Below, one piece after another: positions 1 through 64,000 of a stretch of 64,000 nt of DNA. The translations under genes and the position numbers were made by a program. The notes below the pieces were generated by a model. The model searched no databases, was not told the DNA's origin, and worked only from the letters and a program-made list of their open reading frames with translations. The stretch is from Microcoleus sp. (lineage in GTDB: Bacteria; Cyanobacteriota; Cyanobacteriia; Cyanobacteriales; Microcoleaceae), in NCBI GenBank assembly GCA_042408215.1, contig JAYFMW010000001.1, positions 32,001 through 96,000 on the forward strand, in the 5' to 3' direction. How positions within the stretch are numbered: the first letter of the stretch is position 1; every line of letters starts with the position of its first letter.

Positions 1-308
1 TGTAAAAAATGCTCCGTAACAACTAAATCGCTGTCAATAAAAATAATCGTATCGCCCTTGGCCTGTTCGACACCCAGATTCCGGGCCGCCGCCGGGCCTT
101 GGTGAGATTGTGCGATCGATCGCACATGAGGAAGCTCAACCGCAGTTGCGGCCAACCACTCCAGCGTGCCATCTGTGGAGCCGTCGTCTACTACAATTAC
201 CTCATAATCTGTGACAATGTTACCGAACTGCTGGTTTTCCAGAGCCAGTAGACATTTTGCCAAAATCGGTTTACGATTGTAAGTCGGAATCACAACACTA
301 AAAAACAC
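1..308 (-). CDS. Glycosyltransferase family 2, 5' part (runs off the window edge)
   Basis: Manual translation from GTG at 308: MFFSVVIPTYNRKPIL...VIVVDDGSTDGT...GPAAARNLG...IIFIDSD, typical GT2 motifs. Confidence 0.9.
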   Translation of the reverse strand, partial: MFFSVVIPTYNRKPILAKCLLALENQQFGNIVTDYEVIVVDDGSTDGTLEWLAATAVELPHVRSIAQSHQGPAAARNLGVEQAKGDTIIFIDSDLVVTEHFL

Positions 309-470
309 GGCTTTTCCCCATCGCCACAGCTACCGTATCCCACGGTAGCAGATTTTTCGCATCAACTTGACTGGGATATAGCAAAGTTTAGCAAAAAAAG
401 AATATCTAAATCTGTACCATTCCTGACAAGAATCGATCTCAATTAGGTGCATAATACAAATTGGTTAAAT

Positions 471-806
471 CTCAGATCTTGCACCATTCTCAAGAACAGG
501 CTGTCCGGCCTGTTCCACAAAAATTTAATTTTGTTGTGGGGTGGGCATCTGAGACTATTCTCCAGAACAGGCTGTCCGGCCTGTTCCACAAAAATTTAAT
601 TTTGTTGTGGGGTGGGCATCTGAGACTATTCTCCAGAACAGGCTGTCCGGCCTGTTCCACAAAAATTTAATTTTGTTGTGGGGTGGGCATCTGAGACTAT
701 TCTCCAGAACAGGCTGTCCGGCCTGTTCCACAAAAATTTAATTTATTGTGGGGCGGGCATCTTGCCCGCCCTAAAAGGCTTATTCGCTGCGGGTGCAAGA
801 TGTCAG
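471..806. repeat. Four tandem 71-bp units inside a REP/MITE-like element bounded by ATCTTGCACC...GGTGCAAGAT inverted repeats
   Basis: GAACAGGCTGTCC recurs at 494, 565, 636 and 707 (period 71); each unit has a GAACAGGC...GCCTGTTC hairpin. Confidence 0.9.
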
Positions 807-829
807 TTAAATTCAGGATGTAAATACCC

Positions 830-2032
830 ATGAGTCGCGCTAAAAAAGTTGTCCTAGCATATTCCGGCGGAGTCGATACCTCCGTCTGCATTCCTTACCT
901 CAAAAACGAGTGGGGTGTTGAAGAAGTAATTACTCTGGCCGCGGATTTGGGACAGGGAGACGAATTAGAACCGATCCGCAAAAAAGCTTTAGCATCCGGT
1001 GCTTCGGAATCTTTAGTTATTGATGCTACAGAGGAATTTGTCAAAGACTATGCGTTTCCAGCAATTCAAGCCAACGCACTTTACGAAAACCGCTATCCCC
1101 TTTCGACTGCCCTCGCTCGCCCGCTGATTGCTAAACTGTTAGTAGAAGCTGCCCAAAAATACGGTGCTGATGCGATCGCCCACGGTTGTACGGGTAAAGG
1201 AAACGATCAGGTACGGTTCGATGTGTCCATCGGCGCACTAAATCCCAAGATTAAAATCTTAGCACCGGCGCGGGAATGGAAAATGAGCCGGGAAGAAACA
1301 ATTGCTTACGGGGAGAAATGCGGCATTCCGTCGCCCGTGAAAAAATCTTCTCCTTACAGTATCGATCGCAATTTGTTGGGAATGGCGATCGAAGCCGGAA
1401 TCCTGGAAGATCCTTGGGCTGAACCGCCGGAGGAGGTTTATTTGATGACAAAGGCGATCGAACAAACACCCAACACACCCGAATACCTAGAAATCGGTTT
1501 TGATTGCGGAAATCCTGTCAGTTTGAACGGCAAAGATTTATCACCAGTCGCCTTAATTTCCCAACTCAACGAAATAGTGGGAAATCACGGCATCGGCCGG
1601 ATTGACATGATTGAAAACCGCCTAGTCGGGATTAAATCGCGGGAAATTTACGAAACTCCAGCGATTTTAGTTTTGATGCACGCGCACCGAGACTTAGAAA
1701 GTTTGACCCTGACAGCAGATGTCACGCGATACAAGCGCGGCATCGAAGAAACCTACAGCCAAATGATTTACAATGGTCTTTGGTACAATCCTTTAAAAAC
1801 AGCTTTAGACGCATTCATTCAGGACACGCAAAAGCGAGTTACTGGAACCGTGCGGCTCAAACTGTTCAAAGGAAATGCCACAATTGTCGGCCGCAAATCC
1901 GAAAATTCCCTGTACAGTTTCGACTTAGCAACCTACGGCGCAGAGGACGAATTCGACCACAAGGCGGCCGAAGGATTTGTCTACGTTTGGGGACTGCCAA
2001 CTCGCATTTGGTCGGAGAAGAATCGGGGTTAG
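830..2032 (+). CDS. argG: Argininosuccinate synthase
   Basis: [39 protein letters not shown]. Confidence 0.98.
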
Positions 2033-2056
2033 AATGTGTTAACAGTCATGGAGGCA

Positions 2057-2123
2057 AAGAAACCGGTTTTCTATCAAAAATCTTTGCTTTCTCAACCAGA
2101 GATAGGAAGAAACCCGGTTTCTG
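2057..2123. repeat. Dispersed inverted-repeat element (AGAAACCGG...CCGGTTTCT family)
   Basis: Related copies at 7653-7812 and 54304-54372. Confidence 0.8.
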
Positions 2124-2301
2124 ACCTCGACCTGCGTCCAGGAGTGACAAACAAAGTCCGCGCAACGTGAGACTAAGAGTAAGGTGGGCATTGCCCACCT
2201 TATTTGTTAAAGTATAGATAAAATAATTTAAAAATCCTAGTGAGTTTGGTATAATAGAAGTGGTCGGAATCTACAATCATAAAAAACTCCATAGAAAGCC
2301 A

Positions 2302-2889
2302 ATGATTGCAAATCAAAACCAAAATTACATCTCGCCGGAAGAGTATCTCAAATTAGAAGAACTCAGCCAGATTAAACATGAGTATATTCAGGGCGAAACC
2401 TACGCAATGGCAGGTGCAAGTGATGCTCATGTGACAGTTGCTGGCAACTTATTTGCACTTTTGAGAAATCATGTTCGCGGTAGTGGCTGTCGTGTTTATA
2501 TGTCAGACATGAAAGCTAGGATTGAGTCTAGGAATATTTACTACTATCCCGACGTGATGGTAACGTGCGATGAACGGGACAAAGCATTTCAATCTTTTAA
2601 AAGACATCCTTGTTTAATTATCGAGGTTTTGTCAAAAGGAACTGAAGGATTCGATCGGGGAGATAAGTTTGCTGATTATCAAGAATTAGAAACGCTTCAA
2701 GAGTATGTGTTAATTAGTCAAAAGCGGCAGCGGGTGGAGTGTTTCCGCCGCAATGCTGAGGGGTTGTGGGTTTTGTATTCTTACACGCAAGGAAGCTTAA
2801 TCCACTTAGCTAGTGTAGACTTTCGCACTAGCATGGATGCTATCTATGAGGATGTAATTTTTACCAACGAAGATATTGTGCTGAATTAA
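2302..2889 (+). CDS. Uma2/DUF820 family putative PD-(D/E)XK endonuclease
   Basis: ISPEEYL...KHEYIQG..AMAG, YYPDVMV, LIIEVLS, DRGDKF; ATG at 2302 preferred over the upstream GTG. Confidence 0.93.
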   Translation: MIANQNQNYISPEEYLKLEELSQIKHEYIQGETYAMAGASDAHVTVAGNLFALLRNHVRGSGCRVYMSDMKARIESRNIYYYPDVMVTCDERDKAFQSFKRHPCLIIEVLSKGTEGFDRGDKFADYQELETLQEYVLISQKRQRVECFRRNAEGLWVLYSYTQGSLIHLASVDFRTSMDAIYEDVIFTNEDIVLN

Positions 2890-2926
2890 CCATGCTATAA
2901 TAAGGATAAAACTTCACTCTGCAAAT

Positions 2927-3184
2927 ATGCCAAAATACCTGACAATTACAGAAGCGCAACAACAACTGCCAAAGTAGCCCGATGACTTAGCAGCAGAGCC
3001 AGCTATCATCACTAAGGATGGGAAACCGGCTATCGTTGCGCTCAGTTTTAAACAATTTGAATCTCTGTTAGAAACCATAGAAATTCTCTCGGATGGGGAA
3101 TTTATGGCTGATTTGCGATCGGGTATCCAACAAGCCCAGAGGGGAGAAACAATAGACTTACAACAGTTAAAAGCAGATTTATAA
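2927..3184 (+). pseudogene. Phd/YefM-type antitoxin with a premature stop
   Basis: Manual translation MPKYLTITEAQQQLPK*PDDLAAEPAIITKDGKPAIVALSFKQFESLLETIEILSD...QAQRGETIDLQQLKADL; TAG at 2975-2977. Confidence 0.8.
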
Positions 3185-3189
3185 CTTTC

Positions 3190-3969
3190 CTATACCTGAC
3201 TCAATATTTCCAAAAACTCCTGCACAACTAGATCCGGTTGTTCGCTGCATCGAGTAGCATCGTAATGTTTGACAAGACAGATGCCAGAATCTATCAAAAG
3301 CCCGCACATTTCATCTTCTGTGGCGTTTTGATGGGATGATTCGCTGTCAATTTTCAGTATCCCTAGCTTGTTTTGGTGGAAGATCAGAAAGTCAGCTTTT
3401 TGGTTTTGTCTCCCTGCGGCTGTTGGGATTCGGAGTTGGGAGTTGGGGATGAAGAGGGTGGAAGTGCGATCGAGCGTTTCGGCAATTTTCACTTGTGCGT
3501 CGGAGTGGAAGCAAAAACCATTCCAGTTAATTTCGTTTTCTGAGTCAGATAATTCAGTTTCACTGTCAGCATTTATTTTTTTATCTAAATCGGTTTGAAC
3601 ATAATCAGCTTCATTTAAGTTTGCGAATAATCTAGCTCCACTTAAGTTTGCTCCGCTGAGATTTGCACCGCTGAGGTTGACTTCGATCGTCAGATTTCGC
3701 TGTAGATTCACTTGAGTTCGCCGTAAGTATCGCTTTAAGACTGATTTGAGATTATCTTTTTTGACTTTTTCTTCTAGTGCTGTTGAAAGTAGTTTCCATA
3801 GTTTAGCACCAGCATCTTTGATATAATCATATTCATATTCAGTGCTGGCTGCAATTTCTTTATAAGACTGTCCTTCCCAGGATTGACGAAACACTATCTC
3901 TTGAATCTTGTTGAGGCGATCGTAGTTGAGGGCTGTTTCTGCGATCGCGATGGCTTCGTCAACGGTCAT
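3190..3969 (-). CDS. wHTH-like N-terminus, short pentapeptide repeat and degenerate DUF559/Vsr-like C-terminal domain
   Basis: SWEGQSYKEIA...GAKLWKLLS..L.EKVKK.N (like N-termini of cyanobacterial STAND NTPases); (ANLSG)n; ADFLI...LGILKIDS. Confidence 0.65.
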   Translation of the reverse strand: MTVDEAIAIAETALNYDRLNKIQEIVFRQSWEGQSYKEIAASTEYEYDYIKDAGAKLWKLLSTALEEKVKKDNLKSVLKRYLRRTQVNLQRNLTIEVNLSGANLSGANLSGARLFANLNEADYVQTDLDKKINADSETELSDSENEINWNGFCFHSDAQVKIAETLDRTSTLFIPNSQLRIPTAAGRQNQKADFLIFHQNKLGILKIDSESSHQNATEDEMCGLLIDSGICLVKHYDATRCSEQPDLVVQEFLEILSQV

Positions 3970-4227
3970 ATGTTAAACTCCCCTCACACCTAAAACTCTC
4001 ACACTATACCAGATTCTAGCGCCACAGTCCAGCCACTTGGTCGATCGACTTGGTTATTACTTTTATACTACTTTTCCAATACTTTTATATTACTTTTTTG
4101 ACTCTTAAGACAGATGTGGATTTGATAATATGGAATGTAATCAACAGAAACAGTGTTTGTGTTGGAGTCTCATAGAATATCCCAGCCTCGATCAAATATT
4201 GCTGATAATTAATTAATAGGAAGCTTC

Positions 4228-4641
4228 ATGTTAAGTAAAAAACTGCTAACATTCAGTTTAATTACCTTATCTTACATTGGTAGTGTAGGAGTATTGTCTA
4301 CTTTAACTACTGGCTGTGACTTGATAAAACAAGATAAATCCCTGTCTGCAAGTAAAGCAGAAAAAATAGTGAATAAATGGAAATCTTCTCGAAGTGGAAC
4401 AATTCAGATATTAGGAGTACGCGAAAATCCAGACAATACTGCTGTAGCTACATTACAGGCTTCCAATTTAATAGTTAAAACAGACTTTCTTGGCACAATA
4501 ACGGAGAAAAACTTTTCGGGACCGGGCGAAGCTAAATTCTCGCGCTATACCGATGGAAGTTGGGCGCTCACAGGATTGGTTTTTGGAAATGATATATTGG
4601 ATAGCTTTTGGTTTAAGGATCTCAATATAAAAGATGATTAG
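4228..4641 (+). CDS. Hypothetical exported protein, possible lipoprotein
   Basis: AT-rich 137-aa ORF with a hydrophobic N-terminus ending LTTGC; GGAAG upstream. Confidence 0.7.
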   Translation: MLSKKLLTFSLITLSYIGSVGVLSTLTTGCDLIKQDKSLSASKAEKIVNKWKSSRSGTIQILGVRENPDNTAVATLQASNLIVKTDFLGTITEKNFSGPGEAKFSRYTDGSWALTGLVFGNDILDSFWFKDLNIKDD

Positions 4642-4757
4642 GTGAAACTTGGCAAAAAGCAAGGGTACTAGCTTGATATCGCTCTCAACAACATCAGGCT
4701 AGTTATTAGAAAGCAATGTGACTGAACAACAATTATTAGTAGAAGAGGAAATTATTA

Positions 4758-5783
4758 ATGTCATCTGGTAGTAACGGTAGTGGTGGCGTACATTGGGTAG
4801 CAATAGGAGCGGTTGTTGCGGTTCTAGGCACAATTACTGGTTTTGGAGTCTTCCTTTTTGGAGATAAATTACTATGTAATTTGAAAGGCGTGAATATTGG
4901 CTTTCTGAAATGTGAGGAAGATGCTAAAGTTGTGACTCCAGCACCACCGTTCCCCCCCAAATTTCCTCCTTCATCTGAGCCTATTAAACAAGATATTATT
5001 CCTTCTTCATCACCGATATCCACTTCTTCTCCTGCGCCGGAGACTCCAGCGCCAGTTTCGCCATCGCCATCGCCAGTAAAATTATCTGCTGACGAGAAGC
5101 CCTGCACAGTAGAGCAAAATGGCAGTACCGTAAACCTTGGTTCTTTGGAACGTTCTTGCCCATTCGCTGGTAATGTTACTTCTAATAATCTAGAGAACCG
5201 TTACCGTTTTAAGATAGATAATCCCAGTAATATAAGCTTGTTTTTAGATGGTGTCAATAGCGAAGTAGAAATGTTTTTATATTCAGACAAAGATGGCACT
5301 GGAGTAATTCAATATCAACTTGAAAACACATCTGCTATTAAGTCAAGAACAGGAATAATCAAACAAGAATTGAATGTGGGTAGCTACATTATTGTTGTGA
5401 AAATGAAAGCTAGAGACACCCCATATTCACTTCAAATCATTAATAATACAAGTCAAATCCAAAATGTTGGTTATTTAGAAGAAAAAACCATCTCCAAAAA
5501 TGGCAGTATTAGTTTAAATAATCGAGAGCAATTTTACAGTTTCCAACTAGCAAATCCTAGCAGCATTAGTCTGTCTTTGGGTGGCGTTAATAGCGAAGTG
5601 GAAATGGTTTTATATTCAGACAAGAATGGAACAGGAGTAATTCAATATCAACTTGAAAATATATCTGCTTCTAACTCAAAGCCAGGAATAATTAAAAGCA
5701 ACTTAAGAGTAGGTAATTACATTGTTCTTGTGCGGTCAAAAGCTAGAGACACCAATTACACTCTTACTATGTCTGCTCCTTAG
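4758..5783 (+). CDS. Membrane-anchored protein with Pro/Ser linker and two PPC-like beta-sandwich domains
   Basis: N-terminal TM segment; two near-identical repeats Y.F...NPS.ISL.L.GVNSEVEM.LYSD..G.YI. Confidence 0.75.
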   Translation: MSSGSNGSGGVHWVAIGAVVAVLGTITGFGVFLFGDKLLCNLKGVNIGFLKCEEDAKVVTPAPPFPPKFPPSSEPIKQDIIPSSSPISTSSPAPETPAPVSPSPSPVKLSADEKPCTVEQNGSTVNLGSLERSCPFAGNVTSNNLENRYRFKIDNPSNISLFLDGVNSEVEMFLYSDKDGTGVIQYQLENTSAIKSRTGIIKQELNVGSYIIVVKMKARDTPYSLQIINNTSQIQNVGYLEEKTISKNGSISLNNREQFYSFQLANPSSISLSLGGVNSEVEMVLYSDKNGTGVIQYQLENISASNSKPGIIKSNLRVGNYIVLVRSKARDTNYTLTMSAP

Positions 5784-5844
5784 TTAATTCTTGAATTTCT
5801 CTTGAATCAGCAGTTTATGCTCTAGCTACCACAAAGTAATTACT

Positions 5845-6780
5845 ATGACTAATCCTCAAAACAACTCTAATCTTGCGCCTTGGAAATGGGCTTTAATTGG
5901 TGCTGGCTCAACTTTAGTGTTAGGCTTAGCTGGCTTTGGATTATATAATCTACTGAATCCTAAAACTTCTTCAACTTCAACTTCAACGCCAACGTCAACG
6001 TCAACTTCTGTAGCTAATGCAACTCCTGATAATTCTGTTGCTAAACAATTGATAGGTCAATGGGAAATCAAAATTTCAGGTAATTCTTTTACATTAATTT
6101 TTACGCAGGAAGGTAAGTTATTTATGTTGGAGACACCCACTTCAGCTACCGAACTGAAGTATCAAATTAACGTAACTCCTCAACCAAAGAATCTCGATCT
6201 ATTAGTAGGGACAAAAATTATCGCAAGGACAATTTTTGATTTCACAGCAGATGGTCAGTTGCGTTTAGAATTAGATAATATTGGAGAATCTCGACCGACC
6301 TCTTTTAGTTCCAATGTAAAAACTTTTCAGAAAATATCTGAGCAAACGACACTTCCCTCTAATGTTCAAGTAGTTAATCCAGAAGATCAACAAAGAAAGG
6401 TTAGACAGTCAGAAGCCAAACAGTATGTTAGTTCAATGATCAAAGCCCAACAAGCTTTTTACGCTGAGTATGCCACTTTTTCATCTACCATACAAAAATT
6501 GGGAATAGGTATCAAGTCAGAAACAGAAAATTACTCATATAGCATTGTTTTGAGTAAGGATAATCGTTGGGTGCAAGCAATCGGTTTAGCCAAGAGAGAT
6601 GGATTGAAAAACTATACAGGCATAGTTTTTTTAACTAAAACCTCTGATGGTCAATATACATCTACACAATCTAGACTTTGCGAAAGCACTCAACCATCAA
6701 AAGAGCTTCCAGGAACACCAACAGCTACTAATTCTCCTGACATGCAATGTCCTTCTGGTTATTCAGAGGTGCTGCGGTGA
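5845..6780 (+). CDS. Membrane-anchored protein with C-terminal type IV pilin-like G/H domain
   Basis: QSEAKQYVSSMIKAQQAFY...LGIGIKSETENYSYSI...LK.YTG.V...LCES...CPSG. Confidence 0.8.
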   Translation: MTNPQNNSNLAPWKWALIGAGSTLVLGLAGFGLYNLLNPKTSSTSTSTPTSTSTSVANATPDNSVAKQLIGQWEIKISGNSFTLIFTQEGKLFMLETPTSATELKYQINVTPQPKNLDLLVGTKIIARTIFDFTADGQLRLELDNIGESRPTSFSSNVKTFQKISEQTTLPSNVQVVNPEDQQRKVRQSEAKQYVSSMIKAQQAFYAEYATFSSTIQKLGIGIKSETENYSYSIVLSKDNRWVQAIGLAKRDGLKNYTGIVFLTKTSDGQYTSTQSRLCESTQPSKELPGTPTATNSPDMQCPSGYSEVLR

Positions 6781-6953
6781 AACTTTTCTCAAAATCATTA
6801 GATTTGATAATGCTTCCGAGATTCTACTGGTTCTCCCAGTCCGCGAAGGCGGACTTTGTTTGTGTAGACGCGATTTCCAATCGCCCCGAAATTTGCTTGT
6901 TTGTGTAGACGCGATTTCCAATCGCCCGGAGATTGGTAATTTCAATATCACCT

Positions 6954-7597
6954 TCACTCATCAGACTCAGACTCAAAATCCACGCGATCGTAAATATCAC
7001 CCAACGAAATCTCAAACTCCACACAATTCAATCTCAACACCGCATCAGCACCATCATACTCAGACAAAACCCACTTATTATCATCCCTCTTAACAAACTG
7101 TTCGACGTGCATCTCGTATTGATCTATCAAAACATACTCTCGAAAAGTAGGAATCGTGCGAAAAAGTTTAAACTTGCCGCCCCTGTCATAATCCGCCGTC
7201 GATTCCGATAAAACCTCAGCCACCATCACCGCATTAGTAATCGTATCTTTCCTACCTGAAACAAACTCCAACTTCCCCGCAACCAACATCACATCAGGAT
7301 AAGTATAAACCCGCTTTGACGGTATCCACAAACGCAAATCGTTTATAAATACTCGGTACGGTTGCCCTTTCGTAGCAAAATTCAGTGTGCCATAAAAATT
7401 GCCAGCTATTTGATTGTGATTCGGTGTTCCGCCTGTCATAGGGATTATCCTGCCATCCTGATATTCACTTCTAAATTTTGCCCCCTCTTCCAGCATTAAA
7501 TACTCTTCAGGAGAGTAATAACTCTGTGCTTTGTTCTCAACTTTGTCCTCAACTTTGTCTTCAACTACTTCGGCGCGAATTTCTGTTGATGTTGTCA
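6954..7597 (-). CDS. Uma2/DUF820 family putative endonuclease
   Basis: YYSPEEYL, SEYQDGRIIPMTGG, YTYPDVM, AEVLS.ST..YDRGGKF; start approximate. Confidence 0.92.
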
Positions 7598-7652
7598 TAG
7601 TATATCCTGTTGCGATCGTACTTACAATTATATAGGACTTACCCGCTCCGAC

Positions 7653-7812
7653 CAAAGAAACCGGGTTTTTTCCCGAATCTGCGATGCTCTAACGAAGTAT
7701 TTCGTAAAAAACCCGGTTTCTGGGCACCATGCGTAAGTCATCCCAAAGAAACCGGGTTTTTTCCCGAATCTGCGGGCGACAACGAAGTATTTCGTAAAAA
7801 ACCCGGTTTCTG
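7653..7812. repeat. Two tandem copies of the AGAAACCGGGTTTT...AAAACCCGGTTTCT element
   Basis: Near-identical ~68-bp cores starting near 7653 and 7745. Confidence 0.85.
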
Positions 7813-7837
7813 AGCCTCCACAAATCGAAACTACCGC

Positions 7838-8572
7838 TCACAAATCCTCATCTTGTGCTTCAATTACCTCTCCCTCAAACTCAAAACCCCGCTCCATACC
7901 ATCAAAATATTTGTCAATATTAGGCTTGATCCACAGCGCCGCTTCTCCGTATCCCAACTCCACAGCCTTATCAACTACCTCATACCAAATTGTCAAGTCA
8001 ACTCCCGCCGCTTGCACCGCCTCCAAACAATCCCAAACAAACTTTGGCACTGATACCGGCGACACCGCATATCTCAGCAATTCCTTAGCACCTTCTGGGA
8101 AAATAATCACATTGTTGGCAACTACAATCATACCTATATCTTCTTCATTTTCCCCTTGCCAATTCACTTCGCCATTTAAAACATAACCCCAAGGTTCAAG
8201 AAAATTGTCGATCAGATACTGCAACCATTCGACATAATCATAAAACTTTTCTGCGCCGTTCCATTTAATCCCCCCGCCGTCAGCAGTCGGAATCCACTTA
8301 CACCACAATCCTGGCTGAGTCTTGGGCGGGCGGTTGTAATCGACAACAGAAACTTCCGAATCTTCATCCCATTTTTCATTCACAAAATAGCAGCCTTCTT
8401 CGCCCACAGGTAAACCAACTGCTTCTCTTGCCGAATCGGGAATACTTTGCAAAATAGCAGGATTTCGCTTCATCCGTCTAGTCCGAGCAAACTCCAATAA
8501 GTAAATAGCTTCGCTGTCTAATAACCGTTTATTTAAATGAAATGTTCCGTCAAATATTGTAGTGTATCCCAT
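7838..8572 (-). CDS. Hypothetical acidic protein
   Basis: 244-aa ORF, MGYTT.F.G...QPGLWC.W...EKFYDYVEWLQYLI..FL.PWGYVLNGEV.WQGE; function unknown. Confidence 0.8.
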   Translation of the reverse strand: MGYTTIFDGTFHLNKRLLDSEAIYLLEFARTRRMKRNPAILQSIPDSAREAVGLPVGEEGCYFVNEKWDEDSEVSVVDYNRPPKTQPGLWCKWIPTADGGGIKWNGAEKFYDYVEWLQYLIDNFLEPWGYVLNGEVNWQGENEEDIGMIVVANNVIIFPEGAKELLRYAVSPVSVPKFVWDCLEAVQAAGVDLTIWYEVVDKAVELGYGEAALWIKPNIDKYFDGMERGFEFEGEVIEAQDEDL

Positions 8573-8666
8573 GATTTATACCTATTATAAATGCCTGGTG
8601 GATTTAGCGAGTATGGGTGTATATTAAAGACTAAAACCATCTTTATATCTCGCTTATTGCCGAGTC

Positions 8667-8750
8667 TCGATCCCCCTAAATCCCCCTTAAGAAGGGGGAC
8701 TTTGAGTGCTTCTTGTCCCCCCCTTTTGAAGGGGGGTTAGGGGGGATCGA
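8667..8750. repeat. Palindromic CCCCC/GGGGG REP-like element
   Basis: CTCGATCCCCCTAA...TTAGGGGGATCGAG with internal hairpins; related copies near 40178, 51339 and 63940. Confidence 0.8.
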
Positions 8751-8819
8751 GGAACTAGGGGGAGCAGATAGATTTTAAACAATTACCAATTACCTGTTAC
8801 CTGTTACCGATAACAAATC

Positions 8820-9443
8820 TTACTTAGTCTTGTCCAAACTCCGGGACTCCAACCAAATAGGAATTGCAATCCAAGCAACTGCTAAAAGTAAGGCAACTAT
8901 AGCAAATTGAGCGGCCCAAGCTACCAATTTCTCTAAAGACACAACTTGTCCTAAGAAGTATGATAAACTTACCATTACAGATGCCCAACTGGCGGCACCT
9001 AGAATATTGAACAGCGAAAATTTCCAAAAAGGCATTTCGGCAATTCCCGCTAGGGGGCTGGCAAAAATTCGCAGCAGTGCGATGAAACGGCCCAAAAATA
9101 CAGCCTTAGCTGCATTTTTGCTAAACTGTTCTTTTAAGTCAAACAGTTGTTCTTCTCGAAAGCGGAAGATTTTGCCGAGTTTCAGCAGCAGGGGCCAACC
9201 GCCGTATCTGCCGATCGCATAACCAAAATTTCCCCCCAATGTAGCACCCGCGATCGCACTTCCGAGCACAAACCAGTAATTCAGTTCCCCGCTACCAGCT
9301 AAAAACCCGCCAGCAATGGTAATAGTCTCACCAGGGAGAGGAACTCCCAGGTTTTCCAGCAAAATTCCCAGAAATACAGCCCAATAGCCGTAATCGTGAG
9401 CAAATTTCTGAATAGTCTCTAGCGATAAAAACTCAAAAGACAT
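8820..9443 (-). CDS. DedA family membrane protein
   Basis: ENLGVPLPGET, GGNFGYAIGRYGG, VFLGRFI.LLR. Confidence 0.95.
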   Translation of the reverse strand: MSFEFLSLETIQKFAHDYGYWAVFLGILLENLGVPLPGETITIAGGFLAGSGELNYWFVLGSAIAGATLGGNFGYAIGRYGGWPLLLKLGKIFRFREEQLFDLKEQFSKNAAKAVFLGRFIALLRIFASPLAGIAEMPFWKFSLFNILGAASWASVMVSLSYFLGQVVSLEKLVAWAAQFAIVALLLAVAWIAIPIWLESRSLDKTK

Positions 9444-9758
9444 TGGATGCTGCCTTCGTAAACTTTTGCTCTTCTCAATACTTTTATATATTGACTTGAT
9501 TCAGCCAATAGTGCAATCTTTCGCTGTGATGAAAAACACACTACATTGGCGATCGCTCGCCTAACTCAAAACCAATATTTCAGAGATAATAGATCAATCA
9601 GGAACTATTACGGTTCCATTCCGGGCGATCGCCAACCAGCCACGCTCGCGATTGAAATCGCTACTACACAAACTTGCGTCCACGCGGACTCAAGAATAAA
9701 GAGGGTATTAAAGCAGGATTTGGTATTATTCCCACGCTCCAATCCCAGAGTAACATTT

Positions 9759-10103
9759 ATGGTATTTTCCAACTTCCACGAACACATCGTCCTCCATCCT
9801 CAAAACTGCCTCGACTCCCAAGCAGGTAGTCTCCTACAACAACAGCTAGCAGAAATTGCGCCCGATCGATACAAACTCTGGGTAATAGACATGGCCAGCG
9901 TAGATTTCATCGACAGTTCCGGGCTGTGCGCCTTAGTGGGCGGGCTCAACGCCGCCCGCCACCGTGGATGTCGCCTTGTCATCTGCAACCTCTCAGCCAC
10001 AGTCAGGCTAATTTTTGCAATTACTCAACTCGACCAACTCTTTGAAATCTTCGACTCTATCGAGCAAGTGATCTCAACGGAAACTCCGGCCCTAGTTGCT
10101 TGA
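9759..10103 (+). CDS. STAS-domain anti-sigma-factor antagonist
   Basis: IDMASVDFIDSSGLCALV...ITQLDQLFEIF; ATG at 9759 chosen. Confidence 0.9.
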   Translation: MVFSNFHEHIVLHPQNCLDSQAGSLLQQQLAEIAPDRYKLWVIDMASVDFIDSSGLCALVGGLNAARHRGCRLVICNLSATVRLIFAITQLDQLFEIFDSIEQVISTETPALVA

Positions 10104-10119
10104 TTGAAGTACCCGACTT

Positions 10120-10779
10120 TCACATCGATTTATAGCTAGCAGAACTAATTTGCAGATCATAAATAGGCGCGCCTGTCAAGCAAAACCAATGACACAGAAA
10201 TAAATCCGGCACTTGAACGCCGACAGAAGCGATCGCAGGTGCGGCTGGAAAAGGCCAAAGTCGATCGAAACAAATCCTTTCCCCTGCGAACCCGAACTGG
10301 ATCAAATAAGTCGCCGGCGGCGCATTTACCAGCTCCAGCAAACGGTAAGCCAAGTCATACAACTGTTGTCGCCAAACATCCGACAAATGCAGCGGTTGAA
10401 AGTAGCTCAACTCCCCAGACGGATTGTGGGCCAAGGCACCGATCGCCTCAGCATACAGAGGCCCCTTCGCCGTCCAAACCACAGGTAACCAAAAATTGCC
10501 ATCGCCAGTAGGCACCTGCAACTGCTCTTGCACCCGATCGCGCGCCGCCGAGACATTGGCGCAAAATCGAAACACATCTTCACCTGGAAAGGCAAGATTG
10601 GACGGCACATCCAGCGTCAAAGGACAAACCATCGCCCCCGAAAGATCGATCGCCCCAGAATTCAGTTCCGAAACCCCACAGATATTTACTTCCGCGAAAG
10701 GATTGGATTGAGCGATCGCCACTTTCAGTGCGACCGCCGGGCCAATCTTGGCATCCGCCACAATCAAAACCCTAGACAT
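10120..10779 (-). CDS. Hypothetical protein, possibly ATP-grasp-like
   Basis: LPVVWTAKGPLYAEAI...FDRLWPFPAAPAIAS; ATG at 10779 overlaps the stop of the upstream gene. Confidence 0.75.
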   Translation of the reverse strand: MSRVLIVADAKIGPAVALKVAIAQSNPFAEVNICGVSELNSGAIDLSGAMVCPLTLDVPSNLAFPGEDVFRFCANVSAARDRVQEQLQVPTGDGNFWLPVVWTAKGPLYAEAIGALAHNPSGELSYFQPLHLSDVWRQQLYDLAYRLLELVNAPPATYLIQFGFAGERICFDRLWPFPAAPAIASVGVQVPDLFLCHWFCLTGAPIYDLQISSASYKSM

Positions 10780-11362
10780 TCCCAAAGCTCGGCATCTGAA
10801 TACCCTGACTGTCATCAGGATCGACCGTAGGCAAATCCAAACCTTTAGACTTGCGGCTCCGCACGGCGAGACGGTAAGTTACGCTCTGCAACTCAGTGTG
10901 TAGTTGGCGGTTTTCCTTTTGCAGTTGATCCAACTTTTCCTGAATCGGCTCGATCCGCTCGGCAAACTTCTGACGGTAAACCCCCGGCAATTCCTGAACT
11001 ACCTGTTCCAGCATCCGAGAGCGATCGGTCAATTCTTGCACCGACTGCCGCAGTTGGTAAACCTCAGTATCCCGCTCAGCGATTTGTTCCTGATAAAAAC
11101 CCACCTGTTCCTCAACTGCTTGCAGTTGTTCTCGCATCGCCTGCATTTGAGCTTGGTGGCGCTCGGAAACTTCCGGCGCCGGCACAAAACTCGAATTTCC
11201 CTTGACCAGCCTGAACAGCTCTTGAGACAACTGCTGCACCAATTGGTCGCGCATTTGCAGCTCTTCGTTCAGACGAGACACCTCAGATTGCAGTTCTTTT
11301 GTGCTTACAAGTTTACTCGGGTTCACAATCACCAATCCTTTTTCGCTAACATTTGCCAACAA
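10772..11362 (-). CDS. Cyanobacterial coiled-coil protein (resembles Npun_F5560 family)
   Basis: ELQMRDQLVQQLSQELFRLVKGN; Q/E-rich heptads; start uncertain. Confidence 0.7.
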   Translation of the reverse strand: MLANVSEKGLVIVNPSKLVSTKELQSEVSRLNEELQMRDQLVQQLSQELFRLVKGNSSFVPAPEVSERHQAQMQAMREQLQAVEEQVGFYQEQIAERDTEVYQLRQSVQELTDRSRMLEQVVQELPGVYRQKFAERIEPIQEKLDQLQKENRQLHTELQSVTYRLAVRSRKSKGLDLPTVDPDDSQGIQMPSFGNV

Positions 11363-11554
11363 ATAAAATAGTTTACAAAATGATTAAACTCAGCGAGACT
11401 GGCAAAGCCCGCTGATTTTCACAACCAGACCAAACCAGACGTGAGTTATTTTTAACAAATTACCTGATCTTATTCTACTCTGAGCTTCTAGGGCACCGAT
11501 CGACCCTTCGAGATCTCAACGGTAAAGCCCAATCTAATTCATCACAGATACCAT

Positions 11555-13258
11555 TTAACCCGGTAAAACTTGGTTGTTACTACCAAATTCTACTATGTAT
11601 TGGGGTGTATCCTCCCCAGCCTCAACCAAAGTTAAGGCGCTTAACGACTTCAACAGAATGTTGATTGCGCCGTTCCAATCCCTATCGATGATGTGTCCGC
11701 ACTCTGGACACTTAAACGTCTTAGAGCCACCGAGCTTTTTGTGGGCGTGCCCACATTTCGAGCAAGTCTTTGAAGTATATTCTTCGGTCACATCATGCAC
11801 GACAGAACCGCGCTTTTGCGCGTGAAACTTCAAGGTTTCCTTGAATCGGTAATGACCCCAAGACAACATACTCCGAGCGGTTTTAGACCGGATCTTGCGC
11901 TTCTTTCTGACCACCATTTGAGAGGTTTCAAAGGTTGGCAAAAAGATGTGCTTGTGCTGTTTGGTAAGGTATGCTGCAACGCGGTTATGAATGTCGTCAA
12001 TCAGGTTGGAAATCTTGACTCTGATTGACTTGGCAAGCTTGCGTAACTGCCACCTTTTCCGCTTATTAGAATGCCCCTTCAAGGTTGTCCACTGCGACTG
12101 AAGTCGATCTAAGCGCTGGCATAACGTCGCAATTCGACCAATCCCCGCAGGGGCGAACTCCGTAATTGATTGCCCGTCAAACCCGGTCAGAAAAGTTCTC
12201 ACGCCCGGATCTAGTGCAATTGCGTTATCAAACTGGTTCGCTTCAATCTGCATTGGAACGGCAAAGCAGATAAACCATCGACCCCGATCTATTACTACGG
12301 AGAAATCAGAAGGCATTTCTGTGCAAAGTGGCTCCGAGGGATTGATCTGAGCTTTCCCAAGTTGCCGGGGGTAGGTTGTGTTGTTTGTCCAGTTGTCAGA
12401 TTGCAACTTGATGCTTTGAACCTGCTCGCGACACGACCGAAACCGAGGATTGCGCTTGTCTTCGCACTTTTTGAATGCATCATGAGCGTCTAGAACTGCC
12501 GCGCCTCTTGGATTGTAGGGCGTTTCCTTCACCCAATCTGGCGCAAGATCGTTCACAATCTTGCGTAATTGAAACGCGGTTGGTCGCTTGCTTTTGTCGA
12601 TCCAGCAATCTCGCAGATAGGCGATTGCCGTGTTATATGACCACCGACTAGCCGCGATCCACGAACGCCACGCCACTCTCACGGGTATTTCCGGGTAAAC
12701 TCGGATCTTCTTTGATTTGAGCTTTGTATTTTCGGAGTCCGTAGAGCCGGCAACTAAAGACGTGGACGACGGCAAGGATATCTTCAACCATCTCTCGTTC
12801 TGGAGATAGGTCAGAGCGGTTGAGAACCACGAGTTTGCAATCAAATTGGTCGCACACCCATTGGATGAGTTCGACTCCGAATCGGGCGAGTCGGTCTTTG
12901 TAGCTGACCACAATTTGCTCGACATCTCCCGACAATACTTGTCCCAGAACGGATAGTAAGCCTTTGCGTCGGTAGTTGAGTCCCGATCCGATTTCTTTGA
13001 TGACTTCTCCTCCTGGGAACAGACTTTGGAGATAGTCAGCCTGTCGGTTAAGGTCGAGTCGCTGCTTGTGGCTACTGACTCGGCAATAGAGCAAAGTCTT
13101 TCTGACTTTGGTGGACTTTGGATCGAGGACACTATCGATGTCGTAGCGTCGATGTCCAGCCGGAGTTCTAATTGTTGCGATGCGTCCTGACTTGTCCCAG
13201 AGCCTAAGCGTTTTCTCCGAGACTTGGAGGATTTGCATCGCTTCCCGTGGTGTGACAT
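11555..13258 (-). CDS. tnpB: IS607-associated TnpB with rearranged RuvC-II (Fanzor2/pro-Fanzor-like); true start uncertain
   Basis: ALDPGVRTF (RuvC-I), IFLPTFET (canonical Glu replaced), VTEEYTSKTC, CxxC...CxxC, DRDWNGAINI (RuvC-III). Confidence 0.88.
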   Translation of the reverse strand: MSHHGKRCKSSKSRRKRLGSGTSQDASQQLELRLDIDATTSIVSSIQSPPKSERLCSIAESVATSSDSTLTDRLTISKVCSQEEKSSKKSDRDSTTDAKAYYPFWDKYCREMSSKLWSATKTDSPDSESNSSNGCATNLIANSWFSTALTYLQNERWLKISLPSSTSLVAGSTDSENTKLKSKKIRVYPEIPVRVAWRSWIAASRWSYNTAIAYLRDCWIDKSKRPTAFQLRKIVNDLAPDWVKETPYNPRGAAVLDAHDAFKKCEDKRNPRFRSCREQVQSIKLQSDNWTNNTTYPRQLGKAQINPSEPLCTEMPSDFSVVIDRGRWFICFAVPMQIEANQFDNAIALDPGVRTFLTGFDGQSITEFAPAGIGRIATLCQRLDRLQSQWTTLKGHSNKRKRWQLRKLAKSIRVKISNLIDDIHNRVAAYLTKQHKHIFLPTFETSQMVVRKKRKIRSKTARSMLSWGHYRFKETLKFHAQKRGSVVHDVTEEYTSKTCSKCGHAHKKLGGSKTFKCPECGHIIDRDWNGAINILLKSLSALTLVEAGEDTPQYIVEFGSNNQVLPG

Positions 13259-13342
13259 AGCGAACCATAAAAAACGTTGTAGACTTACCTCATTCTACAA
13301 CGTCTTACCGGATAATTCCCGGAATGTCTAGAAATTGACAGG
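11562..13342 (-). mobile_element. IS607-family element (tnpA + tnpB)
   Basis: Serine recombinase plus TnpB; GGTAA at both junctions (11562-11566, 13341-13345) fits the GG core used by IS607; no GCGATCGC seen inside. Confidence 0.88.
12648..13268 (-). CDS. tnpA: IS607 transposase (MerR-like HTH + serine recombinase)
   Basis: VSEKTLRLWD..G.I..IRTPAGHRRY; YCRVSS; EIGSGLN..RKGL; YKDRLARFG; FSCRLYGLR. Confidence 0.95.
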   Translation of the reverse strand: MVRYVTPREAMQILQVSEKTLRLWDKSGRIATIRTPAGHRRYDIDSVLDPKSTKVRKTLLYCRVSSHKQRLDLNRQADYLQSLFPGGEVIKEIGSGLNYRRKGLLSVLGQVLSGDVEQIVVSYKDRLARFGVELIQWVCDQFDCKLVVLNRSDLSPEREMVEDILAVVHVFSCRLYGLRKYKAQIKEDPSLPGNTRESGVAFVDRG

Positions 13343-13345
13343 TAA

Positions 13346-13939
13346 TCAACCTCTAATCCAATTGAGCACTTGGCCAGCTTCGTCCAAGCAGCCACCAAAA
13401 CAGATAATCCCGTCTTCGTGGCCCGCCATCGCCAGAATTTTGCGATCGCCTAAATTCTCTTCCTCAAAAAGTCTAAACATTTCTAAGGCCATCCCAGGAG
13501 TGCCATAAGGTATCTCTTTTCTAGTAGTCGGAATCTTAAACAACAGTTGCCGCCAGAGTTTAGGGTTATGAACGTGAATGATCCCGCCCACATCATCTCT
13601 GTGAAAGTACAGCGCCGCGTGAGTCAGCGACTCAGAAGAAGCTGGTACAGGGCCACGACAGCCGAGGAAATTTTGTTCTAAGTCAAATTCGGTGACAGTA
13701 CAGTAGGATTCAGGCCCCATCCTTGGCAAGTGTGCCGTCTGGGTGCCTGAAATAATGAATTGGCAAGAATTTCCGAGTCTGACACTAACATTGCCAAAGC
13801 CGATCCCATTGTCGTAGACACCAATTAGTCCCCACTCGTGGAGCCGATCGCGCCACTCCATCAAATCTGCCATACTTTCGGCCACAGAGGGCTCTGCGTG
13901 CGTCCAGTCACAGCGGTACTTAACGACACCTTCATCCAT
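13346..13939 (-). CDS. Class II aldolase/adducin family protein
   Basis: GFGNVSVR, FIISGTQT, SSESLTH, IIHVH, MAGHEDG; start at MDEGVVKY. Confidence 0.88.
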   Translation of the reverse strand: MDEGVVKYRCDWTHAEPSVAESMADLMEWRDRLHEWGLIGVYDNGIGFGNVSVRLGNSCQFIISGTQTAHLPRMGPESYCTVTEFDLEQNFLGCRGPVPASSESLTHAALYFHRDDVGGIIHVHNPKLWRQLLFKIPTTRKEIPYGTPGMALEMFRLFEEENLGDRKILAMAGHEDGIICFGGCLDEAGQVLNWIRG

Positions 13940-14502
13940 CAACTTTCCTGCCGATCGCGGGTCTTCAGACAGAGCTAGGCAAAGGGGAGCGAAGTTGTAC
14001 AACCGCTCTGTTTGCCACCTTCTGCATAACTGCATGAGTGTCTTGATTAGTCTAGTCCAGTGTCGCCGTAATTGGCTACTAACATTACCAAAAAGTGAAA
14101 TATTAAAGCAGAAAAAATTATGCCAAACATCATGATTTAGCCTCAACAGGCAATTACAAAAGTCCTATATGAAAATGCACGCTTTCTGGCCGGGAGTTTC
14201 ATGCCAGGCTTTTGCCCAAGTTTCTTCTGTGAAACCTCTTAACAGTCCTGAACATTTATTTATTAATCCTCAGCATTTATACTGATGTGGCTACCCCTAA
14301 TCACTATTTAACGCTGCACTATCTCTAAATCCGGCAAGTTTCCTAAAAGTCAACCGTATATTTACTGATTTTTTTGATCGTAGAGAGATTTAAGCGCTCG
14401 CACCAACTAATAAAATATTTGTTCATCAAAAAACCAGCCGATCGGGCCCAAGGGACCCGATCGGCTAAGCTCCGAGGATTGACTGCGATCGCCCACAGCC
14501 CT

Positions 14503-15498
14503 TTAAATATGGAAGTGATACAAAATGCTGCCGTCGTCTTTAATTTCGCAATTGGCATTAAAGACTTCGGCTTGTTCGTTCAAAAAACGCTGGGCGACAT
14601 CCGGCGACAGCCGCGTCTCCATCGCAAACCGCACCAGAGTGATTTCGCCGCGCCCTTCTTTAATCAGTCGGTACAAAGCGCTTTGGAGTCGATCGCTCTC
14701 CGAGCGCTCAAGAGCTGCTTTGTCGCTCCAATTCGCCGCCGCCGGAATCAAACCGCGACTGACCAAAATCGCCACCAGCAAGCCAACACCCAAAATCAGA
14801 GGCACTGTTGGATCGCTCGTTGGCGTCGCCACAATTTGCGGAACTTGGGCGGCGGCAAAACTACTCACCATTTCTTTCTCCGACGCTTGCGTATCCGCCA
14901 TCGCCAGTTGGGTTTTGTTGTAAAAATCTTGCTGAAGCTTGATTTGCTGCAACAAGCGAGCTCGCTCTCTTTCGTATAGGTCGAGCTTTTGCTGAGCTTG
15001 TTTGAGATCTTGAGTGACTTGTGCTAAGCGTTGGTTGAGCGATTGATTGACTGATTGCCACCGATATCTGTTAATCAGGCGGCTTTTTTCTACCATGCCC
15101 TTCATCAGCATATCCGCCGTTTGGACTGCTTGCTGCTGGTCGAGCGATCGATACCCAACAGCAATTTCCAGCGGTTGTTCTGGCTTAGAAATCTTGACGC
15201 TAGCATTCTGTCGAACTTGTTGAGGCGACAGCTTAACTGCATCTGCCACTGCTTTGACAACATTATCTGCCAGCAGGACATCCGCTGTCAGTTGCTCTCC
15301 TTGCTTCAGAATTGTCGCGCCCGTGGTCGAAAATTTGACTGGCGGATTGTTAGAAGTGAGAGTGCCTTGAGCCATGAATCCGGGGGGCGGGGCTAGGCGG
15401 TAGGCAAGGGCCCCTGAAATGCCCATAATTACAGCAAAACTGCCTAAAGCAATCCACCTGTATCGATTTGCTGATGATTTAAAACGTAAATTTCCCAT
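14503..15498 (-). CDS. Wzz/GumC-like TM-periplasmic-coiled-coil protein with a C-terminal wHTH-like module
   Basis: RYRWIAL TM segment, coiled coil, second TM, then LYRLIKEGRGEITLVRFAM...SILYHF; start uncertain. Confidence 0.6.
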   Translation of the reverse strand: MGNLRFKSSANRYRWIALGSFAVIMGISGALAYRLAPPPGFMAQGTLTSNNPPVKFSTTGATILKQGEQLTADVLLADNVVKAVADAVKLSPQQVRQNASVKISKPEQPLEIAVGYRSLDQQQAVQTADMLMKGMVEKSRLINRYRWQSVNQSLNQRLAQVTQDLKQAQQKLDLYERERARLLQQIKLQQDFYNKTQLAMADTQASEKEMVSSFAAAQVPQIVATPTSDPTVPLILGVGLLVAILVSRGLIPAAANWSDKAALERSESDRLQSALYRLIKEGRGEITLVRFAMETRLSPDVAQRFLNEQAEVFNANCEIKDDGSILYHFHI

Positions 15499-15922
15499 TT
15501 TGATAGTCAAGTCATAACTTTCGCTATTGGCAGCTACTACAAAAACTTGTGGCGCGATCGTCCCATTCTGGTAAGTCAAATTGACTGCATCACCTTGTGA
15601 AGCATCACCTTGTGAAGCATCACAAGGTGATGCATCAAAATCCCTCAGCTTTTCGCTACAAGCTTTTGGCTTTTGGGAGTTACCAATATTAATGGCGTGA
15701 CTGCGGGAAAGGTGCGATCGCCATAAATCTTGAACAGGAGCTAGAACCGATCCTTTTTTGCTAACAGTTGCTAACAAATATATAAGTTGAGATGTTCTAT
15801 CAACCAAGGCGGATCAACCAATGCCGGTAGAAATCTCTACAATCACTTATACTCTTGCATTCAGAACGGCTCAATTCATTCTATATGACATAAAGACCTC
15901 TTGATCAGGTGAGTGATTGTGA

Positions 15923-17278
15923 TTGACACTCCTCGGCTATCAGGCACGAGGATTCTTGGTTCAGTCAGTCGGCTTGCCCGTTGATGCTACCACCAACGAG
16001 TAGAGGTCGTTCTGTCCCCAAGCGTTAATTTCGGTGTGCCCCACCGTATTTAAATTAATTCCTGTTTGCCTCAATCCTTTCGCCAGAATATTCAGAGCTG
16101 CATTGTGGTCACGATCTAAAACTGTACCACAACTGCAAACATGAGTTCTAGTTGATAGCGTTTTCTTAACACTATTGCCACAGGTTGAGCAATCTTGAGA
16201 AGTATATTGAGGAGCAACAGCAACTACTGTTTTACCGTACACTTTTCCAAAATATTCTAAATAATGATCAAGTCTGCGACCACGCTGCATCACTAATTGA
16301 TTTAGCAAGCTTATGGTTTTTCACCATATTTTTAACCTGAAGGTTTTCGTAGGCTACGAAATCGCTAGATTTCACCACGCACAACGCCGTCTTTATGGCG
16401 AAGTCTTTGCGTTGCCTACTGACTTTCAGGTGTTTCCTTCCTAACTTGTTAATTGCCTTCTTACGATTACTAGAACCTTTCTTTTTTCGGGAAACTCGTT
16501 TCTGTGTTCGCTTTAAAGCTTTTTCGCTTTTACGAAGATGCCGAGGGTTGGGAACCGTGTCACCGTCGCTATCAGTGTAGAAATGGTTTAAACCTACATC
16601 TATTCCAATAGCTTTACCTGTAGGAATAGATTCCTCTGTTCGTTCTACATTGATACAAAACTGAGCATAATACCCATCGGCGCGACGAACTACCCTGATT
16701 CGCTTAATTTCATCAGGTGCGTAGAAGTGCAAATCTCTACTACCGAGTAACCTAAAGGTTCCAGCGGCAAAGCCATCTGTGAAAGTGAGACATCTTTTGT
16801 CTGTAGAAAGCGACCATCCTGATGTCTTATATTCTACGGAACGAGTTTGCTTTTTAAATTGTGGATATCCCTTTTTTCCTGGCTTCTTAGCTTTGCAATT
16901 CGAGAAAAAACGTAGGATAGCAAAAATGGCACGTTCAGCAGAAGCTTGACGTGCCATCGAGTTAAGTTTTCCTGCCCATTCAAACTCTTTGGCCATGATG
17001 GCGCATTGTTTGTATAGATCAACTAACTTAACTACTTGATTGTCGATCCAATATCTAAGAGTTTTGTTTCGGACAAATTGAGCTGTGCGGATCATTTCGT
17101 CTATGACCCGATATTGCTGCGCTTTGCCCTTTAACTTAAACTCTAGTACAATCATGCTATTATTCTCTCGTTTTTGCAGAGCATTGTATTCGCAAAGTGC
17201 ATATATTTAAGAATTGTTTACACTTTATAGAAATTAAAGCCGTCCTAGAAGGACGGGGCTTTAGACCCATGTTTTTCG
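15923..17278 (-). mobile_element. IS200/IS605-family (tnpB only) element
   Basis: Left end TTAC|CGAAAAACATGGG followed by the CCGTCCTTCTAGGACGG hairpin; right end hairpin CCTCG..CGAGG ending GTGTCAA. Confidence 0.85.
15961..17155 (-). pseudogene. tnpB: tnpB split by a frameshift near 16272
   Basis: GIDVGL, VAYENL, SISDAAWSQ in one frame; LEYFGKVYG, CSTC, DRDHNAA in the next; one extra base explains the shift. Confidence 0.9.
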
Positions 17279-17637
17279 GTAAATGTTAGAAAAAGTCTTG
17301 CTGTTAATCCACCTTTTCGGGAGGATGTCACTCACAAACTGCTAATTTCGCCCCATCTTCTCAACACTTCGACTTCGCGAGCGTGACCGGTAGACGTTGA
17401 ACAATGAACAAAACCTTAAATATTATTTTTCCGATTTTTTATCAAAGAGGGTTACTCAGCCAGGATTATACCACCCACGCTTGAGTGTTGGCTACCAATG
17501 TTTTTGATCGAAGAGAGTTATCAAAGAGAAAGTTGTGGAGCTGGGCGATCGGCCGACTCCACAGTATGTTATCCAAGAGGTGATCGAAGAGGATGGTTTG
17601 AGCGGATGTTGAGCCATGGCTCCCCCGACAACAATTC

Positions 17638-18549
17638 TCAGATGCCGATCGGCAAAATTAAACCTTCCCTAGCCATTACTGCCTTCGGAAAAGCGATTTG
17701 CACATCCACAGCGATGCGATCGAGAAAATCGTCAGTATGAGCCGGATCGTGGTGGAAAATCACCACACGCTTCACCCGAGCCTCCTTAGCCATTCTCACC
17801 GCTTCCTGCCAAGTCGAGTGTCCCCAACCCACCTTCGGAGACTTGGGGTTGTGATATTCCTCGTCAGTGTACATCGCATCATAAATCAGCACGTCAGCAT
17901 CGAGAGCTAGGTTGTAAACATCCACGTCGAGGCGATCGGGAAAATGCTCCGTATCCGAACAGTAAACAACGGATCTTCCCCGCCAAGTCACCCGATAGCC
18001 CATAGCAGTATTCGGGTGATTCAGAGAACCCGTCCTAATCTCAATATCGTCCAGCATCATCGTCTGGTTGTGATTGAGTTCGTAGAAATTCAAATCTGCC
18101 TGCAAGCCCATCAGCGGCACCGGCGAATTCGAGTGCAGCACCCGTTCGACAAAGTGCCTTTTCATGCAATCTCCATCGGGCGGGATCGCCCCGTAAATAT
18201 CAAAGCTATTGCCGCGGATGAAAGCTGGAGCAAACAGCGGGAACCCCTGGATATGATCCCAGTGATAGTGAGTAAAAAACATATAAGCTTGCACCGGCAT
18301 TTCTTGCAGCAACTGGTCTCCCAGCATCCGCAAGCCAGTTCCGCCATCAAAAATCAGGCGTTTTCCGCCCACTCGCATTTCCAAACAAGAAGTATTTCCG
18401 CCATAGCGAACAGTTTCTACTCCCGGTGTGGGAACACTGCCCCGCACACCCCAGAACTGCACTACAAAATCATCTATACCTTCCATTGCTTCGGAGGGTT
18501 GAGGGCAATCCAGGGGAGTTGCCGCTACAGAGGACAAGCTGATTTCCAT
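17638..18549 (-). CDS. MBL-fold metallo-hydrolase
   Basis: FWGVRGS.P, YGGNTSC, THYHWDH, GWGHST, FHHDP. Confidence 0.93.
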   Translation of the reverse strand: MEISLSSVAATPLDCPQPSEAMEGIDDFVVQFWGVRGSVPTPGVETVRYGGNTSCLEMRVGGKRLIFDGGTGLRMLGDQLLQEMPVQAYMFFTHYHWDHIQGFPLFAPAFIRGNSFDIYGAIPPDGDCMKRHFVERVLHSNSPVPLMGLQADLNFYELNHNQTMMLDDIEIRTGSLNHPNTAMGYRVTWRGRSVVYCSDTEHFPDRLDVDVYNLALDADVLIYDAMYTDEEYHNPKSPKVGWGHSTWQEAVRMAKEARVKRVVIFHHDPAHTDDFLDRIAVDVQIAFPKAVMAREGLILPIGI

Positions 18550-18550
18550 T

Positions 18551-19651
18551 TTAAAATTCAGACTTTAAGGTTCCACATTGTCCGTGATGGCGCAGCAGGT
18601 GGTCGCACAACACTAAAGCTACCATTGCTTCCACCATTGGCACAGCTCTTGGCAAAACGCAAGGGTCGTGCCGTCCTTTTGCAGCCAGCAGCGTTTCTGT
18701 ACCCTCGCGGGTGACAGTGCGCTGGGTCGAGCGAATTGTCGCAGTTGGCTTGAAGGCCACTCGCAGAATAATATTTTCGCCGTTAGCAATGCCACCCTGA
18801 ATTCCGCCAGAGCGATTTGTGACTGTACGAATTACACCATTGTCATCAGTATAGTATTCATCATTGTGTTGGCTACCTGTCATCAGAGTCCCGGCAAAGC
18901 CCGATCCAATTTCAAACCCTTTGCTGGCGGGCAAGGACATCACGGCTTTTGCCAAGTCAGCTTCTAGCTTATCGAATACGGGCATTCCCAGACCTTTGGG
19001 TACGTTGCGGGCGACGCATTCGACAACACCGCCGATCGAATCTCCACTGTCGCGAACTTTTTCGATGAGTTCAATCATTCTTTCGGCGCATTCGGCATCG
19101 GGACAGCGGACTATATTGCTTTCTACTTGTTCTAAGGTAACAGTATCCGGGTCTGCCACACCTTCTAAGTCTTTAATGCGTTTGACATAGCCGACTATTT
19201 CTACTCCGGCTACTTGTTTGAGAATTTTTTTGGCGATCGCCCCTGCTGCTACTCTACCTATTGTCTCCCTTGCCGAACTTCGACCACCGCCTTGCCAGTT
19301 ACGAATTCCGTATTTAGCATCGTAGGTAGCATCGGCGTGGGAAGGGCGGTAGGTAGTAGCCATTTCCCCGTAATCTTGGGGGCGAGTGTCTTGATTGCGG
19401 ACTAAAATGGCGATCGGCGTTCCCAAAGTTTTACCTTCAAACACCCCTGAAAGGATCTCGCAAGTATCAGCCTCTTTGCGAGGAGTCGTAATTTTGCTTT
19501 GGCCAGGGCGGCGGCGATCGAGTTCCGCTTGAATTTCCGCTGCATCAATGGACAGGAGTGGCGGGCAACCGTCAATTACCACTCCCACGCCACCGCCGTG
19601 AGATTCCCCAAATGTCGAGATCCGAAATAAATGCCCAAATGTGTTCCCCAT
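18551..19651 (-). CDS. aroC: Chorismate synthase
   Basis: [37 protein letters not shown]. Confidence 0.98.
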
Positions 19652-19886
19652 GATGATTTAGCCTGAAACCTAATAATTTTTAGCTTAAATGGAATAGAGA
19701 TTTACTGTATTTGTGAAAAATATACCATTGACCGGCAGGCCAGTGGCGATCGCCCCACAGAATCACTCCCTTCCCGGTATAAAAATATCTCCGAGGGAGA
19801 GGGAGAGGGAGATGGGGCATCGGGCCTTTATAGCATCGGGCATTAATCTGACTAATGACTGCTGACTAATGACTACTGACTAATGA

Positions 19887-20018
19887 CTAATCTTCGTGTT
19901 CTTCAAAAGGATCTCTCAATTCCTTAGAGGGGGGGCCGAAAGCGGTGTAGATGGAGAAGCCGGTCATTGCCACCAGACACAAGCCCAGGGAAATGCCGAG
20001 AACTGCTGCGGGTTCCAT
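19887..20018 (-). CDS. psbN: PsbN (absent from the ORF track)
   Basis: Manual translation [43 protein letters not shown], divergent from psbH. Confidence 0.96.
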
Positions 20019-20352
20019 AGTTTTGATCAATTATGAGTGCTCAACTCCATAATATTACAAAAAATAACAATTCGTCTCAAAGTCTGCTAATTTTAGGCAC
20101 GGTACGGTATTGCAGTCAGATGTTGAAGTCAGAGGGAAAAAGGAAGACCGAAGGCACTCTAAGAGATTTTGACACGGATACACGGACGATCGATCGAGCT
20201 TCGCTTCGCCCCATGCCCCATGCCCCATGCCCCATGCCCCATGCCCCATCCCGGAGCTTCGCTTCGCCCAATACCCCTGTCGCTAAATTGCGATCGCAAT
20301 TAGCGCTAGAAATATGTCAAACTTCTTTGTAGAGATTCATTGCAGGTGACTT

Positions 20353-20556
20353 ATGGCACAACGGACTTGGTTAGGAGATATACTCAAACCCCTTAACTCA
20401 GAGTACGGCAAGGTGGCTCCGGGTTGGGGCACCACGCTGTTGATGAGTGTTTTCATTGGACTGTTTTTCGTGTTCTTGTTGATTATTTTGCAAATCTACA
20501 ACTCTTCTCTGATTCTGGAGAATGTAGATGTCGATTGGTCGAGCCTGGCCCGCTAA
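20353..20556 (+). CDS. psbH: Photosystem II PsbH
   Basis: [18 protein letters not shown]...IYNSSL. Confidence 0.98.
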
Positions 20557-20707
20557 AAATTGAGCGCGAAAGAGTAAGGCTAAAAGTAAAAATTGAGGGT
20601 AGAGGAGAAAGGGTAAAAGTTAAGTTTCCCCGTTTTCCCTTACCCTTTCAAGTTACTCGCTCCCTAATTAAACGGTAACTAATTAAATAGATTTCAGGAG
20701 AAAAAAA

Positions 20708-20968
20708 ATGAATATTTTTGGCATTGGTTTGCCGGAAATGGCGGTAATTTTTACGATCGCCCTATTGGTATTCGGTCCGAAAAAATTGCCAGAAATCGGT
20801 CGCAGTATGGGGAAGGCAATTCGGGGCTTTCAGGATGCTTCGCGGGATTTTGAGTCGGAGTTTAAGCGGGAAACTAAGCAGTTAGAAGAAGCAGTCGCAA
20901 CTAGCAGCAAGCCGGACAATGAAAAAATCGCGGCCACTACTCCCAAGGAAGATACCGCAAACAGTTAA
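20708..20968 (+). CDS. tatA: Tat translocase TatA/E
   Basis: FGIGLPE...LLVFGPKKLPEIGRSMGKAIRGF. Confidence 0.95.
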   Translation: MNIFGIGLPEMAVIFTIALLVFGPKKLPEIGRSMGKAIRGFQDASRDFESEFKRETKQLEEAVATSSKPDNEKIAATTPKEDTANS

Positions 20969-21630
20969 TGAACAACACTCAGAAGTCGGAAACAACACCG
21001 GAGTTAGTGATTCCCCAGTTAATAGTTGGCTTGGGAAATCCCGAACAAAAGTACGATCGCACCCGACACAACATTGGTTTTAATGCTGTCGATGCCTTGG
21101 CTAAATCTTGGCATATTTCATTGTCGGAAAATCGCAAATTTCAAGGCATATTTGGCGAGGGAAATCGGCCGCGGGGACAGAAAATCCGCTTGCTGAAACC
21201 GCTGACTTATATGAATCTTTCCGGGCAAGCAATTCGGGCGGCGACGGATTGGTACAAAATACCTGCGGGGTCGGTGTTAGTAGTATACGATGATATGGAT
21301 TTGCCGATCGGGAAATTGAGAATGCGGCTTTCTGGTTCCGCAGGCGGGCACAATGGGATGAAATCGGCGATCGCTCATTTGGGCACAGACAAATTTCCCC
21401 GCTTGCGAATCGGCATTGGTAAACCTCAAAACGAAGCTTCTAAAAATGACAAAGATACCATTTCCTTCGTTTTAGGAAAATTTTCCTCTGAGGAAACCCA
21501 GTTAGTAGAGAAAGTCCTGAAACTGGTGGTAGACGCTGTGGAACTTAGCCTCCATCAAGGAGTAGAAAAATCCATGAGCCTTTACAATAGTCGCACGATC
21601 GCAGCCACAAACGCGGAAACAAAAGGGTGA
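20968..21630 (+). CDS. pth: Peptidyl-tRNA hydrolase
   Basis: LIVGLGNP, TRHNIGF, KPLTYMNLSG, SAGGHNG. Confidence 0.97.
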   Translation: MNNTQKSETTPELVIPQLIVGLGNPEQKYDRTRHNIGFNAVDALAKSWHISLSENRKFQGIFGEGNRPRGQKIRLLKPLTYMNLSGQAIRAATDWYKIPAGSVLVVYDDMDLPIGKLRMRLSGSAGGHNGMKSAIAHLGTDKFPRLRIGIGKPQNEASKNDKDTISFVLGKFSSEETQLVEKVLKLVVDAVELSLHQGVEKSMSLYNSRTIAATNAETKG

Positions 21631-21893
21631 GTTCGAGACGTTTACCTGAAACTACTGCATATGTCCGGGTTACTGGTCAATCTTGGCAAAAAGGCACGAT
21701 TGAAGGTGAAGTAACTGCCGGCAATTTTGAGTGGCTGTTTCAGTGGCGTTTTCGGGAAGAAAAAACACTGATACTTGAGCCTTCTCAAGGTAGGGCTTTG
21801 ATTCAGGAACCGCTGCACCGTTTTCTGGAAAAATGGGATTATCAATTAGAACCTGGTGGGGATTATTCGTTTACGGTTCGCGCTGAGTTTTGA
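21627..21893 (+). CDS. DUF3146-like cyanobacterial protein
   Basis: LPETTAYVRVT.QSW...PSQGRALIQEPL.RFLE..DYQLEPGGDY. Confidence 0.8.
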   Translation: MSSRRLPETTAYVRVTGQSWQKGTIEGEVTAGNFEWLFQWRFREEKTLILEPSQGRALIQEPLHRFLEKWDYQLEPGGDYSFTVRAEF

Positions 21894-21925
21894 TAATTTG
21901 GTAATTGGTAAATAACAACCAACAA

Positions 21926-22000
21926 ATGACTAATGACTAATGACTAATGACTAATGACTAATGACTAATGACTAATGACTAATGACTAATGACTAATGAC
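21926..22000. repeat. STRR heptamer tract (ATGACTA)n, about 10 units
   Basis: Directly visible; similar tracts near 19850, 30439 and 39278. Confidence 0.95.
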
Positions 22001-22804
22001 TGATTTTCGCATTCCCAAAGCCAATACACTCAAAAACAATAGCCCGATCGCCCCAGCTAGCGGATTGCCGTTAACTCCTGTCACCCAGTCGGGTACTGAG
22101 CCAGAATATCGCACTAATTGCCCGATGTTAATCATATAATATCCCCAGACTAAACCTGCATGAAAGCCGATCGACAAACCAAGGCGATTTTGGCGCGATC
22201 GCTTTCCCCCAACCAATATCAAACCCAGCAGCAACAACCCCGGAAACTGCGGCCAAGTCCGCAGCATTGCTGCCACAGGTTTGATAAAATGGGATAGGGC
22301 AAACAAAATGCTATTCGCCCACAGAGATACTCGATCGTTGTAGTCCCGCTGCAACTCGTCGAGCAACCAACCACGGAATACCAACTCCTCCGCAAAACCC
22401 ACTCCAAGGGCGCTTAATAGCCCTTCTGCGATGATTCTCGGCAAATTATCTGAATTTTGCCATGAGACGAAACCAAACAGTCCTTGCACCGCAAATAAGC
22501 TGAAAGTGAGAACAAGCCCGATCGCCAATCCAATTAAAAGCTCTAAACCATTCTGTCTGGTATTGATTAAACCATAGCTTTTCAGCAGTTGGGTTTGTCC
22601 GTAAACCTTTTTTCCCCAAAGTCGCACCAGGAACAGAAACTCTGTAAATAACAACGCCATAGTTAAAATAGTTGCGAGGTTGCTATCTTTAACTAACAAG
22701 TAAATTGGTGCTGCTAGCGGCAACCAGATGGATAATAAAGCTAACAGGAAAATTAGGATGCGCCAAAAAAATGGATAACTGGCTATTTTGGTAAATTTAG
22801 TCAT
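21986..22804 (-). CDS. CPBP/Abi (CAAX protease) family intramembrane protease
   Basis: AEELVFRG, LFALSH, IGFHAG. Confidence 0.93.
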   Translation of the reverse strand: MTKFTKIASYPFFWRILIFLLALLSIWLPLAAPIYLLVKDSNLATILTMALLFTEFLFLVRLWGKKVYGQTQLLKSYGLINTRQNGLELLIGLAIGLVLTFSLFAVQGLFGFVSWQNSDNLPRIIAEGLLSALGVGFAEELVFRGWLLDELQRDYNDRVSLWANSILFALSHFIKPVAAMLRTWPQFPGLLLLGLILVGGKRSRQNRLGLSIGFHAGLVWGYYMINIGQLVRYSGSVPDWVTGVNGNPLAGAIGLLFLSVLALGMRKSVISH

Positions 22805-22827
22805 TAACCCTCAAAAAACACGAGATT

Positions 22828-23538
22828 TGTTCGGAATTTTTTAACCACAGAGTTCACAGAGTTCACAGAGAGAGATTTGAGACAGATGAATCATTTTGCT
22901 TTTGATCTGTTCGGTTTTTTTTAACCACAGAGTTCACAGAGTTCACAGAGAGAGATTTGAGACAGATGAATCATTTTGCTTTTGATCTGTTCGGTTTTTT
23001 TTAACCACAGAGTTCACAGAGTTCACAGAGAGAGATTTGAGACAGATGAATCATTTTGCTTTCGATCTGTTCGGAATTTTTTAACCACAGAGTTCACAGA
23101 GAGAGATTTGAGACAGATGAATCATTTTGCTTTCGATCTGTTCGGAATTTTTTAACCACAGAGTTCACAGAGTTCACAGAGAGAGATTTGAGACAGATGA
23201 ATCATTTTGCTTTTGATCTGTTCGGAATTTTTTAACCACAGAGTTCACAGAGTTCACAGAGAGAGATTTGAGACAGATGAATCATTTTGCTTTCCATCTG
23301 TTCGGAATTTTTTAACCACAGAGTTCACAGAGTTCACAGAGAGAGATTTGAGACAGATGAATCATTTTGCTTTCGATCTGTTCGGAATTTTTTAACCACA
23401 GAGTTCACAGAGTTCACAGAGAGAGATTTGAGACAGATGAATCATTTTGCTTTCGATCTGTTCGGAATTTTTTAACCACAGAGTTCACAGAGTTCACAGA
23501 GAGAGATTTGAGACAGATGAATCATTTTGCTTTTGATC
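22828..23538. repeat. Tandem array of nine 80-bp units (one of 71 bp)
   Basis: GTTCGG starts at 22829, 22909, 22989, 23069, 23140, 23220, 23300, 23380 and 23460; no unique spacers. Confidence 0.95.
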
Positions 23539-23714
23539 GGAATTGATATTAAACTCATGTCTCCTAGCTAAATTCGGTTATAACTGAAATTGAGAGCTGT
23601 GAGCAATGGCTTACTACTACTTAGTGGACTCTGTACGAAGTAGCCAGAAACAGCTAGAATAGCATTGTATTGGCTAAAACTTTAAATAAAACAAAACTAT
23701 AAAATTAGGGAACA

Positions 23715-25163
23715 ATGACTGAAGAATCCGATTTCTCCAATGTCGATCGCGAATTAGATGACACAATTCTAAGCTTCTCAGATATTCAAGCAGAACTCAA
23801 CCTGCGCCACGCTAAAGATGCTTTGCGAGATATCGTAGCAAATCTGGACTTGACTCCCGGCGAGCGAACTGGGCTGGAGCCGGAAATTGGCGGCTTGGAG
23901 AAAATGCTCGACAAGCTAGAGCGCGCTTGCGTGCAAATTGCTGTGTTTGGGATGGTGGGAAGGGGTAAATCTTCGGTTTTGAACGCCCTGTTGGGTCAAA
24001 ATGTGTTTGAAACTGGCCCGACTCATGGGGTGACTCGCACTACAACTATTGGAGAGTGGGATTTCGGTGAGGGGATTGATGATAATTTGGGCGATCGATT
24101 TTCGCCGGTTATTTACCGTTTGTCGCAAGTTGAATTAATCGATACTCCGGGAATAGATGAAGTTGACGGCGAAACTCGCGAAATTTTGGCCCGCCGTGTT
24201 GCTAAACAGGCAGATTTGATTTTGTTTGTGGTGGCTGGCGATATTACGAAGGTGGAATATGAAGCTCTTTCGCAATTGCGGGAAGCCGGAAAACCCATGT
24301 TGTTAGTATTTAATAAAATTGACCAATATCCTGATGCAGACAGATTGGCAATTTATCACAAAATTAGGGACGAGCGAGTGCGAGAGTTGTTATCTCCCGC
24401 TGAAATTGTGATGGCGGCGGCGTCGCCTTTAACGGCGAATGCGGTGCGCCGCCCCGATGGCAGTATGGGCGTGAAAATGACTCGCGGTTTGCCGCAAGTT
24501 GAGGATTTAAAGTTAAAAATTTTGGAGATTTTAGATAGGGAAGGTAAGTCTTTGGTGGCGCTGAATACGATGCTCTGTGCAGGGGATATTAATGAGCAGT
24601 TGGTGCAGCGAAAAATGGAGATTCGAGATGATTCTGCTAACCGCATTATCTGGAATGGGGTAATGACGAAAGCGGTGGCGATCGCACTTAATCCAATTAC
24701 TGTAATTGATATCCTCAGTGGTGCGGTAATTGATGTGGTGATGATCTTAACTCTGTCTAAAGTTTACGGGATTGCGATGACGGAAGCGGGAGCCGTGGAG
24801 TTGTTGCAAAAAATTGCAATTAGTATGGGGGGAATTACGGCTGGGGAATTGGTGGCGAATTTTGGTTTGAGCTCTTTGAAAGGATTGTTGGGTTTGGCGA
24901 CTCCGGCGACGGGGGGTTTGGCTTTGGGCCCTTATTTGTCTGTAGCTGTGACGCAAGCTGCGATCGGAGGGGTTTCTTGCTACGGAATTGGTCAAGTTAC
25001 TAAGGCTTATTTGGCTAATGGTGCTTCTTGGGGAGATGATGGGCCAAAGGCTGTTGTGAGCAAGATTTTGTCTTCTTTGGATGAGGATTCTATTTTAAAT
25101 CGGATTAAGGATGAGTTGCGGGCTAAGTTGGATTTGAGAGGTGGGGAAAAACAGCAGTCTTAG
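23715..25163 (+). CDS. Era/HSR1-like GTP-binding protein with DUF697
   Basis: GMVGRGKS, DTPG, NKID and a hydrophobic C-terminal domain. Confidence 0.9.
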   Translation: MTEESDFSNVDRELDDTILSFSDIQAELNLRHAKDALRDIVANLDLTPGERTGLEPEIGGLEKMLDKLERACVQIAVFGMVGRGKSSVLNALLGQNVFETGPTHGVTRTTTIGEWDFGEGIDDNLGDRFSPVIYRLSQVELIDTPGIDEVDGETREILARRVAKQADLILFVVAGDITKVEYEALSQLREAGKPMLLVFNKIDQYPDADRLAIYHKIRDERVRELLSPAEIVMAAASPLTANAVRRPDGSMGVKMTRGLPQVEDLKLKILEILDREGKSLVALNTMLCAGDINEQLVQRKMEIRDDSANRIIWNGVMTKAVAIALNPITVIDILSGAVIDVVMILTLSKVYGIAMTEAGAVELLQKIAISMGGITAGELVANFGLSSLKGLLGLATPATGGLALGPYLSVAVTQAAIGGVSCYGIGQVTKAYLANGASWGDDGPKAVVSKILSSLDEDSILNRIKDELRAKLDLRGGEKQQS

Positions 25164-25297
25164 TGAGCATAAGGAAGGCACTCTTAGAGTGATTTTGACA
25201 GGGATACACGGATTAATTATCGAGGGTGAGGCATGAGTCAGGAGGCAGATGTTCAAGTCAGAAGTAAGAGGGAATAAGGAGCAATTATACAATAGGG

Positions 25298-25561
25298 CTA
25301 TTGCAAAACCTCGATCGCCTGAGCATTCATAGCCAGAGGATTTGAACTAGAGATTTGACCTCTGATCCTCACTGGTAAATCAGGGCGTAAGCTGCCGGGA
25401 TCGACCACTTGTCGCTGCTGAGTAATTTGAGTGTCTGAGCGAAGTACGACATGATAGAGAGCTGTCTGAGTCTGCACTGTCAACTGCAAAGGCCAGCTTT
25501 CCATAACCGTCATAATCTTGCCTTTAATTTCCATAGCTTTTTGAGTAGATAATTTCGTCAA
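25298..25561 (-). CDS. Small hypothetical protein downstream of the serine protease
   Basis: Co-oriented with the protease; start uncertain because a MITE lies in the 5' region. Confidence 0.5.
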   Translation of the reverse strand: MTKLSTQKAMEIKGKIMTVMESWPLQLTVQTQTALYHVVLRSDTQITQQRQVVDPGSLRPDLPVRIRGQISSSNPLAMNAQAIEVLQ

Positions 25562-25636
25562 CTTGTTAGTCGCGGTTGGTGAAGGTAAGCTGGTGGATTT
25601 GTCATGGGACTGACTAATACCATAGCTTGCCTTTAA

Positions 25637-25707
25637 TAGACATCTCCAAAAATGAATCTGAAATCCTTGTCCTGCTTAGACTGATCTGGAATTTATGGAG
25701 ATGTCTA
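25637..25707. mobile_element. 71-bp MITE-like element
   Basis: Perfect terminal inverted repeat TAGACATCTCCA...TGGAGATGTCTA with TA ends. Confidence 0.7.
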
Positions 25708-25720
25708 ATCAAGTTTGCCA

Positions 25721-26659
25721 CTAGAACCCTAGATTTCGCCAAGCCAGCATATTGTCAAATACTGGTTTAACAATCCTAGTCGCTGAGTTAGGACAGCCAC
25801 CATAAGCATGGATTCCAACCCCATGTCGTTGGCCATTCAACAAACGCCATACAGGGCTACCACTTTGTCCACCATAGGTGTCAACCATGTAATAGATTTT
25901 ACGATCGGTAACTTGAGTGATACGACCAGCATTAAACCATTGGGTGCCAAATGGCTTGTCACCTGGATAGCCAGAATTATTCACTGTTAGGTTGTTTAGT
26001 TCGCTGTCTGATAGATTAGCGAACCCAAAGTAGCCAACCCGATTACCTAGGTCATTATTCGGGAGAATGATCGCTCCATAGTCATAGTTGGGATTGGTGC
26101 TGTCTGTCCAGCCTTTTACACTGCGGAAGGAGGTACCAACCTGTGATCCGAAAGGACGACTGGCACTATCCATACCAGGAATGACTTCAATCTTCTGCGC
26201 CCATCCTCCAGCACCTTTGCTATAAACGCAGTGTCCAGCCGTCATCACGGTTCGTGGGCCAATAAACCATCCTGTTCCAATAAATCTTCCCCCAGGGAAT
26301 GTGATAATGAGTTGACATATCCATCGCCAAGGGATATTAGTAGCAGGTGAAATCCGAACTCGATCGTCTCGACCACAGACTGTTTCTGGTTCTAAAAATT
26401 CCAAAGTGGCCGCATCTTGCAAGGCTTCGAGTTCTTTTGTGATTGGTACTTCCTGTGCTTCAGTGCCTTCTCGTAATGCTCGAGCAGGATCGAAACCAGT
26501 TACTGACTCAATCTCGCCTATACCAGAAGTTCCTGCGAACTCGGCGACAAACAAGTCATCTGCCGTTTCTTGTGACTCAGGCTCACTTGAAACCCCTTGG
26601 TCTCCTTCTGCTTCTGTGTTCTGTATGCTTTCGGATGAGACGCTTTCATGGTTCGACAT
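25721..26659 (-). CDS. Glutamyl-endopeptidase-like (V8/S1B) serine protease
   Basis: TAGHC, DYG, GYPGDK, GGQSGSP; AAGGAG before the ATG at 26659. Confidence 0.92.
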   Translation of the reverse strand: MSNHESVSSESIQNTEAEGDQGVSSEPESQETADDLFVAEFAGTSGIGEIESVTGFDPARALREGTEAQEVPITKELEALQDAATLEFLEPETVCGRDDRVRISPATNIPWRWICQLIITFPGGRFIGTGWFIGPRTVMTAGHCVYSKGAGGWAQKIEVIPGMDSASRPFGSQVGTSFRSVKGWTDSTNPNYDYGAIILPNNDLGNRVGYFGFANLSDSELNNLTVNNSGYPGDKPFGTQWFNAGRITQVTDRKIYYMVDTYGGQSGSPVWRLLNGQRHGVGIHAYGGCPNSATRIVKPVFDNMLAWRNLGF

Positions 26660-26874
26660 ATTAATCTCCTTCTGAATCAGAAATTGGGGAGTTGCTAAAT
26701 CAGGAGATGAATTGATGACTGTAAGTCCTAAACTCTCGTTCACAACCAGACAAAATCATCCCTAACTGCTCTAATGCTCCTCAAAATAAACTTGGGAAAC
26801 AATACGATGATCCGCGTATAGGATTATGAAGACATTGCAACAATTGCTTCTTTAAAATTAGATAAATTAATTAT

Positions 26875-26915
26875 AAAAAAAATGGCGTTTGTACTTGACA
26901 AACGCCATTTTTTTT
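26875..26915. terminator. Bidirectional-type intrinsic terminator
   Basis: AAAAAAAATGGCGTTTGT-acttg-ACAAACGCCATTTTTTTT directly after the stop at 26917. Confidence 0.85.
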
Positions 26916-26916
26916 G

Positions 26917-28596
26917 TTAAGAACGCGGCGTTTTATCTTGTTTAAATGCCGCTAACCATTCGCGAATTTGCTCGGACGCAATGTCGCGCCCGCCCAAACC
27001 AAAAGCTAGAGCAATCCCCACCGCGATCGCCCCCAGCAGCAGCCCGAAAGCCAAATTCACAATATCGCTACCAATGCCCATCTGTTGCAGCGCCAAGGCC
27101 GAAACAAAGGCAATAATCGCGATCCGAGCCGTTTGACCCAACAACCGCGCTTGGCGAGTTCCAGAACTGGCAATCAAATTAAACGCCAGATTCGCCAAAT
27201 ACAGGCCGATCGCAAATACGATCAAACCAGACAAAACCTGACCTGCAACCAGCACAATACCGCTGACAATCGCCGTCAGCGCCGGAATCCGCAGCACGTC
27301 GGTAGCAGCCACCACCGCAAACAGGATAATACCCACCTGCACCACAATCCCCACAAACTCAGAAGGCGTGCGGGCAGGAACTTCTGGTTCCGACTGGAGT
27401 ACCGTTGCATCGGGATCTAGCTCGTTCTGCGCGATCGACAGCGGCTGCTTCGGCGACACTCCCAACCAAGAAAAGACATTATTAAAGCCCATTCCGGTCA
27501 GGATATGAGTCACCAAATCGCCTACCCAGCGCCCCAAAATGTAAGCAACCGCCAGAATCAGCGCTGCTGTAAAAATTTTGGGAACCGCGCCCAAAATGTC
27601 GTTGAGCATCGCGATTGCTGGCTGCGAAATCGCCTGGATGTCCAAAGCGTTGAGAGCTGCGATCGCCGTTGGAATCAAAATCAAAACATAGACGATCGTC
27701 CCGACAATCCACGACAGCGATTGACCGCCCGCAGTCCGCGAAATTCCGAACCGAGCGCCCAAACTGTCCGCCCCAGCCGCCGTCAGCAGATTCGTGACAA
27801 TCCGCCGCACCACTTGAGCCAGCAGCCAGCCCACAAACCCAATCAGCACCGCTTCCAAAATCTTGGGAATAGCAGCCAGAATTTGGTTGAGCAAATTATT
27901 CACCGGCAGCAGAGCCTGAGACAATTGCAGGGAGTCGAGAATCAGCGGCAAAAACAGCAGAAAAATGAACCAGTACAGCGCATTCGCCAGAGTATCGCTC
28001 AGCAGCAAAGGACTCTCGCTGGGCCCAGTACCCACCTGCTGATTCAACCGCTCGTCCACGCTAAAAGTCCCCATCGTCCGCGATACGGCCAATTTGGCGA
28101 CTGTTGCTAACACCCAAGCAATCCCCAACCAAATTAGCGCGCCGCCTAACTTCGGCAAGAAACCGGTAATTTGATTGAGAAAAGTATTGAGCGGTTGCGA
28201 GACAGCCGTTAGATTTAGCTGGTTGAAAAAGGCAACTATGAAAAAGATAAAAATGATCCAGAACACGACTGCGGAAATCCACTTTTCCACTGGCGGTGCT
28301 CCAGCTCCTTCCGGGCGGCCGGTAATCCAAGCAGCCAGCCGATTGTCGATCGTAGTCTTCTTGAGCAGTCCCCCGACTAAAGATGAGACAAGGGCTGACA
28401 CTATCAATCCAATTAGCAGAATAACTATGGCCAAGATCAGATTTCCAATGTTTGATCCCGGAAATAGATTGTTAATTCCGCGTTCGGCTGCTGTCAGCGG
28501 ATTCGCGGCGGGCTGCCCCTGTGCCAAAATTCGATCGGACACAACCGCTATTCGGGCCCAGGTCGGTTGAGTTATTTCTTGCCAAGTTTCATTCAT
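26917..28596 (-). CDS. TM-helix-repeat / mechanosensitive-channel-like (CmpX-like) membrane protein
   Basis: Repeated L..L.L..P...LLNQIL..IPK units; C-terminal ALAFGLGGRD. Confidence 0.88.
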   Translation of the reverse strand: MNETWQEITQPTWARIAVVSDRILAQGQPAANPLTAAERGINNLFPGSNIGNLILAIVILLIGLIVSALVSSLVGGLLKKTTIDNRLAAWITGRPEGAGAPPVEKWISAVVFWIIFIFFIVAFFNQLNLTAVSQPLNTFLNQITGFLPKLGGALIWLGIAWVLATVAKLAVSRTMGTFSVDERLNQQVGTGPSESPLLLSDTLANALYWFIFLLFLPLILDSLQLSQALLPVNNLLNQILAAIPKILEAVLIGFVGWLLAQVVRRIVTNLLTAAGADSLGARFGISRTAGGQSLSWIVGTIVYVLILIPTAIAALNALDIQAISQPAIAMLNDILGAVPKIFTAALILAVAYILGRWVGDLVTHILTGMGFNNVFSWLGVSPKQPLSIAQNELDPDATVLQSEPEVPARTPSEFVGIVVQVGIILFAVVAATDVLRIPALTAIVSGIVLVAGQVLSGLIVFAIGLYLANLAFNLIASSGTRQARLLGQTARIAIIAFVSALALQQMGIGSDIVNLAFGLLLGAIAVGIALAFGLGGRDIASEQIREWLAAFKQDKTPRS

Positions 28597-28661
28597 TGTT
28601 TTCTCAGGTTAACGTCAGATTTGACAGGGAAAATAAGAAACTGTAAGAATAGTTACAGGTT

Positions 28662-29900
28662 TTATAGGCAAATATTACACTTGCCTGGAGCCACCGTTTT
28701 GTAAGGTGTTACCCTTACCGGACGTACTACTACGCCCTGTATTCCCTCAGCAAAAGCGTTGGGAAATGCTTTTTTGATAATATTAGCACTGCCATTCACA
28801 TCCGCATTGATCAGCCTGCCATCACCAGCACGAAACAAACCTCGCTTAATTCGCTTACCTTTATACTCTGAATGCTTGACACAGGGTTCATTATCCAAAA
28901 AAGAACACTTTGAAGTGTAACTTTCTTCAATAACATTCACAGCAATTCCTGCTAAATGCGCTTTGTAAGTTAGCATTTCAATAAACCTTTCATGAGGTAT
29001 GGCTACGAAATTCTGATTATTCCGCTGGCCGAGATTTATGCCCTGTTTCCAGTTATCGTTTTTACCAATCACCAGTGTCCCGATTCGGTTAGCTGCCAGA
29101 TGATTGACGATAAATCTACTTGCATTATGCAGGTAATTATCTACTTTTACATTACGCTTATGAGTTAATTGTTCAATTTTGATTGATACCTTTATCTCCT
29201 CCTTCAAGTATGACTGCAATACTGCTTTCTTTTTGTGATAGTAGGCATTGATTGATTTGAGCGGTTTGCCATTTACTATCAGCGGGACAAACCCTTTTTG
29301 ATTAGATGTAATTGTCGCTAAGTTATTGAGGCCAATATCAATCCCTGCTATCCCTTCAACGCCTGATGCTGATTGAGTTACATCCTTCGGTTCGTAAACC
29401 ACCTCTATGGAGTAATGGTAAGTTTTTGGAACGATTCTGACTTGATTTACTTTGCCGACTTTAGTCGTCAGAAATATGTCAGTCAAAGACAGATTGATTA
29501 TCCCTTTTTTGAGCCATTTTTTACTGATGGCTTGAGCCGTGTAAGTCACGACATTTCTGCCTAATGTTTTGTGTTTGTATCTGGGTATTTTGGGTCTGGC
29601 TTTGAATTTATCTGGATGTAGGTTATATTCCTTGGTAGCTGCAAAAAAAGATTGCCAGCTTTCATGTAATCTCAATAATACTTGCTGAGATACTTTGGCT
29701 GGTAATCCTAGATAGTCAGTCGTTCCCTGACAGAGTTTCTGTATTTTGTAATAATCGAGGTATTCTCCTGAGCTGATGAATTTTTGTCGGATCTGGTAGT
29801 TAGCGTAGTTAAAAAGATTCTTAGAAAGAAAGCACAAATTATCTAGCTGCTTGTATAGCCAGTGGTTTCGATCGATCGTGTGCTTGGAAACTAGCTGCAT
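28662..29900 (-). CDS. tnpB: Solo TnpB of the rearranged RuvC-II type, lacking the CxxC pairs
   Basis: GIDIGLNNL, LVIGKN..WKQ, IEESYTSKCS, INADVNGSANII; short TATAG repeats upstream resemble IS607-type ends. Confidence 0.9.
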   Translation of the reverse strand: MQLVSKHTIDRNHWLYKQLDNLCFLSKNLFNYANYQIRQKFISSGEYLDYYKIQKLCQGTTDYLGLPAKVSQQVLLRLHESWQSFFAATKEYNLHPDKFKARPKIPRYKHKTLGRNVVTYTAQAISKKWLKKGIINLSLTDIFLTTKVGKVNQVRIVPKTYHYSIEVVYEPKDVTQSASGVEGIAGIDIGLNNLATITSNQKGFVPLIVNGKPLKSINAYYHKKKAVLQSYLKEEIKVSIKIEQLTHKRNVKVDNYLHNASRFIVNHLAANRIGTLVIGKNDNWKQGINLGQRNNQNFVAIPHERFIEMLTYKAHLAGIAVNVIEESYTSKCSFLDNEPCVKHSEYKGKRIKRGLFRAGDGRLINADVNGSANIIKKAFPNAFAEGIQGVVVRPVRVTPYKTVAPGKCNICL

Positions 29901-29989
29901 TGTTTTGCGGTCTTTTTTGACTATACTATACTATAAATGGCTATAAAGTTAATGAAGTTTTACAATACGCTTCTAGCTTGCAGGTTTCC

Positions 29990-30433
29990 ATGTCAATTCG
30001 TCAAGTTTTCGAGCAATCAATTGAAATTCGCGCTGCTGCTACCTTGGTGGAGCGCTGTATCGCCGATCGCACTTTAATGCACAAATGGCTCAATCCAGTG
30101 CTCCGCTGCGAGCCTGTCGGCGAATGGGATACTGCTATCGGAAGTCGCAGCCTATTTATCATACAAATTCCGCTTTGGCAACCCACTTTAGAGAGTATTG
30201 TGTTAGAGCGAGAACCTGGTTTAATTGTTTGGGGGTTTGACGGATTTTTCAAAGGGTGCGATCGCTGGGAATGTCAGCCGCAAATCCAAGGAACACTTTT
30301 GATTAACCGCTTTGAATTTGAGATTCCCAATCCTTTAATTCGATATGGTTTCAATCGCTTTGCAGCCCCTTGGACGCAGAAAGATATGAAAGACCAACTT
30401 CGCCGCCTTAAACGAGTAGCAGAGCAATTATAA
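29990..30433 (+). CDS. SRPBCC/polyketide cyclase family protein
   Basis: VFEQSIEI.A...LMHKWLNP.L...W.FDGFF.G.DRWEC. Confidence 0.8.
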   Translation: MSIRQVFEQSIEIRAAATLVERCIADRTLMHKWLNPVLRCEPVGEWDTAIGSRSLFIIQIPLWQPTLESIVLEREPGLIVWGFDGFFKGCDRWECQPQIQGTLLINRFEFEIPNPLIRYGFNRFAAPWTQKDMKDQLRRLKRVAEQL

Positions 30434-30558
30434 CCGAAGTCATTAGTCATTAGTCATTAGTCATTAGTCAACAGTTAACTGTTAACTGTTGACTAATGAC
30501 TGTCATTAGTCAACAGTTAACAGTTAACTGTCAACAATGCCCAATGCCCAATGCCCAA

Positions 30559-31245
30559 TTACTTCATATTCCCCGATGAATTCGGCTGACAAATCATTTG
30601 TCTCGCCGAATTAACTGCTTGACCAGCCGTACTTTGCAAAGCCGGGGAATTCTGATACATAGCCTGCAAATCTTGCACATCTTTGAACACCCGCTGGTAG
30701 ACAGCCATAGCTTGATTCCCGTCAACTTCTAAAGCCTTCGGGCTGTAATTTTGCATCACTTCCATCAGCGACATTTTGCCATCTTTAGAAGCTGCTACCA
30801 AAGCATCCCGCAGTGCTGGTGCGCTTTCAGCGCGAGTTGCGGGACTATAAGCAACCTCCCCCAATTGTTTGAAAACAATTTCCCCAAAGTAAGTATTTGC
30901 CAGCCTTGCTACTAATTGAGAATCTAGAGGCACTTCTCGCGTTAAGATATCGCGCACTAATTCAGGAGTTTGTTTGGCCAGACTCAGAACACTTTGCAGT
31001 TGAGGTGATGGTTTGCCAGTTTGTGCCAAGCTTTGGAAGTCGCTCATCGGTAAAGTTACGTCAACAGCGCCGTATTTCACGGTGACTTGTTCTAATGCAA
31101 AAGCCTTGCCGCTGCTCAGCAACACTGTACTTGTTCCCAACAAAAGTGCCAAACCTAATGATAAAGACTTGGACATTTTCTTGGTTAAATGAGCTGACTG
31201 CCGGCCCATTCCATCGAGAGCACCTGATTGAAACTGAAAGTTCAT
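30559..31245 (-). CDS. DUF1400-like exported protein
   Basis: Signal peptide ending AFA; EQVTVKYG...ALRDALV.A..DG..SL.EV. Confidence 0.75.
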   Translation of the reverse strand: MNFQFQSGALDGMGRQSAHLTKKMSKSLSLGLALLLGTSTVLLSSGKAFALEQVTVKYGAVDVTLPMSDFQSLAQTGKPSPQLQSVLSLAKQTPELVRDILTREVPLDSQLVARLANTYFGEIVFKQLGEVAYSPATRAESAPALRDALVAASKDGKMSLMEVMQNYSPKALEVDGNQAMAVYQRVFKDVQDLQAMYQNSPALQSTAGQAVNSARQMICQPNSSGNMK

Positions 31246-31465
31246 GGGTTTCTGCCTTTTTACGTCAAAATACTTTTTTGAGCGATCGTCTCTGTGCGTG
31301 TCAGTCTGGAAAATTGGCTTTCTAGTTCCCTAAATGACCAATTATTCTACTGTTATGTCAAGCCACTTTAACCTATCAAAATATCGGTGTCAATTGCCAA
31401 TTTATATGTTAAGTTTTTTGACGGGGATTTTTTCGACTTGACCTTAGTTCAATGCCGAAGGAAAG

Positions 31466-32290
31466 TCAGTCGATCGCATCGAGCCGATCGAGCAATTGAC
31501 GAATTCTAGCAGCATCAGGAGCATGAGGAGCATTTCTCAGATATATTGCTAAATCACTGCGCGCTTCCGTCAAGCGGCCAAGTTGATAGTAGAGAATTCC
31601 GCGATCGCGCCTTTCCCCCAGTGCATCTGGAAATAGCAACAAAATCCGTTCCACCGCCCCCAAAACCCCGATCGCATCTCGTTGGCTCAGATAAATCGCC
31701 TTCAGATTTCCCAGCATTCGCCCCAACAATTGCCTGGGACTTACCGGCGCGAGAAATGCCGGCTGCAACTCCACAGATTGACCGTAAATTTGGGAAATTC
31801 TCGCTTGACAATCTTCAGGAAATAAGATATCGCCGCTGTTGAACACATCAACAAAAATGCCAGCATCTTCAAAATCTGGCTTAATTAAAAAATGTCCAGG
31901 CATCCCAATTCCCACCATCGGAAAATCAATCCGTTTAGCAACTTCCAAATAAACCAGAGACAAAGAGATCGGAATACCAGTACGCCGATCGATCACTTGA
32001 TTCAAAAAGCTATTGCGAGGATCGTAATAATCAGCATCATTCCCCGCAAATTCCAAATCCTCGTATAAGTAGCGGTTAATAGTTTGAATTACTCGCAGGG
32101 GATAATTCTGTGCCGGCAGGCGATCGCGCAATTCATCCGCCATCGCATCCAGGATGTTTAAATACTCCTGGGGATCGAAATTTGGGTATTCTTCTAAAGC
32201 TATGTAAAGGGCAGCTTTCGCCAGATCGATCGAGCTATCTGGCTGATTAATCTCTCGATAAAATAGTTGTCGCGCTCTCGGAAAATCCAT
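31466..32290 (-). CDS. SirB1 / transglutaminase-like TPR protein
   Basis: YYDPRNSFLNQVIDRRTGIPISLS, GMPGHFL, ERRDRG. Confidence 0.92.
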   Translation of the reverse strand: MDFPRARQLFYREINQPDSSIDLAKAALYIALEEYPNFDPQEYLNILDAMADELRDRLPAQNYPLRVIQTINRYLYEDLEFAGNDADYYDPRNSFLNQVIDRRTGIPISLSLVYLEVAKRIDFPMVGIGMPGHFLIKPDFEDAGIFVDVFNSGDILFPEDCQARISQIYGQSVELQPAFLAPVSPRQLLGRMLGNLKAIYLSQRDAIGVLGAVERILLLFPDALGERRDRGILYYQLGRLTEARSDLAIYLRNAPHAPDAARIRQLLDRLDAID

Positions 32291-32486
32291 TGTTATTATT
32301 GATTAATTTGTCATTCACATTCTCTGCCAATATCACAAACAGGCAAGATGCCTGTTCCACCAGAAATATTTTTATTGTAACATAGACATTTTTTCTGATA
32401 AACTAGGCGTTGTATATGTAAAACAGGCATCTTGCCTGTTGCTAAAAAAAACTTAAAAAGGTACATTATTTCACTTTTAATATACT

Positions 32487-33242
32487 CTAATTTTTTTCAT
32501 CTAAATCAGCCACTATTTTTAATAAAGCTTCACGATAGATTTTTTTGCCATCAAGATTAAGATGAACACCATCCGATGTCAAATTAGCCTTCAAAGCTTT
32601 ACCCTCAAATAACCGCTGCACGCCTGCTGCATAAATAGGTAACTTTTGGGCCGCAGCCACTTGACGAATCAACTGATTAAACCGATCGACTCTCGGAATA
32701 GGAGCCGCAACACTGACATCATGGCTAGCCTCAACAGTCGAGTAAAAAGCTGTCAGCAAAACCACCTGTTTCGCCCCCATATTTTTTTTGATAGTAGCGA
32801 TTATTTGCCTCATATTTTTCAGAAATTGCTCATCCATAGTTCTATAAATAGCATCATTAGTACCGAGAGCAATAATCGCTCGATCGCACCGAATGTTAGC
32901 AGCAGTTAACAACTTTAGCTGTTCTAGCTGAGAAATCGCACTCATCCCGCCGATCGCAAAATTAAAACTCTCGTTTCCCAGAGTATTTCCCAGCATCGAA
33001 GTGATCGAATCCCCAAAAAAACAAGTTCTTATTTGCTTATTCTGGGTAACAGCAACTTGATATTTTACCTCATCTTGCCACCCAGATTGAGAACTCAGCG
33101 TATCTGTTGGCAATTCTAGATAATTCCCATTCGCCATTACCAAACCTCTACCCAAATAGCCCCGATTCCCTGCATAGAGGAAGATCGCAGATAGCAAAAT
33201 TATATTCAAAACAATTGACACAAAGGCAATCAGGTTTTTCAT
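32487..33242 (-). CDS. SGNH/GDSL hydrolase
   Basis: FFGDSIT, GTND, DGVHL. Confidence 0.9.
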   Translation of the reverse strand: MKNLIAFVSIVLNIILLSAIFLYAGNRGYLGRGLVMANGNYLELPTDTLSSQSGWQDEVKYQVAVTQNKQIRTCFFGDSITSMLGNTLGNESFNFAIGGMSAISQLEQLKLLTAANIRCDRAIIALGTNDAIYRTMDEQFLKNMRQIIATIKKNMGAKQVVLLTAFYSTVEASHDVSVAAPIPRVDRFNQLIRQVAAAQKLPIYAAGVQRLFEGKALKANLTSDGVHLNLDGKKIYREALLKIVADLDEKN

Positions 33243-33265
33243 TTTTCATTTTTCCATTGTAATTA

Positions 33266-35158
33266 TCAAATTCCATGACTTTTGCCAATCACCCAACTGC
33301 GGCGAAAAATGCGAGCCAGAGTCGATTCTTCCAAAGCAAAATAGATCGGGCGGCCATGAGGACAAGTGCGGGGATTACGAGTTTGTTGCCATTCATTCAA
33401 CAAATTTTGCATTTCATCCAGACTTAAAGGAGTACCATTTCGCATAGCACTGCGACAAGCCGTAGCAACTTGAGCCGCTTGCAAATCGGCTACTTTACTG
33501 AGTTCAAAAAGAGCATCTGCACAATCATCTCTATCGGCCAACAATAGCGGTACTTCCCGCGCCGCCCATAGCTGTTCGCCAAAAGTTTCTACCTCCAAAC
33601 CCAAGCGGGACAAATTCTCAATTTGAAGTGCAGATAATTGGCTAAGAATTACAGGCTTGTCTAGAGATTTTAGCTGCCAAGCATTACACAATTGCTCGTA
33701 CAAAACTCGCTCATGAGCGATGTGTTGTTCCACCAACCACATTCCGCTGGGATGTTCCGCCACAATATAAGTATTATGAACTTGAGCGATCGCCCTCAAT
33801 TCCATCAATCCTATTTTGTGATTTTTTACCTCTTCATCACCATCATTCCGTGAAGTAGAACTACTGGCAAGATAAGCACCCTTTTGTTCCGATGCCTTCA
33901 GCAATTGTCCGACTCGATCGGGAATGGTCGGCTGCGGCAAAACATCTTCATTCAACTCCAAAGCTCTAGCAATTGCTGCTCTAACTTGCTCTTGCCAAAA
34001 ACTCGGATTGTGCAAATAAATTTCCACCTTAGCCGGGTGGCGGTTCCAGTCAATTTCAGAGGGAGAAATTTGTAAGTGAACAAAACAAACGGGATAGCGA
34101 TCGCGCGGACAAGTGCGTGCAAAGGCGCTGAGAATAGTTTGCTCTAATTCGGGCGATCGCACAACTCGCCGATTCACCCCAACTTTCACCCAATCCGGCC
34201 GCCTGCGGTGACAGCGATCGGGCAAACCAATTACTAACTCCAAAGATTGGGAATTGGGCATGGGGCATTGGGAATTGGGAATTGGGAATTGGGAATTGGG
34301 AATTGGGAATTGGTAACTCGGCTCGGTTTTTGACAAAACCAATTGCGTCTTTGCCAAATAATCTGGTGCTTTACTAATGCTTGGAAAAGAGGGCAAACTT
34401 ACCTTGAAATACTGCAAATCATTCACGCGAATTCCCCGCACAAATTGAGGTAAAATTTGTTGTGCTGTGCTACCAGGAGTTATGTGGAAACAAGGCGTAT
34501 TTTCTTGTCGCAACTGCCAATTAACCTGCGGGTGACAAAGAGCAATTTGCTGAATCATTAATTGTATCGATCGCACCTGGGGACCTTGGGCCAAAAAACC
34601 CCGACGGACTGGCCAATTCCCAAACAAATTACTAACAGTGACTACCGTACCGGGTGCGATCGCAGTTGATGCCACCTCCACAGGCTCGCCAGCGCCATCA
34701 TAAACCACCCGCCAGCCCGATCGAGCATTTTCAATTCCCCCCCTTAACAAAGAGAGATTTTCCCCGGTCACAGGCTCTCGCTTTTCCCCAAAATCGGCGA
34801 ATCCCAAATCATTTGGCCGGCTACAAATCTCCAACTCACCCAACTGAGCCAAACTGTGCAAAGCTTCCCCACGAAATCCCAAAGTAGCAATTTTATAAAG
34901 ATCTGCTTCAGTGCTAATTTTGCTCGTACTGTGAGCCGAAGCCGCCTGCTGCAAATTTTCCAAATCCATACCCACACCATTATCTGCAACTTGCAGCCGC
35001 CACTGTTGGGGCCAGATAGAAACAACTATCCGAGTTGCGCCAGCATCCAGAGAATTTTCCACTAATTCTCGCACCGCAGCAGCGATCGAGTCTACGACTT
35101 CGCCAGCGGCAATTAAATCGATCACTTCTGCGGGTAAGGTTTGAATAATAGCTGTCAT
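33266..35158 (-). CDS. mutL: DNA mismatch repair protein MutL
   Basis: [46 protein letters not shown]. Confidence 0.97.
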
Positions 35159-35292
35159 CAGAATTTTAGATTTTAATCTTTATAGGAACCAACTTTTCGC
35201 CTTCACCAGAAATATTTTTTTTGAAACAGGTATTTTCACTGTTCCTACATTCAATTCTACTCGATCGCGCAACAGCTATTAAACTCGATCTG

Positions 35293-36387
35293 CTAACTGG
35301 TAATTTTCGGCAACCGAATATAAAAAGTTGTCCCTTGTTGGTCTTCCGACTCATAAGTAATTTCCCCTTGATGAGCATCCACGATCGACTTAGCAATCGC
35401 CGTCCCCAACCCAGTACCAGTCCGCTTTCCATAAGTCACAAACGGTTCAAATAACTTCTCCTTAATTGACTGCGGAATGCCCGGCCCATTATCGTAAATG
35501 CTAATTTCTGCCCATTCCTCACTTTCCCACGCAGCAATCTCCACCCGCCCCCCGCGTCCGCCAAAAGCCTCAACAGCATTCCCAACTAAATTTTGTAAAA
35601 CGCGCAAAATCTTATTTTCGTCCGCTTCGACTATCACTTCTGTCACCCGTATTTCCAAATCTACTTTTGCCGCATCAAAATAAACCCTATTCAATTTTAA
35701 AAACTGCTGCAACGTCTGGATTAGATGAACTGGTTTTTTATTTAAAACTGAGTTACCACGCGAAAATTCTAACACTTCCTCGGCCATCCCCAACATTCGC
35801 AGCACCTGCAATTGAATCAGTTCGCACCACTCCTGACTTTCCTCATCCGGGTGCATTTCTTTGAGCATTTCACTTGAGAGTTTAATCCCCGTAAAAGGAC
35901 TTTTGAAATCGTGAATAATTGTGCTGACCATTTCGCCCAGCAACACCATTTTCTGTTTGTGTACGAACTGGTTAACATATTGATCGGTTGTATCCCGCAA
36001 ATTTTTAGTAATGAAACTAAACATTTGCAGTACCGCACTGCCTTTAGCAAATTGGAGAGTTTCTATCAGTGCTTCGCGGCCGATTTTTGCCAAAGTCGAA
36101 CCGCCACCCGCCACAGCTCTAGCACTGCGTGGCTCCCCGTCTAAAACTCCTAGTTCCCCAATAAAATCGTCCGGTTTAGCTACAGCAACAGTTTGATATT
36201 TATTGCTGTCTATTCGCTTGCTCAACTCGACTTCACCTTCTAAAACTAGATACAAAAAATCCGCTTGTTGTCCTTCTTCAAAAACCAGCGTTTCCTCGAC
36301 AAAACTCTCCAAGACAGCTATTTGGCATAGGTGCGCGGCTTGCTCTGGTTCAAAATAGGACATAAATCGATGAGATGCCAGATCCAT
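35293..36387 (-). CDS. cNMP-binding-domain sensor histidine kinase
   Basis: GELGVLDGEPRSA; IIHDFKSP; NLVGNA; DNGPG; GTGLG. Confidence 0.93.
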   Translation of the reverse strand: MDLASHRFMSYFEPEQAAHLCQIAVLESFVEETLVFEEGQQADFLYLVLEGEVELSKRIDSNKYQTVAVAKPDDFIGELGVLDGEPRSARAVAGGGSTLAKIGREALIETLQFAKGSAVLQMFSFITKNLRDTTDQYVNQFVHKQKMVLLGEMVSTIIHDFKSPFTGIKLSSEMLKEMHPDEESQEWCELIQLQVLRMLGMAEEVLEFSRGNSVLNKKPVHLIQTLQQFLKLNRVYFDAAKVDLEIRVTEVIVEADENKILRVLQNLVGNAVEAFGGRGGRVEIAAWESEEWAEISIYDNGPGIPQSIKEKLFEPFVTYGKRTGTGLGTAIAKSIVDAHQGEITYESEDQQGTTFYIRLPKITS

Positions 36388-36611
36388 GTGAGAATACCCA
36401 AGACTTAATTTAAACAGTTTCTTTCTTCTATCTTCGCCGATCGCGCTCGGTGCGTTAATAAAATACAATACTGCTGTAATCTGCTTCTAATTTCTGGCAT
36501 CCCCGGCTTTGATAGACGCCCCTGTGTCTGGGATGCACAGCCAGACTAGGATAGCAGCAGCAATCTCACTAAAATTATCGCAAAGACGACAATACATAAA
36601 TATGGTAACTT

Positions 36612-37920
36612 TTGAAATACTCACCGGGCTAAAGCCACGGTGATTCTTGACGCTTCATCGGGTTCTGCTACCGAAATAGTCTGACAATCCCTCTGCGCCC
36701 GTTTAGAGTCGTGGCGATTTCCCATCCCGACTTTCTCAATATTTTTAGCTGCATTTTCATCTCTATCTTGTTCAGTGCCACAATTCAAGCAAAGCACTGA
36801 GCGGATAGACAAGTCGATTTTGCCCCATTTAAAGCCACAGTCTGAACATATCTGACTGGTTGGTTCCCATCGACTAATTACTTTGAACTCTCTGCCAAAC
36901 TTTTCAGACTTAGCCTCGCAAAGCGTTCGGAATTCGTACCAGCCTTGCTGACTAATTGCCTTTGAGAGTTTCCGGTTCTTGACCATGCCCGATACATTTA
37001 AATCTTCCAAAACAATCACTTGGTTTTCGTTGACTATTTTGGTGGACAATTTGTGCAAGAAATCTTTGCGAGTATCGGCAATGCGGTTGTGCAGTTTAGC
37101 GATTCTAATCCGAGTTACATTCCTTCGTTTAGAGTCTTTGGGCTGGCGGGCTAATTTGCGCTGTAGTTTGCGAACATTCCGGTCTAGTTTCTTATAGCTA
37201 GGACTTTCGGCTTTCTCGCCGTTACTCATTACCGCGAAGGTTTTGATTCCTAAGTCAATTCCGACACTAGGGTTTTTAGCCTCAGACTGAATTGATTGAA
37301 TTTCTACTACAAAACTCAGGAAATAACGATTTGCACAATCTTTGATTACCGTAACGGAACTGGGTTCAGACGGTAGCTCTCTCGACCAAATTGGGTTAAC
37401 AATTCCAATCTTGGCTAGATAAACTCCATCACCTTTCAAGGAAAATCCACGAAGAGTAAATCTTGCCGATTGACTGCTGGTTCGTTTTTTGAATTTAGGA
37501 TATCCGATTTTACGTCCTTTTCGATTGCCTTTACAGGAATTGAAAAAGTTCTTAAAAGCAATATCCAAGTCGGCAACGGACTGTTGTAAAGGAACGCATG
37601 ACACATTCTCCAGCCAAGTTCTTTCCTCAGTTTGTTTTGCCCCGGTTATGACAATTTTTTGCAAATCTGCCGAACTTGGCTTTTTCTCGGACTGTTTGCA
37701 GAGGGCAAGCGCATCGTTCCAGACCACTCGAACGCAACCAAATAGCTGAGCAAGGCTCTGTTGCTGTTGGTCGGTTGGGTAGAATCTGTAGCGATATCTT
37801 GCTTTCATTATTTACTATTATTTGATTGTTTTATTTTACTATGTATTGCTGATACAATTAACAGGAATGAAGAAAATTAAATCCGTCCTATAAGGACGGG
37901 GCTTCAGACCCCGTTTTTTG
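36612..37920 (-). mobile_element. IS200/IS605-family (tnpB only) element
   Basis: Left end TCAC|CAAAAAACGGGG followed by the CCGTCCTTATAGGACGG hairpin (near-identical to the 17.2-kb element); right end CACCG..CGGTG hairpin ending TTCAA. Confidence 0.85.
36621..37808 (-). CDS. tnpB: TnpB RNA-guided endonuclease, apparently intact
   Basis: YRYRFYPT, GIDLG, IVLEDL, CSDC...CLNC, DRDENAA (canonical D-E-D). Confidence 0.95.
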   Translation of the reverse strand: MKARYRYRFYPTDQQQQSLAQLFGCVRVVWNDALALCKQSEKKPSSADLQKIVITGAKQTEERTWLENVSCVPLQQSVADLDIAFKNFFNSCKGNRKGRKIGYPKFKKRTSSQSARFTLRGFSLKGDGVYLAKIGIVNPIWSRELPSEPSSVTVIKDCANRYFLSFVVEIQSIQSEAKNPSVGIDLGIKTFAVMSNGEKAESPSYKKLDRNVRKLQRKLARQPKDSKRRNVTRIRIAKLHNRIADTRKDFLHKLSTKIVNENQVIVLEDLNVSGMVKNRKLSKAISQQGWYEFRTLCEAKSEKFGREFKVISRWEPTSQICSDCGFKWGKIDLSIRSVLCLNCGTEQDRDENAAKNIEKVGMGNRHDSKRAQRDCQTISVAEPDEASRITVALAR

Positions 37921-37930
37921 GTGAATAAGA

Positions 37931-39139
37931 TTAAAGATACTGAGCTAAAGCGATCGCAGCATTCTGACCGCCAAAGCCAAAACTCAAACAAACCGCATTT
38001 CTCACTTGGGTCGATCGCACCCACCTCACAAAATCCAATTCAAACTCCGGTTTTTTCAATCCAGCGCAAGGCGGCAAGATCTGAGCCTGGATACTCATCA
38101 AACAAAAAGCTACACCCAAAGCTCCCGAAGCCCCCAAAGTATGTCCGGTAGCTCCCTTAGTCGAACTAACAGCAACTCCTCGATCAAACAACTTTTGAAT
38201 CAACAGCGCTTCGTGTTTGTCATTTAACTCCGTTGCAGTACCGTGAGCGTGAATCAAATCTAGATCGACCGCCGATAAATTACTGCGTTTCAAACATTGA
38301 TTTACCGCAGCGATCGCACTTTTTCCTCCCAAGTCTGGCGCATTAACATAACAAGCATCATTTGTCAAGCCAAAACCCAAAACTCGACCGTAAATTTGAG
38401 CACCGCGACTCATTGCCAAATCCGCCGATTCTAATACAAATAAAGCCCCACCTTCGCCGAGCACAAACCCTTCCCGGCCCCGATCAAAAGGATAACAACC
38501 AGTTTTTGCCAAAGCACCCATCCGGTTAAATCCAGCCAGAGTTAGCGGTGTAATTGGCGCTTCCACAGCACCTGCAACAACACGCTGACACTGGCCCGTT
38601 TGGATTAACTCAACAGCTTGGGCGATCGACCAAATACCCGTCGCACAAGCCGCCATCGGCGCTTTGACCGGCCCCGTCGAGCCAATTTCTCTCGCCGCCG
38701 CGATCGCCCCCATATGAGGCAAAAAATCCAGGAATTGGGAATTGGGAATCGGGAATCGGGAATTCTCTTCCTTCTTCCATCCATCCGTTACATCCGTTAC
38801 ATCCGTTACAGAATCCGTTGCCGAACTTCCCTCTTCCCTCTTCCCTCTTAGCAACTGTTCCAAATTGCCCTGAAAACCACGGCTAGAACCAATCACAATC
38901 CCACAATCAGGAATCGGCAAAGTCAAATTAGCATCTTGCAAAGCATCTGCCAAAACCAGCCGAATTACAGTGATTAAATCCGCAGGTTTTGTGCCAATTA
39001 AAGCCAAAGGTTGCGGTTCAAGTTCTAGAAAAGGTTGATGTTGCCGAATTCCCGACTCCCCAGACAACAATCCTTTCCAGCTATTTTCCAGAGAGCCTAA
39101 AGCAGAAACAAGACCAATTCCCGTAACAACAACATCCAC
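37931..39139 (-). CDS. Beta-ketoacyl-ACP synthase (FabF-like)
   Basis: VVVTGIGLVS, AACATG, HAHGTAT, KGATGH, SFGFGGQN. Confidence 0.9.
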   Translation of the reverse strand: MDVVVTGIGLVSALGSLENSWKGLLSGESGIRQHQPFLELEPQPLALIGTKPADLITVIRLVLADALQDANLTLPIPDCGIVIGSSRGFQGNLEQLLRGKREEGSSATDSVTDVTDVTDGWKKEENSRFPIPNSQFLDFLPHMGAIAAAREIGSTGPVKAPMAACATGIWSIAQAVELIQTGQCQRVVAGAVEAPITPLTLAGFNRMGALAKTGCYPFDRGREGFVLGEGGALFVLESADLAMSRGAQIYGRVLGFGLTNDACYVNAPDLGGKSAIAAVNQCLKRSNLSAVDLDLIHAHGTATELNDKHEALLIQKLFDRGVAVSSTKGATGHTLGASGALGVAFCLMSIQAQILPPCAGLKKPEFELDFVRWVRSTQVRNAVCLSFGFGGQNAAIALAQYL

Positions 39140-39310
39140 ATCTGCCCTCAGCCTCCAAAGTTTTTAGTCATTAGTCAGCAGTCATTGCAGTGCGAGCTTC
39201 TGCGCGAGCTCGCGCAGAAGCTCGCACTTACAGCATTTCCTCGCTCGCGGGACGCTCGCACTGCAATTGTAACTAATAATGACTAATGACTAATGACTAA
39301 TAACTAATGA

Positions 39311-40105
39311 CTACTGACTAACAGCCTTAAAATTTTCCAAACCCTGAGTCACAGTAGCCTTCTCAATGCGATCGCCCGCCTCAATCTGATCCACCACTTC
39401 CATCCCTTGCTTCACGTAGCCAAAAACCGCATAGCTACCATCCAAAAACGGTAAATCGGTCAAAGTAAAATAAAACTGAGCAGAAGCCGAATCAGGAGCA
39501 TTCGATCGAGCCATAGCCACAGCCCCACGACTATGCAGCAACACAGGTTTCGCCACCACCTTAGCTTGCTCTAGCGTCGCGCTATAAGTCGGACTTGCGG
39601 CACCTTTAGCTTGAATTTCCAGAGGAATGTAGCGTTCCTGAGCCGTTTTTGGGTCAATAAAACCCCCAGTTCCCAGTCGCGCCGTGGGAAATTTAGGGTC
39701 TTTACCCTGGGGGTCGCCGCCCTGAACCACAAAAGGCTGAGGTTCCCGCACAACTCGGTGAAAAACCAATCCGTCGTAGACTCCCTTCTGAACCAAATCG
39801 ACAAAATTTCCCGCAGTAATTGGAGCATTTGTACCGTCAAGTTCGATCGAAATCGGCGCTCCTTTAACCGTCATCACCACCGTTGCTTTTCCTTGTAAGC
39901 GCGGCAAATTGCTAAATTGCGAACTCGCTGTTTGAACAGCACCAGACGGAGACGGGGACAAAGAAATACTTTCGGCCGACGCAGGATTCGGCGTCGGAGT
40001 AGAATTTGCAGATGGCGAACTACCGCAGCCACCTACAAAAAGCGCACCAATTATTAAAAGTGAGAACAACCACCGCTGAATTCTGATCTGCATTTTCACT
40101 TTCAC
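39311..40105 (-). CDS. Cyclophilin-type peptidyl-prolyl isomerase (lipoprotein)
   Basis: [38 protein letters not shown] lipobox. Confidence 0.95.
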
Positions 40106-40311
40106 TCACTTAGAAACTTTGCAACTAGAGATTTTTATGAGAAATTTAGAAATTGGTAACGAGCAAAACTCTTTAGTCCCCCTTTTTAAGGGGGATTTAG
40201 GGGGATCGAGACTTAGATACAAACGAGAGAGAAAGAGGGTTTCAGTCTTAAGTTGACAAGCCAGGAGTACAGCTTACCAATCCCAAATCCCCAATCCCCA
40301 ATCCCAAATCC

Positions 40312-40878
40312 TTAAAGTCCTTCCAAAGGAACTTGCAAAAATCTAGCCAATTGAGCAGCTTGATTTTCCACCTCAGACAAAGCCAGCGGCTGTCCGACCC
40401 TAGTCAGAGGAAACTGACGGCGGTCTTTGAGCTTCAGATAGATACTGCGGCGGGGACTCAGCCCTTCTTTGATGTCTACCCGCACAGATTGAACGTCCGA
40501 TGTCTTGCAGGTAAAATCTATCTTGCGGTTTTTGCCAGGAAAACCCCAGCGAAAGATGCGAATGCTTCCGGTTTCGCGATCGAACTCATTGTAGCCGCCG
40601 CCGAGATCCCAGAGAACGGTCAGCCACAAGTAAAGCCCCAAAAGCAGCGCACAGACACCGTAGAACCCCATCGCGATGCCTTGGGGGATAAAAATGAGCT
40701 GAGTCGGGTCAGCAAACGGCAGCAGGTTTTTGTGCAAATAGCTGGAAATGCTCGACAGCAGGAAGCCAGTCCCTCCAATGCTGACAATAGTCGCCCACCA
40801 GTAGTTGCTGAAGCGGCGGGAGCCCAAAACCTGCAGGTGCATTACGCGATCGATCGAATTTGTTGTTTGTGCAGTCAT
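40312..40878 (-). CDS. ycf4: Photosystem I assembly protein Ycf4
   Basis: GSRRFSNYWWA, FIPQGI.M.FYG, IFRWGFPGKNR. Confidence 0.97.
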   Translation of the reverse strand: MTAQTTNSIDRVMHLQVLGSRRFSNYWWATIVSIGGTGFLLSSISSYLHKNLLPFADPTQLIFIPQGIAMGFYGVCALLLGLYLWLTVLWDLGGGYNEFDRETGSIRIFRWGFPGKNRKIDFTCKTSDVQSVRVDIKEGLSPRRSIYLKLKDRRQFPLTRVGQPLALSEVENQAAQLARFLQVPLEGL

Positions 40879-41096
40879 AAATTCAAAAGCCTTAAAGCCA
40901 AATCTTAATTCAACTACCGATCGAGTTGAAAATTTGTGAACTTCTAATATATAGTTATGTTAACTTTAATTAGAACCGCCGGGAAGTCCCCACCTATACG
41001 AATGTTAGGTGGGGACAGGTGGCGGGACGACGAAAACACCCCCGACTAAGATCAACGAAACCTTAGCCTGTTAATAAGCAAGAGGATTTTACTAAA

Positions 41097-42155
41097 ATGA
41101 CAATCGCCGTCGGACGCGCCCAGAACGAAAGAGGCATCTTTGATGTCCTCGATGACTGGCTCAAACGCGATCGCTTCGTCTTCGTAGGCTGGTCAGGCCT
41201 CCTCCTATTCCCCTGCGCCTACATGGCCATCGGTGGCTGGCTGACAGGGACCACCTTCGTCACATCCTGGTACACCCACGGTTTGGCAAGCTCCTACCTC
41301 GAAGGAGCCAACTTCCTCACCGTCGCAGTTTCCACCCCAGCCAACAGCCTCGGACACTCCCTGCTGTTCCTGTGGGGCCCCGAAGCACAGTGGGACTTCA
41401 CCCGCTGGTTCCAACTCGGCGGCCTGTGGGCATTTGTCGCCCTCCACGGCGCTTTCTCTCTGATCGGCTTCTGCTTGCGTCAGATTGAAATCTCCCGTTT
41501 AGTCGGCATCCGCCCCTACAACGCCCTAGCATTCACCGGCCCCATTGCCGTGTTCGTTTCCGTGTTCCTGCTTTACCCCTTGGGTCAATCAGGCTGGTTC
41601 TTCGCCCCCAGCTTCGGCGTCGCAGCAATTTTCCGCTTCCTACTATTCCTGCAAGGCTTCCACAACTGGACGCTCAACCCCTTCCACATGATGGGAGTTG
41701 CAGGCATCTTGGGCGGTGCACTACTGTGCGCCATTCACGGTGCTACCGTGGAAAACACCTTGTTTGAAGACGGCGAAGGTGCTAACACCTTCCCCGCCTT
41801 CAACCCAACCCAGTCTGAAGAAACCTACTCGATGGTTACAGCCAACCGCTTTTGGTCGCAAATCTTCGGAATTGCTTTCTCCAACAAGCGTTGGTTGCAC
41901 TTCTTCATGCTCTTCGTGCCCGTCACAGGCTTGTGGATGAGCTCTTTGGGCATCGTCGGTTTAGCATTAAACCTGCGGGCCTATGACTTTGTATCCCAAG
42001 AATTGCGTGCAGCAGAAGATCCTGAGTTTGAAACGTTCTACACTAAGAATATTCTGTTGAATGAAGGTATTCGCGCTTGGATGGCTCCAACGGACCAACC
42101 GCACGAAAACTTCATCTTCCCAGAAGAAGTTCTGCCTCGCGGTAACGCACTTTAA
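41097..42155 (+). CDS. psbD: Photosystem II D2 protein
   Basis: [16 protein letters not shown]...[10 protein letters not shown]. Confidence 0.99.
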
Positions 42156-42306
42156 TAGATTCAAGATTTGGATTTAAGATTAATATTTTAATACTAAAAT
42201 CCAAATCTCAAACCCTGGTGTAGTGGCGGCGCACTCGTCCCTGCCCAGGGAACAAAAAACCTGAAATCCCAAATCCCAAATCCCAAATAGATGGAGGTTA
42301 TACCGC

Positions 42307-43686
42307 GTGGTAACGCTCTCTAATTCCTATGTAAGCGGTCGCGACCAAGAGTCCTCCGGGTTCGCTTGGTGGTCTGGTAACGCTCGTTTGATCAACCTTT
42401 CCGGCAAACTGCTGGGCGCCCACGTCGCTCACGCTGGCTTGATCGTTTTCTGGGCCGGAGCAATGACTTTGTTTGAAGTCGCTCACTTTATTCCAGAAAA
42501 GCCCATGTACGAACAAGGCTTAATCTTGATGCCCCACGTCGCTACCTTGGGTTGGGGCGTCGGCCCTGGCGGTGAAGTCACGGATATCTTCCCCTTCTTC
42601 GTAGTTGGCGTTCTCCACTTGATTTCATCTGCTGTTCTCGGTTTGGGCGGCATTTATCACGCCGTTCGCGGCCCGGAAGTCCTCGAAGAATACTCTTCTT
42701 TCTTCGGCTACGACTGGAAAGACAAGAACCAGATGACCAACATCATCGGCTATCACCTGATTTTATTGGGTGGCGGTTGCTTGCTGCTGGTTGCTAAGGC
42801 CATGTTCTTCGGCGGTGTCTATGACACCTGGGCTCCGGGCGGCGGCGACGTGCGTATTATCACGAACCCAACTCTCAACCCCGCTGTGATTTTTGGCTAC
42901 TTGGTTCGCTCTCCTTTCGGTGGCGAAGGCTGGGTAGTTAGCGTCAACAACATGGAAGACATCATCGGCGGTCACATCTGGCTGGGCCTGATTTGTATCG
43001 GTGGCGGTGTTTGGCACATTTTGACCAAGCCTTTCGGCTGGGCTCGTCGCGCCTTAATCTGGTCTGGCGAAGCTTACCTGTCTTACAGCTTGGGCGCTTT
43101 GTCCCTCATGGGCTTCATCGCTTGCTGCTTTGTCTGGTTCAACAACACTGCTTACCCTAGCGAATTCTATGGCCCGACGGGCCCGGAAGCTTCTCAAGCG
43201 CAAGCTTTGACCTTCTTGATCCGCGACCAACGCTTGGGTGCTAACGTCGGTTCTGCACAAGGCCCGACCGGTCTGGGTAAATATCTGATGCGCTCTCCTA
43301 CTGGCGAAATCATTTTCGGCGGTGAAACGATGCGTTTCTGGGATTTCCAAGGCCCTTGGTTGGAACCTTTGCGTGGTACTAACGGTTTGGATTTGAACAA
43401 AATCAAGAATGATATTCAGCCTTGGCAAGCTCGCCGCGCGGCTGAGTATATGACTCACGCTCCTTTGGGTTCTTTGAACTCTGTGGGCGGTTTGGCGACT
43501 GAAGTGAACGCATTTAACTTCACTTCTCCTCGTTCTTGGTTGTCCTGTTTCCACTTTGTGATGGGTTTCTTCTTCTTGGTCGGCCACTTGTGGCACGCGG
43601 GTCGCGCTCGCGCTGCTGTCGCTGGCTTTGAGAAGGGTATCAATCGTGAGACGGAAGCGGTACTTTCTATGCCTAACTTAGACTAA
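42307..43686 (+). CDS. psbC: Photosystem II CP43
   Basis: GTG start; [18 protein letters not shown]...HAGRARA. Confidence 0.99.
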
Positions 43687-43722
43687 TCGATCGCATTTAT
43701 TGCTGATTTGATTGTCTGATTT

Positions 43723-43757
43723 AAAAAAGCTCCAGCTTAACGGCTGGAGCTTTTTTT
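43723..43757 (+). terminator. Intrinsic terminator after psbC
   Basis: AAAAAAGCTCCAGC-ttaacg-GCTGGAGCTTTTTTT. Confidence 0.9.
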
Positions 43758-43879
43758 GACTGCTGATTAACTGCTTAACAGCAGGAGCTTTTTTTGACTG
43801 CTGATTAACTCAGATTATGACTCTTAAAAATAGCAGCGATAGTCTATAATCACTTGGAAACAGTCAATTAAGTTGATGG

Positions 43880-44830
43880 ATGTCACTTAATATGGAATTA
43901 GCACTGCCTGATATTTCTCAAAGCTTTCAAAAGACAAAAGGATTGTTTACGGAACAAGTCGGAAAAGCAGTTAATTCTACTTCAGAAGCAACAGCACAAG
44001 CTAAATCTTCTCTCTCCGAAACTGCTGACAAGGCAAAAGAAGCTCTCACTCACACTACTAATTCTGCCGTTAATGCTGTTAATCAAGCTACGAACAATGC
44101 TTTAGGTACTGTAGCGGAGACAACTGAAAAAGCGAGGAATTCTCTATCTGAAGTCGCGAATCAAGCAGTGAATCGCGTTAGTGAAACTACCAACAAAGCT
44201 GTTGATGCTGTTTCTCACTCTGCCACAACTGCGAAAGAAACTATTACTCAAACTACTAACTCTGCGGTCAATACTCTGAATCAAACAACTAGCCAAGCTG
44301 TAGAGAGTGTAAATCAAGCAACAGAAAAGGCTAAGGCGTCATTACAAAATAGCATTGATCGGGCTGAAAATATTAGCGGTGCGGCTTCAGATGCGATCCA
44401 AAGTGCGATCGATGCTATCGTCAAAAATTGGATGGATTCTCATCCTGCAATCTTCTGGTTGGTGAGTCATCCGCTGATAGCGTTAGCAATGCTGCTGCTA
44501 TCTATATTTATTATATTGGGTTTGTTCCAGGCTTTAGGTAGCTTTTTTGCAGAAGGATGGTTATCTATTTTGCAAATACCTGGAAAATTTATACAAGGGG
44601 TTTTCAGTGTCGGCTCTAAATCTGTAAGTAATCTCGGTGGAGTGGCTGTCAACTCATTGGTTTCAAGGAATCCGGGATTACATAATAATTCAGCTTTACA
44701 ATTGAGCGGAGTTGAATCAAACAGTTTGGAGTCTCAGGAACGACTTGCTAATATTTTGACAAGGTTAGAGGCAATTCGACAAGAGCAAAATCAGCTTTTA
44801 CAAGAAGTGTCGGCTATTTTAGGGAAGTAA
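43880..44830 (+). CDS. Hypothetical protein with apolipoprotein/LEA-like amphipathic repeats and a C-terminal TM region
   Basis: A/T/N/S-rich repeated helices followed by a hydrophobic segment. Confidence 0.75.
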   Translation: MSLNMELALPDISQSFQKTKGLFTEQVGKAVNSTSEATAQAKSSLSETADKAKEALTHTTNSAVNAVNQATNNALGTVAETTEKARNSLSEVANQAVNRVSETTNKAVDAVSHSATTAKETITQTTNSAVNTLNQTTSQAVESVNQATEKAKASLQNSIDRAENISGAASDAIQSAIDAIVKNWMDSHPAIFWLVSHPLIALAMLLLSIFIILGLFQALGSFFAEGWLSILQIPGKFIQGVFSVGSKSVSNLGGVAVNSLVSRNPGLHNNSALQLSGVESNSLESQERLANILTRLEAIRQEQNQLLQEVSAILGK

Positions 44831-44865
44831 TTTAATGCAGAGTGAGAAGGTAAAGCCGATCGCAC

Positions 44866-45106
44866 TTATCGACTAATCGGTAAATCTATTGTCCCATTTT
44901 CGCTTTTTACAGTGCCATAAACAACACCTAAATATTCGCGTCTGGCGGTTTTAGCCTTGAATTGAGCTTGTAAATGTTGGTGGGCAAAATCGCGATAAGT
45001 CTGGTAACTCGTTAGAAAGCCAAAGGTCTAAACGCTGAGTAAGTTTTGATTCTGTGGACTTTCCAATATCTTCAACTTCTCTAAAAATTGATGCTTCGCT
45101 TTTCAT
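44866..45106 (-). pseudogene. RluA/RluD pseudouridine synthase remnant with an internal deletion
   Basis: Manual translation: RLDLWLSNELPDLSR (S4 start) joined out of frame to AHQHLQAQFKAKTARREYLGVVYG...GTIDLPI. Confidence 0.75.
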
Positions 45107-45169
45107 ATTTAATTTACTAACTAACCATTAACCGTTAACTGTTAACCGTTAAGTGTTAACCGTTAACCG

Positions 45170-47047
45170 TTAATCACTTTCTATTTTAACCTGCCAAGTC
45201 TCCAAAGTAGTACCAATTATTTGATCGAGATTTGTCAAGGCATTAAAGTACGCAATTCTCGCATTGAGTTCTGCATTCTTATCTTGCACTAAAGCATTCT
45301 GAGCATTTACAATATTGATAGTCCGAGAAATTCCCAAACCCAATCTTAGCTTGTCTTGCTCTATTTCTAATTGCTTCTCAGCTAACTCTCGCGACTTTTT
45401 TGCCATTTCCATTTGCTTACGATTATAATTGATAGCTCTAATTGCATTTGTCACATCTACTTCCAGTTTTTGGTTTTGCTCCTTTAAATTATTCTCAGCT
45501 TGTAATAGACTAACACGACTGCGCTGAAAATCTCGCTCAATTCCTCTATTTCCGAATTCACGATTCAAAACCAGTCCCGCTCTCAAATCCGAGGTGCTTT
45601 CTGAAAGATTACTAGCATTATTAGTATAACTTGCATTTACCTTTAAATCCCAGCGCCGCTTATTTTCCGCTAGTAATAAGTCATATTTAGCGCTTTCTAG
45701 TTGTAGCTGTGTTTGTAAATATTTAGGATTATTTGACATAGCTAATTGTAGGATCTTATTAAAGTCCAAAGAATTAGATTCCTCTGGAGGCGATTCCACT
45801 GCAATAATATTGATATTGCGGTCAATGTCTAAAATTTGCAGCAGTGCTAATCTTGCCGTCTTTAGTTGATTCTCACTATCTAACACTGCTAGTTCCCGAT
45901 TTGCGACATCTGTTTCATTGGTAAAAATATCAACTTTGGCTTTTCTTCCGGCCTGAATTAAAGCCCGATCTATCTGAAATTGCCGACGGGCAATTTCCAG
46001 AGAACCTTTTGAAATTTTAACTCTTTCCTGAGCCTGAATCAAGTTTCGATAGGCTGAAATAGCTGAATTGATTGTGTTAATTAAGGTCGATTTCAAACTC
46101 AGGAGATTTCTTTTTTCATTCAGGCGAGCAATCTCAATTGGCGCTTTATTGACAGCAACTCCAGCTCCCCTTAACAGAGGTTGATTGAAATTCAACGTTA
46201 GATTTTGACTTAAAGAATCTTGGGTTTGATTCCCAACCCAGGCAAAACTTATATCTCCTCCAGTGGGAATTTTGACACTCACCTTAGCTGATAACTTGGC
46301 TTCCTCATTAATGTTGACACTTCCCCCATTCCTGAGACGAATTGCTGACACTGATAACTCTGGTGTAAAAATAGGGAGGAATTGGCCTTCTGCTACGGCT
46401 AAATCTTGTTTTTGCACTATGCGATCGAGGTATTGATTTTTGATATCTCTGTTGTTTTCCAAACCTAAAAATACCACTTCCGGTAGTGTCAGTTCAACCC
46501 CTGGTTCATCCTCTATATATTGCTGTTGAATAGTTGGCTTTGGGCTATTTTCAGGTGTTGGTTCTGCTGTTTTTTCTGGATTTGGTATAGCTTCAGGAAT
46601 TACTATTAATTCTGGTTGAACTGGAGGTTTTTGAGTAGTAGAAGTTGTTAATACTTGGGAATCTGGACTGGGAGATTGGGAATTAGGAATTGGTGAGTCT
46701 TTGATTTTACTTGTTTGATTTTTCCCTTGGGATTGAGGAATAACTATTCCCGGGTTTGTAAGCGTTTTTCTCTGATTTTGGGGTTTGATTAGCGCCTGAT
46801 TTTGCGGTATATTTTGGATGTGTGGGAGATATTTTTCAGTGGGAAGTGGCAGGATTTTGGGCGCGATCGCAGATTTAGAGCTCACATCAGTTTTGACTGT
46901 TGAACTAGACTTAAAAGCAACAGCAAATATCGCCAATAGCCCACAGGTTGCAACCATAACTAGGCTAAAACGCAATATCCAAGGCATATCGTAGCGAGGA
47001 GAAGAATCGCTATTTTGGAGATCATCTTCGTTCGGATGCTCAGTCAT
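45170..47047 (-). CDS. TolC-family outer-membrane efflux protein with a long Pro-rich N-terminal extension
   Basis: LTL.E...GLENN, F.QPLLRGAG, AY.NL..AQE, coiled coils. Confidence 0.9.
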   Translation of the reverse strand: MTEHPNEDDLQNSDSSPRYDMPWILRFSLVMVATCGLLAIFAVAFKSSSTVKTDVSSKSAIAPKILPLPTEKYLPHIQNIPQNQALIKPQNQRKTLTNPGIVIPQSQGKNQTSKIKDSPIPNSQSPSPDSQVLTTSTTQKPPVQPELIVIPEAIPNPEKTAEPTPENSPKPTIQQQYIEDEPGVELTLPEVVFLGLENNRDIKNQYLDRIVQKQDLAVAEGQFLPIFTPELSVSAIRLRNGGSVNINEEAKLSAKVSVKIPTGGDISFAWVGNQTQDSLSQNLTLNFNQPLLRGAGVAVNKAPIEIARLNEKRNLLSLKSTLINTINSAISAYRNLIQAQERVKISKGSLEIARRQFQIDRALIQAGRKAKVDIFTNETDVANRELAVLDSENQLKTARLALLQILDIDRNINIIAVESPPEESNSLDFNKILQLAMSNNPKYLQTQLQLESAKYDLLLAENKRRWDLKVNASYTNNASNLSESTSDLRAGLVLNREFGNRGIERDFQRSRVSLLQAENNLKEQNQKLEVDVTNAIRAINYNRKQMEMAKKSRELAEKQLEIEQDKLRLGLGISRTINIVNAQNALVQDKNAELNARIAYFNALTNLDQIIGTTLETWQVKIESD

Positions 47048-47100
47048 GCTAACTCAAGTTAGTTTTGCAAGTAAGTTTATTACGATTTCCTACGGGATAG

Positions 47101-48273
47101 CTACGCTTGACGTAGCGCTTTAACAGGATCGAGTTGGCTAGCTCGCAGAGCCGGGAAAAAACCTGCTCCCACCCCCACTGCTAATGCTGCTCCTAGAGCC
47201 AAAGCTGCTGTGTTGCTATCAAATTTATAAGGTAACTTAAAAACATCGGCAACAACAGTTGTCAACCCATGTACCGTCACAATAGCAGCAATTCCACCTA
47301 CTAAACTTAGAATAACTGCTTCTAAAATAAACTGCAACATGATATCCCGCTGAGTAGCCCCAATCGCGCGTCTCAAACCAATTTCTGGGGTGCGTTCCAT
47401 CACTGCTGCGATCGTAATATTAGCAATCCCCACTCCTCCCACCAGCAGCGAAATTACCCCCACTGCTAAAAGTGATCGCGAAACCATTTCCAAAGTTTCT
47501 TGCTGCTCCATAATATCGTCTACATTATTCCAAACATAAACCTTTGCCTTGGGAAAGCGCTGCTGAAAAACCTTTTTTGCCTGCTTTTCCATCCCTTTCA
47601 TATCTTTAAGATTGTAAGGGCGCACCACAATTGAGTCAATCCCCTGGCTACCTGTCATTGCTTTGTAAACCGACATCGACACCCACATTTCACCTTTAGG
47701 TTCCCCAAAAAGGCCTTCCTTGCTCTCCATTACGCCGATAACAATGTAAGGTCTGCCTTCAGCATAAATGCGCTGACGTAAAGGTTTTGTGCCACCTTTA
47801 AAAAGTTGTGTCGCCAGCATTTCATCAATTACTACGACAGGTCGATAGTTAGCAAAATCATTAGGGGAAAAAAAACGCCCCGCTATTAATCGCCGCCCCG
47901 ATGTCTTTAAATGATCTTGAGAAACAGCGGCCATATTAGGTTTCGCTTCCACGGCCTGAAACACAACTTTTTCGTTATAATAACCAAACGAACTTGCTGC
48001 GCTAATCGCCTGAATTCCATTCAGCCGATGCCGCCAAAATTCCATATCTTCTAACTTTAACATCACCTCATCCCACATGATGTAAATTTGAGGTGCTTCT
48101 CGCTTGGCTAGTTGTTCACTAATTACGGCGTGACTAATATTGCCCACTTGCAGCGTTGCGCTGACCGCAGCTACACCCATAAAAACTCCGACTGTAGTTA
48201 GGGAAGACCGCAAAAGATTGCCACTGAGGGAAATGCAAGTAAGGCGGATTAGGTCAACAAGAGAAAGGCTCAT
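47101..48273 (-). CDS. MacB/FtsX-family ABC permease
   Basis: LRSSLT..GVFMGV, ISLLVGGVGIANI, ERTPEIGLRRAIGA, PALRASQLDPV. Confidence 0.95.
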   Translation of the reverse strand: MSLSLVDLIRLTCISLSGNLLRSSLTTVGVFMGVAAVSATLQVGNISHAVISEQLAKREAPQIYIMWDEVMLKLEDMEFWRHRLNGIQAISAASSFGYYNEKVVFQAVEAKPNMAAVSQDHLKTSGRRLIAGRFFSPNDFANYRPVVVIDEMLATQLFKGGTKPLRQRIYAEGRPYIVIGVMESKEGLFGEPKGEMWVSMSVYKAMTGSQGIDSIVVRPYNLKDMKGMEKQAKKVFQQRFPKAKVYVWNNVDDIMEQQETLEMVSRSLLAVGVISLLVGGVGIANITIAAVMERTPEIGLRRAIGATQRDIMLQFILEAVILSLVGGIAAIVTVHGLTTVVADVFKLPYKFDSNTAALALGAALAVGVGAGFFPALRASQLDPVKALRQA

Positions 48274-48329
48274 TGATAGTTTAAGTAGGTAGGTGCAAAT
48301 AAACCTTTAATAATGCTCTCGATAGCTAA

Positions 48330-48496
48330 GTAGGGACACGGCAATGCCCTGTCCCTACTATCATGTCATTGCGAGGAGTTGCGAGGCGTTGCAGGCCCGC
48401 GCCAACTAAACTAATCCCAAGCCTTTGCGATCGCTTCCTACCTCGCAATGACACACAATATAGCAGGGTAGGGACACGGCAATGCCCTGTCCCTAC
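48330..48496. repeat. Composite REP: two identical GTAG-type palindromes flanking another inverted repeat
   Basis: GTAGGGACACGGCAATGCCCTGTCCCTAC at 48330 and 48468; GTCATTGCGAGG...CCTCGCAATGAC between them. Confidence 0.85.
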
Positions 48497-49672
48497 TTAC
48501 CCTGTACGCAGCGCTTTCACAGGATCGAGTTGACTAGCTCGCAAAGCCGGGAAAAAACCTGCTCCCACCCCCACCGCTAATGCCGATCCTAAAGCCAAAG
48601 CTGCTGTGTTGCTATCAAATTTATAGGGTAATTTAAAAACATCGGCAACAACAGTTGTTAACCCGTGTACCGTCACAATAGCAGCAATTCCCCCTACTAA
48701 ACTTAGAATAACTGCTTCTAAAATAAACTGCAACATGATATCCCGCTGAGTAGCCCCAATCGCGCGTCTCAAACCAATTTCTGGGGTGCGTTCCATCACC
48801 GATGCGATCGTAATATTAGCAATCCCCACTCCTCCCACCAGCAGCGAAATTACCCCCACCGCTAAAAGTGCTCGCGAAACCATTTCCAAAGTTTCTTGCT
48901 GCTCCAAAATTGTTTTAACATTATTACGAACATAAATCTCTGCCTTGGGAAAGCGCTGCTGAAAAACCTTTTTTGCCTGCTTTTCCATCTTTTTAATATC
49001 TTTAAAATTGTAAGGGCGCACCAAAATTGAGTAAATTCTCTGGCTACCTGTCATCGCTTTGTAAACTGACATAGACACCCACATTTCACCTTTAGGTTCC
49101 CCAAAAATGCCTTCCTTGCTCTCCATTACGCCGATAACAATGTAAGGTCTGCCTTCAGCATAAATGCGCTGACCTATAGGTTTATTACCACCTTTAAAAA
49201 GTTGTGTCGCCAGCATTTCATCAATTACCACTACAGGTCGATAGTTAGCAAAATCATTAGAGGAAAAAAACCGCCCCGCCATTAATCGCCGCCCCGATGT
49301 CAATAAATGATATTGAGAAACGGCGAAGATATAAGTTTCCGCTTCTTCAGCCTGAAATATAACTTTTGTGTTATAATGACCAAACCAATTTGATGCACTA
49401 ATTGCCTGAACTCCTTTCAGCCGTTGCCGCAAAAAATCCATATCTTCTAACTTCAAACCCACCTCACCCCCCATACCAATGCGAATTTGAGGTGCTTCTC
49501 GCTTGGCTAGTTGTTCACTAATCACGGCGTGGCTAATATTGCCCACTTGCAGCGTTGCGCTGACCGCCGCTACACCCATAAATACTCCAACCGTAGTTAG
49601 GGAAGACCGCAAAAGATTGCCACTTAGGGAAATGCAAGTTAGGCGGATTAGGTCAACAATAGAAAGGCTCAT
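48497..49672 (-). CDS. MacB/FtsX-family ABC permease (paralogue)
   Basis: Same motifs as 47101-48273; tandem duplicate. Confidence 0.95.
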   Translation of the reverse strand: MSLSIVDLIRLTCISLSGNLLRSSLTTVGVFMGVAAVSATLQVGNISHAVISEQLAKREAPQIRIGMGGEVGLKLEDMDFLRQRLKGVQAISASNWFGHYNTKVIFQAEEAETYIFAVSQYHLLTSGRRLMAGRFFSSNDFANYRPVVVIDEMLATQLFKGGNKPIGQRIYAEGRPYIVIGVMESKEGIFGEPKGEMWVSMSVYKAMTGSQRIYSILVRPYNFKDIKKMEKQAKKVFQQRFPKAEIYVRNNVKTILEQQETLEMVSRALLAVGVISLLVGGVGIANITIASVMERTPEIGLRRAIGATQRDIMLQFILEAVILSLVGGIAAIVTVHGLTTVVADVFKLPYKFDSNTAALALGSALAVGVGAGFFPALRASQLDPVKALRTG

Positions 49673-49770
49673 AAGCAATTATATAGCGGTTTTTCGTTGC
49701 AGGAGAACAGGTAATTGGTAATTGATAATTGGTGATGGGTGATTGGTGATTGATTGATAGTCTTTAATTG

Positions 49771-51270
49771 TTATTTTCGATCGTCACCCTCTGTTTTTTC
49801 TTCTTGAATAGGAGTTCCTGGCTTTAAGGAAGGTTCAGAAGGGGGTATCACAGCACTGTCACCAGGCCGCAAACCTGAAGTTACTTCTACCTGCGTTAAT
49901 CCTTCTAAACCTAATGTAACTGGCCGTTTCTGGGCTTTACCTTGACTGTCACGAATCCAAACAAAAGGCTGAGATTCCGATCGCACAACTACCTCTGTAT
50001 TCAAAACTACTACCTTCTGACGCTGCTGCAAAATGATCTCCACATTAACTTGACTCCCTGGAATTAAAGTACCCGATGGATTGTCCAGTTTCACTCTTGC
50101 AGGAACCGTTGCTTGAGCGCCTTGATTTGATTGATTATTTCCGCTACTATCACCCCTACCCGCCAGAATAGATAAGCTTTCAACTCTTCCTGAAAACTGC
50201 TTAGGATTGGGGCCTATAATGCTGATACGGACGGATTGATTCGGTTTAACTTTAGCAGCATTTAGCGTAGAAAGCTGTAGTTTTACCAGTTCTTTTGTCG
50301 GGTCGCCTAACGTTAAAAGTTCTTTTCCCAGCGCTACCCCGTCGCCATTTTTAACCGTGATATCAAGGACCTTGCCATCTATTGATGCCGTCAAAATATT
50401 GTTTTTAAATTGTTGTTGCTTTTCTTGGTAATCAAGCTGTGATCTTTGGAGATCGCGGCTATTTGTGCTAACAGTTAACTGAGCTTCTCGCAGTGCCGAC
50501 TCAGCAGTTTTCACCTGGTCCTGAAGTTCTTTTTCTTTGTCTCGCAGCTTACTTTGCTTGCTTTTTAGATCGAGGAGATCGTTGTTGATTTGAAGCTGTG
50601 CATCTCGTAAAGTAGCTTTAGCACTGCGAACTGCTTTTTCCTGAGATTGCACGTCATTTCCCGGAATATAACCTCTTTCAAAAAATGCTTTATCCTCGGT
50701 GAGTTTTCGCTCAGCCACCGCTAAATCTTCCTTAGCTTCAACAACTTTTTGGCGATCATTTGCCAAGGTAATTTCCTGTTTTTGAATGTCTAATAAATCG
50801 TCATTTTGCCCGGATTTATAATCTTCTATTTTCCCTTGGGCAGTCCTGAGCTTTTCTTGGGCTTCGACAACTTTTTGCCGTAAGCTTTCCAGGGTGAGTT
50901 TTTGTTTCTCAATATCCAACTCTACCTGGCTAAGAGTTATTTTACTTTCCTTGTTGCGAAGAGTGATTAAGTTCTGACCAACTGTCACATTGTCCCCGAT
51001 TTTTACTAACACCTGATCGACTGTAGCCTCGGCGGGAGATTTAAGAGTTTGTTGACCACCCAATTCAATAGTGCCGCTTTCATTAATCGTATCTTCAATA
51101 TCGCCAAGTTTGACGGGAATTAAGCTCACTCCTATGGGTGCGGGAGGTCGATTTTGATACCACCCGTAGGCAAATAAGCTGCCGCCGATGCCTAGAGTGA
51201 GAACACCTGACCACATTAACCATTTGAGTCCTGTTTTGAAACTATTTTTTTCTTGATGTTTCACTGTCAA
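49771..51270 (-). CDS. Efflux periplasmic adaptor (MacA/HlyD family)
   Basis: N-terminal TM, VLVKIGDNV..GQ.L, long coiled coil, ASIDGKV, VTLGL...VEVTSGL.PGD. Confidence 0.93.
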   Translation of the reverse strand: MTVKHQEKNSFKTGLKWLMWSGVLTLGIGGSLFAYGWYQNRPPAPIGVSLIPVKLGDIEDTINESGTIELGGQQTLKSPAEATVDQVLVKIGDNVTVGQNLITLRNKESKITLSQVELDIEKQKLTLESLRQKVVEAQEKLRTAQGKIEDYKSGQNDDLLDIQKQEITLANDRQKVVEAKEDLAVAERKLTEDKAFFERGYIPGNDVQSQEKAVRSAKATLRDAQLQINNDLLDLKSKQSKLRDKEKELQDQVKTAESALREAQLTVSTNSRDLQRSQLDYQEKQQQFKNNILTASIDGKVLDITVKNGDGVALGKELLTLGDPTKELVKLQLSTLNAAKVKPNQSVRISIIGPNPKQFSGRVESLSILAGRGDSSGNNQSNQGAQATVPARVKLDNPSGTLIPGSQVNVEIILQQRQKVVVLNTEVVVRSESQPFVWIRDSQGKAQKRPVTLGLEGLTQVEVTSGLRPGDSAVIPPSEPSLKPGTPIQEEKTEGDDRK

Positions 51271-51574
51271 CTCCCCTCCTGCAAACTATCAATATCAGGA
51301 CTTATACCAATTTAATAGGTCGTTGCACATATCCCGCTCCCCCTAAATCCCCCTTAAAAAGGGAGTAGGGTGTGAGTAGGGGTTGACTTTGAATTCTTGC
51401 TCCCCTTTTTTAAGGGGGCTGGGGGGATCGGATTCTATGCAGCCTCATAAAAAATTGGTATTAGGCACTAACTACGATTTTCTGTCATTTCAAGCGAAGC
51501 GAGGCAATCTCCAACCCTAATTTCTCCCGATCAGTGCGTAAATCCTAAATATCTGAAATCGATCGCTCTATTTG

Positions 51575-51963
51575 ACGGGAGCATCCCGATTTTGCACAAA
51601 TATTAAACTGCAAATTCACCATTCAAGTAGGTACTACGCAGTTGTAACATTTGAGAAACACTTTCAGATTTCGGCACTGTTAAGCGTGCGCGATCGCCCT
51701 TTGACTGTTTTGGTGACTTTTTGGCTCAAAAAAGGGCGATTTTGGGGCTGACATATTCTAGCATCTGTTGATGTACTACTTTCTCAAGCCCTTCTCAGGC
51801 GGCTATTTCTTCTGAATCTGTATGGTTGTAGAGGATTTGGGCTATCTCCTGAATACAGGCCGATCGGCGTAGTGCTTCGGGGGTTATGCTCATTTTTTCC
51901 CCCGATCTACTCTGTTTATTTTGCCCGCTGGTAGTCTCTTTGCACCCATCGGGATGCTCCCGT
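51575..51963. mobile_element. 389-bp MITE-like element
   Basis: Perfect 16-bp terminal inverted repeats ACGGGAGCATCCCGAT (51575-51590 and 51948-51963); no transposase. Confidence 0.75.
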
Positions 51964-52497
51964 GTAACTCAAGCAACAGAAAAGGCTAAGATGACCTTAC
52001 AAAATAGCATTGACAAGGCTGAAAATATTTGCGGTGCGGCTTCAGATGCGATCCAAAGTGCGATCGATGCTATCGTCAAAAATTGGATGGATTCTCATCC
52101 TGCAATCTTCTGGTTGGTGAGTCATCCACCGATCGGGTTAGCAATGCTGCTGCTATTTATATTGATTATATTGGGTTGGTTCCAGGCTTTAGGTAGCTTT
52201 TTTTGCAGAAGGATGGTTATCTATTTTGCAAATACCTGGAAAATTTATACAAGGGGTTTTCAGTGTCGGCTCTAAATCTGTAAGTAATCTCGGTGGAGTG
52301 GCTGTCAACTCATTGGTTTCAAGGAATCCGGGATTACATAATAATTCAGCTTGACAATTGAGGGGCTTTGAATCAAACAGTTTGGAGTCTCAGGAACGAC
52401 TTGCTAATATTTTGACAAGGTTAGAGGCAATTCGACAAGAGCAGAGTCAGCCTCTTTGAGAAAAAATGCAGAAGTGTCGGCTATTTTAGGCAAGTAA
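51962..52497 (+). pseudogene. 5'-truncated, degraded duplicate of the gene at 43880-44830
   Basis: Near-identical to 44307-44830; T6 to T7 frameshift near 52198-52204 and TTA to TGA near 52352. Confidence 0.9.
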
Positions 52498-52611
52498 TTT
52501 AATGCAGTGCGATCGAGTGTGGCCCGATCGCACTTATGGTAAATTTAAGACATCCAGGCTTTCCATCAAAGCCAGATCAATAAAGGCTTGTAGTCGATCG
52601 CCCAATACGCC

Positions 52612-52797
52612 ATGCCCGATTCCGAATTCTCCGATGATTTAAAATGGACACCCGAAGCCAAAGCCAAGCTGAAAAATATTCCCTACTTTGTCCGGGGAAA
52701 AGCTCGCGTCCGCATCGAGCAGTTGGCCCGCGAAGCTGAAATGGAAGTTGTAACGGTTGAGCTGGTTGAACAAGCTCGCCTCGAATTTGGGCAATAA
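52612..52797 (+). CDS. PCP-reductase-domain small protein
   Basis: [24 protein letters not shown]. Confidence 0.88.
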
Positions 52798-52872
52798 GGG
52801 CTCGAAATGTACCCTAAAGCTTTAGACTATAAATTGCCCGATCTTAATGTTCACAGAGCTACTGAGTCACCC

Positions 52873-53598
52873 GTGCGGAAAATAGTTATTGCTGGCAACT
52901 GGAAAATGTACAAAACCCAGGGTGAAGCCCTGGAGTTTCTCAAAGGGTTCACGTCTTGCTTGACGGAAACCCCAGAAGAGCGGGAAGTTATTTTATGCGT
53001 TCCCTTCACTTCATTGGCCCTCCTCTCGAAAAATCTCCACGGCGGCCGGGTGCGACTCGGTGCTCAGAATGTTCACTGGGAAGAGTCGGGTGCTTACACC
53101 GGGGAAATTTCGGGCCCGATGCTGACAGAAATTGGGGTTAGCTACGTCATCATCGGGCACAGCGAACGCCGTCAATATTTTGGTGAAACTGACGAAACGG
53201 TGAATTTGCGACTCAAAGCTGCTCAGAAGTACGGTTTAATTCCGATTTTGTGTGTCGGGGAAACCAAGCAACAGCGAGATGCAGGGGAAACTGAAGCTCA
53301 CATTTTCTCTCAGTTGGCAAAAGATTTGGTTGATGTTGACCAAGAAAAGTTGGTTATTGCTTACGAACCGATTTGGGCGATCGGCACTGGTGATACTTGC
53401 GAAACCAAGGAAGCTAACCGAGTGATTGGTTTGATTCGCTCTAAATTGAGCAATCCTGACGTACCGATTCAATACGGCGGTTCTGTGAAACCGGAAAATA
53501 TTGATGAAGTCATGGCTCAGCCAGAGATTGACGGGGTTTTGGTTGGCGGTGCGAGTTTGGAAGCTGCGAGTTTCTCGCACATTGTCAATTATCAGTAA
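52873..53598 (+). CDS. tpiA: Triosephosphate isomerase
   Basis: [39 protein letters not shown] start at 52873. Confidence 0.98.
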
Positions 53599-53719
53599 TA
53601 TCATTTCCGTTTAATTCGGAATTGTATCTGATGAAGTTCTGTAGGGACGGGTTCACCAACAATATCTAACAAGTACCAGCAATCTCAAGAAACCCGCCCC
53701 CACCCAACAGTAAATCGCC

Positions 53720-54279
53720 ATGAGTACCATCGTTAAACCCAAACCCACCTTAGAGCATTTCCTCAAACTTCCTGAAACTGAGCCGGCCTCAGAATTTCTG
53801 GACGGAGAAATCAATCAGAAGCCCATGCCGCAAGGTGAACATAGCGTACTTCAAGGTGAACTCTGCAAGACGATCAATCAAGTAGCGAAAACTCGGAAAA
53901 TTGCCCATGCTTTTCCAGAGTTATACTGCACCTTTGGCGGCGCGTCAATCGTCCCAGATGTAGCAATATTCCGATGGGAAAGAATTCCTTTTTTGCCCTC
54001 TGGTAGAATTGCTAACCGCTTTGAAATCAATCCAGATTGGTCGATCGACATTCTATCCCCAAATCAAAGCCAAACAAAAGTGCTGAGTAAATTACTCCAC
54101 TGTTCGCGACACGGAACTGAGTTGGGGTGGTTATTAGACCCAGAAGAAGAGAGTATTTTGGCGGTATTTCCAGGAAAAAAAGTAGAACTAATAAAGGTTC
54201 AGCTCTATTGCCAATAATTGATAAAATTGAATTAAAATTGACAGTTGATACTGTTTTTAGCTGGTTGAGTTTTGGTTGA
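53720..54279 (+). pseudogene. Uma2 family gene frameshifted near its 3' end
   Basis: LPETEPASE, QKPMPQGEHS, SIVPDV; the expected tail KGSALLPIIDKIELKLTVDTVFSWL lies in another frame after ~54190. Confidence 0.75.
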
Positions 54280-54520
54280 ACAGTCCTGGACGCATTAAGA
54301 CTCAAAGAAACCGGGTTTTTTACAGAATCTGTGGGTGGCCACGAAATATTGTCGTGAAAAAACCCGGTTTCTGGCTACCCGGACGTCTAGTAAAATCTCA
54401 AATCCCACTATCCCATGATATCAAATCCGGTAGCATCGGAATTATTCATCTCTCTCTTCTCTCCCTCTGCGCCCTCTGCGCCCTCTGCGGTTAAATCATT
54501 CCGATGCAACCGGAAACGAT

Positions 54521-55390
54521 ATGACAAATAACAACAACAAAATGATAATTAGAAATAAAGTTTTCGAGTGGGGAAAACGCACTTATTTAATGGGCGTTTT
54601 GAATGTTACCCCTGATAGTTTTAGCGACGGCGGCGATTTCAATACCATAGAATCGGCTTTAGCGCAAGCTGAAAATATGGTAAAATATGGAGTAGATATT
54701 ATTGATATTGGCGGTCAATCTACTCGACCCGGTGCTGCGGAAATATCCTTAGAAGAGGAGATCGATCGAGTCATTCCTGTTGTCCAAATGCTGCGACAAA
54801 AAGCAGATGTTTTTGCAGATATACCTATTTCTGTTGATACTACCAGAGCGGATGTTGCCCAAGCTGCTGTGGCTGCGGGAGCCGATATAATTAACGATAT
54901 TTCGGGAGCTACTTTTGACTCGGAAATGCTGTCAACCGTTGCTAAATTAGCAGTTCCCATAATTTTGATGCACCTGCGGGGAACTCCCCAAACGATGCAA
55001 AAACTCACAGATTATCGGGATTTAATTGGGGAAATTGGCGAATTTTTAGAGAGTCGAATTGCCGCAGCATTAGCAGCAGGAATTGACAAATCTCAAATAA
55101 TTATCGACCCCGGTATTGGCTTTGCTAAGACTTACAGTCAAAACTTAGAAATTCTGCGCGATTTGCCAAAATTTCGTTCTTTAAACTGTCCGATTTTAGT
55201 CGGAGTATCGCGAAAAAGCTTCATCGGACAGATTTTGAATCAGCCAGAAGCAAAACAAAGAGTTTGGGGGACAGCGGCGGCTTGTACAGGTGCGATCGCG
55301 AATTCTGCCGATATTTTGCGAGTTCACGATGTCAGAGAAATGCACGATGTCTGTCAGGTAGCCGACGCCATCTTCAGAAATCAGTCTTGA
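54521..55390 (+). CDS. folP: Dihydropteroate synthase
   Basis: MGVLNVTPDSFSDGG, STRPGA, DPGIGF.K, SRKSF, LRVHDV. Confidence 0.97.
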   Translation: MTNNNNKMIIRNKVFEWGKRTYLMGVLNVTPDSFSDGGDFNTIESALAQAENMVKYGVDIIDIGGQSTRPGAAEISLEEEIDRVIPVVQMLRQKADVFADIPISVDTTRADVAQAAVAAGADIINDISGATFDSEMLSTVAKLAVPIILMHLRGTPQTMQKLTDYRDLIGEIGEFLESRIAAALAAGIDKSQIIIDPGIGFAKTYSQNLEILRDLPKFRSLNCPILVGVSRKSFIGQILNQPEAKQRVWGTAAACTGAIANSADILRVHDVREMHDVCQVADAIFRNQS

Positions 55391-56220
55391 GCAGTGTGAG
55401 CATCAATAACTTTCATTTCCCCTGGGTGAGAGTTCGGCTCAAGTTCAGACATAGAACCCATCAACTCGCCCAGAGCTTCTGTCATGCACTTCGGGTCCAT
55501 AAACAGAATTTTGGCATTATCGCTTTCGCCCAATTTTTGTTGAGCTTCCAAGTATTTTTCTGTTACTAAGTAATTCAAAACTTGCTGGCTATTGGGATGG
55601 GAATCGAGAGCCTCAACTAAGACTCTCATGTACTCTTTAGTACCAGTAGCTTTATTGACCATTGCTTGACACTCGCTCTTGGTGGCCTGCTCCAATTCCA
55701 TAGCTTCTTTCACCCTTTTGGGAGGTGTAATGTTTTGAATTTCCACCCGGATGACTTTGACGCCCCAAGTTTCAGTAGCTTCGTCCAATTTCTTGAGTAA
55801 CTGCTTATTCATCTCATCTCGTGAACTCAAGATCTCTTTCATGGGTAACCGACCAATTTCACCGCGGAACGTAGTTAAAACTAAGTTGGCGATCGCATTT
55901 TCAATTTGATCGATTCCGTAATAAGCTTTCTGCAAATTTACAACCCGCCAATACACCACGGCATCGACGTCGAGAGCCACATTATCTGCCGTGATGGCTG
56001 ACTGAGGTTTAATATCTAAAACTCTCTCGCGGCTTGTGTCTACGCAGACGACTTTTTCTACCAGGGGGCTGATCAAGTGGAATCCCGGCTTGAGAGTGCG
56101 CTTGTATTGACCCAAACGTTCGACTAAAGCTTCGTCGCCGCCACTGACTATTTTGACAGAGGAGTTAACAGCGTAGCCGAGGATGAGCGCAACGAGCATG
56201 GCTAGAATAGACTGCCCCAT
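55381..56220 (-). CDS. SPFH/band-7 (stomatin-like) protein
   Basis: LVERLG.Y.RTL.PG, ITADNV..DVDAVVY, WGVKV.RVEI. Confidence 0.92.
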   Translation of the reverse strand: MGQSILAMLVALILGYAVNSSVKIVSGGDEALVERLGQYKRTLKPGFHLISPLVEKVVCVDTSRERVLDIKPQSAITADNVALDVDAVVYWRVVNLQKAYYGIDQIENAIANLVLTTFRGEIGRLPMKEILSSRDEMNKQLLKKLDEATETWGVKVIRVEIQNITPPKRVKEAMELEQATKSECQAMVNKATGTKEYMRVLVEALDSHPNSQQVLNYLVTEKYLEAQQKLGESDNAKILFMDPKCMTEALGELMGSMSELEPNSHPGEMKVIDAHTAQD

Positions 56221-56430
56221 TTCTACTTTCCTGCTAAGGTTGACTGAGAGTTGATTCAGGATTCCACTCTAATTTAACTCAAAATGAGCAGTACAGTGCT
56301 ACAATATCTCGACTGTTAATAAGTCCTCACAGTTAGCCACCATTGTCGGACTCTGGAGTGCGATCGTGTACCCTTGGATATCAACAACAAATTTCCCAAA
56401 GACATCAACAATCCACCGCGCAGGAATAAT

Positions 56431-57210
56431 ATGTTATCAAAGAGGAAAAACGATCGAGAGTTTCGCTTCACAAAACTTTTTACCTGGATTGCCCCAAGCA
56501 TTTTGGTGGCGGGAATATGCACTTGGGCAGTTACACCATCGGTAAAAGCTGAGCCAAGCACGCTGCCAAGGCCCCAAAACTTGCAGTCGCAGAACTTACA
56601 GCCACCGGGCAGGCCAAGGCCAGTGAGGGAAGTGATCTCCTACGAGATGAAGGGAGATGAACTCAGGATTTGCAAACAGCAAGGCAACTCCGAGAAAAAG
56701 TGCGAAGTTGTAGGCAAAGGATACACCGTAGGTTTGAGAACTGCCAACGACCTTTACAATCAAGGAAATGTCGCCAATGCCGAAATTTTGTACCGACAAC
56801 TGATTGCTCGCTTTCCGAAACAGGGAGATGCTTATTATAAGTTGGGAACCGTGCTGTCAGCGATCGGTAAAATGAGCGATGCGATCGCCCAATTCCGCCT
56901 CGCAATTCAAGTAAACCCACAACACGCCAAAGCTTACAACGATTTGGGCGTAGCGATGGCAAGTCAAGGCAAGTTGCCTGAAGCAATTGTCGAGTGGAGA
57001 CAAGCCATTAAAATCAATAGCCAATATCCCGATGCTTTAAACAATTTAGGTGTCGCGTTGTTTCAACAAGGAGAGAAGGAAAACCAAGCAGAAGCAGTAG
57101 CTGCGCTCAAAAAAGCTCAGGAATTATTCGTCAAACAAGGTAGAACTCAAGCAGCTAATAGAGTCGAGGAAATTTTACAACAAATTAATTCGCAGTCGAG
57201 CGGATCTTAA
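56431..57210 (+). CDS. TPR-repeat exported protein
   Basis: AYYKLG, AYNDLG and ALNNLG repeats; signal-like segment; start uncertain. Confidence 0.85.
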   Translation: MLSKRKNDREFRFTKLFTWIAPSILVAGICTWAVTPSVKAEPSTLPRPQNLQSQNLQPPGRPRPVREVISYEMKGDELRICKQQGNSEKKCEVVGKGYTVGLRTANDLYNQGNVANAEILYRQLIARFPKQGDAYYKLGTVLSAIGKMSDAIAQFRLAIQVNPQHAKAYNDLGVAMASQGKLPEAIVEWRQAIKINSQYPDALNNLGVALFQQGEKENQAEAVAALKKAQELFVKQGRTQAANRVEEILQQINSQSSGS

Positions 57211-57518
57211 GCTGCATAGGTTGTTGTTATTGGTTATTGGTTATTAGAACCAAGAAATAACAAATAACAAATAACAAATAACAACTAACTAATGACTACT
57301 GACTGCTGACTACTGACTACTGACTTCTTAAAACATAGTAGAGTTTCACAAGCCAACAGAGTCGAGCAAATTTTGCAGGAAATCAATGCACGGTCTAGTG
57401 GTTCTTAAGCTGCATAGGTTGTTGTTATTGGTTATTGGTTATTAGAACCAAGAAATAACAAATAACAAATAACAACTAACAACTAACTAATGACTACTGA
57501 CTGCTGACTACTGACTTC

Positions 57519-58613
57519 TTAAAACATATCCTTCAAAACTTGTAAAATCAAATCCCCATCCACTCGATCGCTCACCGCAGCCTCACCCAAGCGCACCGGT
57601 AGCACAAACCGCACCTTGCCATCCTGCACCTTTTTGTCCAATTGCAAACTCTTCAAAATCTCCTCAACATCTATACCAGCCGGCAATTTCGTAGGCAAAC
57701 CAGCCTTTTCGATCAAAGCTAACTGACGCCCGTCGCACTCAGCATCCCACATTCCCAACTCCACAGCCAACCGGCTCGAAGCCACCATCCCGATACTCAC
57801 ACCTTCCCCGTGATTCACCAGCTTGTAACCAGTCAAACTTTCCACCGCATGGCCGATAGTGTGTCCGTAATTCAAAATCGCCCGCAAACCCGACTCCTTC
57901 TCATCCTTGCTTACCACCTCCGCCTTAGCTTGGCAAGACCTGCTCAAAATTTCTGCCAGCAAATCCGCCTTCACGTAGCGCATTTGATCCAAACGCCTGC
58001 AACTCTCCAACTTCCCGAACAATTCAGCATCCCAAATCACCCCATACTTAATCACTTCCGCCATTGCCGATCGAAACTCCCTCGCCGGCAGAGTTTTCAG
58101 GACATCCGGGTCAATAAACACCAAACGCGGCTGGTGAAAAGCCCCAATTAAATTCTTCCCTAAAGGATGGTTTACCCCGGTTTTACCACCAATAGAAGCA
58201 TCAACCATCGCCAGCAGCGAAGTCGGAACTTGCACAACATTAATTCCCCGCAACCAAGTCGCCGCCGCAAAACCCGTGATATCCCCAACCACTCCGCCGC
58301 CCAAAGCCACCATTGTCGAAGAACGTTCTAAGCGGTTTTCCAAAGCCGCGCCGTAAATCTTCTGCACCGAATTTAAAGTTTTGTACTGTTCCCCCGGTGG
58401 TAAAATGCAGTTACCGACATGAAAACCCGCCGATTCTAGGGCCGCAGCCGTCTTTTCCCCGTAATGCCGAAAAATCGACTGATTCGAGACCAGCAGGACT
58501 TTTTTGCCCAAATTCAGCCCGCCCAGCAGCGTGCCGAGTTCGTCTAAACCGCCGGAACGCACGCAAACATTGTAAGATTGTGGGCCCAAGTCAACTTTAA
58601 TTACTGATTGCAT
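57519..58613 (-). CDS. aroB: 3-dehydroquinate synthase
   Basis: [38 protein letters not shown]. Confidence 0.98.
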
Positions 58614-58675
58614 ATTTATCTACTTTAGATATTAGATTTTAGATTATAGTTCTTATAGGTCTTTTTATAAAGAAT

Positions 58676-58967
58676 ACCCTGAAAACCCTGTGACTTTAGT
58701 CCAGGGATGAAAGGGCGTTGCAGGATTTATCCAGCCAGCCCTCTTTATGCAAGACACAAACCACATTCTGTTACCAGAAAAATGTGGGATGGATACACAG
58801 ACGCAGGTCTATACCAGCAAATGCCTACCACAAGTAGCCATAGACTCAGCAATGGGCGAGTGGGTAGTGGGTTATTGACAAACCCTTTAAGAATCAAGAT
58901 TTGGGTGGATTCATCCCCCAAAGTTTGTCCTTAAGAATCCCCGTGTCTTTAGACCGGGGAGTGTCAA
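58676..58967 (+). mobile_element. Non-autonomous IS200/IS605-derived MITE (tnpB deleted, right end/reRNA region retained)
   Basis: Left hairpin CCCTG.GACTTTAGTCCAGGG; right end AAGAATCCCCGTGTCTTTAGACCGGGGAGTGTCAA resembles the right end at 15923; left boundary approximate. Confidence 0.75.
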
Positions 58968-58989
58968 TGATTGTTTTGGAGAAATTGCA

Positions 58990-59240
58990 GTCAGCACCCC
59001 GCACTCTCTGTAACGGCTTCATGCCTAAAACTTCAGTTAGTTGACCAGCTATCGTCTTAACTGACTACGTTTTTTGAGTCACGACACCGGGAGAATGCGT
59101 AGCTAGTTCCTCGCTCTGTCGTCAGTGGTTAAACAGTTTTACTCTTAGGTAAGACAGTGCTGCTGACCTAACAAGCTCATTAAACATTGACCGACAAGCT
59201 AACATTACCCCGAAAGGGAGGCTCTAAAAAAGAGCAAACC
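58990..59240 (+). ncRNA. HEARO / IscB omega-RNA scaffold
   Basis: Ordered motifs GTCA.CACCCC, GTTGACCAG, CTACGTT, GACACC, GAATGC..GCTAGTTCC, GCTCTG, TTAAACAG, CAGTG, AACATTG, ACATTACC. Confidence 0.8.
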
Positions 59241-59450
59241 ATTATGCGTACAGGGTGAAAGGTTTGAAGCAGTAATTGTCCTGTTGAAAGTTCATTACAA
59301 AAGAACCCCGAACTAAGTAATTCCAAGGCGGTAAATGTGTAAATATTCAAGGCGGTTTCAACCGCTAGTGTGATGCCCTTCCTCGTAGTCGAAGGGTCGT
59401 TTCCCTCTCAGGTCTAAAGACGCTGAGTTTCCCACTTACCGAGGATTTTT
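58990..59450 (+). mobile_element. Non-autonomous IscB-type element (iscB deleted)
   Basis: Starts GTCA; HEARO motifs; ATGCGT stub at 59244; terminal hairpin CTCAG..CTGAG; followed immediately by ATGA. Confidence 0.75.
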
Positions 59451-59552
59451 ATGACTCTTAGCGGAATAATAACTTATTTCGGGCTGTTCGGCGGAATGCT
59501 GGGCGTGGCGACAGTGTTGATGTTTGGTCTGCGGGCTGTCAAACTCATCTAA
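59451..59552 (+). CDS. petL: Cytochrome b6f subunit PetL (absent from the ORF track)
   Basis: Manual translation MTLSGIITYFGLFGGMLGVATVLMFGLRAVKLI*, single TM with GLRAVKLI end. Confidence 0.85.
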   Translation: MTLSGIITYFGLFGGMLGVATVLMFGLRAVKLI

Positions 59553-59803
59553 TTTACCCTCTAATTTAGATGTGAGAACCAGAGGATTTAATCTCTGGTA
59601 AAAGTAAGATTTTGGCGATCGCATTTTCGGAAAAAATCTCTAGTTTGCTCTGTAGATTTACGGCGCAAGTGCGATCGCCCCTGAGCAAATAATTGATTTA
59701 AAGCAAAAAATATATTAACTCGCAATCCTGCTTTCCCGTAAAATAACTCGTACCTCCCCCAAATCTCCAATCCAAAATCTAAAATCTAAAATCTAAAATT
59801 GAG

Positions 59804-60394
59804 ATGACTCATTCCACCGATATCGTCAGCCTCGCCCGCTGGATGGCCGCCGACTTCAGCAACCAAGCCCAAGCCTTTGAAAATCCGCCCTTCTTCGCCC
59901 ACATCCGCGTCTGCATGAGACCCCTACCCGTGGAACTTTTGGGCGGCGTAAGTCTGTATCTAGAACAAGCCTACGACATCGAACTGCACGCTCCGTACCG
60001 AGTTCGAGTTTTAAAATTAGTCCCGGTGGGCGATCGCATCGACATCGAAAACTACGCGATCGAAAACGAAGCACAATTTTACGGAGCCTCCCGCGATCTC
60101 CAACGACTCCAAGAACTCAAACAAGCAGAATTTAAACTAATGCCTGGGTGCACCTTTATTACGCACTGGACGGGCAATAGCTTCAAAGGGTTTGTTGAAC
60201 CCGGAAAAGGCTGTATGGTGGTCAGAAAGGGCAAAAAAACCTATCTAGACAGCGAATTCGAGATCGATGGAGACAAATTTATTAGTCACGATCGCGGGCG
60301 CGATCCAGAAACCGACGCCCACGTCTGGGGAGCCCTAGCCGGCCCCTTTGAATTCAGCCGTCGAGCTAGCTTCGCCGATGAAATTCAGGTTTAA
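59804..60394 (+). CDS. cpcT: CpcT/CpeT chromophore lyase
   Basis: LARWMAADFSNQAQAFENPPFFAHIRV, EQAY, PYR.R, DRGRDPET..HVWG. Confidence 0.92.
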   Translation: MTHSTDIVSLARWMAADFSNQAQAFENPPFFAHIRVCMRPLPVELLGGVSLYLEQAYDIELHAPYRVRVLKLVPVGDRIDIENYAIENEAQFYGASRDLQRLQELKQAEFKLMPGCTFITHWTGNSFKGFVEPGKGCMVVRKGKKTYLDSEFEIDGDKFISHDRGRDPETDAHVWGALAGPFEFSRRASFADEIQV

Positions 60395-60505
60395 TAGAAA
60401 AAAACAGGGGGCGATTTAGCAAAAACTCCCTTGATTAAAGGTTCACAATGCACCATTACCTGATACATTAACCCAGTATTGGCAAGCAAGATTCACCGTT
60501 GTTGA

Positions 60506-61657
<1,152 letters not shown>

Positions 61658-61987
61658 ATTCTGGCATCTACCTGCGGGGAAAGAGATTTTTTAACGAACC
61701 GCGAAGGCGCGAAGGGCGCGAAGTAAGAGAAGAGAAAGATGTGCAAGTTCTGAATGAATTTCCCTGTATATTACTTTTTATATCTCTCTTTTCGATCTTT
61801 CTCTCTGTGTCCTCTGTGTCCTCTGCGGTTAATTGAAAAAAATCATCAGGTTTTTACGAATTGCTTGTTTGGGAATGAATACCGTGAAAAGTAGAATTCT
61901 CATCCTGTTGCTTTTAGATGGGATAATTGTCTCTATTGGAATTCACGGAATGTGTATGTTGCCCCAAAAACATTTATATCGTAATTA

Positions 61988-62635
61988 GTGGCAATGAATC
62001 TGCTAACAGAACCCTACTTAAGTCAAGTAAGTAATTGGCCGAAAACAGGTCGTCATATTCTGGCACAATTTGACGAAAATACTGTTGTAGTGTACCAAGC
62101 TTACCGTCCGGCTATCGGTCATTTTGCAGCGGAACACGGTTATTTCGGCGGTGAATTCAGTCTCAATCGCATGAGTTGGATTAAGCCAAATTTCTTATGG
62201 ATGATGTATCGATCGGGATGGGGAACAAAACCCGGACAAGAAGTAATTCTGGCTGTTTGGCTGAGGCGATCGGCTTTTGACGAAATTTTAGCATCCGCTG
62301 TCTATTCTAAGTTCGTTCCAGCAGTGTATGGCAGCGAAAAATCATGGCAACAAGCTGTTAAAAATTCGACTGTACGGCTGCAATGGGACCCCGACCACCA
62401 TCCCAGCGGAGCCAAACTGGAACGGCGGGCAATTCAACTGGGTTTGCGCGGCAGTGTTTTAGCTAGTTACGCGCGAGAATGGATTGTTAAAATCGAGGAT
62501 ATTTCCCAATTCGTGCAGCAACAGCGTCAATATAACGGAGGCGATCGCCCGCAATTACTCACCCCCTCCGAGACAGTCTATCCTGTCATCGACCCCGACA
62601 TCTTCCAGAGGCTAGGATTATCATCGGTTTCCTAA
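61988..62635 (+). CDS. DUF4291 family protein
   Basis: VYQAY, RMSWIKPNFLWMMYRSGWG.K, VRLQWDPD, RRAIQLGL. Confidence 0.88.
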   Translation: MAMNLLTEPYLSQVSNWPKTGRHILAQFDENTVVVYQAYRPAIGHFAAEHGYFGGEFSLNRMSWIKPNFLWMMYRSGWGTKPGQEVILAVWLRRSAFDEILASAVYSKFVPAVYGSEKSWQQAVKNSTVRLQWDPDHHPSGAKLERRAIQLGLRGSVLASYAREWIVKIEDISQFVQQQRQYNGGDRPQLLTPSETVYPVIDPDIFQRLGLSSVS

Positions 62636-62645
62636 ATAATTTATT

Positions 62646-63779
62646 ATGAGAATCGCTCTTTTCACTGAAACTTTCCTGCCGAAAATAGACGGCATTGTCA
62701 CCAGACTGATTCACACCGTAGACCATTTGCAGCGCGCAGGCGAACAAGTTCTGATCTTTTCTCCAGATTACGGAATTACAGAATACAAAGGAGCTAGAGT
62801 TTACGGTGTGGAGGGTTTGCCTTTACCTATGTACCCGGAATTGAAAATGGCACTTCCTTCTCCGGCTGTTGGTCGCCAATTAGAGCAGTTTAAACCGGAT
62901 ATTATTCATGTTGTCAATCCCGCTATTTTGGGATTGGGCGGCATATATTATGGCAAAAAGCTCAACATTCCGATTTTGGCTTCTTACCACACCCATTTAC
63001 CTAAATATTTGCACCACTACGGTTTTGGAATGCTCGAACCTTTATTGTGGGAATTGCTCAAAAGCGCTCACAATCAAGCTGAACTAAATCTGTGCACTTC
63101 CACAGCAATGGTGGAGGAACTAACAACCCACGGGATCGATCGCGTAGACTTATGGCAGCGGGGCGTAGATACTGAAATGTTTGTACCTGAATTGGCCAGT
63201 CGAGAAATGCGATCGCGCCTTTCCCAAAATCACCCAGACAGTCCCCTGTTGCTTTACGTCGGCCGCCTCGGCGCAGAAAAGGAAATCGAAAGCATCAAAC
63301 CAGTTCTCGAAGCAATTCCGAACGCCCGCCTCGCCCTCGTCGGAGACGGCCCCCACCGACAAACCCTCGAACAATATTTTGCCGGAACGCCCACAAATTT
63401 TGTCGGCTACCTCAAGGGCCAAGAACTAGCTTCTGCTTACGCATCTGCCGATGCCTTCATTTTTCCCTCCCGCACCGAAACCCTGGGCTTGGTGCTCCTA
63501 GAAGCGATGGCTGCGGGGACGCCTGTAGTCGCGGCACGCAGTGGCGGAATTCCCGATATCGTCACTGACGGCGTTAACGGATATTTGTTTGACCCCGCCG
63601 ATGAAGCAGGAGCCCTCACCGCCACTAGGCGTCTGTTTGCTAACCCCCAAGAACGGGAAACCCTGAGCGAAAGCGCGCGCCGGGAAGCAGAACGCTGGGG
63701 TTGGGCCGCCGCGACTAACCAACTGCGGCGCTACTATCAATCAGTGATTTTTGCCCAGTCTATGTCCTCCGTTGCGTGA
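62646..63779 (+). CDS. sqdX: Sulfoquinovosyltransferase (GT4)
   Basis: FTETFLPKIDG, SYHTHLP, YVGRL, ETLGLVLLEAMA; downstream of sqdB. Confidence 0.9.
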   Translation: MRIALFTETFLPKIDGIVTRLIHTVDHLQRAGEQVLIFSPDYGITEYKGARVYGVEGLPLPMYPELKMALPSPAVGRQLEQFKPDIIHVVNPAILGLGGIYYGKKLNIPILASYHTHLPKYLHHYGFGMLEPLLWELLKSAHNQAELNLCTSTAMVEELTTHGIDRVDLWQRGVDTEMFVPELASREMRSRLSQNHPDSPLLLYVGRLGAEKEIESIKPVLEAIPNARLALVGDGPHRQTLEQYFAGTPTNFVGYLKGQELASAYASADAFIFPSRTETLGLVLLEAMAAGTPVVAARSGGIPDIVTDGVNGYLFDPADEAGALTATRRLFANPQERETLSESARREAERWGWAAATNQLRRYYQSVIFAQSMSSVA

Positions 63780-64000
63780 CGCAACCATAAGATCAAGTCC
63801 AGTTAATTGCTGATAAATCCTGTACGGGCCTAGGGCCTAGGGCATGGTTGAACAAAAGTACGATAACTATTCAACCGGACTAGATATAACTCGCAACTTT
63901 CTCCATCTCCTCCGACTAGGGCGTGTTTTCAAACCCGGAGATCCCCCCTTAGCTTGCCCCCTACTCCCCCTTAATAAGGGGGGGACAAGAGCACTCAAAG

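Follow-up and report, generated by a model that had tools for sequence, protein, structure and literature searches.

Previous work has noted that the tnpA and tnpB reading frames of IS607 elements often overlap (passages of PMC6188088 and PMC3673617). In a 64,000-nucleotide stretch of a Microcoleus sp. genome, here called the window (assembly GCA_042408215.1, contig JAYFMW010000001.1, positions 32,001 to 96,000), the tnpB frame of one such element runs through the whole of tnpA. The initial annotation offered two readings: an N-terminal domain of TnpB overprinted on the transposase gene, or frameshifting to a TnpA-TnpB fusion. We ask here whether the second frame is maintained, whether its amino acids are selected, where its translation would begin, and where the segment it encodes may have come from.

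The element and its overlapping genes

The locus has the following features.

11545..13364, minus strand: IS607-family element of about 1.82 kb, without terminal inverted repeats; ends placed to within 1-3 nt
12648..13268, minus strand: tnpA, IS607 serine transposase of 206 aa (MerR, PF00376, aa 6-42; Resolvase, PF00239, aa 60-180)
11555..13258, minus strand: tnpB ORF of 567 aa, pro-Fanzor type, in the +1 frame relative to tnpA; best PDB match 9B0L (ApmFz2)
12648..13258, minus strand: dual-coding stretch of 203 codons, including the first WED strand and the start of the REC helix (TnpB core aa 180-203)
12965..13258, minus strand: TnpB aa 1-98, an open, poorly conserved, Ser/Lys-rich leader, predicted to be disordered (pLDDT below 30); likely start at ATG 13258
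12203..12211, minus strand: RuvC-I motif D350-P351-G352
11783..11785, minus strand: relocated RuvC-II glutamate E492, invariant, aligned to E467 of ApmFz2
11545..11720, minus strand: predicted structured right-end RNA (reRNA/omegaRNA), overlapping the 3' end of tnpB (fold z-score -4.1)
13292..13297, minus strand: possible -10 box at the left end, about 25 nt upstream of the tnpA ATG

Membership in the IS607 family follows from a TnpA with an N-terminal MerR-like HTH and a serine-recombinase catalytic domain, from tnpB lying downstream of tnpA, and from a discrete mobile unit without terminal inverted repeats, for which both an empty site and a second insertion site were found. The empty-site joint, 11547/13365, was seen in one genome (G152) and in three public runs. 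A contig from a public run covers 11545-13363 amid other flanks; it has 2 differences in these 1819 nt and an unbroken frame. The right end stands beside other flanks in runs X4 and X12 and is conserved in 9 relatives, and the left end stands beside other flanks in three runs. The unit of about 11545-13364 appears to have been mobile in the recent past. An assembly artefact is ruled out by the public runs that carry the same element with its frame intact. The junctions suggest a CT/TG crossover core, not GG, and 7 nt of run X12 are absent at the window's right junction. None of 200 shuffles of 11545..11720 was as stable as the segment itself, and this stable fold at the 3' end of tnpB is as expected of a right-end guide RNA; no Rfam family matched it. 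The candidate -10 box was spotted by eye, and a TA..T-like hexamer recurs in relatives; a promoter scan gave a weak internal site as its sole output and did not list the hexamer. The 5' region of the mRNA folded no better than its shuffles.

TnpB matches the Pfam families OrfB_IS605 and TnpB zinc ribbon. In addition to D350-P-G, it has a RuvC-II glutamate moved next to the zinc finger (E467 of ApmFz2 being assigned in passages of PMC11832414), a C4 zinc finger (PF07282, aa 469-534) and a RuvC-III R526-D527 pair that is invariant in the alignment. Judged from its sequence, the combination of D350-P-G, E492 and R526-D527 is the pro-Fanzor signature given in the relevant passages of Yoon et al. 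(10.1101/2023.08.09.552727) and PMC13565253. Like the cyanobacterial IS607 pro-Fanzors (TnpB2) of Yoon et al., as far as those passages describe them, the element has an IS607 TnpA partner, DPG, a C-terminally shifted RuvC-II glutamate, a cyanobacterial host and a structured right end overlapping tnpB, but an N-terminal extension or dual coding of tnpA was not found described in the passages seen of that preprint and of PMC10711439. The literature covered by term comprised 10.1101/2023.08.09.552727, PMC10530073, PMC13565253, PMC10711439, PMC10691335, PMC3627910, PMC3673617, PMC4058570 and PMC6188088; neither in the passages so retrieved nor through literature searches was an account of whole-gene tnpA/tnpB dual coding found, ISfinder, TnCentral and supplements being outside this scope. 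By its sequence, then, the element itself would be a member of a known group, the pro-Fanzor IS607 elements, with a whole-gene overlap that is apparently undescribed in those sources.

As the initial annotation had it, the 567-aa ORF starts 10 nt downstream of the tnpA ATG and is free of stops across some 203 +1 codons; the overlap is 611 nt, and the tnpB frame is open from 13294. The same annotation rightly described the extension as Ser-rich with a PFW...LW...SWFS pattern: serine makes up 20-23% of aa 1-180 vs 7% of the core. Conservation at the protein level is limited to about aa 99-180, aa 1-98 having the character of a poorly conserved leader. When the TnpA protein was held fixed and synonymous codons were resampled by genome codon usage, 10.5 +1 stops were expected in the window's tnpA, and none is seen (P(0)=3e-7). 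With the usage of the tnpB core 9.3 stops were expected (P(0)=3e-6), and with tnpA's own, already biased, usage 5.1 (P(0)=3e-3). The open frame is improbable by chance, for which a naive estimate of about 6e-5 had first been given. The +2 frame of the same gene has 11 stops, and among the Leu, Ile and Val codons of the window's tnpA 0/31 end in TA before a purine vs 5/25 before a pyrimidine. Chance or codon bias behind the open frame is ruled out by the resampling together with the residue conservation described below.

Maintenance of the +1 frame among homologues

The frame was surveyed at 206 loci, drawn from the window's own genome, a 151-genome sample of the phylum, and the 80 best matches each of a GTDB scan and a viral scan. 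After 19 had been dropped (13 duplicates, 4 frameshifted, 2 partial), 187 loci with 189 tnpA hits were scored, grouped by the downstream RuvC-I motif and not by overlap. The controls are few and the scans favour close TnpAs because the best 80 TnpA matches were kept per scan. Scanning viral contigs with a single protein yielded only one locus, a partial one.

None of the 129 DPG-type elements has a +1 stop in tnpA codons 86-190, 0 stops being seen vs 964 expected; these counts run over related elements, which as kin are not independent, and the DPG set forms 73 clusters at 80% TnpA identity. Over codons 26-190 the frame is without a stop in 109 of the 129. The frame was open in 0/8 D[LIV]G-type controls (89 stops seen vs 78 expected), in 18/20 elements with a TnpB whose motif was unmatched, and in 6/9 on contigs too short to class. 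The tnpA genes without a detected tnpB were open in 1 case of 21 (L039, which has an RT-encoding insertion within it), one more had a single stop and 19 had 3-15. Two tnpA genes whose tnpB is on the other strand have 18 and 27 stops in the +1 frame. Three tnpA genes with no tnpB nearby (L074, L075 and L088) have 9-12 stops and are nested among overlap elements in a quick TnpA tree (SH-aLRT 98). The stop depletion that the initial annotation proposed to look for is therefore present in 129/129 DPG-type elements, with 0/8 D[LIV]G-type frames open, and the homologues do not freely gain stops in this frame.

The DPG group spans cyanobacteria, records titled Parachlamydia, Desulfobacterales and Poribacteria, and viral contigs including giant-virus MAGs; in viral contigs at 31-36% GC the +1 frame is open although the +2 frame has 21-34 stops. 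In 16/129 DPG elements TnpA has a stop and the +1 frame is unbroken over codons 86-190; within these codons themselves 7/129 have a TnpA stop, whereas 0/129 have a +1 stop. Canonical IS607 elements (IS607, IS1535, ISC1926; passages of PMC6188088 and PMC3673617) resemble the present one in tnpA-tnpB order, serine transposase, N-terminal HTH and lack of terminal inverted repeats. Unlike here, where the overlap takes in the whole gene, the 8 D[LIV]G elements each have 5-16 +1 stops in codons 86-190, and their tnpB ORF, where located, opens at tnpA codon ~195-274.

Two motifs stand out in the protein encoded by the +1 frame.

12890..12952, minus strand: motif 1, P103-x-W105, helix 107-117, L116-W-x-P/A-T, over TnpA aa 106-126
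12821..12835, minus strand: motif 2, N142-S143-W144-F145-S146, over TnpA KLVVL; aligns with N82-S83-W84 of the ApmFz2 RuvC-R

Their conservation was compared with a null in which TnpA residues are fixed and stops forbidden, with 67 representatives and 29 non-overlap controls. Among the 67 representatives, observed and null values for motif 1 were 0.84/0.18 at P103, 0.97/0.45 at W105, 0.84/0.33 at S113, 0.93/0.42 at L116 and 0.69/0.20 at P119; for motif 2 they were 0.93/0.33 at S143, 0.96/0.38 at W144, 0.90/0.28 at F145 and 0.84/0.32 at S146. The frequency of P103, W105, S143 and W144 in the 29 controls was 0-7%. At TnpA positions 106, 146 and 147 the +1 residue outranks the TnpA residue encoded by the same codons (P103 0.84 vs 0.34, S143 0.93 vs 0.51, W144 0.96 vs 0.67). 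There are exceptions: FWF, YWF or LWF replaces SWF in several cyanobacterial members, and SWF is altered or lost in some viral ones. The S/W invariance in alignments A3 and A4 is partly due to selection of sequences, because 12 motif-less ones were excluded, as were 23 lacking a clean C-terminal motif; the unselected figures are those of the 67-representative set. The +1 frame is under protein-level selection across the DPG clade. The TnpA frame is common to non-overlap IS607 elements, the +1 frame is open only in the DPG clade, and both are conserved, which is the pattern of overprinting.

Could TnpA codon bias, or an RNA or DNA signal, have kept the frame open as a side effect, without its being translated? 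The +1 frames of non-overlap tnpAs do match the extension profile (E 1e-7 to 1e-24), and similarity of +1 translations between homologues was left out as evidence because of this. K121 and D123 also reach 60-80% in the controls and are largely by-products of the TnpA HKDR motif. Against such an origin, avoidance of xTA codons in DPG elements is confined to those followed by a purine (1/2396; followed by a pyrimidine, 251/1490; followed by a purine in D[LIV]G elements, 70/157), conservation of Trp, Pro, Ser and Phe exceeds what stop avoidance gives, the frame is closed in tnpA copies without tnpB, and the TnpB core itself starts inside tnpA. We regard a by-product as extremely improbable.

Probable translation of the extension

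As first annotated, 13258 and 12925 are the sole in-frame ATGs upstream of the TnpB core. In all 67 representatives an in-frame ATG lies between the last stop and PFW, and an ATG lies within the TnpA-coded part in 64/64 vs 59.1 expected, a modest excess. Pairing was scored against the anti-SD motif. Among the first ATGs of 25 elements with a frame opening no earlier than codon 20, 52% reach -5 kcal/mol or better; the corresponding background values were 0/22 among ATGs upstream of the last stop, 8% (n = 39) for the +2 frame and 10% (n = 92) for controls. ATG 13258 itself has no clear SD (-2.2). In 18 close relatives, an ATG at codon 4 is present in 14 and is the sole ATG above PFW in 12, and codons 5-85 hold 0 +1 stops vs 55 expected.

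These observations bear on how the extension would be made. A programmed +1 ribosomal frameshift, or transcriptional slippage, would yield a TnpA-TnpB fusion, for example with the MerR-like DNA-binding domain joined to TnpB. A single upstream ATG would suffice for it, the +1 stops that some relatives tolerate up to tnpA codon ~80 are compatible with a shift at codons 81-105, and two different elements of the window's genome share a 1-nt insertion, located in a C run near codon 122. Against this, the conserved PFW motif precedes the codon-122 site, no +1 stop interrupts codons 5-85 in the closest relatives, an ATG of their own, in many cases with an SD, is present in late-opening elements, and the +1 ORF is intact in elements where TnpA has a stop at codon 15-59 or is a mere remnant. 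Open codons 5-85 and the TnpA-stop elements rule out a late frameshift fusion as the cause of the open frame, and we hold frameshifting in general to be very unlikely. Of the two readings first proposed for the frame, the overprinted domain is supported, by stop depletion, residue conservation and the alignments described below, and the frameshift fusion is not. Alternatively, the extension may be functional but TnpB may start lower (GTG 13132, ATG 12925 or some near-cognate codon), or a long and a short form may coexist. The lack of an SD at ATG 13258 and the widely differing start positions among relatives speak for this; a start at 12925 would retain LW and SWF, the parts kept in split Fanzor2s, and some ATG, GTG or TTG is found at codons 150-186 in 59/67. 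But 12925 lies below the strongly conserved P103 and W105, and Met is not the usual residue there; the codon-4 ATG stands alone above PFW in 12 of the 18 close relatives; and an SD-backed start in codons 150-186 occurs in only 10/67, at no fixed place. Initiation at a near-cognate codon close to 12720-12790, the outcome that would have spoken against a long TnpB, has as candidates TTGs 12787 and 12775, which show weak SD pairing only. A lower start seems to us unlikely.

Independent initiation with a movable start, here likely at ATG 13258, fits better than a frameshift fusion, and is preferred because the ATG and SD pattern and the open codons 5-85 are left unexplained by a late frameshift. 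One mRNA would then give two separately initiated proteins, TnpA from ATG 13268 and the 567-aa TnpB likely from ATG 13258. The 10-nt distance between the two ATGs may couple the output of transposase and nuclease.

The Fanzor2 N-terminal domain and a proposed order of events

The N-terminal domain of ApmFz2, a mimivirus Fanzor2 (PDB 9B0L), comprises residues 53-130 and is described as absent from the other TnpB structures available. Residues 65-91 of it, the RuvC-R part, complete the RuvC fold, and the guide-RNA pseudoknot is touched by N82 and S83 (passages of PMC11832414, in which a discussion of the domain's origin was not found). The initial annotation had pointed to a resemblance of the extension to Fanzor2-like N-termini, and this is supported by profile alignment and by structure superposition on ApmFz2. 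In full-length profiles the SW motif aligns with ApmFz2 residues 82-84, collinear with the core, so that an (N)SW segment homologous in sequence lies ahead of the WED domain, as in the Fanzor2 RuvC-R. The extension profile matched the N-termini of 109 L159 (mimivirus-type) proteins with an hhalign probability of 75% and E 2.5e-5; the score was 27 vs at most 12 in 40 shuffles, and 19 single hits had E<0.01 vs 0 reversed. The motif [ST]W[FYL] is present in 94/109 L159-family proteins, the gene arrangement being known for few of them. The proposed alignment of the extension to Fanzor2 N-termini therefore succeeded for the L159 family and for the collinear SW motif, but a PDB search with only the extension profile did not return 9B0L at E<=10.

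A first AF2 model (13 sequences) gave no confident extension, with aa 1-180 at pLDDT <50. In a second, of aa 90-544 (81 sequences), helix aa 107-117 came near pLDDT 70 (block 67-71), and the rest of the extension was weak, mostly at pLDDT <60. Superposed on 9B0L, protein only, this model aligns residues 12-455 with chain residues 53-518 (Z 27.8, rmsd 3.7, 409 aligned), a match that rests partly on weak coordinates because most of the extension is of low confidence; on other TnpB structures the superposition starts at model residue 88-90. ApmFz2 (L79) is alike in being the best sequence and fold match, with the same catalytic arrangement, a disordered front end, and an NSW segment that holds the same position and order with respect to the WED domain. 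Unlike in the window's locus, the domain is not overlapped in the mimivirus-type loci found, which have tnpA on the opposite strand. The basic thumb (ApmFz2 109-130) has no clear counterpart in the window's TnpB, relative to which it aligns as an insertion; some relatives (L008, L038) have a basic insert at the thumb position. In L159-family N-termini, the spacing from LW to SW is ~12 aa shorter and PFW is mostly missing.

The TnpA frame is probably the older, being common to non-overlap IS607 elements and part of the serine recombinases. The 24 viral loci examined include overlapped, decayed-tnpA and split arrangements. The extension persists after TnpA decay: in three loci (L229, L236, L237) a stop-bearing TnpA remnant lies in frame beneath an intact extension, and in L227 the full motif set is present and TnpA is undetectable. 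Six loci (L214-218 and L222) have tnpA on the opposite strand, with the SWF motif in 5/6. No TnpA remnant was detected under split Fanzor2 N-termini, and PFW is absent from most split extensions. A quick TnpB-core tree was rooted on 7 D[LIV]G proteins. It unites the 9 split proteins in a single clade (95), which falls inside overlap lineages at supports of 93, 87 and 85; an AU test did not reject keeping the split giant-virus clade outside the overlap lineages (p-AU 0.40). The simplest account, though not proven, is that the extension was born in the overlap and then released, since in the opposite order the motifs would have had to arise again on TnpA codons that are fixed. The extension would have arisen in the +1 frame of tnpA by overprinting and would have been freed later, when tnpA decayed or moved.

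In sum, we consider it highly probable that this is an intact IS607 element whose +1 tnpB frame, open and conserved at residue level through the whole of tnpA, encodes an overprinted N-terminal subdomain of the nuclease, the ancestor of part of the N-terminal domain of Fanzor2. It is probable, with somewhat more reserve, that the Fanzor2 domain originated de novo within IS607 tnpA, in its +1 frame, joined the surface that binds the guide RNA, entered giant viruses while still overlapped and was later released; bacterial pro-Fanzors would then be proteins of 450-600 aa, often truncated in annotation. NCBI protein calls in 5 clusters are mostly 295-415 aa and mostly begin below tnpA. A copy on a Nostoc PCC 7120 plasmid has its annotated start just below tnpA, with the frame open for 187 codons further up, and a 375-aa NCBI protein in the cluster of the window's ORF would, if it has the same end, start at about aa 193, below the first predicted WED strand. 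Database pro-Fanzors often lack the extension, and screens for editing tools may therefore have used truncated proteins. The overlap offers a candidate origin for the Fanzor2 N-terminal domain, directly testable through mutations silent in TnpA, and it would be a traceable case in which a structured, RNA-contacting protein segment arose by overprinting in an older enzyme gene, with living intermediates.

Insertion site and flanking genes

The IS607-family element was inserted within the last codons of a gene of the class II aldolase family, and an ordinary-type TnpB gene, in two pieces, is also present in the window:

13346-14146, minus strand: class II aldolase-family gene (PF00596)
15961-17155, minus strand: second TnpB, ordinary type, broken into separate ORFs of 295 aa and 115 aa

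The stop codon of the aldolase-family gene now lies within the left end of the element, so that the final few residues of its product differ from those encoded by the empty allele, i.e., the site without the element. Just upstream of the tnpA and tnpB start codons, a 13-nt inverted repeat (13271-13306) flanks a possible -10 box and leader. At the right junction (11543-11547), 7 nt of target DNA are missing relative to X12, a public sequencing run in which the same element end adjoins other flanks, which suggests a small deletion postdating insertion. The split of the second TnpB is apparently due to a frameshift.

Interrupted and solitary copies

One short C run is the site of a 1-nt insertion in two distinct elements with the tnpA/tnpB overlap, L005 and L017 (G000, the own genome, contig C5), and also, judged from its translation, in a sister copy at C26:12140. 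The run encodes the conserved +1-frame Pro of LWLP, and the insertion disrupts both frames; the run is possibly a slippage hotspot arising from the overlap. In L039 (1986-3490), an insertion splits an overlap-type tnpA/tnpB near tnpA codon 164, and the protein encoded by the insertion resembles, by eye, a group II intron reverse transcriptase.

For five overlap-clade tnpA loci (L074, L075, L088, L091 and L205), no tnpB was found in the 2.5 kb downstream. The TnpA frame remains open in all five, which are solitary or domesticated serine transposases.

A basic insert ahead of the WED strand

In L008, L038 and the own-genome C5 and C26 copies, a basic insert of 20-25 aa, encoded by an extended 3' end of tnpA, immediately precedes the WED strand. 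In the Fanzor2 of Acanthamoeba polyphaga mimivirus (ApmFz2), the matching position is occupied by the thumb, the basic residues 109-130 of the N-terminal domain.

Follow-up and report, generated by a model that had tools for sequence, protein, structure and literature searches.

Positions 11547-13363 (minus strand) of the window, the 64,000-nucleotide stretch of Microcoleus sp. DNA analysed here, are an intact insertion sequence of the IS607 family that carries tnpA and a gene for a pro-Fanzor TnpB, and the reading frame of TnpB overlaps that of tnpA. The overlap is likely to be translated, a reading to which a probability of about 0.8 is assigned, and would give TnpB an overprinted N-terminal domain of the Fanzor2 type. 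The element is recently mobile, as there are strains with and without the insertion and two insertion sites. The type of element is already known; what is new relative to the literature searched is a nuclease domain that would be coded inside a transposase gene.

The element and its two genes

The element, its genes and the interrupted host gene have the following features, all on the minus strand.

11547..13363, minus: IS607-family element, 1817 nt between two core dinucleotides, placed by empty-site and second-site breakpoints
12648..13268, minus: tnpA, IS607 serine transposase of 206 aa with MerR-like HTH and resolvase domain, RVSS at residues 63-66
11555..13258, minus: pro-Fanzor TnpB open reading frame, 567 aa counted from the first ATG, in the +1 frame of tnpA
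12209..12211, minus: RuvC-I Asp350 (DPG, residues 350-352), by motif match and alignment
11936..11938, minus: Pro441 at the canonical RuvC-II Glu column (IFLPTF, residues 438-443), by alignment of same-genome TnpBs
11783..11785, minus: relocated RuvC-II Glu492 (VTEEYTS, residues 490-496), invariant among 88 aligned relatives
11699..11764, minus: Cys4 zinc finger, C499, C502, C517 and C520
11678..11680, minus: RuvC-III Asp527 (DRD, residues 525-527), by alignment
13346..14146, minus: class II aldolase/adducin-family host gene, interrupted five codons before its stop and ending NWIRG-stop, not SAVMN-stop

TnpA of this element is a serine recombinase with the N-terminal HTH that the IS607 family calls for, scoring 193.6 bits against the IS607 transposase model NF033518 (cut-off 110) and containing the MerR and Resolvase Pfam domains. 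The TnpB frame scores 164 bits against NF040570 (cut-off 100), the published pro-Fanzor regular expression matches it at residues 350-527, and Glu492 lies six residues ahead of the first CxxC. The preliminary description, made from the sequence alone, had reported an intact tnpA serine recombinase and, in TnpB, DPG, Pro in IFLPTF, Glu in VTEEYTS, a zinc finger and DRD, and all of these are present; its complete IS607 element at 11555..13342 is correctly identified but too short at both ends, the true ends being 11547 and 13363. With 105 TnpBs of the genome aligned, the Pro441 column holds Glu in 81 of the 93 sequences outside the pro-Fanzor clade and the Glu492 column holds mostly Pro or Arg in them. 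DPG alone is not diagnostic, because it also occurs in TnpBs of another clade in the same genome. That the protein is an intact RNA-guided nuclease, as also proposed earlier, may reasonably be inferred. At the host locus, the insertion supplies five new codons and a stop to the class II aldolase gene, the length of which is unchanged. A gene near the element belongs to the Npun_F5560 family by profile match, and this, together with the named relatives of TnpB, marks the host as a cyanobacterium.

The assignment of TnpB to the pro-Fanzors is upheld by its motifs, by profile and fold likeness to ApmFz2 and by phylogeny. The best solved relative by single sequence (E 7.8e-24), by profile and by fold is the mimivirus Fanzor2 9B0L. 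On a FastTree phylogeny of 154 RuvC regions, among which ApmFz2 is not represented, TnpB falls in a 58-row clade (SH 96) that stands apart from the 96 other TnpB rows and takes in all profile-found relatives used (every second row of 88) as well as five proteins from giant-virus MAGs; the inner order of the clade is unsure because of long branches. TnpB thereby groups with giant-virus-MAG Fanzor2 proteins and not with unrelated TnpB clades, the outcome on which the earlier assignment had been made to depend. Fanzor2 proper belongs to a eukaryote or a eukaryotic virus, whereas the best 80 genome loci were titled as cyanobacteria or uncultured bacteria, and the element is a member of the published pro-Fanzor IS607 class, not Fanzor2 proper. 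Passages on pro-Fanzors/TnpB2 in PMC10711439 describe the same IS607 tnpA, DPG, Glu six residues before the first CxxC, cyanobacterial relatives and dinucleotide-core ends. ApmFz2/L79 of Acanthamoeba polyphaga mimivirus (9B0L), as described in parts of PMC11832414, shares the rearranged triad and the zinc finger at about 20% identity in the structural alignment. Canonical IS607 elements and IStrons, according to passages of 10.1101/2023.11.20.567912, share the serine transposase, the core dinucleotide and a TAM equal to the target motif, together with a circle intermediate and a pseudoknotted omegaRNA, both of which would be expected for the element here; in the canonical elements the RuvC-II Glu is in place and the tnpA/tnpB overlap is at most a few codons. 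The element here has no intron.

The own genome contains eleven further pro-Fanzor IS607 elements of several subfamilies (L023-L034), some of them paired at 88-98% identity in different flanks. One of these, L023 (G000:C17, ~755,000-756,500), is otherwise whole and has APG in place of DPG at RuvC-I, a probable nuclease-dead copy. The subfamily of L028, L032 and L033 lacks the zinc-finger cysteines (TSKTVSW) and yet has the overlap and a GG core. Among 108 distinct TnpB frames of the genome, 11 have the relocated Glu without an IS607 tnpA or N-terminal extension, and one such copy lies at ~36700-37800 of the window. A canonical TnpB with the YENL Glu retained lies at 15961-17155 (minus strand), split in two frames near 16270, and is apparently a frameshifted IS605-type passenger; pairwise BLAST of the pro-Fanzor TnpB against this neighbouring canonical TnpB gave nothing significant. 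Near-identical copies of the element were found neither in the own genome (best 73%) nor in 143 genomes of the family (best full matches 74%), a metagenome scan with the single TnpB protein returned no matches, and a TnpA scan of viral contigs returned one partial locus.

The open frame across tnpA

The stretch of the overlap that is conserved as a motif is listed below.

12812..12958, minus: putative overprinted N-terminal domain, TnpB aa 101-149, PFW..C.E.S..LW..T.TD...NSWFS, at tnpA codons ~104-153

The TnpB frame overlaps 611 nt of tnpA, nearly the whole gene, in +1 and without a stop; its open stretch extends from a point ahead of the tnpA start to 9 nt short of the outer end of the element. 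Synonymous recoding of tnpA with genome codon usage gives 10.8 expected +1 stops against the 0 observed (P = 2.4e-7); openness from tnpA codon 95 on has P = 4e-5, and permuting tnpA's own codons gives P = 0.002. In a sample of 56 distinct tnpAs chosen by TnpA family and not by TnpB, 41 have 10-25 stops in +1 and 15 have 0-2; all 15 adjoin a TnpB of the pro-Fanzor clade, and the overlap is absent from the 41 others. A TnpB profile returned 160 loci, 138 of them with a tnpA match, which lies on the same strand with TnpB in +1 in 137, and the median overlap in 80 intact elements is 589 nt; ranking by a full-length query favours extended copies and kin are not independent, so these counts overstate the overlap. 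The second frame is open to an extent that chance does not explain, and it is under selection. As tnpA homologues that lack the overlap are widespread and only this clade has the motif, tnpA is probably the older frame.

Selection on the +1 frame is seen at single codons. Across 88 aligned rows W105 is conserved in 73, S143 in 87 and W144 in 85, and, given the TnpA residue pairs, W144 is kept in 57/59 elements against 15-22 expected; the corresponding values given the TnpA residues are 58/59 against 13-21 for S143 and 49/54 against 10-11 for P103. All 14 of the +1 positions tested exceed the synonymous expectation. The motif is retained in the TnpB frame at 12 of 22 loci without a tnpA match, and several tnpA-less copies start with an ATG ~10 residues before it. 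At seven giant-virus-MAG loci the overlap is kept in two (L208, L308), and the motif alone in two (L304, L224); two (L195, L200) lack the motif, and one is truncated. None of the 93 same-genome TnpBs outside the clade has the motif, including the 11 with relocated Glu and no IS607 partner. Two clade members in the own genome are broken downstream of the motif, and TnpB aa 1-92 are poorly conserved. In several of the further own-genome elements tnpA is interrupted by a stop but the TnpB frame that overlaps it is still open, and viral (phage) contigs (L201-L223) hold multiple copies in which tnpA is lost or decayed and the motif is kept as a short ordinary N-terminus.

Profile and model comparisons with ApmFz2 bear on what the overlap would encode. 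The alignment of the TnpB profile to ApmFz2 starts at residue 77 (E 2e-66, the next natural TnpB being 1e-25) and places NSWF of the overlap on N82-S83-W84-Y85 of RuvC-R, and the PFW half of the motif has no sequence alignment to ApmFz2 in this profile. AlphaFold2, applied to aa 90-567 with 88 sequences and without templates (aa 1-92 left out), gave a model of pLDDT 82.5 in which the overlap forms a helix and a strand, with pLDDT 74-81 for aa 100-119 and 87 for aa 140-149; the domain linkers (model residues 31-47 and 66-87) are of low confidence. The part corresponding to the ApmFz2-type thumb region is also of low confidence, and the RuvC-R part aligns by profile and model. Among 50 structural matches listed, 9B0L (Z 26.2, rmsd 4.1, 404 aligned) was the only one aligned from model residue 12 (chain residue 53), the others starting at model residue 75 or later. 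The overlap therefore likely encodes, as far as sequence and model comparison go, the N-terminal domain so far called unique to Fanzor2: parts of PMC11832414 describe this domain of ApmFz2 as structured, RNA-contacting and unique to Fanzor2 among TnpB structures. The same parts describe a disordered basic N-terminus followed by a domain with N-S-W-aromatic, a likeness that TnpB here would share, and an RNA pseudoknot at the scaffold 3' end, which is predicted here. The difference is that the domain is an ordinary N-terminus in mimivirus Fanzor2 and would be coded inside tnpA here.

Translation of TnpB would start near the 5' end of tnpA, most simply at the ATG 10 nt after the tnpA start, giving ~90-100 disordered, Ser/Lys-rich residues and then the helix and strand (aa 101-149), which, by analogy with RuvC-R in ApmFz2, may dock on RuvC and touch the RNA pseudoknot. 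The start codon varies among relatives, lying at tnpA codon ~2-6, 22-24 or as far in as 89, and in most intact elements no more than ~25 codons separate the tnpA start from the point where the +1 frame opens. The domain could also be real and be reached by a programmed +1 frameshift near the tnpA 5' end, or from several alternative starts, with a short TnpA-TnpB fusion made at low level; the frame does open far upstream of the motif in most intact elements, and the ATG at +10 is possibly a by-product of Tyr-Val codons and is missing from some relatives. This is nevertheless unlikely, as an in-frame ATG lies upstream of the motif in 79 of the 80 intact elements, the opening point ranges from -25 to +78 codons with no common shift site noticed, and tnpA-less copies begin with an ATG shortly before the motif.

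The persistence of the motif after tnpA loss, its counterpart in a structured, RNA-contacting part of ApmFz2 (in the parts of PMC11832414 cited above), the 10-25 stops in the 41 other IS607 tnpAs and a codon choice that favours the +1 residues beyond the needs of TnpA all speak against a TnpB that starts near the HTH, leaving the open +1 frame as an untranslated by-product of TnpA residues or of a constraint at the DNA or RNA level. Such a frame is highly improbable, although some +1 residues partly follow conserved TnpA pairs (DR giving T, VL giving F) and TTG/GTG codons lie close to the HTH in many relatives. Under the preferred reading, a translated overlap, the domain would stay as an ordinary N-terminus once tnpA is lost, which is the state in mimivirus Fanzor2.

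Ends, target motif and predicted RNA

The ends and the predicted RNA features, again on the minus strand, are as follows.

13364..13367, minus: left flank and target motif, the predicted TAM, GCTC in the window and GCTG in the empty site and in runs X5 and X8
13269..13363, minus: left end, 95 nt, with GGTAA-type repeats and a hairpin
11545..11546, minus: right core dinucleotide TG, from run contigs and family alignment
11525..11544, minus: predicted guide (right flank), the flank beyond the core, starting at or just after 11544
11547..11690, minus: predicted omegaRNA scaffold, overlapping the last TnpB codons, 5' limit approximate
11602..11617, minus: hairpin with loop GATAC (11611-11607), predicted to pair with GTATC (11551-11547) as a pseudoknot

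The empty site in genome G005 reads GTGC-TG-TCGGCTGTGATG, both flanks being 97-98% identical to the window, and the same joint (11547 to 13365) occurs in four of eight sequencing runs (X2, X6, X9, X12). Six of the eight runs contain nearly the same element (~2 letters different) with another right flank starting exactly at 11545, three have a different left flank from 13363 on with TG adjoining, and one contig of X8 holds the filled locus with TG at both sides and the full target. Because the breakpoints in the empty and second sites lie at 11545 and 13363, the element is 11547-13363 with crossover at TG. The dinucleotide shared in IS607 crossover is thus TG: X8 and the second site have it on either side of the element, the empty site has it once, and there are neither terminal inverted repeats nor a longer duplication. 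The interrupted host gene takes its final five codons and its stop from the first 18 nt of the left end. Right ends of relatives are conserved through TATCTG and then diverge, and the left junction is RCTG in 30 of 34 rows of the TG-core subfamily (of which ~9 repeat one insertion seen via another collection), RGTG in 3 and GCTC in the window; other subfamilies have AG, CG or GG cores. A TAM of RCTG or CTG and a guide from 11544 are predicted, since the IS607 TAM equals the target motif by the rule published in passages of 10.1101/2023.11.20.567912 and PMC10711439, target sites being the sole source for the TAM. By comparison, ISXfa1, the element tested in PMC10711439, has a GG core and a GGG TAM in the passages that describe it, and ApmFz2 has a GGG TAM and a longer scaffold than that predicted here in those of PMC11832414.

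The preliminary description had instead taken TTACC words at both junctions as the ends, with a TAM ending in CC and a guide from 11561. TTACC is indeed present near both ends, but the words (13345-13341 and 11566-11562, minus strand) lie inside the element, 11566-11545 is conserved family-wide with divergence only after TATCTG, and the empty and alternative sites break at 11545/13363, with no TTACC joint in the runs examined. The empty sites found (G005, X2, X6, X9, X12) read differently from the one predicted, with junctions unlike those proposed. The TG core and RCTG-type target of the empty and second sites refute a TAM ending in CC, and the guide from 11561 fails likewise, being mostly right-end scaffold, with the flank starting beyond 11545. 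This placement of the ends is scarcely credible.

The last two letters of the target motif at 13364..13367 are the crossover core, and these are TC in the window copy, whereas X5 and X8 have TG. Mismatched left and right IS607 cores can arise at integration, according to passages of 10.1101/2023.11.20.567912. The window copy has two further one-letter differences from all four runs compared, at 12032 (synonymous) and 13320 (in the left end), and on account of these and the TC left core its function may be impaired, or the sequence may contain errors of assembly. Directly after the right core, 7 nt that are present in X8, X3 and X13 are missing from the window allele and from X5; the shortened guide of the window allele nonetheless has a match in the empty site, 7 nt farther along and likewise preceded by GCTG.

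The predicted, covarying pseudoknot at the right end supports, at the sequence level, the element boundary and a scaffold end at the core, where its GTATC partner places it, directly before the dinucleotide. Counted sequence by sequence, a complementary loop occurs in 56 of the 60 distinct right ends, where permuted 5-mers give 12%; these ends were picked with patterns drawn from the same set, and kin are not independent. With GATAC/GTATC there are five compensatory pair types, the others being GACGG/CCGTC, GATTC/GAATC, GACAC/GTGTC and GATAG/CTATC. A pseudoknot of the same kind is described for TnpB and ApmFz2 RNAs in passages of 10.1101/2023.11.20.567912 and PMC11832414. The region 11525-11740 (216 nt) folds better than 200 of 200 shuffles (z = -3.76). 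Stems cannot be aligned from one subfamily to another, and RNAalifold over 26 mixed right ends, three of which stop short of the end, accordingly gave only a weak consensus (-4.7 kcal/mol); an Rfam search of the right end gave one match at chance level and none above it, and a promoter scan found 1 site against 2.0 expected by chance. The interval 11545-11690 is in triple use, for it codes for the C-terminus of TnpB, holds the predicted RNA scaffold and makes up the right end of the transposon, and in most relatives the TnpB stop lies 9-10 nt before the element end. A 141-nt piece at L064:1490-1641, 89% identical to the right end, ends in TATCTG with the rest unmatched and is possibly an orphan omegaRNA or a remnant.

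From IS607 biology, TnpA would excise the element as a circle and reinsert it by crossover at the TG core within 5'-RCTG. The right-end transcript would fold as an omegaRNA, with its pseudoknot closing directly ahead of the core and the flank beyond serving as guide, and TnpB would cut the empty allele beside an RCTG-type TAM, so that repair from the filled copy retains the element. No end-to-end joint of a circular excision intermediate was found in the eight runs, the data being contigs, which drop rare forms.

A proposed origin of the Fanzor2 N-terminus

No report of the tnpA/TnpB overlap was found in the literature searched; subscription journals, ISfinder and bioRxiv supplements, which lay outside its scope, may mention it. 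It does not appear in passages of PMC10711439, PMC10530073, PMC13565253 and 10.1101/2023.11.20.567912, and the words 'overlap', 'reading frame' and 'N-terminal' do not occur in the portions of the main text and supplement of PMC10711439 that were searched.

Taken as a whole, it seems on balance probable that Fanzor2 owes its RNA-binding N-terminal domain, and probably the basic disordered leader (the viral nuclear signal) too, to a de novo birth in the +1 frame of tnpA in a bacterial ancestor, that the overlap is a founding trait of the pro-Fanzor/Fanzor2 lineage, that the domain is needed for activity, and that the subfamilies with TG, AG, CG and GG cores are compact nucleases with matching short TAMs, here RCTG. 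What the window copy contributes is a set of exact ends, empty and filled alleles that occur naturally, a second insertion site, a non-GG target (TG/RCTG) and codon-level statistics, and the ends, alleles, second site and target make the TAM, the guide and the requirement for the domain directly testable. If this origin is true, the overlap would be a rare de novo overprinted domain with a descendant of solved structure, RuvC-R of ApmFz2, cloning pro-Fanzors from the customary start near the HTH would leave the domain out, and the origin of the 'unique' N-terminus of Fanzor2 would be explained.

Follow-up and report, generated by a model that had tools for sequence, protein, structure and literature searches.

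Two separately inserted, protein-less IS200/IS605 elements flank the petL leader of a Microcoleus genome, a predicted guide for both TnpB and IscB

In this study, we examined a locus of the cyanobacterium Microcoleus sp. at which a TnpB-family and an IscB-family element, neither encoding a protein, lie on either side of the 22-nt native leader of petL. The reading that we favor, with a probability of about 0.6, is that two unrelated non-autonomous IS200/IS605 elements arrived by separate insertions, and that the guide they share is a by-product which would lead them home to vacant alleles. The arrangement is real and recurrent, and most likely a by-product of two target motifs.

Results

Anatomy of the locus

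The window, i.e. the whole stretch of DNA analyzed, comprises 64,000 nt of the forward strand of contig JAYFMW010000001.1 (positions 32,001-96,000; assembly GCA_042408215.1, 7.36 Mb in 30 contigs, G000 in our genome comparison), position 1 being its first letter. Both insertions sit between the aroB start and petL (Table 1). As a preliminary description of this DNA had noted, the right end of the TnpB-family element (...GTGTCAA, last base 58967) and the HEARO start (58990) are co-oriented and 22 nt apart; the box that it had drawn (58933..59240) touches both elements but covers each of them only in part. At the empty site of relatives, TTAT runs straight into the 22-nt segment and this segment into the petL ATG, so it is native host leader. 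Short heptamer-type repeats, which recur elsewhere in the genome, border the region at 58618-58655 and 59768-59800. Elsewhere in the window, an Rfam match to the IsrR antisense RNA (160.8 bits) lies at 42715-42901 on the minus strand.

Table 1. Features of the petL region, in window positions
Feature	Position	Strand	Remark
aroB	57519..58613	-	divergent neighbor; start at 58613
TTAT target motif (TAM) of the TnpB family	58665..58668	+	host sequence; kept at the empty site
Protein-less TnpB-family IS200/IS605 element (PATE/MITE), 299 nt	58669..58967	+	exact insertion relative to empty sites
Left-end hairpin of the TnpB-family element	58686-58706	+	
Predicted reRNA scaffold (retained 3' end of tnpB plus right end)	58832..58967	+	alignment with tnpB-bearing copies and consensus fold; putative boundary
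Native petL leader, 22 nt, GGAG at 58978-58981	58968..58989	+	predicted 3' guide (TnpB) and 5' guide (IscB)
HEARO/omega-RNA scaffold, pseudoknot apparently broken in part	58990..59208	+	Rfam RF02033, 111.4 bits
Protein-less IscB-family element (ISC, N|ATGA type), 461 nt	58990..59450	+	far end as in two intact iscB elements
Far-end hairpin of the IscB-family element	59407-59427	+	
SD-like GAGGA from the end of the IscB-family element	59441..59445	+	5 nt before the petL start; presumed ribosome-binding site
petL	59451..59552	+	Pfam and NCBIfam (PetL); first four bases, ATGA, are the target motif of the IscB-family element

The TnpB-family element

The genome holds 63 paired-end elements of this family, 61 of which are preceded by TTAT. 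An open reading frame of more than 350 aa is found in 26 of the 63, which have their ends in common with the petL-site element, and in 22 of these 26 the tnpB frame is at least 400 aa long with all three RuvC motifs. The petL-site element has subterminal hairpins at both ends, a right end finishing in TCAA and, judging by the exact empty sites in relatives, an insertion 3' of TTAT without target duplication, as in non-autonomous IS200/IS605 elements. Thirteen other young copies agree with it at 289-299 of 299 positions, two of them being identical. The Y1 transposase (tnpA) has 13 near-full-length matches in the genome, and a TCAA-type right end lies no more than 2.2 kb from eight of them; none of these 13 bears the exact left end of the 299-nt element's family.

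Both mini-element subfamilies retain the last ~136 nt of tnpB elements, i.e. beyond the terminal hairpin. The helices of the predicted scaffold are 91-100% paired across 47 distinct right ends in the consensus fold, and the loop UGAC and the terminal GUCAA are present in all 47. Since UGAC can pair with the terminal GUCA, a pseudoknot of the reRNA is suggested by complementarity, covariation being slight (one two-sided change); the arrangement agrees with the ISDra2 reRNA pseudoknot as given in the available text of PMC10097598. The scaffold, for which degeneration beyond folding or binding had been considered conceivable, appears intact by this fold. Cognate TnpBs (e.g. C20:699165-700614) have glycine in place of the RuvC-II glutamate, with an E-x-YTS motif, a pattern resembling, by motifs alone, the rearranged RIIr-5 group in the accessible part of PMC10691335.

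The IscB-family element

A covariance search with the HEARO model (RF02033), as the preliminary description had proposed, returned a match to the full model (1-211) at 58990-59208 on the plus strand, with 111.4 bits against a gathering score of 83. HEARO matches in the genome number 70, with 64 above the cut-off, and the petL copy ranks 54th of these 64 by score. The element begins with 5' GTCA and is inserted directly before ATGA without target duplication, as N|ATGA ISC elements are; ATGA follows all 56 defined HEARO far ends in the genome, which were found with patterns that themselves required ATGA. No open reading frame of more than 60 aa is present in 58990-59450, so that iscB is missing and the element is a derivative. 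Elsewhere in the genome there are 15 iscB frames of at least 380 aa, two with a far end equal to that of the petL-site element. Intact tnpB and iscB genes are encoded in this genome, cognate ones including a tnpB element at C30:188393 and iscB elements at C8:38568 and C3:407065, so that the objection of missing cognate proteins, which the preliminary description had considered, does not apply.

The petL HEARO retains three of the five model pseudoknot pairs, with a mismatch at the second pair; the copies at petL in two relatives, G082 and G059, have four and five of five, respectively. Pseudoknot disruption abolished the activity of OgeuIscB (PMC9640706, available text). The HEARO pseudoknot appears damaged, and the IscB arm of the petL copy may be weakened. 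The altered pseudoknot strand (59186-59200) is also found in one other HEARO copy (G000:C10:102467-102690), which hints at conversion between copies.

Genome-wide, 39 of the 56 HEARO elements with a defined far end precede an ATG that opens at least 50 codons, compared with 18.5% of ATGA sites after non-coding DNA, so that in G000 these elements lie mostly at host start codons. One such element (G000:C19:25403-25629) precedes a 34-codon frame that resembles PetM, and two small cytochrome b6f genes may thus be hit.

Predicted guides, targets and folding

The guide of TnpB is found 3' of the right end, that of IscB on the 5' side of its scaffold and transcribed from outside, and both direct cutting of the vacant site (10.1101/2023.03.14.532601; PMC13565253; available text of both). 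By this flank geometry, the petL leader (58968-58989) is the predicted guide for both scaffolds, in keeping with the original suggestion. Because only about 12 (TnpB; PMC10097598) and about 14 (IscB; PMC9640706) TAM-proximal pairs matter, according to the parts of these papers available to us, each guide fits within 22 nt and neither insertion spoils the target of the other. This genome holds no perfect target (TAM plus 16 nt) for either guide. A guide aimed at another host gene was rejected on that ground, the best TnpB sites having three mismatches with an 8-nt seed or, at three sites, four mismatches with an 11-nt seed; the best IscB site has two mismatches with a 3-nt seed. Since no perfect target exists elsewhere in the genome, the predicted targets are vacant alleles of the petL site (homing).

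The whole region folds better than shuffled sequences (z -2.86). For the uncut transcript, a model without pseudoknots or proteins predicts a hairpin between 58968-58974 and 58987-58993 (pairing probability 0.84-0.88), which covers the HEARO start, the TnpB seed and the terminal part of the IscB seed. Further, a 22-nt stretch should be unable to yield two 16-nt guides from one molecule. The earlier proposal of a scaffold-guide-scaffold RNA that either protein could use as it stands is therefore not supported, given the apparently damaged HEARO pseudoknot, the predicted pairing of both seeds and the shortness of the stretch. Since one molecule gives one guide only, competition is to be expected, and a dual-purpose RNA is not.

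Alleles of the petL site in relatives

Among 79 genomes of the genus, the site is uninterrupted in 61, carries the TnpB element alone in two (G005, G008) and a HEARO element alone in three (G006, G082, G059); the double allele is found in G000 only. In the remaining 12, another IS605-type element lies just upstream, 34 nt before the petL start and with nine host bases lost; six of these were recognized from sequence and six by split coordinate (L014, L015, L017, L022, L125 and L126 among the loci). The junctions are exact in the empty, TnpB-only and HEARO-only alleles, which establishes two separate insertions. The G006 HEARO copy, 68% identical to that of G000 and with a different far end, is a separate insertion as well. 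In total, at least four distinct insertions have occurred within 34 nt of the petL start codon across the genus, lending support to the alternative of an insertion hotspot that the preliminary description had raised.

The G082 and G059 HEARO copies (L123, L124) sit at the same ATGA and are 92-93% identical to the G000 copy, whose best match inside its own genome reaches at most 82%. Their hosts lie across a 99/99 split from G000 in a short two-gene tree, and the copy is missing from the closest relatives. Transfer with homing would be the simpler reading of a HEARO copy common to two host clades; the other, an old insertion that would have been lost many times, precisely, is compatible with the similar identity of the flanks (88-92%). 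By sequence identity, the two elements at petL appear to differ in age, the TnpB element having identical genomic copies and the HEARO copy being at most 82% identical to others here.

Gap statistics and other loci

Under independence, 0.15-0.76 double alleles would be expected at petL among the 79 genomes, kin not being independent, and the petL adjacency alone is not beyond chance. Across this genome, a co-oriented right end lies 10-40 nt upstream of 4/69 HEARO starts, compared with 8/5187 called gene starts, in a gap window picked after the data were seen and with gene starts from a simple ORF caller (first ATG, at least 100 codons) that misses small genes. The four lie at 20-35 nt, and the arrangement thus recurs at other loci, where the preliminary description had suggested that it be sought. 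With the petL locus left out, the count is 3/68 (P=2e-4; allowing for general clustering at a fourfold level raises this to P=0.009), and genome-wide adjacency probably exceeds chance. An excess of TTAT near start codons was rejected as the cause of the 20-35-nt gaps, TTAT density being flat over 0-200 nt.

All co-oriented gaps from right end to HEARO in the genome measure 20, 22, 27, 35, 73, 171, 248 and 393 nt. Outside this genome, the gaps that were validated measure 21, 27, 34, 68, 83 and 86 nt (those of 18 and about 38 nt are weak cases); no length is clearly preferred, and no validated gap is shorter than 18 nt. Most relatives are represented by fragmented assemblies, in which short unique stretches between repeats get lost. 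Pattern scans matched 45/351 genomes at the level of the order (mostly noise, with few validated among the 50 loci read) and 4/401 in the phylum; a GTDB-wide scan gave 23 loci with one weak HEARO, and a metagenome scan 52 loci with no HEARO, a first metagenome pattern having given 0.

At C26, the double has a gap of 20 nt. Both motifs are empty in the sister genome G008, and either element was found at those sites in 0/19 relatives read (20 of 75 matched genomes were read); C26 represents two lineage-specific insertions 20 nt apart. At C8 (G000:C8:83915-84300; L127-L130), relatives show each of the four allele states (30 of 77 matches read), and the double in G000 has lost 21 nt of leader beside the HEARO, which reduced the gap from 56 to 35 nt. 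At G000:C5:595816-596343 (L157-L186), IscB-element ends from several subfamilies are found at one start codon in 12 of the 30 genomes read, and G000 has an IS605-type right end where relatives have a TATAA-type -10-like box.

Transcription and petL translation

We examined contigs from four runs of four studies, of 23 listed; two are RNA runs, and one of the four possibly stems from the source sample itself. All four studies have runs in which the double allele was seen. In both RNA runs, contigs bridge the leader and HEARO (58942-59071 and 58939-59088) as well as the far end and petL; they reach just 26-29 nt into the right end, short of the 31 nt that we required for a bridge across that junction. 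Neither strand nor ends nor level can be read from contigs, and their presence in RNA libraries is not proof of transcription; all it shows is that wild populations, and RNA libraries, contain the petL double allele. Contig depth was set aside as evidence of expression, a DNA run having shown the junction at 3x aroB depth. Removal of the HEARO element from petL mRNA by splicing was likewise rejected, no joint skipping either element being seen in the two RNA runs, although contigs drop rare forms. A promoter scan gave no sigma-70 site on the plus strand and no terminator.

In cyanobacteria, petL may be dispensable, for which a literature search returned no confirmation. GAGGA is predicted to pair with the anti-SD at -5.9 kcal/mol, compared with -6.4 for the displaced native leader, and the end of the IscB-family element would by this measure give petL a replacement SD of similar strength. 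A general rule of element-borne SDs was rejected (mean pairing -2.9, compared with -3.2 for native leaders).

Discussion

From the anatomy, independent origin, allele states and cognate genes observed here, we infer a route of transcription, processing, loading, cleavage and homing. One element lies after TTAT and the other before the ATGA start of petL, the two motifs being 22 nt apart in a leader that has been hit repeatedly. The double allele would have arisen stepwise or via recombination between single-element alleles, and because TnpB takes its guide from the 3' side of its scaffold and IscB from the 5' side, the leader would have become both guides as a by-product. Transcription would proceed from a host promoter or from the TnpB element through to petL, and trimming would turn each molecule into a reRNA or an omega-RNA, never both. 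The guide would then be loaded on a TnpB or IscB produced from another locus of the genome and direct the cutting of alleles without the respective element (TTAT plus leader, or leader plus ATGA), and repair of the cut allele would copy the element back. As it carries neither junction, the double allele would be immune to both nucleases and could convert empty and single-element alleles. Of the two arms, that of TnpB looks intact, while that of IscB, as discussed, may be weakened in this copy. Homing and the use in trans of standalone omega-RNAs are both published (10.1101/2023.03.14.532601; PMC10691335; available text). Against a drive stands the dominance of empty and single-element alleles in the genus, so that any drive is far from sweeping; against a pure by-product stand the excess of 20-35-nt gaps in this genome and the C26 pair, which it leaves unexplained.

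These last observations lead to an alternative which is compatible with our preferred reading but which we consider unlikely, namely that one element raises the odds of the other's arrival or survival nearby, making the adjacency non-random. Through its outward transcript, the TnpB element could supply the promoter that has no place within an IscB omega-RNA, or a nuclease break in the vacant site could expose single-stranded DNA where TnpA inserts the second element; IscB needs outside transcription (10.1101/2023.03.14.532601), and TnpB cuts 15-21 nt from the TAM (PMC10097598), as far as the available texts go. The surplus of right ends before HEARO starts relative to gene starts speaks for it, as do the absence of validated gaps below 18 nt, the lineage-specific double insertion at C26, with its empty sister site and unoccupied relatives, and the fact that one of the 13 other young TnpB-family copies also lies 20 nt before a HEARO (P=0.006 relative to non-coding TTAT sites). 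Further, co-oriented right ends occur within 400 nt of six HEARO loci, and left ends that face the opposite way within 450 nt of none, the corresponding counts for gene starts being 15 and 20; left ends are, however, detected less well than right ends (99 vs 242), which makes the 6:0 only suggestive. Weighing against coupling are the scattered gaps outside this genome, the single weak HEARO of the GTDB-wide scan and its lack in the metagenome scan, the post hoc gap window and the origin of the 35-nt gap at C8 by deletion. In its fullest form, one element would make the landing site or promoter for the other and so generate right-end-to-right-end pairs just over one guide length apart, which draw both guides from one transcript, are immune to both nucleases and convert every other allele, including any that arrive from other species: a natural two-nuclease gene drive on a host ribosome-binding site. 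We hold this, too, to be improbable.

It is also rather doubtful that the elements are inert relics at an insertion hotspot, whose RNAs are not productively loaded and which merely lengthen the petL leader. The repeated insertions near the start codon and the number of doubles expected by independence fit such relics, and so do the apparently damaged pseudoknot and low-ranking score of the HEARO and the hairpin predicted over both seeds. They are harder to reconcile with the ~136 nt of tnpB elements kept by both subfamilies, with well-paired helices in 47 distinct ends, with intact cognate nucleases and with the patchy occurrence of one HEARO copy in two host clades, which fits homing. Least credible, and in our view very improbable, is a composite dual-guide unit under selection, either mobile as a whole or domesticated by the host to regulate petL or target foreign DNA. 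It could draw on the single young TnpB subfamily that makes both the C1 (petL) and C26 doubles, on the occurrence of the allele in runs of four studies (one possibly the source sample) and on the SD that the element's end restores to petL. Yet the doubles differ in spacer and HEARO copy (77% identical overall), each spacer being local host sequence, which largely refutes a composite transposon with the 782-nt block of elements and spacer as its mobile unit; in addition, the petL double is limited to 1/79 genomes, 0/9 plasmid records with a match cover 80% of the unit, and no RNA joint skips either element.

If both arms work, the separate insertions that we favor offer a natural test case for the interaction of TnpB and IscB, i.e. 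for guide competition on one transcript, for the donation of a promoter and for what becomes of the four allele states that related species hold. The orphan omega-RNA copy in two host clades makes homing between species testable, and petL, a host gene, would now be translated from a leader supplied by an element. Should the adjacency be merely a by-product, the locus is a clean teaching example of known biology.

Each part of the arrangement is known, as PATE-like derivatives, N|ATGA ISC elements and standalone omega-RNAs, while for the shared guide our literature search, with two key papers and preprint supplements outside its scope, turned up no account in which one guide serves both a TnpB and an IscB element. 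The TnpB-family element resembles PATEs and the Geobacillus ISGst1-5 elements (10.1101/2023.03.14.532601) in its hairpin ends, a TAM at the left end, a guide taken from the right-end flank and the lack of a protein, with nucleases and TnpA encoded elsewhere. It differs in standing right end to right end with an IscB-type element, one flank being the predicted guide for both, a pair that the available text of that preprint does not describe. The IscB-family element shares with ISC1-1_MA and other N|ATGA ISC elements (Kapitonov, Makarova, Koonin, PMC4810608) the 5' GTCA and an insertion directly before ATGA without target duplication, as given in the accessible text; the petL copy, in contrast, lacks iscB, and its target ATGA serves as a host start codon, a term absent from that main text. 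Like the standalone omega-RNAs that act in trans (Altae-Tran et al. 2023, PMC10691335; available part) and like RF02033, it is a mobile, effector-less scaffold with compatible effectors in the genome; unlike the former, its predicted guide is shared with a second nuclease family and its pseudoknot appears impaired. Finally, the locus recalls the conflict between intron and guide in IStrons (10.1101/2023.11.20.567912), where, according to the available text, one transcript has two mutually exclusive fates. There, splicing is opposed to guide use within one element; at petL no spliced form was seen, and two elements would compete for one guide.
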